DNA of 63,678 bases from Macrostomum lignano (taxonomy: Eukaryota), in NCBI GenBank assembly GCA_002269645.1, contig NIVC01000170.1:1-63678 (forward strand), read 5' to 3'. The notes beneath the pieces were generated by a model. The model did no database searches. It saw only the letters and a list, made by a program, of their open reading frames with translations, and was not told the origin of the DNA. The translations under genes were made by a program, and so were the position numbers. Below, one piece after another: positions 1 to 63,678 of this stretch (position 1 is the stretch's first letter; each line of letters opens with the position of its first letter).

Positions 1-323
1 ATACCTGCTCCTCAGAGCCGTGGCCAGAGGTACCTGATAGGCACAGGTTCACTTCCGGACGGAACCCGTACCCAAATCGGCCAAGACAGAAGCCGAGGCA
101 CGGATGGGTTGCCGCCGCCGGAGCACAGCCAGTCAGTCCAGCCCTAGACACTGCCTTGAACACATGCGGGACGTGAACCCCTGGGTCAGCTTGTGAGTCA
201 GCTTGAGAGAGCTCTCCTGCCATTCCTGCACCAGAATAGAGGGGGTGCAGGTGTGTAGGATAGAATCACAGACCTTGGCTCGTCTCATACTACACAGGCG
301 TGCTGAACCCACCATTGCAAGCG
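1..323 (-). mobile_element. 5' end of a second copy of the LINE found at 60771-62938 (continues left of the window)
   Basis: 1-323 aligns by eye, with scattered substitutions and small indels, to 62621-62938 in the same orientation (e.g. ccaagacagaagccgagg, gtgaacccctgggtcagcttgtgagtcagctt, cctgcaccagaatagagggggtgcaggtgtgtag). Confidence 0.75.
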
Positions 324-1060
324 CTTGCGTGGGAAAGCCATCACTCAATAATGGTATCCAAGATTTTCAAAGAAATGTTCGGACCAAAAGATGGATAATT
401 TTGACTTGACTTGACTGTAGCGAGATTAAGATCGAATGAGAGAAAACCTGCCTCAAAAAATTGATTTAAAAAACCGTTCGAAAAAACTCTGAAAAAATGC
501 TACTTTTATTCTTTATCCATTTGCTTCCGGCTTTTCCTTTTAGTAGCAGATATGCATACTGAGACAAGAAACTTGTTGCAGACTGTCTGGAGTCTGCTCT
601 GCTCATTCTGCTTATAATCTCTTGAGCTGACTGAAATCCAGGTCAGCTGGGACTGCATCCCCTGTGTTCTAATGGCAGAGGAAGAAAGAGCTGTCAGACA
701 GGGTTTACCAGTCTGTCAATTTATATTCCTATATTTTAGTATTCAATCATTTTTGGCAATAGAAATCTCTGTGTTGTGCATATTTTATCATATATTATTA
801 ATGGCATTGCTTATGCAGGAAGAACTCTTTGTTGGGAAAAGTCTTGGTTGGTCTTGGTTTCATTCTGCTTCAGTCAGAGCCTTCAGGGATTATTGTTGGA
901 ACTTGGACTCAGGCTGGGACTTGGGGCGGTCCCTGCTGACCTAATTAACCGCCTCTGGACTGGAGTCTGCGTGACAGTTAGGTTGTCTCTGCTTCCGCTC
1001 CGCCTCCGTAGGTTTGAAGGCTTTATGCCATCGGCTAAACTTGGCTATCGCCTCCACTTC

Positions 1061-1510
1061 TCCTCTCCTCTCCTCTCCTCTCCTCTGATCTCCTCTCATC
1101 TCATCTCCTCTCCCTCCTCTCTCCTCCTCTCATCTGATCTCTCTCCTCTCCTCTCCTCTCTCTCTCCTCTCCTCTCCTCTGATCTCCTCTCCTCTCCTTC
1201 CTCTCCTCTCCTCTCCTTCTCTCCTCTCCTCTCCTCTCCTCTCCTCTCCTCTCCTCTCTCTCTCCTCTCCTCTCTCTCTCTCCTCTCCTGATCTCTCTCT
1301 CCTCTCCTCTCCTCTCCTCTCCTCTCCTCTCTCTCTCCTCTCCTCTCCTCTCCTCTCCTCTCCTCTCCTCTCCTCTCCTCTCCTCTCTCTCCTCTCCTCT
1401 CCTCTCCTCTCTCCTCTCCTCTCTCTTCCTCTCCTCTCCTCTCCTCTCCTCTCCCCTCGCTTCGCTTCTCTCGCTTCACTTTTCTCTATTCTCTACTTCT
1501 CTCCCCTCTC
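1061..1510. repeat. (TCTCC)n polypyrimidine microsatellite
   Basis: Direct reading of the sequence. Confidence 0.95.
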
Positions 1511-2615
1511 CGTCTGTCGGCAGATATTGGAGAGTAAATCTGTAAATTTCACCTTTTTCTGTAATTTTGCATTTTAGTCCATCAGCCTGTGCACTCACCG
1601 AGTTCCATCACTTTGGAGAGAGTCTTAGTTGCCTGTCAGAGTTGTCAAAAAAAAAGATTTTGTCAAACAGCGAAAAGAAATCCAGCTATAGCATGCAATC
1701 AGCATTGAAATTCGCGTTGTTGTCACCAAGTGCCGCTGAGTCCACTCGCCCTCTCACACACGCTGTCTCTTCTGCTCCATCAGTGCTTCCTCAATTACAA
1801 ACGGCCGATTAGCCACAAGGAAAGACGCGGAGACAGGGAGTTGCGTTTGCCCACCCACCTCACACCCGCTGCGTTAGTTGCTGGATAAGAAAGGTGAGAA
1901 GTTCGAATACCAAATGAGACAGCTTATCAATAAGAGTGACGTCATCTATACTGAAAGTTGAATTTTTTGACGAGGTCGGCCGCGCGCCTTCAATTTATTT
2001 TGATTAGCCGAACTTTTCGTGGCGACCCGCTACTAGCTCGAATTAGTGCCTTGTTGTTAAGCAAACAATTTCTGTTTGAGCTGTCATTGCGCAATTCAAG
2101 ACCTCGATGGCTGACCTAAATGCAAGGCTTTGAAGTTTGAGCTTTGAGCCTTTGACACCCAGCCTTTGATTAGCTTATTGGGGCGGAGTCGCACTGTAGG
2201 GATCTCCCCTGTCCCCTACCCGTGACACGTGACCAGTGTGCAGAGCTGTGACTAGAAAATTTCACACTTTTATTAGTCTCGCAGAAAATCGCCACGGTTA
2301 ATAAAAGCTCTGCCAATATCTACGAGCTGTCTCTAGAGATTAGAGAGATGGTTTAAAGAATTAAATAGTCTATGGTCGAGAGGGAGACCTCGCCCCACAC
2401 CTCATTCCGGCTAAAATGTAACCAGAATTTTTGTCTATGGTACAATACCAATAGTATATTATAGAATTCATTTTAAGACACTGGCAATGCTTCCACTTTC
2501 GTCTATGGTCAAAACACCGTCTATGGCACAGGCAGCTAGCATTGAATAGGATTAGCGTTTTAAGTCTGAATTCAACTGCTCGATGTCCTAAATTCAATGC
2601 TGTCCCTACACAGGA

Positions 2616-3113
2616 CTTTGGCCATAGACAATTGCCGAGCATGGGTTGAATTTGTGAGCAGTTAAGAGTTCTGGCCATAGACAATTGCCGAGCATGGGTT
2701 GAATTTGCGAGCGGTTAATAGTTCTGGCCATAGACAATTGTCGGAGCATGGGTTGAATTTGCGAGCGGTTAATAGTTCTGGCCATAGACAATTGCCGAGC
2801 ATGGGTTGAATTTGCGAGCGGTTAAGAGTTCTGGCCATAGACAATTGTCGGAGCATGGGTTGAATTTGTGAGCGGTTAAGAGTTTTGGCCATAGACAATT
2901 GTCGGAGCATGGGTTGAATTTGTGAGCGGTTAAGAGTTTTGGCCATAGACAATTGTCGGAGTATGGGTTGAATTTGTGGGCGGTTAAGAGTTCTGGCCAT
3001 AGACGATTTTCGGAGTATGGGTTGAGTTTGCGAGCGGTTAAGAGTTCTGGCCATAGACAATTGTCGGAGTATGGGTTGAGTTTGCGAGCGGTTAAGAGTT
3101 CTGGCCATAGACA
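2616..3113. repeat. 53/54-bp minisatellite (ctggccatagacaattgtcggagcatgggttgaatttgcgagcggttaagagtt), ~9 units
   Basis: Direct reading; 18-aa periodicity in the ORF track. Confidence 0.95.
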
Positions 3114-3664
3114 GCAGGTTATTATTGGCAAAATAAGCATAAAGGATGAGCTCATCAGATTAAATCACCAGTTAGTACCAATTCGAAAAAATATAATATT
3201 TGCTATAACTACGAGTAACATACAGAGAACAAGTTTAAGTTTTCTACTCGACCTACAAGTAAAAATGCCACGACAGATTGAATTCAGGGTCGGTAAATAA
3301 TCGGCAGAAAGAAAATGTTCTCTTTCAACAAACGTGGAAATTAATTACTGGGACCGCTGCCCGACCCTCCCCCCCCGCTGACCCACCCACCTGCAAAAGC
3401 CATTTTTAGCACCACAGGACGGCAGGGAGGACTTAAACTCAAATAATAATGGCTACTGCATATAATAAATATAGCTGAGACTTATGGGGTCCACGGCCGA
3501 TTGAAGTCTACCGCTGTGGGTACATGCATGGCCTTGTTGGAGAGCGGCGCAGCCTGTTCCACTAATTCCGTGAACTGCTTTGATTCTCTCTGTGACCTCT
3601 TTCTCCATTGCTTTTCCTTCTCACTTTTACCTTTGTTCTCCCATATATACTCTTGTACTCTATC

Positions 3665-4275
3665 CTTATCCACTCCACTCTCCCCTCTCCACTCTCCCCT
3701 CTCCACTCCACTCTCCCCTCTATCCTCTCCATACTCTCCCTCTACCCTCTCCACTCTCCCTCTACCCTCTCCCATCTACTCTTCCCTCTCCACTCCATTC
3801 TCCCCTCTATCCTCTCCACTCTCCCCTCTATCCTCTCCACTCCCCTCTATCCTCTCCACTCTCCCCTCTATCCTCTCCACTCTCCCCTCTATCCTCTCCC
3901 CTCTCCTCTCTATCCTCTCCACTCTCCCCTCTATCCTCTCCACTCTCCCCTCTATCCTCTCCCCTCTCCTCTCTATCCTCTCCACTCTCCTCTCTATCCT
4001 CTCCACTCTCCCCTCTATCCTCTCCACTCTCCCCTCTATCCTCTCCCCTCTCCTCTCTATCCTCTCCACTCTCCCCTCTATCCTCTCCACTCTCCCCTCT
4101 ATCCTCTCCACTCTCCCCTCTATCCTCTCCCCTCTCCTCTCTATCCTCTCCATACTCTCCCCTCTATCCTCTCCCATCTACTCTTCCCTCTCCACTCCAT
4201 TCTCCCCTCTATCCACTCCACTCTCCCCTCTACTCACTCTATTCTCCCCTCTACCATCTCACCTCTACTCTCACA
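3665..4275. repeat. 21-bp pyrimidine-rich minisatellite (ctctcccctctatcctctcca)
   Basis: Direct reading. Confidence 0.9.
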
Positions 4276-4954
4276 CTTTTCATTCGATTTTTCTCCCCAG
4301 ACTTTCCCGACAATCACCGTGACAACCAACTCTCGGACAAGACCACATGTAGAGATGCAGTTTTTTCAATATTAAAAAAATTTAAGCATAAAACGCTTGC
4401 CCTGTACACTTGCTACGCAGATGTTACAATATTTCCACACTTGACTTGCCCATAGGCATCATAGAAATGCAATACGAATATGCTTTAGCGAATCTGATAC
4501 AGTATACTCTACAATCCATGCTCTTGAAATTTATTCGCTAACTTCACTGTAACATTTATGATTCATTATACCGTTAAAATCTCAAAATTCGTTAAATTCT
4601 AACTTAGCAACCAACCAGGAAGCTGTGAACTATGAACGGCATAGTTACCTCTCACTCACTAGAAAAAAAACTTCATGAGAGAGATAGCCCAATCAGATAA
4701 GTGAAACTGACTGGAAAAGTCATTCTAGTCTAGCGACATCATGTTCGAAGAACAACGCATGATAGGAATCCTAGCCTGCATGAAGATTTTATTCGGTATT
4801 TTTTCAACAAAAAATTTTTGTTAACCATCTATAACAAGTAGCGGAACTGAGGAAAATATGTTAATTTAACATATGCGATACAATATTCATTAGCCATGAT
4901 TTTTTAACTGATTTATTGCAAATAAAAAAGCCGATGATGCTTATCATTGTCTGA

Positions 4955-5475
4955 GGAAGGTTGGAAGAGAGGAGAGAGGAGAGGGGAAGAGAGGAGGGAG
5001 AGGAGAGGAGAGGAGAGGAGAGGAGAGGAGAGGAGAGGAGAGGAGAGGAAAGGAGAGGAGAGGAAAGAGAGGAGAGGAGAGGAGAGGAGAGGAGAGGAGA
5101 GGAGAGGAGAGGAGAGGAGAGGAGAGGAGAGGAGAGGAGAGGAGAGAGGAGAGGAGAGGAGAGGAGAGGAGAGAGAGAGAGAGGAGAGGAGAAGAAAGGA
5201 GAGGAAAGGAGAGGAGAGGAAAGGAGAGGAAAGGAGAGGAAAGGAGAGGAGAGGAAAGGAGAGGAAAGGAGAGGAGAGGAAAGGAGAGGAAAGGAGAGGA
5301 GAGGAAAGGAGAGGAGAGGAGAGGAGAGGAGAGGAGAGAGGAGAGGAGAGGAGAGGAGAGGAGAGGAGAGGAGAGGAGAGGAGAGGAGAGGAGAGGAGAG
5401 GAGAGGAGAGGAGAGGAGAGGAGAGGAGAGGAGAGGAGAGGAGAGGAGAGGAGAGGAAAAGAGAGGAGAGGAGAC
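4955..5475. repeat. (GGAGA)n polypurine microsatellite
   Basis: Direct reading. Confidence 0.95.
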
Positions 5476-6109
5476 AGTAGAGATAAGATCTGACCTCAAT
5501 AAAAGATTGCCTAAAACGCACTGCACAAGTTGTACATTGTACAAGATAGTAAACGAGCTCTCTAATAAAAGTTAACAAAATTAGTGCCTACAAAATTTAC
5601 AGCATAAATTGTACATTGAACTCAATTATATTTTTATGGCATAGGAGGCTTATTTTCAAGACGACGGCAAAGTTCAAAGGAGTCGCCTCCGCGGCCAGCC
5701 AAGATCAATTGCCCAGTTGTAATTTACTCTTGGTTCAGGTTGTAAAACTGGCTTATGACGAGGCATATAAATAAAATTAGAGCATATTCCATGAGAGAAT
5801 TTGCTCAACCAAGTTTATCAGGAGCGGCCATGTCAAGCCAATGAAGCTAAGATAACTTTGTAAATTATTTTACAGGTGCAGTAATTTACTAGCAATAAAA
5901 ATAGGTTGAGATCAAATTAATACTTATGACAGTCTAAAACAAGTGCTTGACGGACCGTCACGCACCTACAACAACTGGACTTCGAGGCACTCAATATGGT
6001 CAGGACCGCTGTGTGTGTCAGGGAATGGAAATGGCTGCTGGCCTCCTTGCTGGCTGCGGGTCCAATGTGTCGCTATTGATTTGCGGCAGCCAAAATCCGT
6101 GACATCTCC

Positions 6110-6655
6110 CCCTCCTTGCCTCTCCCTTGGCCCTCCCCTCTCCCCTGGCCCTCTCCCTCTCCCCTGGCCCTCCCCTCCCTCTCCCCTGGCCCTCTCCCTC
6201 TCCCCTGGCCTCTCTGGCCTCTCCCTCTCCTCTGAGTCTTCTCTCTCCTCCCCTCTCTCTCTCTCTCTCTCTCTCTCCCTCTCTCTCTCTCCTCTCTCTC
6301 TCCTCTCTCTCTCCTCTCCCCTCTCTTCTCTCCCCCTCCTCTAGCCCTCTCCTCTCTCCTCCTCTCCTCTCTCTCCTCTCTCTCTCCTCTCCCCTCTCTT
6401 CTCTCCCCCTCCTCTAGCCCTCTCCTCTCTCCTCCTCTCCTCTCTCTCCTCTCTCTCTCCTCTCCCCTCTCTTCTCTCCCCCTCCTCTAGCTCTCTCCTC
6501 TCTCCTCCTCTCCTCTCTCTCCTCTCTCTCTCCTCTCCCCTCTCTTCTCTCCCCCCTCCTCTAGCCCTCTCCTCTCTCTCCTCTCCCTCTCCTCTTTTCA
6601 GTCTCCCTTCTCCTCTTTGTCATCTCTCCTTCCTTTTCTCGTCTCTCCTCTCCTC
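6110..6655. repeat. TC-rich low-complexity tract / degenerate minisatellite
   Basis: Direct reading. Confidence 0.9.
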
Positions 6656-7084
6656 TCTGCGAATCAGTTCGTGAGAATTTTGAAAAGGATGAAGATTTAT
6701 TTAACGCACCGATATTCAGCTTCATCTGAGAATCACAGCGACTCCAAATCTCACAATCGGAGTCAGAGCACTTGGCGTACCGCACCACAGGACAAGCCAT
6801 GCCAAAAGCCAGCCGCAATTTCTTTAATCAAAGTTTAAAATTCAAGCGGGACAGTTATTCTAAAATCGAACGTTGCGTCAACAGTATTTGCCTTCTGTCT
6901 CTCTGATTTGCATATAGAAATTGGCCCAGCCACGCCAACTGCTCCGAGACCTGCTGTAGACAGTCTTGGCTGGCTTGGAGAACTCAAGCCATGGACTTCT
7001 CTGGAGATAGCAGCAAGTGGACTGGAAGATGGAATAGAACATGCTCATTTAGACGTTAGGGTGGCAACGAATACGACCTTTGCT

Positions 7085-7805
7085 TTACAACCATCACAAC
7101 CTTCACAACATTCACAACATTCACAACATTCACAACATTCACAACATTCACAATGTTCACAACATTCACAATGTTCACAACATTCACAACATTCACAATG
7201 TTCACAACATTCACAACATTCACAATGTTCACAACATTCACAACATTCACAACATTCACAATGTTCACAACATTCACAACATTCACAACATTCACAATGT
7301 TCACAACATTCACAACATTCACAACATTCACAACATTCACAACCTTCGCCAACTCTTCATTCACAACCCTCACAACATTCAAAACATTCACAACCCTCAC
7401 AACATTCACAACCCTCACAGCATTCACAACCCTCACAGCATTCACAACCCTCACAACATTCACAACCCTCACAACATTCACAACCCTCACAACATTCACA
7501 ACCCTCACAGCATTCACAACCCTCACAACATTCACAACCCTCACAACATTCACAACCCTTACAACATTCACAACCCTCCCCAATTCTTCACAACCCTCAC
7601 AACATTCACAACCTTCGATCCGTAACTCTTCACAACCCTCAAAACATTCACAACCTTCCCCAACTCTTCACAATCCTCAAAACTCTCACAGCATTCACAA
7701 TCTTCACAACATTCACAACATTCACAACCCTCACAGCATCCACAACCCTCACAACATTCACAACCCTCACAGCATTCACAACATTCACAACATTCACAAC
7801 CTTCA
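7085..7805. repeat. 9/18-bp repeat (ttcacaaca / acattcacaaccctcaca)
   Basis: Direct reading. Confidence 0.95.
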
Positions 7806-8227
7806 TCGACCCCAGCGTCAAAATGGGGCAGCTTGTTTCTTTCAGTTTCCAGTCCAGCGGCGCTATCTCAAGCAGTCCCTGCTCAAACCGAACCCAATTC
7901 CCCTCTGCCTCTCGGGCGAACCTGTGGCAACACCTGTCGACTAATTTTTCTACCGCTGACGGATATTAGAATTCATATATGACTGCGACAATGGCTTTGA
8001 GCTGTGGAGATTGGCCCTTCGGATATGAAGCTTGAATTGGCCCGGAGTTGAGAGTTGCATCTTTCGACTTTGAGTGCCCAATCACTCATTAATTGGCCTC
8101 CAACCCCCCTACTGCCCGCTCTGTGACTTGAGCCACCGCCTCCCACTGCTCCGGCTCTGTGCAGGAGTTCTAGCGAAATTCGCCCCCTGCCTCCTATCTG
8201 TATGAAGCTCAGCCTCTTCCACTCCAA

Positions 8228-8600
8228 ACCGCCCTCCGCTGTCTCCCACCCTCCTTCCGCTGTCTCCCACTCCCCTTCCGCTGTCTCCCATTCTCCTTCC
8301 GCTGTCTCCCACTCCCCTTCCGCTGTCTCCCACTCTCCTTCCGCTGTCTCCCACCCTCCTTCCGCTGTCTCCCGCTCTCCTTCCGCTGTCTCCTACTCTC
8401 CTTCCGCTGTCTCCCACTCCCCTTCCGCTGTCTCCCGCTCTCCTTCCGCTGTCTCCCACTCTACTTCCGCTGTCTCCTACTCTCCTTCCGCTGTCTCCTA
8501 CTCTCCTTCCGCTGTCTCCTACTTTCCTTCCGCTGTCTCCCACTCCCCTTCCGCTGTCTCCCGCTCCTCTTCCGCTGTCTCCCGCTCGTGTTCCGCTCTC
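8228..8600. repeat. 21-bp minisatellite (ccttccgctgtctcccactcc)
   Basis: Direct reading. Confidence 0.95.
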
Positions 8601-9479
8601 TCCCGTTCACCTTTCTGCTCCCCATCCGCTCTCTCCCACTCCTTGCCCGCTCCCTACCCCACACTTTCTCTTACAAGAGCCAAATCGAAAAAATGGCAAC
8701 AGAGGAATTCCTAAGCGCAATCGGAGGCTGAGAGGTACATGTATCCACCGGACACGTGTCAGTCACGTGACATGCGCCGCAGCACGAAGATGCTTGTTAA
8801 TTGATCGGGCCAGAGACACACAATCAAGCCTTTTAAAAGCAGAAAAAATGAATTAATGTACGATTACCTGGTAACTACATGTATGTGAAAAATTTTATTA
8901 CCATATCTAAGAATAAAAAAATTCAGAGCAAAATTTTCAATTCACCAACAAAACGCGCCAAATTTCAGGGAATTACAGCAGCAGATGGCGCGGATCCAAC
9001 CCACCGCAGCAGCCCATGCGGCTCTAATGCGATGGGGCCAGAAGGCCCACCACTTGGCAAACACACTGCAGGCTATCTCTGCTCCGCGATCCCACACGAA
9101 CGGGGATCAGTTCTCAAGCTCTTATCAAGCCGCTCGGAAAAATATTACCAAACACAGCTAGAGAGCTACTTATTTCCCTCCGAGGGCATTCCTTATACTG
9201 GCTAAGGTATGGGGATATTTTTCGGCAAGCCAGTGGCCATCCCCCTCCAAGCATTCATTGTTTGCACTGATTTTAAGACCTCGGGCTCGGGTGCCGGCTG
9301 AAGCTTCAGTGGTGGATGGAGGGTATCCTGGATGCATTGAGCTGGCTCTGGGACCAGCTGTAGCCAGTAAACTCGAGAATTCGAAAGAATGCAGCAAAAT
9401 TGAAAGAAAGTGCATCTTCTCACCTCACTCTAATCCCCTCTCACCTTCTCTTACCTCACTCCCGGCCCCACTAACCTCA

Positions 9480-10072
9480 CTCTCACTCCCCATCTCCTCT
9501 CACCTCACCTAGCTCTCATCCTCTCTCAACTCATCTCTTATCAGCTTTCACCCGTCTCATCCCCTCACCTCACTCTCATCCCCTCTCATCCCCTCAGAAC
9601 TCACTCTCATCTCCTCTCTCACCCCACTCTCATCCCCTCTCAACTCACTCTCATCCCCTCTCTCACCTCACTCACACTCACATCTCACTCACTCTCATCT
9701 AATTTCCCTCTCTCATCCCCTCTCACCTCACTCCCATCCCCTCTCACCTCGCCCTCATCCCCTCTCACTTCGCTCTCATCCCCTCTCACCTCGCTCTCAT
9801 CCCCTTTCACCTCGCACTCATCCCCTGTCACCTCGCACTCATCCCCTGTCACCTCGCTCTCATCCCCTGTCACCTCGCTCTCATCTCCTCTCACCTCACT
9901 CTCATCCCCTCTCACCTCGCTCTCATCCCCTCCCCTCCCACCTCACTCTCATCCCCTCTCACCTCGCTCTCATCCCCTCCCCTCCCACCTCACTCTCATC
10001 CCCTCTCACCTCGCTCTCATCCCCTCTCACCTCACTCTCATCCCCTCTCACCTCGCTCTCATCCTCTCATCT
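9480..10072. repeat. 21-bp minisatellite (cactctcatcccctctcacct)
   Basis: Direct reading. Confidence 0.9.
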
Positions 10073-11113
10073 CACGATGAGAATCGAGTAAAAATAACAA
10101 AGCCAACCCAATGGACACAGATTTTCAAGCGAACGCTACTGAGTTCTCAAAGCGGGTAAAAGGCTAAGTGGGTTGGTGGAAATTGTTACGAATAAATAAA
10201 TAAACACTATAGCCGGGTATTCAGTATAATATTTATTTTAGTTTCTATTCCAAGTGGAACAATAACAAGCGAAAAGCAGACTTTTCGTATTCAAAAAGAT
10301 ATTGAAATGAGAAAAAAATTGAAAGCGAAAAATTGTATTGTATTATAATTTTTCATAATAAATTTGATTAACTACTTGGATTCGTGTCTCAGTGACAGCG
10401 GGTACAGGTAAAAGTGCAAAGGCGAACTTTTCTTATAGCGTTTTAGCTGGCTTGCGCACAGAACTAAATAAATTTATTCTAGCAATTGAATTTCTGTTTC
10501 GAAAGCGACAAAAAAGCCTACAATTAGTACTGGTAGTAAGCAGTAGCAGTAGTGAATATCTAGTTTATTTTTTACTTTTTTCAATAAGAAAAAAATCCGG
10601 AGAAAAAAAGCGCTTTTTAGTTACTAACAGTAGTGTTTAATTAATTTGCGTAAATTTATTGCGTAAAATGAATGGGATTTGAAAATCAATAATATAATTA
10701 ATCTGATTTCTCTCGGCCTGTTAAGTCTCTCTCTCTCTCTGTATTTTAATGAGTTATTTATCAGCTAATTAGTACTCTATTTTTTGAATTTGAAATGATC
10801 AAACAAAATAGAAGCCGAAACCGGAGAGAGACACTGATATATTCAGGCAACAGAGAAAAGCAGATGCGAGCTGCATATCGATAGAAATAGAAATAACATA
10901 TAAGCTTAGATACGATGACGAACCATAACACCGAGTTACGAGTTAAAGGACTATTATAAATAGTAATAGTAATAGTAATAATATTATACTAGTGAAGCTA
11001 TACTAGAAAACACAGAGTTATAAGGGCAGGGAGAAGCATTTATAATAATAATATAAAAATGGCTATATTAGTTTTTCAGCGTCTGCATCATATTACTGTC
11101 AGTAGCATGCTGG

Positions 11114-11860
11114 TCAGTTCTGGAACACGTTCATGGTGAACTTCTGATAGTTATAAGCGTCGGGAACTGCGCGGCCGTTGGGATCAACGTAGGGCTCCAT
11201 GCTGCGGACGCAGTAGTCCGCCTGCACCTTTGGCAGCGAGCTGTACAACTCGTCGCGGGTGATGTACGGCCGGCCTTCGCGGCACAGGGCTTTGAAGGCT
11301 TCTTCAACGTCCAGACGAGAGGAGACGTTCTCAGTCTCCTTCATGATCATGTAGTTGATGAACTCCTGCATCTCAACGTAGCCGCTGCGGTTGGGGTCAA
11401 CCCGGGCCATCACCGAGTCGAACACGGCGTCGCTGTCTTCGCCGAATTTCAAATCGTGGCCGAGAGCCAGCAGGCACTGCTTGAACTCGCGCTTGTCCAA
11501 CCGGCCAGAGTTGTCCTTGTCGAAGTGCTTGAACATCATGATGTATTCGCGTTTCACGTCGTCTGGCACGCCGGCCTGCTGCAGGGCCAGGATGGTCTGC
11601 TCCAGGCTGTGCTGCATGCGCATGGCAAGCTGGTCCAGCTGGTCCCAGGCCTGGCTGAGGGACACCGCCGAGTGGCTGGTGTACTGGTTCTCCAGGATCA
11701 TCTCGTTCTCTAGCGATGTGGTCCACTGGTTGATGTCCTTGAGGTCCTGCTTGCGGGCCCGGATGTCCACGGAGGCCTCCTTGATGCGCTGCAGCTGGGC
11801 TTCGTAGTTCAGATCCTCCTGGGTGCTGATGCTCAGCATGGCGCGGCGGGTGGTCTCCAC
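11114..11860 (-). CDS. SPTAN1: Alpha-spectrin exon 12 (last repeat, EF-hands FKHFDKDNSGRLDKREF and VDPNRSGYVEMQEF, stop)
   Basis: Acceptor aaacag|GTG; TGA at 11116-11114. Confidence 0.95.
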   Translation of the reverse strand: METTRRAMLSISTQEDLNYEAQLQRIKEASVDIRARKQDLKDINQWTTSLENEMILENQYTSHSAVSLSQAWDQLDQLAMRMQHSLEQTILALQQAGVPDDVKREYIMMFKHFDKDNSGRLDKREFKQCLLALGHDLKFGEDSDAVFDSVMARVDPNRSGYVEMQEFINYMIMKETENVSSRLDVEEAFKALCREGRPYITRDELYSSLPKVQADYCVRSMEPYVDPNGRAVPDAYNYQKFTMNVFQN

Positions 11861-14800
11861 CTGTTTCAGGTTGGAGATGAAGGGTTTTTAGGTTGGAGAT
11901 GAAGGGTTTTTAGGTTGGAGATGAAGGGTTTTTAGGTTGGAGATGAAGGGTTTCTAGGTTGGAGATGAAGGGTTTGTAGGTTGGAGATGAAGGGTTTGTA
12001 GGTTGGAGATGAAGGGTTTCTAGGTTGGAGATGAAGGGTTTGTAGGTTGGAGATGAAGGGTTTGTAGGTCGGAGATGAAGGGCTAGTAGGCTCGAGATGA
12101 AGGGTTTGCAAGCTTGAGATGAAGGTTTGTAGTTTTGAAAGTTGAAATGAGGGGACATAGACTGAGATGCAGGGTTTTAAGAGATTAAGATCTGCAACAG
12201 TGAGCAGCAGATCCCTGTAAATGAACAGCTTACCCAGTCGTGGAACTTGTTAGCAATATTGGCGAAGCTCTTCCTGAACTCCTCCTTGCGCTCCTGGTTG
12301 CGCAGCTCGGCAGTGAGCTCCCGGTCCCGGTTCACAATGATGGCCTTGAGATTCTCCCAGGTGCTCTGGATGTTCTCCATGGTGTACCAGGTGTAGGGAT
12401 TCAAGGTCACCGCAAACTCTTTGATCTCTTTGTCCAGCTTCTCCAAACTGCGATAGCGCTCCTCCGAGTCCTTCAGCGACACTTTGAATCGTTCGTGGTG
12501 CTCGCGAAGCTTCTTGACTTCGTCCAGCGAGTTGCACTGAACTGGATCCAGCAAGTCTTCCTCGGCGTTCTCGTACCAGGAGTTGAAGGCGGAGGCCTCC
12601 TTGGCGAACTGAAGGAACAGATCCTCCACGTGCTTGTAGCGCTTCTCCAGATCCTTCAGCTGGTCACGCCGGGCGGTTGAGCCCTTCTTCAGGGCCTCCC
12701 AGCGCTGCAGCACGAATTTCAGGCGATTGTTGATGGCCTCAGTCTGGTCGTGCTTGGCCTCGACCAGCTGGTCGCGCAGGGCGGAGATGCTCTGGATGCC
12801 TTCCTTCTCGAATGCCTGCGATTGTGGCGAATTGAGTTCATGGTGAGATGTGGATCTCGATGTACTTCAATGGACTCGATGCAATAAACACGCAGACCCT
12901 ACCCAAACCCTTCATTTACCTAACAGGCCCTTTATTTGCCCTACAGACCCTTCATTCAACCCTTCATGCAACCTACAGACCCTTCATTTACCCTACATAC
13001 ACTTCATCTACCCTACAGACCCTTCATTCACCCTACAGACCCTTCATTCACCCTACAGACCCTTCATTCACCCTACAGACCCTTCATTCACCCTACAGAC
13101 CCTTCATTCACCCTACAGACCCTTCATTCACCCTACAGATCCTTCATTCACCCTACAGACCCTTCATTCACCCTACAGACCCTTCATTCACCCTACAGAC
13201 CCTTCATTCACCCTACAGACCCTTCATTCACCCTACAGATCCTTCATTCACCCTACAGACCCTTCATTCACCCTACAGACCCTTCATTCACCCTACAGAC
13301 CCTTCATTCAACCTACAGACCCTTTATTTACCCTACAGACCCTTCATTTACCCTACAGACCCTTCATTTACCCTACAGACCCTTCATATACCCTACAGAC
13401 CCTTCATATACCCTACAGACCCTTCATATACCCTACAGACCCTTCATTCACCCTACAGACCCTTTATTTACCCTACAGACCCTTCATTTACCCTACAGAC
13501 CCTTCATATACCCTACAGACCCTTCATATACCCTACAGACCCTTCATATACCCTACAGACCCTTCATTCACCCTACAGACCCTTCATTCAACCTACAGAC
13601 CCTTTATTCACCCTACAGACCCTTCATTTACCCTACAGACCCTTCATTTACCCTACAGACCCTTCATTTACCCTACAGACCCTTTATTTACCCTACAGAC
13701 CCTTCATATACCCTACAGACCCTTCATTCACCCTACAGACCCTTCATTCAACCTACAGACCCTTCATTCACCCTACAGACCCTTCATTCAACCTACAGAC
13801 CCTTTATTTACCCTACAGACCCTTAATTTACCCTACAGACCCTTCATATACCCTACAGACCCTTCATTCACCCTACAGACCCTTCATATACCCTACAGAC
13901 CCTTCATATACCCTACAGACCCTTCATTCACCCTACAGACCCTTCATTTACCCTACAGACCCTACACTCCCCAGACGGCAGCTCACCTGCAGCCCAGCAT
14001 CAAAAGCCTCCTGCTTGGTGAGCAGAGTCTGCACGCTGCTCAAATCCCGGCCGTAGTCGTCAGAGCGCACGATGGACTCCTTGTCCTTGATCCAGGACTC
14101 CACAACGTCGGTTTTCCACATGAACTGCAGGAAGGCGGAGTTGTCAGTCAGCTGACTGCGTCGTTTAGCGGCAGCGTTGCGCAGCACCTCCAGCTTGGCT
14201 TTGAGACCTTCGCAACGACGCTCGATGGTGTCCTTCTGGATGTTGTCGGCGGCAATGAGCTCGTCGCCTTTGGAGCAGATCTCCTGGCACCGCTCCTCGT
14301 GCACGTGACAGTCGGTCTCGAAGGTGTCGTGCTTCTTCAGCAGGCCCTGCACTGCAGCCAGGTTGTCGCCGAGATCGTTGGATGACAGCAGGTGCTGCTT
14401 CTCCATGATCCACGCCTCTTCCTCCTCAACCTGGGTGAGGAACTCGTGGTACCTGCGGTGGGGTTTTTGTTGCAGTGTGGTCACCTGCCTCTGCAATGCC
14501 CCAATCTGCCTCTCAGCTGCCCCAATCTGCCTCTCAGCTGCCCCAATCTGCCTCTCAGCTGCCCCAATCTGCCTCTCAGCTGCCCCACTCAGCTGCCCCA
14601 ATCTGCCTCTCAGCTAACCCAATCTGCCTCTCAGCTAACCCAATCTGCCTCTCAGCTGCCCCAATCTGCCTCTCAGCTGCCCCAATCTGCCTCTCAGCTA
14701 CCCCAATCTGCCTCTCAGCTGCCCCAATCTGCCTCTCAGCTACCCCAATCTGCCTCTCAGCTGCCCCAATCTGCCTCTCAGCTAACCCAATCTGCCTCTC

Positions 14801-17800
14801 AGCTACCCCAATCTGCCTCTCAGATGCCCCAATCTGCCTCTCAGCTAACCCAATCTGCCTCTCAGATGCCCCAATCTGCCTCTCAGCTAACCCAATCTGC
14901 CTCTCAGCTAACCCAATCTGCCTCTCAGCTACCCCAATCTGCCTCTCAGATGCCCCAATCTGCCTCTCAGCTAACCCAATCTGCCTCTCAGCTACCCCAA
15001 TCTGCCTCTCAGATGCCCCAATCTGCCTCTCAGCTACCCCAATCTGCCTCTCAGCTGCCCCAATCTGCCTCTCAGCTGCCCCAATCTGCCTCTCAGCTGC
15101 CCCAATCTGCCTCTCAGCTAACCCAATCTGCCTCTCAGCTACCCCAATCTGCCTCTCAGATGCCCCAATCTGCCTCTCAGCTAACCCAATCTGCCTCTCA
15201 GCTACCCCAATCTGCCTCTCAGATGCCCCAATCTGCCTCTCAGCTGCCCCAACCCCAAAGCACAAACCAGCCACTCACTTGACAGACTGGTCCAGCTTGC
15301 GAGCTCTCTCAGCTGCCAGCTCCTTGAGCTCCTCCCAGTTCTCAGCCTGCTTCCGCAGCCGGTTCTCAATCTCGGCCGGATCCTCAACTTTGCCCTCGGC
15401 AATGAGCCGGTGACCTTCCTCTTCCACGGCGCGGATGGCTGGCTCGTGAGCGTGAATGTCGCCCTCCAATCGGCGGTGCTTCTTCATCAGATTCTGCACG
15501 CCGAGCAGGTCGCGGCCGAGTTCGCCGCTCTGCACCAAAATCTTCTTCTCGCGAATCCAGGCCTCTTCGTCGTCCAGGTTGCGGAAGAAGTCGTGCAGCT
15601 TCTTGGCTTTCTCCAGGCGAGCGGCGCGCTCGTCGCACAGCTTCTTGATCTTCTCGTAGCGATCGTTGATGAGGTTCTTGCGCTCCTGCATTGGTTGGGT
15701 TGGATGGGGAGGGCGATGCGACATATAGACACAATCCGGCGCCACATTAGAGACACAATCCGGCGCCACATTAGAGACACAATCCGGCACCACATTAGAG
15801 ACACAATCCGGCGCCACATTAGAGACACAATCCGGCGCCACATTAGACACAATCCGGCACCACATTAGAGACACAATCCGGCGCCACATTAGAGACACAA
15901 TCCGGCGCCACATTAGACACAATCCGGCACCACATTAGAGACACAATCCGGCGCCACATTAGACACAATCCGGCGCCACATTAGACACAATCCGGCGACA
16001 CATTAGAGACACAATCCGGCGCCACATTAGACACAATCCGGCGCCACATTAGAGACACAATCCGGCGCCACATTAGAGACACAATCCGGCGCCACATTAG
16101 AGACACAATCCAGCGCCACATTAGAGACACAACTCGGCACCACATTAGAGACACAATCCGGCGCCACATTAGAGACAATCCGGCACCACATTAGACACAA
16201 TCCGGCGCCACATTAGACACAATCCGGCGACACATTAGAGACACAATCCGGCGCCACATTAGAGACACAATCCAGCGCCACATTAGAGACACAATCCGGC
16301 GCCACATTAGAGACACAACTCGGCACCACATTAGAGACACAATCCGGCGCCACATTAGAGACAATCCGGCACCACATTAGACACAATCCGGCGCCACATT
16401 AGACACAATCCGGCGACACATTAGAGACACAATCCGGCGCCACATTAGAGACACAATCCGGCGCCACATTAGAGACACAATCCGGCGCCACATTAGACAC
16501 AATCCGGCGCCACATTAGACACAATCCGGCGCCACATTAGACACAATCCGGCGCCACATTAGAGACACAATCCGGCGACACATTAGAGACACAATCCGGC
16601 GCCACATTAGAGACACAATCCGGCGCCACATTAGAGACACAATCCGGCGCCACATTAGACACAATCCGGCGCCACATTAGAGACACAATCCGGCGCCACA
16701 TTAGACACAATCCGGCACCACATTAGAGACACAATCCGGCGTCACATTAGAGACACAACCTGGCGCCACATTAGACACAACTCGGCGCCACATTAGAGAC
16801 ACAACCTGGCGCCACATTAGAGACACAATTCGGCGCCATATTAAAGACAATTTGGCGCCATATTAAAGACAATTTGGCGCCAAATTAAAGACACAATTGG
16901 CATCACATATAAGACATGATTTGGCGCCACATTAGAGACACAACATGGCGCCATATTAAAGACACAATTTGGCGCCACATTTAAGACAATAAATGTGTCC
17001 GCACCTGCACGGCCTCCGGATCCAGCTGGCCGGTAGGATCCTGGGCGAACCGATCCAGATCGGCGATCCGCTCCTGATGAGTGGCGATATCCGCGCGCAG
17101 AATCTCCTGCTTGTTAAACAGGTCGTCAACGGCGCCGCTGTCCCGTCCAGTCTGCTGATTGTCCAGCGCGTGCTCGGTCTCTTCCAGCCAGAATTCGATG
17201 TCCTTGATGCCGGCATTGTACACAGCCTGACGATTAGCCTCGTTGAGTTTCTCGCTCTTGTCCTCCGCCCGTTTGTTCAACTCTTTCCAGCCGTTCTGCA
17301 GGTTTTCAACTTGCTCTTTGACGGCATCCTCCTGGCCCATGCACTGGCCATTGTCGATTAGCTCTGATGATGACAAATTATTTAAAAATATAGGTAGTAA
17401 AATGCTTGCTTATTATAGCTTACTCTAAGTAGAGTAATAGTTTCTGTATGAACCTCGTTTCTTAGAAATACACTACGGAGATAGGGACTTTTTAGCTTTA
17501 TTATATTAACACGGACGATTAAACTTCCGTGGCCAGAATAATATAGTATTTGTCATGCTATCTCAGCCTAGAGACATCCAAACTCAGCCAGCCCATCTCA
17601 ACAGTGCGATTTTTTACGTAAGCCAGTCAAGTTTTACCATAGACATGCTTCTTAAGGCCATGCTTTCTCAGCCTGGGACATGCAATCTCAGCCACTTTTC
17701 AGATTCTTACTGACTTTTCTTGCTGCGTTCATTCATTGCTGTTTGTTGCCATTTCATGTCACGTTACAGAAATGATAGCATTGAGATCTGTTTGCAATTG

Positions 17801-20800
17801 AAATCTATATTGGCTGAGATTGCATGTCCCAGGCTGAGATAGCATGGCCTTAAGAAGCATGTCTATGGTAAAACTCGACTAGCTCGAGCCAAAAACGCAT
17901 TGCGGAATGGGGCTGGCTGAGTTTGGATGTCCCTAGGCTGAGATAGCATGACAAAAGCTATACTTTTGAAGTTTCTCCACCTGATTGACAGTTTATGAGC
18001 TGTCTATGGCCCAAACCTGTCATAAAATCAGCATCAACTCAATGATGATAATGAAGAACAGTGTGACAGTCATTCGTAGTTTTTTCTTGTTTGAAAAATT
18101 ATAGCAGAAAAATGCACTAGTAACCTACTTAACAGTAGAGTAGTGCGAATATCAATGCAATTCTATATAATATAATGTAATACTACCAACTAAATAGTTT
18201 TCTTTCCCCATAATAAACAAAGCTAACTTTGCGTATTTAATTACATTTTGCGGCGTTAGCGAAAGGCGGAAAACTAACTTATTTTCTCTAACCAAATTTT
18301 GCAAGACAGGCTAAGAGGCAGAAGAGCCGAGTGAGGGTAGACAAACAGACATGGATCGATATATTTTATATGACTATATTCCTAGGCCTTGTATGGCTGG
18401 GAGGCGAGGCGAGTGGATCTGGCTAGAGGGGCAGACAGACAGGACAGAGAGTACAGTGCTGTACAGCACCCAGACTGAAGCACAGAGGTCTAGAATGCAT
18501 GGTAGGCAAGCTAGCAAGGGGGGCGGCAACTTATAGCATTAGTCAGCCAGCGCCCTTTCCTGGCTGGGTCAGAAAAGGAATGCAAAGAAGTTAAAAAAAC
18601 ACAGTTAAACGTTCGCAGCTAACTGTAAATCTTATTAATGTAAACATTATCTCAGATTTAGCAGGCCTGCGACTGCCAAGAAAGCTTGTATAATAAATAT
18701 GCAAGCAGATAAGAGCTTTTATTCTAAACACGCTCTGTGCGCACACTAAGGGAAGGGGGTTCATTCACTGATTCACAAGCTTAGCTTGAAAAATGCATTT
18801 GCACTGGGCACCGGGCATGTGCTAGACTAAAAGCGTTTAATCTGATGTCCCAGTTACAGGGCTCTGTGCTGTCACACAAAGGAGATTCTGTTTACAAAAT
18901 AGATTTTCATTTACACTATACACAATTTACACGGCTTTATTCGATCACACAAAATTATAGTTTCATTCACACAAATTATCGTTTCATTCACACATGGCTT
19001 CATTCACACAAATTATAGTTTCATTTACAGAATTTATGGTTTCATTCACACAAATCATAGTTTCATTCACACAAATTATGGTTTCTTTCACACATGGCTT
19101 TATTCACACAAATTATAGTTTCATTCACACAAATCATAGTTTCATTCACACAAATCATAGTTTCATTCACACAAATTATGGTTTCTTTCACACATGGCTT
19201 TATTCTTCACACAAACTAAAGCTTCATTTACAAAATTTATGGTTTCATTCACACAAATAGTGGCTTCATTCACACAAATAGTGGCTTCATTCACACAAAT
19301 TCTAGTTTCATTTACGCATATTATAATTCCATTCACACATTATGGCTTCTTTTACACAAATTATAGTTTCATTCACACATGGCTTCCTTCACACAAATTA
19401 TCGTTTCATTCACACGTGGCTTCATTCTTCACACAAATTATAGCTTCATTCTTCAAACAAATTATAGCTTCATTTACAAAATTTATGACTTCATTCACAC
19501 AAATAGTAGCTTCATTCACACAAATTCTAGTTTCATTTACGCATATTATAGTTTCATTCACACAAATTATTATTTCTTTCACACGTGGCTTCATTCTTCA
19601 CACAAATTATAGCTTCATTAACAAATTTATGGCTTCATTCACACAAATAGTGGCTTCATTCACACAAATTCTAGTTTCATTTACGCATATTATAGTTTCA
19701 TTCAGACAAATTATGATTCGATTCCCATATAGGAGCTTTATTCGCACAATTTTCAACAAACGAACTCACTCTGGCCATTCTCCACGACGCCCCTCAGCCG
19801 GTCGGCATTCGCGGCCAGCTCGGCCACAAACGCCTGATGCTTCTGGTATTTGGCCTGCACATTGGCAATCTTGGCGCTGTCCTTGTAGGAATCGTCACCA
19901 ACCGACTGCAGCTTCTCATTGATCCAGATGTTCATCTCCTCGGCATCGCGGATGAAGTCTTGCAGATTGCGAACATCGCCCAGCTTGGCTCGGTCAGCTT
20001 CCATAGCCTTCTTTAGCGAGCCCCATCTGGCCAGCACCTCCTGCTTCTTGTTCTCAATGCCGTCGCTGTCGTAATGCTCACTGTTGCGCAGGGAGTCGGC
20101 CTGGGCCACCATGGTTTTAATCTTGTCCTCCTGGATCTTGATAGCCCTGTCCAGATCCTCGTGCTTCTTCATCAGCACATCGACGGTTTTGTCGCCGTCA
20201 ACAGCGCTGTCGGCCTGCTTGATGGAGCCTTCGCGGATGGTCATCCACTCCTCCAGCTGCTCGCACTCGCGCAGGTAGTACTGCAGGTCCAGATTCTCTC
20301 CTAGAATTTTGCTCCGCTCCTCCCAGGAAGTGCCCAGCTGTTTCTGCAGTTTGGCCAGCTCCTCCATTCGCTCTTTGATCTCGTCCGAGGCGTAGTGACC
20401 CCGGTCCAGCAGGCTGTTGCCGTAGTTCTCGAAATTGTTAAACGTACCTTTGCGCGCTTCGATTTCCACTTTGTGCTCCTGAGAGAGAGTTTATCGAAAT
20501 GTTTAACGATTACTACTTCATTATCAGCAACAAAATTGTGGAGGATTTACTTGCACTGCTATGCAATAAGCATGATAAGTATTTTATACTTTCGATACAT
20601 ATCGGCAGTTGCTAAAACTGATTTCTATACATATCGACAGTTTTAATAACTGATTTCGATACATATCGGCAGTCGCTATAACTGATTTCGATACATATCG
20701 GCAGTCGCTATAACTGATTTCGATACATATCGGCAGTTGCTAAAACTGATTTCGATACATATTGAGTGTCTTCAAAATTTAAAACAGAACTTGTTTGTCA

Positions 20801-23800
20801 ATCAATCAATCAAACAAACAAATGAGAACAAAATATTTACAATAAACTCAACTAACTAAACAGTGTGGGAGGCTTACTTCCAACAAGCAAGCGGTCATGT
20901 CTAAAAGATTGGCATCTTTAATCTGCAATTCATTACATAGACAGAGCAATAGTTAGCAAATTACTAACACTAGACACGCGTCCGACCATGTGACAGCTTG
21001 ATAAGTAACGGCATCAGATCGGGTTAGTAAATATAAATAGCTAATAGCACTACTACTAACGCAGTTCATAAATAGATTCAAAAAAATAAAACAAAATAAA
21101 CTCCAGCAAAGCAGACAGTCTGTACTTTTGAGACTGTTTTAAAGTCATGCATTCCTACAGTCTAACAAGGCGAAAACTTTAATTAAAGGCTAAACTAACT
21201 ATATTCAATATATATTATATAGTTACGTAGGCTCAATGGTTACAGAGATTTATACGGAGTACATATGGGCAAGCAGGTTGCATGGTAGATTTGTCAAGAT
21301 TGAATAAATTTATTTTAGGGGCAATCTGTATACATAAAGTAATATAGATGCGTAATTTTATGATAATAAACATATGATCTTCAGGATCTGGGAGGCTGGC
21401 CCAGCAACTGACACTCTGGGAGGCAGTGGCCCAGCAACTGAGTATTGAGGACTGGGGATCTGGGAGACTGACCTAGCAACTGAGGATCTGGGAGGCTGAC
21501 CTATCAACTGAGGATCTGGGAGGCTGGCCCAGCAACTGAGGATCTGGGAGGCTGACCTAGCAACTGAGTATTGAGGACTGGGGATCTGGGAGACTGACCT
21601 AGCAACTGAGGATCTGGGAAGCTGACCTAGCAACTGAGTATTGAGGACTGGGGATCTGGGAGACTGACCTATCAACTGAGGATCTGGGAGGCTGGCCCAG
21701 CAACTGAGGATCTGGGAGGCTGACCTAGCAACTGAGTATTGAGGACTGGGGATCTGGGAGACTGACCTAGCAACTGAGGATCTGGGAAGCTGACCTAGCA
21801 ACTGAGTATTGAGGACTGGGGATCTGGGAGACTGACCTATCAACTGAGGATCTGGGAGGCTGGCCCAGCAACTGAGGATCTGGGAGGCTGACCTAGCAAC
21901 TGAGTATTGAGGACTGGGGATCTGGAAGACTGACCTAGCAACTGAGGATCTGGGAGGCTGACCTAGCAACTGAGTATTGAGGACTGGGGATCTGGGAGAC
22001 TGACCTAGCAACTGAGGATCTGGGAGGCTGACCTATCAACTGAGGATCTGGGAGGCTGGCCCAGCAACTGAGGATCTGGGAGGCTGACCTAGCAACTGAG
22101 TATTGAGGACTGGGGATCTGGGAGACTGACCTAGCAACTGAGGATCTGGAAGCTGACCTAGCAACTGAGTATTGAGGACTGGGGATCTGGGAGACTGACC
22201 TATCAACTGAGGATCTGGGAGGCTGGCCCAGCAACTGAGGATCTGGGAGGCTGACCTAGCAACTGAGTATTGAGGACTGGGGATCTGGAAGACTGACCTA
22301 GCAACTGAGGATCTGGGAGGCTGACCTAGCAACTGAGTATTGAGGACTGGGGATCTGGGAGACTGACCTAGCAACTGAGGATCTGGGAAGCTGACCTAGC
22401 AACTGAGTATTGAGGACTGGGGATCTGGGAGACTGACCTAGCAACTGAGGATCTGGGAGGCTGGCCTAGCAACTGAGGATCTGGGAGGCTGACCTAGCAA
22501 CTGAGTATTGAGGACTGGGGATCTGGGAGACTGACCTAGCAACTGAGTATTGAGGACTGGGGATCTGGGAGACTGACCTAGCAACTGAGGATCTGGGAAG
22601 CTGACCTAGCAACTGAGTATTGAGGACTGGGGATCTGGGAGACTGACCTAGCAACTGAGGATCTGGGAGGCTGGCCTAGCAACTGAGGATCTGGGAGGCT
22701 GGCCCAACAACTGAGGATATGGGAGGCTGGCCCAACAACTGAGGATCTGGGAGGCTGGCCCAGCAACTGAGGAGCTGGGAGGCTGGCCCAGCAACTGACA
22801 CTCTGGGAGGCTGGCCCAGCAACTAAGGAGCTGGGAGGCTGGCCCAGCAACTGAGGAGCTGGGAGGCTGGCCCAACAACTGAGGATCTAGGAGGCTGGCC
22901 CAACAACTGACACTCTCGGTAGTCTCGGAGGCTGACCCAGCAACTGAGGATCTGGGAGGCTGGGGATGACCCATTTTGAAGCCTGATGACGTGGAACCAG
23001 GCAGACACTAAGACTAGGATTAAAGCGAAAAATATAAATATGAAAAAGTACAAACTGATATAGGATATTTATGATCCGGGTTTGAGTAGTAGATAATAAA
23101 CTGACTGATAAAGGTTTATCATATATGCATTCTGAAACGGTCTTATACGATAAATAGCGGTGCTTTTTCTTAAATTCCGATCGTAGTACCTCGGGCGGTG
23201 CCAGTTCGGCAATGCGGCTACTGATCTCAGCAGCCAAGTCCTGCACGCAATTAATTATTAATTATTAGATTAGACTTCAGATTAGATTAGACTTTTTTGT
23301 ACACCTGGAAACGCACACACACGGAGACAGGCACGAACAATTGGTAGTGAAAAATAAGCGCCATTGAAGCTATGATTAGGGAAATTCAGGCTCAGCCACG
23401 TTATTAATGCTCTTTGTTGCAAACTAAACAAAAAAGTGCAGGAACTCGACTGTGCATTGTTGTTATAAAAGCGTTATTAATTATTAACAAACAATTATTG
23501 AGATTAATTTCTTAGTACGGTTTAATTTAGGCTGGTTAAAGTGCAATTTGAAAGTGTTGCCAATTTTGCTTACATTGAGAGAATGTAAGTGATGAGTTTT
23601 TTTGTACTTCTAAATCATAGTGCAAACTATAATTACATTAACAATACGAATAATTAAAATCAATACAATTATACAAAAAACATTAATGTGAATTACTTAT
23701 TAGCAAATCCTGATACCGGAACAAAGGAACACAATTGACACCAAAATAACAGTTATGGCTCAAGGAAACACACAATATACTTTTTAATTATATTTTTGAG

Positions 23801-26800
23801 AATGGATAAAAACTGCTTTGAACACCAGCTTACCGAATGTCTTTCAAGAAGGGCCTCGGCGCTGGTGATGTCGTGAGCCAGTTCATCTGAGGACACCAAA
23901 GCCATCATGGTGTCGATCCAGGACTTCAGGTCTCTGCAATTCAAATGCCATTTGTTTAAACTGCTGCACAATAAATGTTGACAGTTTAAGCCAATCTGCA
24001 AACTGATCAATTCAATCTGCAAACTGATCAATCCAATCTGCAAACTGATCAATCCAATCTGCAAACTGATCCATTCAATCTGCAAACTGAAAAATTCGAT
24101 CTGCAAACTGATAAATTCAATTTGTAGACTGATCAATCCAATCTGTAGACTGATCAATCCAATCAGCAAACTGATCAATCCAATTTACAAACTGATTAAT
24201 CCAATTTGCAAACTGTTTAATCCGATCAGCAAACTGATCAATCCAATTTACAAACTGATTAATCCAATTTGCAAACTGATTAATCCAATTTGCAAACTGT
24301 TTAATCCGATCAGCAAACTGATCAATCCAATTTACAAACTGATTAATCCAATTTGCAAACTGTTCAATCCAATCTACTAAGCAGTCTGCAATAGCAGAGC
24401 AGACTCACCTGTAATCAGCCATGAACCGCTGCAGCTCCTCGGAGGCCTCCAGTTTAGTCTTGCGCATATCGGCTCTGCTAGTGAGATCGCGCCACTTGCC
24501 CAACACCTCGTCCAGGTGATCAGTGATGGCGTTCATCTCCTCTGGGTGCTCCTTGGTCAGCTGGGAGGCCTTGGCATCCAGATCGCGGATTCGCTCGTCC
24601 AGCGCGTTGAGATCGCGCTCCAGAGCGCCGTGCTTGCGCCGGAGCCGCTGCACAGACGGCAGGTCTTTGCCAACATCGTCAATGGAGACGGCCATCTCCT
24701 TCTCGTTGATCCATTCGGCGGTTTCGTCAAGGTCGCGATGGAACAGCTGAACAGCGTGGCACTTCTCCAGCTGGTTAGCCTTCTCCTGGGTCATGGAGTC
24801 CAGGGCTGTCCAGCGCTGGCTGAGGTTCTCAACTTGAGTAGTGATCTTCTCGACAGCCTCAGTCTGGCCTAGCAGAGTCAGCTGGTCCGCCACGGCTTTC
24901 AGATCTTCGATCTTCTTCTTTTTGTCTTCTTTGCTTTTTAGCATCTCGTTGAAACGCTTCTGCTGCTCTTCGACTTTGTCGAATACTTCCTCCTGCGATT
25001 GGGTTGGAGAATTATTTTGTAACTTTACAACTGATCAATACAATCTACAGATCAGTCAAACCAATCTACAGATCAGTCAAACCAATCTACAGATCAGTCA
25101 AACCAATCTAAAAATCGGCGAAACTAATCTACAAATCGGTCAAACCAATCTACAAATCGGTCAAACCAATCTACAAATCGGTTAAAGCAATCTACAAATC
25201 GGTTAAAGCAATCTACAAATCAGTTAAACAAATCTACAAATCGGTCAAACCAATCTACAAATCAGTTAAACAAATCTACAAATCGGTTAAAGCAATCTAA
25301 AAATCGGTCAAACCAATCTGAAAAACTGTTAAACCAATCTACAAATCAGTGTAACCAATCTACAAATCGGTCAAACCAACCTACAAATAGGTCAAACCAA
25401 TCTAAAAATCGGTCAAACCAATCTAAAAATCGGTCAAACCAATCTAAAAATATGTCAAACCAATCTAAAAATATGTCAAACCAATCTAAAAATCGGTCAA
25501 ACCAATCTACAAATATGTCAAACCAATCTAAAAATCGGTCAAACCAATCTAAAAATATGTCAAACTAATCTAAAAATCTGTCAAACCAATCTACAAATAT
25601 GTCAAACCAATCTAAAAATCGGTCAAACCAATCTACAAATAGGTAAAAAACTGACAACCACTGACCTGCTCCTCTTCGATAATCTTAGTCTCGGTCTCCA
25701 CAATCCACTGAGACAGGTCATTGGCCTCGCGCACCAGTTTATAGGCATTATTAGACTGATTGAGTCTCTCGCTACGATCTTTGCCAACTTTGAGCAGGCG
25801 TTCGTATTGCTCTTCAATCTGCTTCTGCCGGGAAGCCACGGTGTTCTGCTCAATCAGGTGAGCCTGGCTGTCGCTCAGCGGAGCGTCAATCTTCTTCACG
25901 CACTGCACGGGCACGTAGCCCTGACCGTCGTTCTTCTCAACCTTCCAGAACTGACTGTGGTTGGTGCTAATGAGGGTCAGGATCTCATTCTTGCGCACAA
26001 TGATAGGCATGGGGTTGGGCACGGGAGCTTTGTAGCCGTCATAGTCGTGAATGACGACAACTTTCTCGCGAGCGAACGTGTCAGCGACGGGGGCTTCGCG
26101 CAGCTTGCAGCCGTCGGCTTGCTCACGAAGCTGCTCAATCTGAGCACCGTAGGCTTTCACATCCTCAATGAGGGACTCGTGCTTCTTGATCAGCGCCTCG
26201 GTGGAATCTTCATCTTTGCCGAAATCGATGCTGGACACAAGCGGTTCCTTCTCCTTCATCCAGATCTCAGCCTCGTTGGCATTGGCAAAGTACTGCTGGG
26301 CCTGCATTGAGTCCTGCAGCAGCTGGGCCCTGTCATCGGCCCTCTGGCGCAGCTGGTCCCAGCGATTGCGCAGCTTGCTAATCCGGCTGGCAATTTCGTC
26401 CTTGGCAAAGTGGTCCTCGGCAACCATGTTCTCGCCTTCGGTGGCCACTTCGTGAATTCTAGGCTCGTGATTGTCCAGCTCGGTGATGAGAGCCTGGTGC
26501 CGCTTCATCAGGCTTTGCACGCCGATTAGGTCGCGGCCTAAAGCGGGGAGAGTCGGTTTGGCGACATTTTTATTACCGTTTGATTTGTGCAGTGTTGCAT
26601 TAATCATTTCGATACATATCGGCAGGTTTTATATAACAGTTCTGATACATATCAATAATTTTGAGTAGTTTCGACAAATACAGTTCTATATAGTTTCTAT
26701 ACATATAGGCAAATTTAAGAATTTTCAATACATATCGGCAATTTTGAGCATTTTCGATACATATCGGCAATTTTGAGCTTTTCGATACATATAGGCAATT

Positions 26801-29800
26801 TTTAACATTTTCGATACATATCGGCAATTTTGAGCATTTTCGATACATATCGCCAAGTTTGAGTAGTTTCGAGACATATGGGCAGTTTTATATAGTTTCG
26901 ATACATATCGGCAGTCATCAGGGCTCTAAAAGGCCTGTAATGCAATGCAAATAGTTGTTCTGACCCGCAAATGAGTCGCGCTTATAATAATAAGCTTGGG
27001 TGAAATTACACGCTTAGCCCAAATCGACTCGTGAAGTTTAGTCAGATTATTTTGATCTACGATGATCTAAAAATGACCGAGCCACTGATAAGTAAATAGT
27101 ACCGCTGTTTATTTGCCATATTTCACAAGCTGGGCCTGAGCTAATATCAGACTACAGAATGTGCAATACAGCAATGCAATACAAGGCTTCTAATCGGTCA
27201 TGGAACGTCATCGCGACAATCAGTTCTCATCCCAAATCTTGAAAACAATCTCACTCCAAGTCATGAAAAAAAAACTCTAAATCTTGAGAGAGTCACATCC
27301 CAGATCATAAAAAATCTCAAAACCTAAATCATGAAAAATCTCACCCCAAATCTTGAAAAATCTCACCCGAAATTTTGAAAGATCTCACCCCAAATCTTGA
27401 AAAATCTCACCACAAATCATGAAAAACCTCTCCCTAAATCATGAAAAATCTCTCCCTAAATCATGAAAAACCTCTCCCTAAATCTTGAAAAACCTCTCCC
27501 TAAATCATGAAAAACCTCTCCCTAAATCTTGAAAAATCTCTTTAAATCATGAAAAATGTCACCACAAATCATGAAAAACCTCTCCCTAAATCATGAAAAA
27601 TGTCACCACAAATCATGAAAAACCTCTCCCTAAATCATGAAAAATGTCACCACAAATCATGAAAAATGTCACCACAAATCATGAAAAATGTCACCCTAAA
27701 TCATGAAAAATGTCACCACAAATCATGAAAAATGTCACAGGTCTAGAAAAATGTCACCACAAATCATGAAAAATGTCACCACAAATCATGAAAAATGTCA
27801 CCACAAATCATGAAAAATGTCACCACAAATCATGAAAAATGTCACCACAAATCATGAAAAATGTCACCACAAATCATGAAAAATGTCACCACAAATCATG
27901 AAAAATGTCACCACAAATCATGAAAAATGTCACCACAAATCATGAAAAATGTCACCACAAATCATGAAAAATGTCACCACAAATCAGGAAAAATGTCACA
28001 GGTCTAGAAAAATGTCACCACAAATCATGAAAAATGTCACCACAAATCATGAAAAATGTCACCACAAATCATGAAAAATGTCACCACAAATCATGAAAAA
28101 TGTCACCACAAATCATGAAAAATGTCACCACAAATCATGAAAAATGTCACAGGTCTAGAAAAATGTCACCATAAATCATAAAAAAGAATCTTCAAAAGAA
28201 AGCTGACTCACCCCTATTAGTGCTGGCAGCCAGAGCCTCCTTCTCCCTAATCCAGTCCTCCTCATCCTCGATATCCCTGAGCAGCTGGTGCAGTTTATGC
28301 GCAGCGGCCAGACGCTCCTTGCGCTTCTGCAGCGGCTCCTGCATGGCCGCGTACCGCTGATCCACTTCGCGCTGTCTGGCCCGGATCTTATCAGCATCGA
28401 AATGACCGCTGTCTTCGAACTCGTCCGCCTTCTTAGCAAAATATTGCACCCGATCCTGGTGGGCGGCAATGTCTGCTTCTAGCAGATTGTGCTTCTTCTG
28501 CAGATTGGCAACAGCGTCCAAGTTCAAGCCGGTGTCCTCTGACATCAGCTGGCCTTCAGTCTCGGTCAGCCACATTTCGAAATCTTCAATATTCCTAGTG
28601 AACTGCAGCTGATCGTTGGCCTGCTCAAGCTTAGTGTTCTTGTTCTCCATCTCAGCCAGCAGGCGATTCCACATCTCGTCAAGTTCGGCGATTCTCTCGC
28701 CAATGTTGTCAGCGTTGGCGTGCTCGTTGGCGAGAAGTTCTTCGCCGAATTTTTTCAAAGCTTGGAGGCGCTTGTCGTTGGCGATCACTTCGGCCTGGGT
28801 GAGGGTCAGAGGGGTCAGACTACGGTGTGTTTTTAATCGTCTGTTTATCTACATGTAGACAGTTCCAAATCCTTCACGGACACTTCCTGTGACTCCCGTT
28901 TGACTCTCTGATCTGACTCATCAAACTTAATGACCACCGCCTGACTTTAATGACCCACAGCTGACTCTTAATGACCCACAGCTGACTCTTAAGGACCCAC
29001 AGCTGACTCTTAATGACCCACAGCTGACTCTTAATGACCCACAGCTGACTCTTAATGACCCACAGCTGACTCTTAAGGACCCACAGCTGACTCTTAAGGA
29101 CCCACAGCTGACTCTTAAGGACCCACAGCTGACTCTTAATGACCCCCCTGACTCTATATAACATCAACTGACTCATAATGACCCACGGCTGACTCTAAAT
29201 GACCCCTCTGACTCTATATAACATCAACTGACTCTTAATGACCCACAGCTGACTCTAAATGACCCCCCTGACTCTATATAACATCAACTGACTCTTAATG
29301 ACCCACTGCTAACACTTAAGGACCCACAGCTGACTCTTAATGACCCACAGCTGACTCTTAATGACCCCCTGACTCTATATAACATCAACTGACTCTTAAT
29401 GACCCCCCTGACTCTATATAACATCAACTGACTCTTATTGACCCACAGCTGACTCTTAATGACCCCCTAACTCTATATAACATCAACTGACTCTTAATGA
29501 CCCCCCTGACTCTATATAACATCAACTGACTCTTAATGACCACCATCCGACTCTAATGACTCACACCTGACTCTTAATGACCACTATCTGACTCTAATGA
29601 CTCACACCTGACTCTTAATGACCCCCCCTCGACTTTAAATAACAACAGCTCAGCTGACTCCTAACAACCCACAGCTGACTCTTAAGAACCCCTATCTCTA
29701 GTAATAGGCCCCGTCCGACTCTATGACTGTCTACCTGAAGTTTTAATTGAACTTACTAAGAAGATACAGAAGAAACATAACACAGCTCTTTCTAAACCTT

Positions 29801-32249
29801 CAAGCTCTTAATCTATCAACAATCCCCTCTCTAAGATACAAAACAAACACTCGGACAAACCTTGAAGTTCTGATGCTTCTGCAGTTTGCTCTGCAGGTTA
29901 GACGGATCTTTGTAGTTCTCATCCGTGGCGTGCTTCAGTTTCTCCGCAATCCAAGACTTCATCTCGTCAGCGTCCCGGTCGAAGGTTTGATAATTGCGCG
30001 ACTCATCCAGGGCAGCCTTGCGCTTCTTGGCCTTCTCCAACAGGTGCTCCCATTTCACCTGGAGGTCTTTGTTCCGTTTGCTAATATCGTCAACAGCGTA
30101 GTGCTTGCTAGAGATCAGATTGTTGGCATGCTCGTCAACTAGGGTGATCTTCTGCTGCTGAGCTGCCAGAGACTTTTCAAAGTCTTCCTGTTTGCTGATC
30201 AGAGCTTCAACGGTGTCCATTGAGTCGCCAACATCTTTGTTATCCAGGAATGCCTCCTGCTTGTTAATCCAAGACTCAAGTTGGTCAGAGTCTCTGTAGA
30301 ACAGCTGCAGATCCATGCACTGTTTGTACTCCAGCTCCTTTGTCTCAATCAGATCGTCCACTTCCTTCTTCTCTTTGGTCAGGAGCTCCATTCGTTCCGC
30401 CACCTCGTCTTTCGCCGCGTGATCACCTGGTGGAAAAAATATTTGATTGTAATGATAACGATTGGCTTTGGCTCAGTGACCTCTTCTATTATCACTTAAT
30501 TGGCGCCTAATTATCTCACATAAAGCCTCATCATCTCATAAGACGCCTCATTATCTCACCTGGCGCTTTATCATCTCACACGGCGCCTCATCATCTCACC
30601 ACTTGGTGTCTCATCATCTTACATGGCGATGGCGCCTCATTGTTTCATCTGCGCCTCATTTGACCTGAAACCTCATTGTTTCACCTGGCGCCTAATTGGT
30701 TCATCTGCGCCTCATTCTACCCGGAACCTCATTGCTTAATTACCTGGCGCCTCATTTTACCTACCGCCTAATTACATCACCTGGCGCCTTTCTACCTTAC
30801 TTAACTTCTCGTTATCTAGAACCTGGTACATCACCTGGTGCCTAAACACGTTATTATAACAACTATCAGATATCAGCTAACCCATCACCATTGCAATTGC
30901 CATCACTGTTAACACCTGCCCAACACCGACAATAACTTACTATCGAGGAGAGCCCGACCCTGCTGCAGTGTATTCTCATAAGCCTCATTGCGGGCGTCAA
31001 CTTCATTTTTGTGCTCAAAGATTCGCTCGAGCAGAGCCTCTGCGCCAGCCACATCGTTTGCTAGACTGTCCGCGGCAACAACGCTTTTCATAGCGCCCAG
31101 CCAGGATGCCAGCTCCCTGGAGTCGGTCAAGAACCGGTGCAAATTGTAGGCATCATCAAGGCGAGCCTTCCTCTTAGCCGCTTTCGATTTCAGAGCCTCC
31201 CATTTGTCGCTAAGCTGGTCGCGGGTTCGCCTCAAGTCGTCGGCGTGATCAGTGTACTTATCCGACAGTTGGTCGGCAGCTTCAACCAGTTTGCCAACTT
31301 TCTTTTGCAAAGCGTCCAGATCGCGTTCCAGACCGTCGTGCTTGCGCTGCAGAGCTTGAATAGACGGCAGGTCGCGGCCAGTATCGTCGCTAGACAATGA
31401 AGCATCTTTCTCATTGATCCAATTCTCAGTTTCCATGGCGTCTCGGTAATATTTAGTCACTTCGTACTTTTCAAACAGGCGCTGCTGCTTGCGAGAGGCC
31501 TTCTCTTTAAGACGGCGCATCGCCTCTACAAGTTCGTCTTTTTTGTTGGTAATTCTCTGCTCCTCGGGATGCTCCTCGCGGATGAGCTTGTCGGCCGCGT
31601 TGCCAACCTCCTCGACTCGCTGCTCCTGGTGCTGCAGGTCAAGCATGAACTCGTCGAACATCTTTTGCTGCTGTTCAACAACGTCCATGTCTTTCTCATC
31701 CACTGCATCGAAATCGTTGCTTTCAACGTACTCCTGCTTGAGCTTGATCCAATTAAGCACATTATCAGCCTCGCGCAGAAACTGAAAGTACTCAAGAGCC
31801 TGCTGCAGCTTGCGACCCTTCTCTTGCAGCAGCTTCATCAGCTTGTCCCAAAGATCGTGCAGCTCTTCAAGGCGTTTGCCAACCTCGTCACTCTTGGCGT
31901 GACCATCGTCAATCATAGTCTTGCCAGTGGCGTCAAGATTCTGCAGAGTGTTGGAATGAGCTGTGACCTCAGCTTCAATAGCTTGATGCTTCTGGATCTT
32001 GCTCTGCAAGCTGTTATAATCTGTGTAGCTGTCATCGCTGATAGCTTGGATCTTCTCAAGGATCCAGTTCTCCAGCTCGTCGGCATCGCGTTTAAACAGC
32101 TGATATTTCTTGGCTTCTTCAAGCTCTTTCTTGCGCTCCTCTGTCTTTTTCTTGAAGTCACTGTACCGGCCAAGTACTTCATTACGTCGGCCTTGAATGT
32201 CATCGACAGTTTCGAGGATTTTCACCTCTTTCTGACCTGGCTCAGCCAT
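11114..32249 (-). CDS. SPTAN1: Alpha-spectrin (non-erythroid type), full gene: join of 12 exons, 2427 aa
   Basis: N-terminus KEVKILETVDDIQGRRNEVL (alpha0 tetramerisation helix); consecutive ~106-aa spectrin repeats; SH3 inserted in repeat 9; C-terminal EF-hands. Exon lengths 1309+566+583+872+584+100+709+359+407+466+582+747 = 7284 nt, divisible by 3, and all 11 introns are GT-AG with matching phases. Confidence 0.96.
11866..12130. repeat. 22-bp minisatellite (ttggagatgaagggtttgtagg), spectrin intron 11
   Basis: Direct reading; runs up to the acceptor. Confidence 0.95.
12234..12815 (-). CDS. SPTAN1: Alpha-spectrin exon 11 (582 nt, phase 0/0)
   Basis: cgcag|GCATTC ... GACTGG|gtaagc. Confidence 0.95.
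12885..13965. repeat. 20-bp minisatellite (ccctacagacccttcattca), ~53 units, spectrin intron 10
   Basis: Direct reading. Confidence 0.97.
13987..14452 (-). CDS. SPTAN1: Alpha-spectrin exon 10
   Basis: ccgcag|GTAC ... CTGCAG|gtgagc. Confidence 0.95.
14498..15252. repeat. 21-bp minisatellite (ccaatctgcctctcagctgcc), spectrin intron 9
   Basis: Direct reading. Confidence 0.97.
15279..15685 (-). CDS. SPTAN1: Alpha-spectrin exon 9
   Basis: atgcag|GAGCGC ... GTCAA|gtgagt. Confidence 0.95.
15727..16980. repeat. 22/24-bp minisatellite (acacaatccggcgccacattagag), spectrin intron 8
   Basis: Direct reading. Confidence 0.97.
17005..17363 (-). CDS. SPTAN1: Alpha-spectrin exon 8
   Basis: catcag|AGCTA ... 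GTGCAG|gtgcgg. Confidence 0.93.
17544..17960. mobile_element. MITE / foldback element with ~145-bp terminal inverted repeats, in spectrin intron 7
   Basis: ~17548-17693 is the near-perfect reverse complement of ~17810-17954 (tttgtcatgctatctcagcc ... ggctgagatagcatgacaaaa); possible TA flanks; no ORF. Confidence 0.85.
18950..19715. repeat. ~21-bp degenerate minisatellite (ttcattcacacaaattatagt), spectrin intron 7
   Basis: Direct reading. Confidence 0.9.
19770..20478 (-). CDS. SPTAN1: Alpha-spectrin exon 7
   Basis: tctcag|GAGCAC ... CAGA|gtgagt. Confidence 0.95.
20590..20762. repeat. 32-bp minisatellite (gatacatatcggcagtcgctataactgatttc), spectrin intron 6
   Basis: Direct reading, ~5 units. 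Confidence 0.9.
21385..22965. repeat. 28/42-bp composite minisatellite with a 168-bp higher-order period, spectrin intron 6
   Basis: Units gaggatctgggaggctgacctagcaact (28) and gagtattgaggactggggatctgggagactgacctagcaact (42); 56-aa periodicity in the ORF track. Confidence 0.93.
23834..23933 (-). CDS. SPTAN1: Alpha-spectrin exon 6 (100 nt)
   Basis: ttgcag|AGACCTG ... CATTCG|gtaagc; encodes DLKSWIDTMMALVSSDELAHDITSAEALLERHS. Confidence 0.93.
23985..24380. repeat. 21-bp minisatellite (ctgcaaactgatcaatccaat), spectrin intron 5
   Basis: Direct reading. Confidence 0.9.
24409..24992 (-). CDS. SPTAN1: Alpha-spectrin exon 5
   Basis: tcgcag|GAGGAA ... TACAG|gtgagt. Confidence 0.94.
25035..25640. repeat. 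21-bp minisatellite (ctacaaatcggtcaaaccaat), spectrin intron 4
   Basis: Direct reading. Confidence 0.93.
25666..26537 (-). CDS. SPTAN1: Alpha-spectrin exon 4 (repeats 8-9, SH3 domain)
   Basis: ctttag|GCCGCGAC ... GAGCAG|gtcagt. Confidence 0.95.
26605..26910. repeat. ~31-bp minisatellite (ttcgatacatatcggcaattttgagcattt), spectrin intron 3
   Basis: Direct reading. Confidence 0.85.
27290..28180. repeat. 22-bp minisatellite (aatcatgaaaaatgtcaccaca), spectrin intron 3
   Basis: Direct reading. Confidence 0.95.
28212..28794 (-). CDS. SPTAN1: Alpha-spectrin exon 3
   Basis: acccag|GCCGAA ... AATAGGG|gtgagt. Confidence 0.95.
28925..29690. repeat. 21-bp minisatellite (gactcttaatgacccacagct) with longer variants, spectrin intron 2
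   Basis: Direct reading. Confidence 0.93.
29861..30426 (-). CDS. SPTAN1: Alpha-spectrin exon 2
   Basis: caccag|GTGATCAC ... TTCAAG|gtttgt. Confidence 0.94.
30500..30845. repeat. Degenerate ~20-bp repeat (ggcgcctcattatctcac-like), spectrin intron 1
   Basis: Recurrent gcgcctca / tcatctca motifs. Confidence 0.7.
30941..32249 (-). CDS. SPTAN1: Alpha-spectrin first coding exon (alpha0 plus repeats 1-4)
   Basis: ATG at 32249 (gcaaATGG); donor GATA|gtaagt. Confidence 0.95.
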
Positions 32250-34419
32250 TTGCTAGCTTGTTTTGGGAGTTTAGAAACTTTGTGCAGACTTTAGTATATG
32301 CTTGCTTAGTTGCTGGAAGATTTTGGTTCAAAATTGAAATATGAACTAAACCTTCAAATTCAAGAATTAGCAATTAGCCATATTGCTCAAAATGGATGTT
32401 AACAGACAATAATAAAGACCTTTATAATAATAAGAAAAAATGATAATGTCATAAATGATGTTCTTTATTATTAAACTGATATAGAGGGTGTGCTCTACTA
32501 CAAAGCAGTGTGTCCCTTAGATATTCTATGTACTATCTAGGTAGGGATAGGGATAAATCACTAATCACTTTTTGCACTTTGCAGCATGGGCTGGTCCTAA
32601 TTGACTATCTCATTTTTGGTTGAGTCTGCATGACTAGTAGCTAAAGGAAAAGACTTGGACTTATATTGCTTTGGCCTAGTATAAGGCTCTTTGTAACTTC
32701 TTTCTGAGCTATACCTTTTTTAATTTGTGAAACACTTTGTCAATTGTTATAAACCTAAATAAAATTAATTGTTACTTTTATAACTTTTTTTGAAATTAAA
32801 CTTTTTTTAGTATAAATATTTTTCAACTGGCAATATTAAAACAAAAGATTAATATTTAGAAAATAATATTTAAAGACAAAAGATAAAAGCTTAAAAGATA
32901 AAGGCCCAAGGCTAAGGTAAGGTTTTAGTATTACAATTATATATACTGTAAAAAACTTCAGACTTGAAAATACTTTTACAAAACTTTTTAATAGAAAATA
33001 TGCAATATAAATATATATATATTTGTATAATAAATTAATAACTCAATAAATAATATATAGTATATTTTCAAAAGCATTAGACAAGGAAAATATAAATTTC
33101 TAATATACAAATGATCTCTTTTAGAGTTGGCATATATATTTTGGCATAGTAATTTATGTACACAAGGAGTTACCTAGAAATATTTAGGAATAATATTTAG
33201 AAATAAAAAGCCTTGCTTTTAAAGCATTAAACAATGATTTTTATAGAAAAAACACTATTTAAAGATAAATAGCCTTGCAAAGTATTGGAACTTGTAATTA
33301 AAATAATTTTTCTATGTTTTAAAGAATAAGTCTAAAAGTAAAATGTTTTAGCCTTTAGTTTATTCAATATAGATACAAATATTTCTATAAATTTAAAAAA
33401 AATGAAATAAACTTTTTAAAGATAAAGCTATTATATATTTATAATATATTTGCAAAACAATTATTAAACTACATACTTACAACATTTCACTATATAAAAT
33501 TTCTTATTAAAATTTTCATAGTCCTAACTTTAATATGCTTTTTTGCAAACTAAAATAGCATATCACAACTTTTTATAGGTTTTTATGTATATGCTATATA
33601 TATATGCTATAGACAACATGCTATATACCAAAATTTAGATGCCACAAGACTTTTCAAAAAAATGTGCACTAAGTGTGTGCAATGTACTAGCTAGGCCTAC
33701 TGCAAATCTGTGCTAGAAATTTCTAGTGCAAATAATGATCTTAAATATAGCCTAGTTGGAATTCAATGTTCATATTTTTAATATCTATTTAAGCCTATAC
33801 TTTAAGTTATAATTCAAATAAAATGTTAAAACATTAAATTTTTTTGTAGAATTGGTCTAGTCCCAAACTTTTAGCTTTAGCCTTTATTAGGTAGGCCTAG
33901 GCCCCTACATAAAATGATAATATTAATAGGGCCTACATGATTTAATATGATTAAATTAATTTTAAGATTAGGCCTAGGCCTAGGATTTAGGAATGGGGTA
34001 GCTAGTACTCACTAGAAAAGGGTAAACCTTGGAAGTACTAGAGGAGATTGAGAATGAAAACCAAAGCAATGCAGTCCTCAGAACAGCTTCAATATATTTC
34101 ACAACACTAGCCTACCTATTGGGGGATGATCTGTCCATTTCAAAATTAAATTCCCAAACATTAGGCCCTACAAAAAATAACTTTAAAATATTTCAAAATA
34201 TCATTATGATAAATTAACCAGAACTCAGAATTTATTTAGCAATTGACGGAAATTTCCCGGTAATATTTACACATTTTAAATTACCGCTAAAATGACTCTT
34301 CTAGGCGTAGTAAACGAAAGAAACGTTTAATATGTTTTTTTATATTTCATCAAAGTATATTTTATGCCAGAAAGCGAGCATGTATTAGGTCAAAAATTCA
34401 TGGAATAAGTAGAAAAACT

Positions 34420-34603
34420 CAGGGGCGTAGCCAAGGGGGGGGGGTCATGGGGGTCATGACCCCCCCCAGCCGGCTGATCCAGGCCAAATTTTCAGCACAC
34501 CCCCTCCCCCGTCGCAGAGGCCTAGCACCCTCTGCCCCCAGTTGCCGCTGAGAGCCTGTGACTATGACCCCCCCCCCAGAAGGAAATCCTGGTTACGACA
34601 CTG
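34420..34603. mobile_element. Short MITE (hAT-like termini)
   Basis: Imperfect TIRs caggggcgtagccaagg / cctggttacgacactg; flanking 8-mers gaaaaact / aaaaaacc match 6 of 8 (decayed TSD?). Confidence 0.6.
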
Positions 34604-34757
34604 AAAAAACCGCATGGATTCTTTATGAACCGGCCGTCTGCACAGTACCGACTAACTTGCACGCACTGCACCAAACAGCTAAAACCCATGCATGGTTCAA
34701 GTCTCGCTCCGTTCGTTCCATTCATATACTAAAAATGATCTGTCGGACGTAGGTACA

Positions 34758-34800
34758 TGTATATATATATATATACATATATACATATATATATATACAC

Positions 34801-34873
<73 letters not shown>
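34758..34873. repeat. (TA)n-(TG)n compound microsatellite
   Basis: Direct reading. Confidence 0.95.
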
Positions 34874-34874
<1 letters not shown>

Positions 34875-35019
34875 TCGATTCTAGAAAAAAGTGATTCAGC
34901 TGATTTCTAGTTGCTGAAAGTTATGCGTGTAAATTGGTTTGTTGGTTCAAAGATTTTGAGGTATAGGGAACAGTGTTAACTTGAGTCAGCGGCGCTCTAT
35001 ATATTAGCGGCGGTCAAAT

Positions 35020-35215
35020 GGCAGTTAAATTGCAGCGCTTAAATTGCATTTGCCCGGTGGCGAAACCGCGTCGGCGGGGAAATTGTGGCGGTTAAATTGC
35101 ATTTGCCCGGCGGTGAAATTATGGCGATGAAGTTGAGACGGTCATATAAATTCCATTTGCCCGGCGGTGAAATTTTCAGCGGGGAAATTGTCGGCGGTGA
35201 AATTGTGGCGATCAA
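35020..35215. repeat. Degenerate repeats of ttgcccggcggtgaaatt / ggcggtgaaattg
   Basis: Three to four related copies; possibly transposon subterminal repeats. Confidence 0.55.
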
Positions 35216-38063
35216 TTGTCGGTCTCCCGAGCATAAGTCACTACGCAGCGCGGCTGAATTAAAGAAATAAAAATTTTATATTTGGCATTATTATTTGCAG
35301 TGCACATGAAAAGACGGAAAACCCCGTACATACATACATGTAACTGTCTTTGAGACCGATCATTGAATCCTGGCCAAGACCATGCACTAATATATCTGGC
35401 CAAGGTACTAATATTAGTTTGCTCGATCTCGATTTGTCGATCGATCGATTTCTTTGTTTGATTCTGTTTTTCTGATTCTGTGTGGCAGTATTTTTTGTAC
35501 CACAGTTGAGAAAATTTTTTTTGCCATTTGCTTCCGATTTGTACTTTTTGATCAATTTTGTGGTAGTACATAGTTTGAGTCGTGCAACACACATGTACAT
35601 TTATACAAACGAAAGCAGGAAGGCAGTTTTGCTGATTAATTAATGCTGTTTATCCTCAACTTTGATGCGAGCTCTGTGATTGAGAAGCTAAGCTGGCTGA
35701 AGGTGACAGTAGTAGTTGATAGCCATGCAGTCGTCGATCAATCAACAGCCGAACAAGGGAAGGGGCCCTAATTATTCAGAATCATGCAAGGCCGAAATCG
35801 CAAGGCTTACTTTAAGAAGCTTAAAGGAATTCAATAATGAATTAGTACATGTTATACTTGACCTTTAATATCAATATATGCCCCAGGGCCCACACAGGGC
35901 CCAAGTGAGGCCTTGTACAAGTACCACTTGATCTGAGAGTTCGATTCCCACCTTAAGTGCCTTAGCCGTGCCATGTGCATCGGTCTCAAATAAGTACATT
36001 ATTTTTGGCTTTGAAAAACAGACAGCAAAATGGCACTACAGATCCCACTAAAACTAAAGCGGTGGAATCTAGACTAAGCCTTACATGCGTATCATCTAGG
36101 AAATCCGACTTTAATGAAGCCAGCCTGCTGATCAGCAGCTTCAAGCTAAATTTAGCTTGTTTGCACATATGCCTGGCGGAGAGCTTATAGTTAAGTCCTC
36201 TGATTAGCTGAGCTAATAATTGCTGCCTTTCCTATAGTTCTCCCCGCATGTTTGTTCTCAATTCTCTTTTTTTTGCTTTCAACTGTATATAGGACCTTGC
36301 CATGCCAGCTGGGTCGCGTTAGGAGGTCAAGAGGAGTATGGAAGACAGGCCGAGTGCTCAAGGGTGGATCACTGACTACAGTCCAGTGAGGCAAATACCA
36401 TGCTGGTGGGGTATAGACAGAAACCTATCACACCTGTACAATATTGTATCAATCACGGACAGCTGGAGTAAGAAGGACCCATGAATGCTATAGATTTCCT
36501 AGATGATAAAAAAATAATGAAACAATAAACCGCGAACAAATTGCATACATGTAGGTTCTCTACAGATCTGGATAAAATCCGTTGAAATAAAAAAATTTAG
36601 GTCAATTTTTTCCTGTAATGTTTTGTAATGCCAGACACTGTGTGCTGATATCACGTGACACTTCTGAAGGCCGTGACGCGCTTTTTCTATTTCAGCCAGC
36701 TAGTAGAAAATATCTCTACTAATATCTAGTAGAGAGAGTGAGTCTTTTGGCTCGCGTAGAGTGTAGCGTCTTCCTTAAATGTCAAAAGTGTGACAAATAT
36801 GATGCATAGTAGAGAATTAAAAGCATGTGGTTTCGAAGAAAGTCAAGTTCAATGTCAATCTATACTTCTGTTGTCTATGTTATCCATTTCGTTAGTCGGG
36901 GAATTTTATATCGAAATTACAAGCTTGAGAATTGGTTTTCTTATTCTTACTCAGCCTACGAGCAACCAAACTCATCCAAATGGTTTACTTCGATGCCACG
37001 GACTTCAATTCATCTACGAGTCATCATCTGTGTATTATGCAGTGCTAAGTTTACATGACAAGCCAAATAATTTATCTACAAATCCCTAAGGAAATTGCAT
37101 AGAGCATGTGTGTTTATGCTTTGGATGAGATAGATTGCTTGTAGACTGACTTGGGAGCGCGTCCTTGGGAACGCAGCCGTCTCTGAGATGCCGATCGGGT
37201 TACTTTTGTTGAAGGTCCCGACGGTCGCCAACGATGCTCCAGACGGTGATGAAGGGGACCCTGATGCCTGGGATTCTGAGAGCAAAAGTCCATGCGATTG
37301 ATATGCATTGTTTGTTGAGCCGACGTGGTTTCACGATGAGATTTTGTGAGCAGAAAAATTTTGCCAATGTTTAGTGGTTTTTGCTACAAGACACCCCTAG
37401 GAGAATCGTTGAAGATCTCGACGATGTCGATTTTTCGTGATTCTCGAAGTTGCTTCATCAAATAGAGCGGGAAATTTTAGCCCGTGTTCTGAATTTTCAT
37501 GGCAATTGGTTGAATATTTTTGGAGATCCAGACAAAGGAAAAATGTGTGTATTTCAAATACACCCCCATGGTCTTTCTACTGTTAAGGGATTGAATGAAC
37601 GCAGTCTGTTCGTGCTTAAACTAAACTGCTTTGAACAGAACAGTTAGACCAGGTGCACTGTATATGCTATTATTTGCTCAGGTGAAATAGGCCAATGCAG
37701 TATGGTGCAGTTACCGGTATACTAAAATTTCCACTCATAATCTGAAGCGACTTACGCAGCTGTATTCAACTAATTGTTGAGATCAATATTCTGTACTTGT
37801 CTAGCCTCTCCAACCGGATATAAGAGTGCCCACAGCAGCCAGAGTTAGTCCGCGAACCAATGGCAGTCGCTTCAACAATTCCAGTAAATACATCAACAAG
37901 GAAAACGACTGATTTCCAATGGTAGCTTAGCTATTGACTGATTGGTTTATTGAGTTTGACATTAACCATGGGCCTTGCTTGAAGGAAGCTGCAGGAAACT
38001 GCTAGCACGGATGCTGCATGTCAACGAGCCCTGTGAGTCACAAGGACATTCAAAAGCTTGCCA

Positions 38064-39686
38064 ATGAAACAGCACAGCTCCCTGCTGTCCCAACACCTGG
38101 CCCGGTTCGTTGCCGACTCCTCAGTTCGGTCTCTGCGACGGACTGTTCTGTCCGACATCCAGCCTCTGCGCGTCTTCTGGACGCTGTTCGTCCTGGCGTG
38201 CTTCGTCGGCATGACTCTGCACCTGACGCTGCTGTCGTTAAACTTTCTCAAAGGTGACCTGGCTGTCGATATGAAATTCTCGTCTACTGCAGAGCAACCG
38301 TTTCCGAGCGTGTCTTATTGTGACGGCACTCAGTTCAGCGAGGAATCGCTCAAATACTTGGCCACGGAGCGAATTCTGAGTCCGAAAAAGTTTTCCGATT
38401 ATGTTCGCGAGCAGGTGAAAAATTTCTACCGCAGGCAGCCCGATATTGATCGTGGTTTTGCACTGTTGATTGAGAATTACAATAACTATTTAGCCACTGT
38501 GCTCGGGACTCTGGCTAAGGCCAAGCGAAGTCAGTACGAAATCACTAACCTGGGCGCGAGCACCGGAGCACCTCTCATTCGGGTGTTGCTGATCTCTGGC
38601 AGAGTGATGTGGCTGGCGCCCAGTGCCTACAGGCTGGTCTCATTTCACCACCCGAGTTACATCAGCTGCCACACCATCACTCTGCCAGCTAACCTGTCCA
38701 AACTGGCACAGTCAATCATTCTGGTGATGCCCAGGACAGAAGCGAACTTCAGCGGTAACCCTTCATATTCCGATCAAATATTCAACACATTCCCGATTGA
38801 CGGTCTGACATCCATGAACGGCTTCGTGTTTGACCTGCATAGCGAGCACTCGGTGCCATTTTCGCACAGCAAACTTCTGCTACCTGCTAACTATTTTAAC
38901 CAGGTGAAGTTTACTCAGTGCAGTCTGCAGAGACTGAAATGCAGCAACCTGCCTGGCTGGCACATGGAGTACCGCATGGACAATGGCACGCTTCGCAAAC
39001 GGTACTTCGACTATAACAAGGAGATGTGCATAGTGCAGAGTATACGCGGCGAAGTTCACCGAAGCTGCAACTGCACCCTCGACATGAGCATGATGAACCT
39101 GACAGATGACTTGCCTCGCTGCAACGCATTTGCGCCGGAAGCGGACATCGTTGAAACCTACAAACAACGCGAATTATGCGTTGGTAGAGTATTGAGCGCT
39201 TCGAAGGCCTACGAAGACCAGTGTGAAAGCTCCTGCCGGGAAGTCTGGTTTCCCTCCACAGTGTCCGGAGCGCCCTACGCGCCGATAAACGCTTTGCAGC
39301 GCTGCGTAGTGCAGAAGACCATCTATGAGATGAACCACCAGGGTGCCACTATCTCCGATATTGAAGACGCTCTGCTGCGCAACGCCAGCCTGAATCAGTC
39401 GGCATCGAGTCTCTGCGGCAACGTGTCGCAATCGAACGTTTTCATCGTCGAGCTGACTAGGAACCCGTTCCTGCTGCAGAGCTTCCGCCAGACTCCAATC
39501 ACCACCCTGCCCGTGTTCCTGTGTCAGGTGGGCAGCATCTGCGGCATCTGGTCGGGTCTGTCTATCGCCATAATTGCCGAGCTGGTGGATTTGATTTTCC
39601 GGTTGGTCCGCTACCGATGCAAGACGTCTAGCAGCGTCACAGTTGACTCGTTGCAGTTGGACTCGAGGGAGCTGCCTAAACTGTGA
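38064..39686 (+). CDS. DEG/ENaC (amiloride-sensitive sodium channel family) subunit, intronless, 540 aa
   Basis: TM1 VFWTLFVLACFVGMTLHL; post-M1 FPSVSYC (cf. FPAVTIC); Cys-rich thumb (CIVQSIRGEVHRSCNC ... CESSC); TM2 FLCQVGSICGIWSGLSIAIIAEL with a GxS filter; AATAAA at ~39865 and ~39874. The ORF track starts at TTG 38058; the first ATG is 38064. Confidence 0.9.
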   Translation: MKQHSSLLSQHLARFVADSSVRSLRRTVLSDIQPLRVFWTLFVLACFVGMTLHLTLLSLNFLKGDLAVDMKFSSTAEQPFPSVSYCDGTQFSEESLKYLATERILSPKKFSDYVREQVKNFYRRQPDIDRGFALLIENYNNYLATVLGTLAKAKRSQYEITNLGASTGAPLIRVLLISGRVMWLAPSAYRLVSFHHPSYISCHTITLPANLSKLAQSIILVMPRTEANFSGNPSYSDQIFNTFPIDGLTSMNGFVFDLHSEHSVPFSHSKLLLPANYFNQVKFTQCSLQRLKCSNLPGWHMEYRMDNGTLRKRYFDYNKEMCIVQSIRGEVHRSCNCTLDMSMMNLTDDLPRCNAFAPEADIVETYKQRELCVGRVLSASKAYEDQCESSCREVWFPSTVSGAPYAPINALQRCVVQKTIYEMNHQGATISDIEDALLRNASLNQSASSLCGNVSQSNVFIVELTRNPFLLQSFRQTPITTLPVFLCQVGSICGIWSGLSIAIIAELVDLIFRLVRYRCKTSSSVTVDSLQLDSRELPKL

Positions 39687-39916
39687 CGTCACGTCAGACT
39701 TCGCTAGTCCGAGTGCTGTAATCGGCATGCAAGCTGACACGAGGCTGAACCCAAACTTTTACCCTAAAAACTAAAACCAAGAGCCGAATTAACGCGTATT
39801 TAAATTAGGCGTCTCTCTAACAGCTACGAACGAAAGATTTTGTGTTGCATGTGTGAAAACAGAAAATAAAAGCAAATAAAGTATCAAATAACAAATAATT
39901 TCAAGTCCACACAGAA

Positions 39917-48493
<8,577 letters not shown>

Positions 48494-49064
48494 TGAGCTC
48501 AATCGTTGCAGATTCGGTCCATCAGAATCTGACAGCTGCAATCCGAGCAAACGGTATCTTGAAATTGGTCTCTTTGAGCTGTAGGATCCGACAGATTTGG
48601 AAAACATATCGATAGTTCAATTACAGCAGAACTCACGCATCAAGTATTGAAACGGGGGCCGAGAGAGACAGTCTAGCTAGCGTCCCTGTCGCTTCTCAGA
48701 CCCTTATTATTTTCTGCTCACAGAAAGGCGACTCTCAGCGTGAGGTGCTCAAGGTCCCTAACTCCCCTCTCTACCCCCTCTCTGTCTCTCATTCTGTCAA
48801 GTGGATGACAATCTTTGGGAGTTCTGTGTCCAACTGGAAAGAATTGCTGAAAACCTGCATGCTAGGGAAAGAAGACTTTTTGGTAGGCGACCAGAGCTTT
48901 GCAGACTCTGCACGGGGAGTCTCCATCACTTCTTCTGCGCAAGAGGAAAACAATAAAAGAAAGATGGTTAGAGTGAAGTCTGTCGTATCTTGCAAATCAA
49001 TAAGCTGTCCTTTGCTTGCCAGTAAGATTGCCATGTTAGTAATGTTAGTTGTATTCATTAGTTT

Positions 49065-49765
<701 letters not shown>

Positions 49766-49827
49766 TTCCAATCAACTTGCGTGCTTCACTTTTTACTTAA
49801 TCGTAGTTTTTTAGTTTTGTCAGCAAC

Positions 49828-50850
49828 TCAGCCAGTCTGTCTCAATCGCGCCGCTTTGTTCTCAATATGCCAGGTATAATGTGCATAATTTATGACCTTG
49901 CTAGTAATGCCTGCTTGATACTCTCTCAGCTCATTATGCTGCTTTATTGATAGATACTTCAGTGCACCAGGTGGTGTTGTCCAGTTTTTGGAAAACTTTG
50001 AAAACGCTGTTAAAACCCAAGCACTGTCAATTTTTAATCATACTACTGACAACAGGTAAGTGCAGTATGTAAGTAGTGTGTAAATAAAGTTGTTCATTTT
50101 TTTCCTACAATCATCGTGGTTGCCATTGGCGATGTTTTGGGCGTCAGATTAAATATACGCTCGTACTTTGACTGCCAGGGTTGCGCCACTTCAAGTGTCA
50201 GGGTGGCGCCACTTTGACTGTCAGGGAAGCGCCACTTTGACTGTCAGGGAAGCGCCACTTTGACTGTCAGGGAGGCGGCACTTTGACTGTCAGGGAAGCG
50301 CAACTTTGACTGTCATGGAAGCGCAACTTTGACTGTCAGGGAAGCGCAACTTTGACTGTCAGGGAAGCGCAACTTTGACTGTCAGGGAAGCGCAACTTTG
50401 ACTGTCAGGAAGGCGTCACTTTGACTGTCAGGGAGGCGGCACTTTGACTGTCAGGGAAGCGCCAATTTGACTGTCAGGGAAGCGCCACTTTGACTGTCAC
50501 GGAGGCGCTACTTTGACTGTCAGGGAAGCGCCAATTTGACTGTCAGGGAAGCGCCAATTTGACTGTCAGGGAAGCGCCAATTTGACTGTCAGGGAAGCGC
50601 CACTTTGACTGTCACGGAGGCGCTACTTTGACTGTCAGGGAAGCATCAGTTTGACTGTCAGGGAGGCGCCACTCTGGCAATAGGAAGCTACTAGCGCTGG
50701 AAAACAGAGGATGACCCCCAGCAGCAGCCGTGCGGCTTTGAAGTCAGCCAATTGCTCACTTGCAATCAACTCGTTTTGAGCATCGATTAGCCCAACTCGC
50801 AACAATTTTTCACTTTCTGCCGGACTGCAGGGAGCCGGCCGTTTACTCAT
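49828..50850 (-). CDS. Putative two-exon small protein (89 aa): join(50850..50760, 50006..49828)
   Basis: ATG 50850; donor GCAA|gtgagc (phase 1); acceptor tttaacag|CG (phase 1); second exon open for 58 codons to TGA; the intron holds a minisatellite like the neighbouring genes. No homology recognised. Confidence 0.4.
50170..50665. repeat. 23-bp minisatellite (gcgccactttgactgtcagggaa)
   Basis: Direct reading; contains the TGAC-T-GTCA inverted motif. Confidence 0.93.
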
Positions 50851-50974
50851 CCGGTGGGGTGGGGGGTTGGGGCCGATCGTGGTTTGGAAAAATGAGTTGA
50901 AATTGTTTTGCCCTATGCGCGGTTTTTAGGGCAGTTCCGTTCTGTGTGCAACAGTGGCCGTGGCCTAGTTTGCT

Positions 50975-51938
50975 GTGGACACCCTCAGTGTCTCTGGTGT
51001 GGACACCCTCAGTGTCTCTGGTGTGGATACCATCAGTGTCTCTGGTGTGGACACCCTCAGTGTCTCTGGTGTGGATACCATCAGTGTCTCTGGTGTGGAC
51101 ACCCTCAGTGTCTCTGGTGTGGACACCCTCAGTGTCTCTGGTGTGGACACCATCAGTGTCTCTGGTGTGGACACCCTCAGTGTCTCTGGTGTGGATACCA
51201 TCAGTGTCTCTGGTGTGGACACCCTCAGTGTCTCTGGTGTGGACACCCTCAGTGTCTCTGGTGTGGACACCATCAGTGTCTCTGGTGTGGACACCCTCAG
51301 TGTCTCTGGTGTGGACACCCTCCGTGTCTCTGGTGTGGACACCCTCCGTGTCTCTGGTGTGGACACCCTCAGTGTCTCTGGTGTGGACACCATCAGTGTC
51401 TCTGGTGTGGACACCCTCAGTGTCTCTGGTGTGGACACCATCAGTGTCTCTGGTGTGGACACCCTCAGTGTCTCTGGTGTGAACACCCTCAGTGTCTCTG
51501 GTGTGGACACCCTCAGTGTCTCTGGTGTGGACACCCTCAGTGTCTCTGGTGTGGACACCATCAGTGTCTCTGGTGTGGATACCATCAGTGTCTCTGGTGT
51601 GGACACCCTCAGTGTCTCTGGTGTGGACACCCTCAGTGTCTCTGGTGTGGACACCCTCAGTGTCTCTGGCGTGGACACCCTCAGTGTCTCTGGTGTGGAC
51701 ACCCTCAGTGTCTCTGGTGTGGACACCCTCAGTGTCTCTGGTGTGGACACCATCAGTGTCTCTGGTGTGGACACCCTCAGTGTCTCTGGTGTGGACACCC
51801 TCAGTGTCTCTGGTGTGGACACCCTCAGTGTCTCTGGTGTGGACACCCTCAGTGTCTCTGGTGTGGACACCCTCAGTGTCTCTGGTGTGGGCACCCTCAG
51901 TGTCTCTGGTGTGGGCACCCTCAGTGTCTCTGGTGTGG
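50975..51938. repeat. 24-bp minisatellite (gtggacaccctcagtgtctctggt), ~40 units
   Basis: Direct reading. Confidence 0.97.
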
Positions 51939-52090
51939 TTTATGATATCACCTGCTCTCAGTAGCGGCGGCCAGCGTAATGTGCACCAGCACGCGACCCC
52001 CCCCCCCCCTAATCACGAGTCCAATGCGAGAGCAATAAAACCGAGCTATAATTCCTTTGCAATATCATCTGAGCAATAGATTTAATAGCA

Positions 52091-52511
<421 letters not shown>

Positions 52512-53149
52512 AACTACCTATCTGAAGAGATTCTAACAGAGCCTGAAGAAGGCAAGCCAGCCAAAGCAACAGAACAGAAAGGCTTTTAGCTCCGGGCCAG
52601 ACGGGCTGGTTGGGGGCTGTGCCGAACTCGGACCGCCCCCCAACCCCACCCCCCTAAAAGGTGGCACACAGAGGGGGGCGGCAGAGAAGCAGCTGCGATC
52701 GAAGACGTGCCCCCTGACCCTCGTCCCGGCAACAGCGCTTCAACTCCCAGTGGGGAACCCTAGCTGAGTCGCATACGACTACTCGGCAAAGTTTAAGCAA
52801 GCCATACCATGCATAGTCTCTCCCGCTTAGACAAGCCGGGTTGTCTTCATTGCAGTCTGTTTGACAAATTGCTCGAACGGAGGGAAGAGAGGCAGTGCCG
52901 GTACTTCAGCAGTCCTGACACCGGGGCTGAAATGGGGAAGTCACTTAAACCTACCCAACTGAAGTAGCTGCTTATGGGGCTAAATATTGAATCGCTAGTG
53001 TGTCTCAATATTTATATTGATATCCAGAATGCTGCTCACTTTACTAGTACTTAGCACTGATTGACAGTTGATGGTGCTGAGTCTGCGTGAGCTTAATTTC
53101 GAAGAAGAGAGATTTCTCTTCCTATAGGAAGTTATTGTGTCGAAAGAGA

Positions 53150-53730
53150 GGAGAGAAAAGATGGGAGAGAGGGAGAGAGAGGGAGAGAGGGAGAGAGAGG
53201 GAGAGAGGGAGAGAGGGAGAGAGGGAGAGAGAGGGAGAGAGGGAGAGAGAGGGAGAGAGAGGGAGAGAGGGAGAGAGAGGGAGAGAGGAGAGAGAGGGAG
53301 AGAGGGAGAGAGAGGGAGAGAGGGAGAGAGAGGAAGAGAGGGAGAGAGGGAGAGAGGGAGAGAGAGGGAGAGAGGGAGAGAGAGGGAGAGAGAGGGAGAG
53401 AGGGAGAGAGAGGGAGAGAGGGAGAGAGGAGAGAGAGGGAGAGAGGGAGAGAGAGGGAGAGAGGGAGAGAGAGGGAGAGAGGGAGAGAGAGGGAGAGAGG
53501 GAGAGAGAGGGAGAGAGAGGGAGAGAGAGGGAGAGAGGGAGAGAGAGACAGAGAGAGACAGAGAAAGGAAGAGAGAGGAGAGAGAGAGAGAGAGGGAGAG
53601 AGAGAGAGAGGGAGAGAGAGAGAGGGAGAGAGAGAGAGGGAGAGAGAGGGAGAGAGAGAGACAGAGAGAGACAGAGAGAGACAGAGAAAGGAAGAGAGAG
53701 GGAGAGAGAGAGACAGAGGGAGAGAGAGAC

Positions 53731-53765
<35 letters not shown>
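53150..53765. repeat. (GA)n/(GAGAGAGG)n polypurine tract
   Basis: Direct reading; similar tracts at 54530-55000 and 55355-55510. Confidence 0.95.
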
Positions 53766-53827
53766 GGCACCTCCAATCTCAGGCCCTGACACGGTAGAAA
53801 GGACTGAACAAAGTCAATTTAGTTGGA

Positions 53828-53867
53828 TTGCCGATATTTCGAAATTATTAAATTTCTTCGTCAGAGC
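53828..53867 (-). ncRNA. Minimal type I hammerhead ribozyme, copy B (weakened stem I)
   Basis: Minus strand: GCU CUGACGA A GAAAUU uaau AAUUUC GAA AUAU C GGC; 6-bp stem II; predicted cleavage after C at 53833. Confidence 0.7.
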
Positions 53868-54627
53868 TGTAAGCGAGTAAAATTTATTATGCGTGAATTG
53901 CCGTCAATATATAAAGGCGATATCGCCAGGGAGAGACGATCGATAAATGGGTGTGCTCAAGCACTTAAAACAGTACGCATGGCCAGTACATTAAAACGAG
54001 TCTGAGACTCTGAGAAATGCGGAGGGGGTGGCTAGAACTGTACAAGTGGGCCTAAACGACCTTAAAGTGTAGGAGAACAATTGTAAAATTAAAAGGCATA
54101 ATAAATAGACAAGGTAAATAAAAAGTTAGTAAAAGCTCAGAGCAAAAAATGCAGGTGCACCGTACACAGTGTTTGAAAACCTTAGAATAAAAAAGCAGAG
54201 AAAAAAGAAACAAAAAAACCAATGAAAAAAATCACAGAGGGGAGCACAAAATAACAGTAAAAGACTTTGCACAGGCGTCAGAAAAAGGAATTAGTTGGCA
54301 GGATCCAGCCGGCTATGACAGAGCAGAGTACGGAGGCTCCTCCCCTTGGTGTAGGCGGGCAGCACCGGGGTCTCGCAGTGCCGTATCACCCTGTCCTTCA
54401 CCTTGGCAGCCAGGGCGTCGGAGGTCGCACAGTGCGGCAGGATCAGCGGGATGGCCGGTTTGTGCAGTATGCCGGCAAGTTCGTTGGCGCCGTGTGGAAC
54501 ACGAGTCCTCAGGACCTCGATGAACTTGGCGGGAGAGAGGGAGAGAGAGGGAGAGAGAGGAAGAGAGGGAGAGAGAGGGAGAGAGAGGAAGAGAAGGAGA
54601 GAGAGAGGAGAGAGAGGGAGAGAGAGA

Positions 54628-54679
<52 letters not shown>

Positions 54680-54713
54680 GGAGAGAGGGAGAGAGAGAGA
54701 GGGGGAGAGAGAG

Positions 54714-54747
<34 letters not shown>

Positions 54748-54836
54748 GAGAGAGGGAGAGAGAGAGGGTGAGAGGGAGAGAGAGAGAGAGGGAGAGAGAG
54801 GGAGAGAGAGGAAGAGAAGGAGAGAGAGAGGAGAGA

Positions 54837-54867
<31 letters not shown>

Positions 54868-55066
54868 GGGAGAGAGAGAGAGGGAGACAGAGAGAGAGAG
54901 AGGGAGAGAGGGAGAGAGAGGGAGAGAAGGAGAGAGAGAGAGGGAGAGAGAGAGAGAGGGAGAGAGAGAGAGAGAGAGGGAGAGAGAGAGAGAGAGGAGG
55001 GCGCCTCCAATCTCAGGCACTGACGCGGTACATGTAAAAAGGACAAACAAGTCAAGTTGATTTAAG

Positions 55067-55107
55067 TTGCCGATATTTCGAATTAGGTAAATTCTTCGTC
55101 AGGGCAA
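55067..55107 (-). ncRNA. Minimal type I hammerhead ribozyme, copy A
   Basis: Minus strand: UUGCC CUGACGA A GAAUU uaccu AAUUC GAA AUAU C GGCAA; 5-bp stem I, 5-bp stem II, palindromic AUAU stem III; AUC cleavage triplet (C at 55072). Confidence 0.82.
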
Positions 55108-55844
55108 ATGAAAAGTAGCGACAAGTGGTGTTGTAAAAGTTATTAAATAGGCGGGTTAGAGGGGAGAGAGAGTAGACAGGTAGATAGAGAGCGTACGGTG
55201 TGTACACTTGGTGTGAGTCGATAAAACACTATTAGAGTTGAAAATGCAAAATAAAAAACAGTGCACAAATAAAGTGAACCGCACGTGGGCTGCAGCGATC
55301 CTACACAGGAAATAAATAATGGAGTGGTGCAACTGCACCGGTGTCTAAAAAGGGGAAAGAGAGAGAGAGGGAGAGAGAGAGGGAGAGGGAGAGAGAGGGA
55401 GAGAGGGGGGAGAGAGGGAGAGAGAGAGAGGGAGAGAGGGAGAGAGAGAGAGGGAGAGAGAGAGGGAGAGAGAGAGAGAGGGAGAGAGGGGGGAGAGAGG
55501 GAGAAAGAGGAGAGCTTCACGGTGCATCGAGTTATTCAAACTAATTGACAACCTGTTTCAAGTCTCTGGGTTCTTTTCCAGGTCAGAGAAGATAAAAAGT
55601 AGCTTTCTACTACTACATGTAAGATTTTAAAAGCTAAAAAAATATTATACAAAACTTAGCAGTTTCTTAATTAGTTATCTAACAAAAATGCAGATTATTA
55701 ACACCACCGGCTGTTAAAAAGCCAATCCATGAGAAGAAGATAAGAAATCACTTGGCAGTTTCCTAAAATAATCACTGCTGTGTATAAATAGACAAGATTT
55801 CACTTACACTGCAGATTATAACAAATCTGTACTGCTGGGGTGGC

Positions 55845-56500
55845 GAGAGAGTGAGATTGAGAGTGAGAGGGAGATTGAGAAGGAGGGTGAGAGGGAGGGT
55901 GAGAGGGAGGGTGAGAGGGAGGGTGAGAGGGAGGGTGAGAAGGATAAGAAGGATGGTGAGAGGGAGGATGAGAAGGAGGGTGAGAAGGATGAGAAGGAGG
56001 GTGAGAGGGAGGATGAGAAGGGGTGAGAGGGAGGGTGAGAGGGAGGGTGAGAAGGTGGGTGAGAGGGAGGGTGAGAGGGAGGGTGAGAGGGAGGATGAGA
56101 AGGGGTGAGAGGGAGGGTGAGAGGGAGGGTGAGAAGGGGGGTGAGAAGGATGAGAAGGAGGGTGAGAGGGAGGATGAGAAGGGGTGAGAGGGAGGGTGAG
56201 AGGGAGGGTGAGAAGGTGGGTGAGAGGGAGGGTGAGAGGGAGGGTGAGAGGGAGGATGAGAAGGGGGTGAGAGGGAGGGTGAGAGGGAGGGTGAGAAGGG
56301 GGGTGAGAGGGAGGGTGAGAAGGAGGGTGAGAGGGAGGATGAGAAGGGGGTGAGAGGGAGGTTGAGAGGGAGGGTGAGAAGGATGAGAAGGAGTGTGCGA
56401 GGGAGGATGAGAAGGGGGTGAGAGGGAGGGTGAGAGGGAGGGTGGGTGAGACGGAGGGTGAGAGGGAGGGTGAGAGGGAGGGTGAGAGGGAGAGTGATGG
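55845..56500 (+). repeat. 12-bp G-rich minisatellite (gagggagggtga)
   Basis: Direct reading. Confidence 0.92.
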
Positions 56501-57244
56501 TAGATAAGAGAGGGGACTTAGCTGCAGGGCTGTCCCGGAGGGGACACAGCGGGAAGGCGCGGGCGCCCATTCCGCTAAATAAGAGAGGGGAAGTTTAGGC
56601 CAGAAAGTGATGAGGCAGATATTGAACGCCTAAATGTACGTGGAAGCACTGAAAAAGTACAATATTGTGCAAAAGGGCATCGCACATCTTAATAAAGTGA
56701 TATATGACTTTCTGAAGCCAGCCTGTGTGTAGCAATTGTTGAATTTTATTCCACGTCAACCCCTACAGCGAATATGCTGCCATAAAAAGTCCATAAACAA
56801 TGCATGAAAATTCTACACAGATCATGACAGCAAAATGCCTCACGGCGCCCTCACATTAGCACTTTAGAGACATTGATTTTTACAGAATTGCAATTTTTTT
56901 GTTGATTTTCGAATTTAATCAAATTAATTCGCGATAAGGGAGAGGAAAAGATCCAACAACAAGATTAGAGATATAAAAATGAATTTCGGAAAAATACCAG
57001 TCCAGACGCGTGGACTTAGAAATCCTTGAACTCCGGGGTTTAGGAAGCTCAGAAGCTGCGGCATTGGCTGGTTGCGGCCAAATGTTGTTGAATTCCCATT
57101 TTAAAACTGAGAGACTGAGCACTCGCCAGACTAAACTGCGTTCCCAATTTCACCGATTGAAGAGAAAAGTATTGGATTGGAATTGGTGAGACAAATTTTT
57201 TAATGTTTTTATGTAAGTGAACCATGAATTTGAAATTAGTACGG

Positions 57245-57605
57245 TTCTGGCGCCATTCGTATAATGATACTGGCGCCATTTAGACATTGGTTCTAGCGCC
57301 ATTTGGATACTGGTTCTGGTGTCATTTTGATCCGGGTTCTGGCGCCATTTAGGTCACAGTTCTTGCGCCATTTAGGTCACAGTTCTGGCGCCATTTTAGA
57401 TCACAGTTCTGGCGCCATTTAGGTCACAGTTCTGGCGCCATTAAGATGTGGGTTCTGGCGCCATTTAGATATGGGTTCTGGCGCCATTAAGATGATGTGG
57501 GTTCTGGCGCCATGTAGATATGGGTTCTGGCGCCATTTAGATATGGGTTCTGGCGCCAATAAGATGTGGGTTCTGGCGCCATTTAGATATAGTTTCTGGT
57601 GCCAT
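57245..57605. repeat. ~22-bp degenerate minisatellite (ggttctggcgccatttagatat)
   Basis: Direct reading. Confidence 0.85.
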
Positions 57606-57940
57606 TTGTTTGCTTATATTGGATTGCAATGTCCTAATCAAATAATGAATGAAAATGGACTCATGAAATGATGAAGTGATAAAACCTGGCTTTTCTTTAT
57701 ATAACGAATGCCAAAATGTAGTCGGGATGCGGGATACAGGACTAGAGTGAGTAGCTCGCTTTGAAATACTTAGCTAACTTACTCTGAGATCTTCATGACA
57801 GCTTCTCCCTGTGGGACTGAAGGACCAGCAGCTGCTCAGCGTGACCCAAATATTTTGGTGAAACTCGCTACCATGGGGCTGTCGGATTCAGTTGCGTTAC
57901 AGTTGACTTGAAGCTGGTCTGATTAGGATGCACTGGAACT

Positions 57941-59030
<1,090 letters not shown>

Positions 59031-60029
59031 ACAGATCAGCTAAGAAGCTGGGGGCACTAGGACATTAAGATGCTATGACAGACAGACAGAAAAGAGAAAA
59101 AATGCAGCTGTTGCTGGGCGGATGAAAAAAAACTGATACCGAGAGTTGCTAAACAGCCTCCTCCTTCTAGCGACTTTTTGGCAGCAGAGCCCCCGCATTA
59201 ATTTATTCCACAGTAAACTGGGATTCTATTTTCGACAGACGGGTCCCATTGATTTCGGGCAGTCAATTTGCCTCTCTGCCCCGCGAGGTTGCCGAACAAA
59301 AAAAACACAGCAAGCTGCCTTCAGTCCCCGCGGCTATCATTGCAGCTTCCCAATTTTGCAAGATCAACAAACCAACCGGACCAGGTGGCTCTGACTGACA
59401 ACTTCACTATTTTTTAATCGCCACTATTTTTTCCGTAGGGGGAATCGAGGGACAACTCGGCTTTGCCCAAGCAGGCTTAGCAAGAGTGGTTTATGGCATA
59501 ATTGTGTGGTATAATTCCGTTATATGGGGTTTGTGGTGGGTATACGAGTTGATGATAGTCCGCCTATCGGGGTCTCCCCCTTAGGGGGAGTTTTTGGCTA
59601 GTCATATATACTAAAAAAAGCAATGCTAATTCAATGCGTCACAGCAGACTACGGCATTATTAAACAGCGGAAACATTTTAGCGCTTAACGCTAACTCTGT
59701 ATTCAAGACTGTGTTGTTAAGCAAATATTGCATATATAAGTTAGTGACTTTGAGATGGAGACAGAGCGACCATGGAGACAGGGGTCCGCTTTTAATTATC
59801 TGCGCGGTGGCCAACTGGGGAGATTTTTCTGGGATTTTGCCCACCGTTGCTCGGTAAGTCTCCACCTCGGTGACTCTGGCTTCGATTCTGGAATTATTTC
59901 TGGTAGGCGTGTTTGGAATAATTATTAGGGCTCCAAGCCGAGAAGAACGAGCTCCGAGTGCCTCTGTGTGCGATTGTAAACAGAGCAGACTCAAGCAGGC
60001 ACAAAGAAGCGGGCTGAGCGTGTACTTTA

Positions 60030-60327
60030 CTGACCGACTGACTGACTGACTGACTGACTGACTGACTGACTTGAGTGAGTGGGTGACTGACTGACTGACT
60101 GACTGACTGACTGACTGACTGACTGACTGACTGACTGACTGACTGACTGACTTGAGTGAGTGGGTGACTGACTGACTTGAGTGAGTGGGTGACTGACTGA
60201 CTGACTGACTGACTGACTGACTGACTGACTGACTGACTGACTGACTGACTGACTGACTGACTGACTGACTGACTGACTGACTGACTGACTGACTGACTGA
60301 CTGACTGACTGACTGACTGACTGACTG
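60030..60327. repeat. (GACT)n microsatellite
   Basis: Direct reading. Confidence 0.95.
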
Positions 60328-60654
60328 CAACTTGATTAAAACTTAAATGAGTATTCAACTCTCTGGGCAGTTAATCACGTTTCTGCCATTTAATTTTTTC
60401 TCTTCATTTCTGCATCCCAGTTGTTTATTAAGCCTTCAGTCACGATTTAGCAGTGAAAGGAAAAGTCCGTGTTTAGGCAACAATCACGTTTTATTTCCAA
60501 CGGCGCCTGGAAAAAACAAAAATTCTCATCAATTTTAAACTGCAATAATTTGACAATCATAATCGCAATTAATTCTGCGATTCGTGACCGACCAATTGGA
60601 TTAACAGATAGAATTTCGCTTTTTACAATTTACTGAATTTTTATCACTCGACCG

Positions 60655-60772
60655 GCAAATGGGTCTTCAAGGATGTGACTGGGCCATCAAGGATGTGACT
60701 GGGTCATCAAGAATGTGACTGGGCCATCAAGGATGTGACTGGGCCATCAAGGATGTGACTGGGTCATCAAGG
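60655..60772. repeat. 20-bp minisatellite (ggatgtgactgggtcatcaa), left flank of the LINE; resumes at 62936-62995
   Basis: The same unit family occurs on both sides of the element. Confidence 0.9.
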
Positions 60773-62938
60773 ACTCCTGAAGTAAGATGATGCCCGGTTT
60801 TGCGAAGTTGGCCAACCTGAATCAAGTTGGTCGAAGCCGCGATGCAGCGGTGCAGGTTCAGCTGCAGGATGTCCACTCCCGGAATTTCACGGGTGGTCCG
60901 TGCAGCTTCCTGCTTGCTCAGGGCGAATTTTGCAGGAGAGCTGCCTCTTTCGCCTCGCCGATGGCTCCAGGCTCCAGTTCCATGGGCTCCTCCCGGATAG
61001 TTTCCATGGTCGAGGGCGGGGCTGCCACAGGGCGGCATTCGTACTCTCGGCCCAGTTTTCCGGGTGGGCCGCAGTGGTGATACTGTGCTGAGGGTTGCTG
61101 CGGTTTTTGAGCCTTTGGCGGTGTCCCAGCAGCTGCGGTTTCCGGCCCTTTCCACGTCCGCCTGTTGCTGCAGCTTTCGCGGCTTTCCCTCTGACAGGGT
61201 CCATGTCCTCGGAGGGGTCGTGACGACCGGGAGCTTCTTTTCCTGGGCGAACCCCGCTCGCCTGCTTACGCTTCTCCGGGGCGGTGGACGGGTGGCGTCA
61301 GACTCAAAGCTAAAGAACTGAATCTGCATCAGCCCGACAGAGATGAGGGACATGTCCGGATAGCGGAGCATCCAGCTATCTGACAGTCCGAGGATTGCCG
61401 TGAAACCGTCTCCGCCCAGCTTGGAGATGGTCTCGTGAACTACGACGCCATTTGCCGGCAGGTCCGGATTTGGTTGCCAGCAGCAGGCGGCGCAGCTCGT
61501 CGGCGTTGGTGATGGCGCTGCGAGCCGGAATCCAGCACGGTGCCGGTGTGTCCGGGGTCGCTCGTCCTCCCTGTATATAAATAGGTTTCCCAGTTCTGCA
61601 CCCGAGTCGAAGGCTTTCAGCGTCTCAAGGAGCTGCTGCCCAGACTGGCTGTCGGTGGGCTGGATGTGGAGGGCCTGGTCCTCGACATTCGTCTTCAGGA
61701 CTTGAATGACGGTGCCGCTCAAGGCAATCCTGACCAGGTGGGAGTCCAACCTGCGCCAGATTTGGTCGAGCCGTTTGACCGAGAGAGGCGTCTCCTGGCC
61801 TTGAATGATCAGGGCCGGCTGCCTCTTGGCCATAGCCGCATAGGTGCGCCTCGGCTTAGTGGTTTGGCCAGCACCCAACGTTTTGTATCCATCTGCAGCC
61901 GTGGGAGTTTCCACACGAGCAGAGGTCCCGCCGCGGGAGGGGCCAGCCGCACCAGAAGCTTTGGCGGCACCGACGCTTCCGGCCGACGCGCGGGGTCCGC
62001 CCCTTTGTCGGATGTCGGTCCCTCCGCGGCGGGATTCCCAGAGTTTCCGGCCCCTCCTCAGAGGCGGCAGATGAGGCGGCTATCGCACTCCTCCGTTCCT
62101 CCTCTTTGCGCTGGCGGAAAGCTTGGTAACGAGCGATGCTACGGGCCTTCCGCTTAGAGATCGGGGGCCCGCTGCCCTGTTTTCCAGCCACTTCGGTATT
62201 GTCCTGAGTGGCAGCAGGGTTGTTCGGCTGAGAGGCATCGGAAGTTCCGGTGCTGCAAATGTCCGGTTGAGCGGTACCAACCGGTTGCCGTTCCAGCAGC
62301 ATCAAGGGACGCGTTGGAAGTAGTAGAATACTCCATGAGTCGCTGAAAAGCAGGTTGGGATTAGAGGTAATTAGAGGTGCTGGGCCGTAACCCCAAACCC
62401 AACAGCCAGCCAAAAGAATAGCGACCAGGGGTGGCTTAAGCGCTTACTGGCCCGACCGCTGGCAACGAGAAACTCCTCGGCTAAGAGCCCGGCTTGGAGA
62501 GAACAGAGGCCGAACCAAAGGTCCATCAGCGCGGTACTACACTTGGCCCTTGAGAGAGACAAAAAAGGCTGTCTCTGGAGCCTGCGGACTGGCCGCATAC
62601 CCTGATAAGGTCAGAGGGTGATACCTGTTCCTCAGAGCCGTGGCTAGAGGTACCTGATATGCACAGGTTCACTTTCGGGCAGAGCCCGTACCCAAAGCGG
62701 CCAAGACAGAAGCCGAGGCCACGGATGGGTTGCCGCCGCTGGAGCCCAGTCAGTCCAGCAGCCCTAGAGCTGCCTTGAACACATGCAGGACGTGAACCCC
62801 TGGGTCAGCTTGTGAGTCAGCTTGGAGAGTTCCTGCACCAGAATAGAGGGGGTGCAGGTGTGTAGTATCGCAGACCTTATCTCGTAAGCCTAGTCTGTCT
62901 CATGCTACACAGGCGTGCCGAGCTCACCATTGCATGCG
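60771..62938 (-). mobile_element. Decayed non-LTR retrotransposon (APE-type LINE; R1/I-group-like): 5' UTR, frameshifted ORF1, first ~35 codons of the APE endonuclease; 3' part missing
   Basis: ORF1 from ATG 62336 with frameshifts, containing an (A)WIP...ELRRLLL..NPDL...GLMQIQF segment; then ILQLNLHRCIAASTNL and, in a shifted frame, KPGIILLQES (APE N-terminal QxN and LxQE motifs). Confidence 0.8.
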
Positions 62939-63678
62939 ACTGGGTCTTTACGGATGTGACTGGGTCCTGAAGGATGTTACTGGGTCTTCAAGGATGAGAT
63001 TTCTCAATTTCTCTGAAGGACGTTTCTGAATGGTGCAAAAAACTTTGTGAGTCTAATGATTCTACAAGCCACCAAAAGCGATTTCAAGCATGGTATAAGT
63101 TAACTGATTGAGGGTATTAATTCAACGCTTTCAATGATAGGATTTTGAGTTTCGAAATTTCGAGAATAATTTCTCAGATATGCCAAGTCAACTGCAGCTA
63201 AAGAGGTGATCATAGAATATATTAGATCAAGTTCAAGCCCAATGCCTTGAATAATGCAGATCTGAAAAGGGAAGAACTGGCAGATTAGGGAGTTTTCCCG
63301 AACAGGTTTCGGGCGGTAGGAAGACTGGCTAGCTGACTCGACCCCACCCTACCACTGCAGCGTCAGAAAAGGCATTCGACAGAAAGCCAGTTAAGGCAAA
63401 AATGAGGATTCTTTGTCAGGCAAGCACCAACCTCTCTCTGATTTCAGTCTCCGCTATCAATCTGTTTTTAACGTTTTTACGATAGCTGAAGAATAACCGG
63501 CGGTGTCCCTTCATCCGGGAATGTACTCTATTTTGGTGGGTTGCCACACGCTTCGCAATCTCCACACTTCATAATCCTCTCTGGCAGACGCCAATCGACA
63601 AACGAGTACTTTCTGTACTTGAGACAAAAACAAACTTGAAAACGAGCACTATGGGATGATATTGATCTTGATGTATGG

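What the first reader, a model, noticed from the sequence alone, without database searches (positions are those of the whole stretch)
53828..55107. Tandem pair of minimal hammerhead ribozymes defining a ~1.24-kb retrozyme-like unit
Both copies have the full catalytic core (CUGANGA, GAAA, AUC triplet) with an extra A between A9 and G10.1, a variant tolerated in natural hammerheads. Stem II differs between copies (GAAUU/AAUUC versus GAAAUU/AAUUUC) yet pairs perfectly in both, a compensatory change. Stem III is only the palindrome AUAU, the hallmark of PLE-type minimal ribozymes thought to act as dimers, and here two copies share one transcript. Double cleavage (after 55072 and after 53833) would release a 1239-nt RNA holding a (CU)n tract and a PLE fragment, which could circularise. 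Both are on the same strand as the neighbouring genes, so they could also cut read-through transcripts.
Basis: partly seen in the sequence, partly recalled or inferred. Interest (0 to 1): 0.8.

Follow-up and report, generated by a model that had tools for sequence, protein, structure and literature searches.

The report
Two Penelope-element hammerhead ribozyme remnants
The two small hammerhead ribozyme motifs are real, but they are the ordinary minimal ribozymes at the 3' ends of two truncated Penelope-like retrotransposon copies sitting in a (GA)n microsatellite, not a dedicated circular-RNA unit.

Summary
Both motifs exist exactly where stated, on the minus strand. Cleavage would follow C 53833 and C 55072, 1239 nt apart. 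Each has an intact core, CUGACGA-A-[helix II]-GAAAUAUC. A full structural descriptor finds these two sites and none in 300 shuffles. Rfam finds nothing.

They match the published minimal hammerhead of Penelope-like elements (PLEs). They have the extra base between A9 and G10.1, the G10.1-C11.1 pair, a palindromic AUAU in place of helix III, and a short helix I.

A covariance model built only from 18 hammerheads on metagenome contigs, two of them 3' of RT+GIY-YIG ORFs, recovers both window copies. They score 45.7 and 37.1 bits; the next best hit scores 12.2. Helix II covaries across the set.

The internal ORF piece (54530..54294) is the last 79 codons of a PLE ORF, 90-96% identical to public proteins. 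A related 79%-identical hit is labelled Macrostomum lignano.

The copies share only about 115 nt, from the CUGA box through a 70-75 nt tail that ends at (CT)n. Nothing upstream aligns. The locus is therefore two 5'-truncated PLE-derived 3' ends, head to tail in one microsatellite array. It is not a retrozyme monomer repeat. Cleavage and circularisation are untested.

The parts
55346..55514 (.). (GA)n-rich microsatellite array bordering copy B on its 5' side (minus-strand sense)
   Evidence: TRF array 55358-55514; sequence read
55111..55345 (-). 5' part of copy B: about 235 nt, non-coding, not alignable to copy A; identity unassigned (diverged 3' UTR, or the body of a non-autonomous element)
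   Evidence: No significant local alignment with the region upstream of HHR1; no PLE protein match; no Rfam match at E<=10
55064..55110 (-). HHR2, a minimal type I hammerhead. Helix I is 55107..55103 with 55071..55067 (UUGCC/GGCAA). Core CUGACGA is 55102..55096, and the extra A is 55095. Helix II is 55094..55090 with 55084..55080. GAAAUAUC is 55079..55072, with predicted cleavage after C 55072.
   Evidence: 45.7 bits and E 1.9e-10 with model R2, which was built without the window copies
54997..55071 (-). Tail of copy B (75 nt), ending in the hairpin GGAGG-CGC-CCUCC that abuts (CU)n
   Evidence: Alignment with the tail of copy A; fold
54531..54996 (.). (GA)n / (CT)n microsatellite array between the two copies
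   Evidence: TRF array 54533-54996
54291..54530 (-). Last 79 codons plus the stop codon of a PLE RT-EN ORF: the end of the GIY-YIG domain (AKFIEVLRTRVPHGANE) and a roughly 60-aa C-terminal extension. It is truncated at its 5' end exactly at the (CT)n border.
   Evidence: phmmer hits P0197 (90% identity, E 2.3e-38) and P0198 (96%); tblastn alignment starts at 54530; P0197 is colinear with the RT+GIY-YIG ORF of L071
53873..54290 (-). 3' UTR (pseudo-LTR equivalent) of copy A, about 420 nt and U-rich
   Evidence: Stop-to-hammerhead distance is 426 nt here, against about 370 nt in L042/L071 and 339 nt in L121
53825..53872 (-). HHR1, a minimal type I hammerhead. Helix I is only 3 bp, 53867..53865 with 53832..53830. 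Core CUGACGA is 53864..53858, and the extra A is 53857. Helix II is 53856..53851 with 53846..53841. GAAAUAUC is 53840..53833, with predicted cleavage after C 53833.
   Evidence: 37.1 bits and E 5.1e-08 with model R2
53762..53832 (-). Tail of copy A (71 nt), ending in the hairpin GGAGG-UGC-CCUCC that abuts (CU)n
53145..53761 (.). (GA)n-rich array (GGGAGAGA-type units) 3' of copy A, the presumed insertion target
   Evidence: TRF arrays 53145-53767

Best explanation
The locus holds two old, 5'-truncated copies of the 3' end of Penelope-like retrotransposons (PLEs) or PLE-dependent elements. They lie head to tail on the minus strand inside one long (GA)n/(CT)n microsatellite array.

Copy A (54530..53762) keeps four parts: the last 79 codons of the RT-endonuclease ORF, about 420 nt of 3' UTR, the element's minimal hammerhead, and a 71-nt tail. 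Copy B (55345..54997) keeps about 235 nt of unassigned sequence, the hammerhead, and a 75-nt tail.

The hammerheads are the standard minimal PLE type. In an active element, the transcript of tandem or pseudo-LTR copies is thought to be cut after C17. Helix III would form between two copies through the AUAU palindrome, or the element's own protein would assist. This cutting would define unit-length RNA.

Shown here: the motif, its family membership, its covariation, the PLE coding fragment and the architecture. Inferred: the insertion history and any present-day cleavage. HHR2 looks intact. HHR1 has a weakened helix I.
For: Motif:
- Both cores are intact and beyond chance.
- The features listed as emergent for PLE min-HHRs are all present: a base between positions 9 and 10.1, the G10.1-C11.1 pair, palindromic 15.2-16.2, a short helix I and a long helix II (PMC4209133).

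Independent relatives:
- A pattern scan of metagenome contigs gave about 20 sites with the same core and helix I but different helix II sequences. About 100 other hits had no helices.
- Two of the good sites lie about 370 nt 3' of ORFs with RVT_1 and GIY-YIG domains.
- Model R2, built from those 18 sites only, scores the window copies at 45.7 and 37.1 bits, against 12.2 for the next hit.
- Pair counts: 94.6-95.7% of cells are paired, against 36-51% when partners are slid. Four of the 6 helix II pairs show double changes, and adding L121 gives 2 such pairs in helix I.

Coding fragment:
- It matches P0197 (90% identity, E 2e-38) and P0198 (96%).
- P0197 is colinear with a PLE ORF over the RT (E 6e-16) and the GIY-YIG domain (E 7e-6), ending in the motif where the window fragment starts.
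- tblastn shows the match begins at the (CT)n border, and there is no other PLE coding piece in the window.

Same architecture elsewhere:
- L121 has ORF stop, 339 nt, hammerhead, tail, then a (TCAG/TCAT)n array.
- The other family ends in (TA)n at a fixed distance after the hammerhead.
- The literature reports hammerheads near PLE 3' ends, 30-40 bp tails and an insertion bias for microsatellites (PMC8557442).
Against: - Copy B has no PLE coding sequence, and its upstream 235 nt does not align with copy A. Its origin from an autonomous PLE is therefore not shown.
- The tails here (71-75 nt) are longer than the 30-40 bp reported.
- Target-site duplications cannot be read inside a microsatellite, so two insertions cannot be told apart from one complex event.
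- No genome-wide copies of this exact family could be collected, and the source organism is only inferred.
- No expression or cleavage data exist. Published PLE min-HHRs cleave poorly in vitro or only with the element's protein (PMC11167929).
Confidence: 0.8

Rival explanations
1. One reading: the pair is a functional retrozyme-like unit. A minus-strand transcript would be cut at both sites, with the two ribozymes pairing through AUAU. The 1239-nt product would be ligated into a circular RNA that serves as a mobile or regulatory RNA.
For: - Two same-strand hammerheads with intact cores.
- The dimer requirement of min-HHRs is met in principle by two copies on one transcript.
- HHR2's 5' helix I strand can pair with either copy's GGCAA.
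- A 2026 preprint argues that animal retrozymes derive from PLE pseudo-LTRs.
Against: - Only about 115 of the 1239 nt is repeated, and the copies are about 18% diverged.
- The interval is mostly microsatellite plus a truncated ORF end.
- No other copy of the unit occurs in the window.
- Metazoan retrozymes are 150-450-bp tandem monomers with canonical loop-loop hammerheads (PMC7229834).
- HHR1's helix I is only 3 bp.
- Cofolding does not predict the AUAU helix.
- Min-HHRs have low activity in vitro.
Confidence: 0.08
2. Copy B is not a truncated PLE. It is a short (about 350-nt) non-autonomous element that borrows only the PLE 3' module (hammerhead + tail) for mobilisation, as SINEs borrow LINE tails. 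Copy A is the truncated autonomous partner.
For: - Homology between A and B starts sharply at the CUGA box and covers only the hammerhead + tail.
- B is bounded by (GA)n on both sides and has no coding remnant.
- B keeps the family-typical UCAUUUGCC helix I strand.
- The preprint on PLE-derived non-autonomous retrozymes makes this plausible.
Against: - There is only a single copy of B's 5' part in the window, and none could be sought genome-wide.
- No tRNA, 5S or 7SL-like head was found.
- AT-rich UTRs can diverge beyond alignment, so a diverged PLE subfamily explains the same facts.
Confidence: 0.25
3. It is one complex PLE insertion (upstream pseudo-LTR, body, downstream pseudo-LTR) whose ORF was later almost entirely deleted and replaced by microsatellite expansion.
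For: - Head-to-tail hammerhead-bearing repeats flanking an ORF remnant is the canonical PLE layout.
Against: - Both tails switch to (CT)n at the same base. In a true partial tandem the upstream copy should run on into the 5' UTR and ORF.
- Pseudo-LTRs from one event should align upstream of the hammerhead, and these do not.
Confidence: 0.12
4. The motifs are chance look-alikes of the hammerhead core within AT-rich repeat sequence.
For: - The bare core pattern is expected about 1.8 times per window.
- Rfam reports nothing.
Against: - The full descriptor gives 0 hits in 300 shuffles.
- An independent covariance model scores both copies far above background.
- Helices covary across families.
- The motifs sit at a fixed position 3' of PLE ORFs.
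Confidence: 0.01

Closest known systems
Minimal hammerheads (min-HHRs) of metazoan Penelope-like elements, e.g. Schistosoma mansoni Cercyon (Cervera & de la Pena 2014, PMC4209133)
   Same: - Type I topology, with no helix III beyond a palindrome.
- Unpaired base between A9 and G10.1.
- G10.1-C11.1 pair, short helix I and long helix II.
- Located 3' of the RT-EN ORF.
- The host here is probably also a flatworm.
   Different: - Helix II is 5-6 bp here, against 7-8 bp in the main Schistosoma family.
- The window copies belong to a different PLE lineage, one with a roughly 60-aa extension after the GIY-YIG domain.
- They abut (CT)n.
Poseidon PAc element of Anolis carolinensis (PMC11167929)
   Same: - A hammerhead sits at the pseudo-LTR/ORF junction.
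- Genomic copies end in a defined tail a short way past the hammerhead.
   Different: - In PAc the ORF start overlaps helix II, and cleavage needs the PAc protein.
- Neither could be examined here, because no full-length copy is available.
Metazoan non-LTR retrozymes (PMC7229834; preprint 10.64898/2026.07.22.740005)
   Same: - Same-strand type I hammerheads that could release an RNA with ligatable ends.
- A proposed evolutionary link to PLE pseudo-LTRs.
   Different: - Retrozymes are 150-450-bp monomers in tandem arrays with canonical hammerheads and loop-loop contacts.
- Here the spacing is 1239 nt, only 115 nt is shared, and the ribozymes are minimal.
Microsatellite-targeting PLEs such as Neptune and Naiad at (TA)n (PMC8557442), and the telomere-attached Athena/Coprina elements with a hammerhead next to reverse-complement telomeric repeats
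   Same: - The element's 3' end lies next to a simple repeat.
- The hammerhead lies close to that end.
   Different: - The repeat here is (CT)n/(GA)n.
- Whether it is a target preference or templated sequence was not resolved.

Membership tests
Hammerhead ribozyme (type I) | Conserved core C3-U4-G5-A6-N7-G8-A9, G12-A13-A14, A15.1-U16.1, and H17 not G | tested here: met
   Both copies read CUGACGA ... GAAAUAUC, with C at position 17
Hammerhead ribozyme (type I) | Three helices around the core within one molecule | tested here: not met
   Helices I and II form. Helix III is only the palindrome AUAU with no loop, so it can form only between two copies.
Hammerhead ribozyme (type I) | Match to the curated Rfam hammerhead models | tested here: not met
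   No match at gathering score or at E<=10 over 53000-56000
Hammerhead ribozyme (type I) | Site-specific self-cleavage after H17 | not testable with these tools
   Needs in vitro transcription or RNA end mapping
PLE minimal hammerhead (min-HHR) | Extra unpaired base between A9 and G10.1, with a conserved G10.1-C11.1 pair | tested here: met
   An A at 53857 and at 55095, with the G-C closing pair in both. Criteria come from PMC4209133.
PLE minimal hammerhead (min-HHR) | Palindromic 15.2-16.2 with no loop 3 | tested here: met
   AUAU in both copies
PLE minimal hammerhead (min-HHR) | Short helix I (4-5 bp) and a longer than usual helix II | tested here: inconclusive
   HHR2 has 5 bp and 5 bp. HHR1 has helix I of 3 bp (with a G-U pair) and helix II of 6 bp.
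PLE minimal hammerhead (min-HHR) | Recognised by a structure profile built from hammerheads next to PLE ORFs, with covarying helices | tested here: met
   Model R2 scores 45.7 and 37.1 bits, against 12.2 for the next hit. Covariation. PLE ORFs next to seed members.
PLE minimal hammerhead (min-HHR) | Position in the pseudo-LTR, 3' of the RT-EN ORF | tested here: met
   HHR1 lies 426 nt 3' of the stop of a PLE ORF remnant. For HHR2 no ORF remnant is left, so this is met for HHR1 only.
Penelope-like element (EN+), intact copy | ORF with a reverse transcriptase and a GIY-YIG endonuclease | tested here: not met
   Only aa 831-908 of the P0197-type ORF is present. There is no RT piece anywhere in the window. 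These are truncated remnants.
Metazoan non-LTR retrozyme | Tandem array of near-identical 150-450-bp monomers, each with a hammerhead | tested here: not met
   Spacing is 1239 nt, only about 115 nt is shared at 82% identity, and no further copies occur. Definition from PMC7229834.
Metazoan non-LTR retrozyme | Canonical type I hammerhead with a closed helix III and loop 1-loop 2 contacts | tested here: not met
   Minimal motif with no loop 1 and no helix III hairpin
Metazoan non-LTR retrozyme | Expression as circular RNA | not testable with these tools
   No transcriptome data are available

The most novel reading that the evidence does not exclude
The conserved 3' module has three parts: the hammerhead, a roughly 70-nt tail, and a terminal hairpin GGAGG-YGC-CCUCC that runs into (CU)n. 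This module could be the mobilisation signal of a flatworm PLE lineage. The lineage would integrate specifically into (GA)n/(CT)n microsatellites by annealing its (CU)n-ended RNA to the nicked target, much as telomere-attaching PLEs use reverse-complement telomeric repeats. The module would also be shared with a short non-autonomous partner (copy B), making copy B a PLE-driven SINE or proto-retrozyme.
Probability: 0.15. Interest if true: 0.45.

Novelty: new member of a known kind. Interest (0 to 1): 0.25.

Why it matters
- Minimal PLE hammerheads occur in thousands of copies in many animal genomes, so one more pair is not surprising.
- The case shows that these ribozymes are invisible to Rfam. 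They can be recovered with a small family-specific covariance model.
- A natural head-to-tail pair with one intact and one weakened helix I gives a ready construct for testing the dimer model. Macrostomum, if that is the host, is a transformable flatworm.
- The shared hammerhead+tail module next to (CT)n hints at how this lineage selects its targets and how non-autonomous derivatives may arise.

Tried and rejected
- **Rfam:** nothing at gathering score or at E<=10. The only hit was a spurious lncRNA match in the CT tract.
- **Bare core pattern:** not above chance by itself.
- **Word-indexed homology search with the 79-aa fragment:** nothing found.
- **Pfam on the fragment:** nothing found.
- **Profile of 80 PLE ORFs related to L071, plus a profile of the GIY-YIG end motif:** neither detected the fragment. 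Direct BLASTP against L071 gave only E 0.03-7.7. Taken alone, these would have wrongly dismissed the 'PLE fragment'. The exhaustive phmmer search settled it.
- **Homology upstream of the two hammerheads:** none.
- **Dimer cofolding:** predicts domain-swapped helices I and II but not the AUAU helix, so it is uninformative.
- **Organism identification by an alpha-spectrin exon:** best hits were only about 50% identical.
- **Exact look-up of the ASC channel ORF:** no record.
- **Literature search for Macrostomum plus Penelope:** nothing specific.
- **Chance origin and an intact PLE:** both considered and rejected.

Full report
**Observation**

The region was read directly. On the minus strand, 53864..53833 reads CUGACGA-A-GAAAUU-UAAU-AAUUUC-GAAAUAUC. 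On the same strand, 55102..55072 reads CUGACGA-A-GAAUU-UACCU-AAUUC-GAAAUAUC.

Helix I is UUGCC/GGCAA (5 bp) for the upstream copy, HHR2. For HHR1 it is only GCU/GGC (3 bp, one of them a G-U pair). The minimum-free-energy fold of each about 54-nt segment gives helix I plus helix II with the core unpaired.

The bare core pattern is not informative: 2 hits against 1.79 expected. I therefore wrote a full descriptor. It requires an optional extra base, the G10.1-C11.1 pair, helix II of at least 4 bp, a palindromic helix III, H17 not G, and helix I of at least 3 bp. It finds exactly these two sites in the window and none in 300 dinucleotide-preserving shuffles.

Rfam finds nothing, either at gathering scores over the whole window or at E<=10 over 53-56 kb.

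**Context**

The window is animal DNA.
- Alpha-spectrin exons lie on the minus strand from 11.1 to 32.2 kb.
- An ASC/DEG-ENaC-type ORF lies on the plus strand at 38.0-39.7 kb.
- EF-hand and LRR ORFs lie on the minus strand at about 40-42.7 kb.
- The stretch from 48 to 60 kb is dense with micro- and minisatellites.

The hammerheads sit inside a (GA)n-rich array that three TRF blocks describe: 53145-53767, 54533-54996 and 55358-55514.

**What the two copies share**

A self-BLAST and a MAFFT alignment show homology over only about 115 nt, at 82% identity. On the minus strand it begins at the CUGA box and runs through the ribozyme and a 71-75-nt tail. It ends at the same base in both copies...GAUUGGAGGYGCCCUCC, where (CU)n begins.

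Upstream of the CUGA box nothing aligns. The local alignment score is reached by 79 of 300 shuffles. No third copy exists in the window.

**Comparison with the literature**

Cervera and de la Pena (PMC4209133) defined minimal hammerheads in the pseudo-LTRs of Penelope-like elements. They list features that emerged beyond their search descriptor:
- a conserved base between positions 9 and 10.1;
- the G10.1-C11.1 pair;
- palindromic 15.2-16.2;
- a short helix I (4-5 bp);
- a long helix II.

Every one of these is present here, except that helix I of HHR1 is shorter.

The same paper reports no activity for single motifs and low activity for dimers. A later study of the Anolis Poseidon element found cleavage only in the presence of the element's protein (PMC11167929).

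**Independent relatives**

A scan of metagenome contigs with CTGACGA N{10,26} CGAAATATCGGC returned 120 stretches. About 100 of them are unrelated sequences with essentially no helix II or helix I. About 20 have the same extra A, the same helix I (UUGCC/GGCAA) and well-paired but different helix II sequences: GUCUUU/AAAGAC, GUGUAU/AUACAC and GUGUUU/AAACAC.

Two of these sites (L042, L071) lie about 370 nt downstream of ORFs of 949 and 1006 aa. [quoted passage not shown]

On an alignment of 20 sites, 95.7% of cells are paired, against 36-51% when partners are slid. Four of the six helix II pairs show changes on both sides.

A covariance model built from the 18 metagenome sites alone scores the window copies at 45.7 and 37.1 bits (E 2e-10 and 5e-8). 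The next best hit in the window scores 12.2 bits. One caveat applies: the core and the GGC of helix I were fixed by the search pattern. Only helix II, the 5' strand of helix I, and its outer pairs are independent evidence.

**The internal coding piece**

The minus-strand ORF end at 54530..54294 (79 codons plus a stop) had no Pfam hit. It found nothing in the word-indexed protein search, and a profile of L071-type PLE ORFs did not detect it.

The exhaustive phmmer search did find relatives:

| Hit | Length | Identity to fragment | E-value | Note |
|---|---|---|---|---|
| P0197 | 977 aa | 90% (its aa 831-908) | 2e-38 | colinear with a PLE ORF |
| P0198 | 520 aa | 96% | 5.9e-38 | |
| P0199 | 746 aa | 79% | 3.2e-18 | UniRef label Macrostomum lignano |
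| P0200 | 231 aa | 47% | 6.6e-16 | from a metagenome contig |

P0197 is colinear with the L071 PLE ORF across the RT (E 6e-16 and 7e-10) and across the GIY-YIG domain (E 7e-6). That last alignment ends in ...EAKLIEVLRTRIPHGAN, the motif at which the window fragment begins.

tblastn shows the window match starts exactly at the (CT)n border at 54530. No other piece of this ORF occurs anywhere in the window.

So copy A is a 5'-truncated PLE. It consists of the last 79 codons, a stop at 54293..54291, 426 nt of UTR, the hammerhead and the tail.

**The same architecture in a relative**

The contig encoding P0200 (L121) carries a decayed PLE of the same lineage. Its ORF stops at 3081. A hammerhead at 3413-3458 reads AAAGCC-CUGAAGA-A-GGAUUGAAAGAUCC-GAAAUAU-U-GGCUUU (31.7 bits). 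It is followed by a tail of roughly 80-100 nt and then a (TCAG/TCAT)n array.

Its helix I (AAAGCC/GGCUUU) differs from UUGCC/GGCAA by compensatory changes. Adding it raises the count of pairs with double changes to 6 of 11.

In the other family, several copies end in (TA)n at a fixed distance after the ribozyme.

Craig et al. (PMC8557442) describe hammerheads near PLE 3' ends, short tails, inverted and tandem truncated copies, and a strong insertion bias for microsatellites.

**Interpretation**

The most economical reading is two 5'-truncated PLE-derived 3' ends, head to tail, in one (GA)n array. Copy A is demonstrably from an autonomous element.

Copy B (55345..54997) has the family-typical helix I and an intact ribozyme, but no coding remnant and no alignable UTR. 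It is either a diverged or more deeply truncated copy, or a short non-autonomous element that shares only the 3' module. I cannot decide between these without genome-wide copies.

A single pseudo-LTR-body-pseudo-LTR insertion is less likely, for two reasons. Both tails give way to (CT)n at the same base, and the upstream regions do not align.

A retrozyme is not supported. Metazoan retrozymes are tandem 150-450-bp monomers with canonical hammerheads (PMC7229834). Here only 115 of 1239 nt is repeated and the ribozymes are minimal.

**Function**

In active PLEs the hammerhead is thought to cut multimeric or pseudo-LTR transcripts. This has not been shown in vivo, and it is dispensable for insertion in vitro.

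In this locus a minus-strand read-through transcript could in principle bring the two AUAU palindromes together. In a domain-swapped dimer, HHR2's good 5' helix I strand could serve either GGCAA substrate strand.

Energy models do not predict the 4-bp A-U helix, and HHR1's own helix I is degraded. Cleavage, release of a 1239-nt RNA and circularisation remain untested possibilities. I consider them unlikely to matter biologically.

**Verdict**

This is a correct observation of a known kind of element. The 'retrozyme-like unit' reading should be replaced by 'two truncated Penelope-like element ends with their minimal hammerheads'.

Noticed in passing
window 53762-53784 and 54997-55019 (minus strand): Both tails end in a predicted hairpin, GAGA..GGAGG-YGC-CCUCC..UCUC. 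Its 3' arm is the first bases of the (CU)n tract, and the only difference between the copies lies in the loop. The fold z-scores are not significant.
   Followed up: partly
window 53900-53913 (minus strand, about 40 nt 5' of HHR1): TATATATTGACGGC resembles the conserved TATATATTGTAACGGC found about 30-40 nt 5' of the hammerhead in the metagenome PLE family. Only 3 of 1000 shuffles score as well. It may be a shared pseudo-LTR signal or a coincidence.
   Followed up: partly
L001 2191-2241 and 2370-2420 (minus strand): Two hammerheads of the metagenome family lie in direct tandem only 179 nt apart. This spacing is in the retrozyme size range.
   Followed up: no
L003 2429-2530; L104 1216-1308; L072 2295-2387: Head-to-head inverted pairs of hammerheads almost touch each other. 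This matches the inverted 5'-truncated copies described for PLE insertions.
   Followed up: no
window 48000-60400: Unusually dense run of different tandem arrays:
- a 34-mer at 48000-48375
- (TTAG)n at 49058-49767
- a 23-mer at 50165-50673
- a 24-mer at 50974-51938
- (ATCT)n at 52091-52523
- a 12-mer GAGGGTGAGAGG at 55847-56497
- a 23-mer at 57243-57607
- (GACA)n at 57942-59035
- (ACTG)n at 60029-60327
   Followed up: no
window 60730-62079 (minus strand): A 450-aa open reading frame with no Pfam match. It is the nearest long minus-strand ORF 5' of the hammerheads, and its nature is unknown.
   Followed up: no
public proteins P0197, P0199, P0203: These database proteins look like chimeric gene models that fuse PLE ORF pieces to host domains: NT-C2, aldo/keto reductase, and BTB-Kelch/glycosyltransferase. 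They look like annotation artefacts in a repeat-rich genome.
   Followed up: partly
window 11117-32252 (minus strand): The alpha-spectrin exons are only about 50% identical to the best database hits. The source lineage is therefore poorly represented among the proteins that were scored.
   Followed up: no
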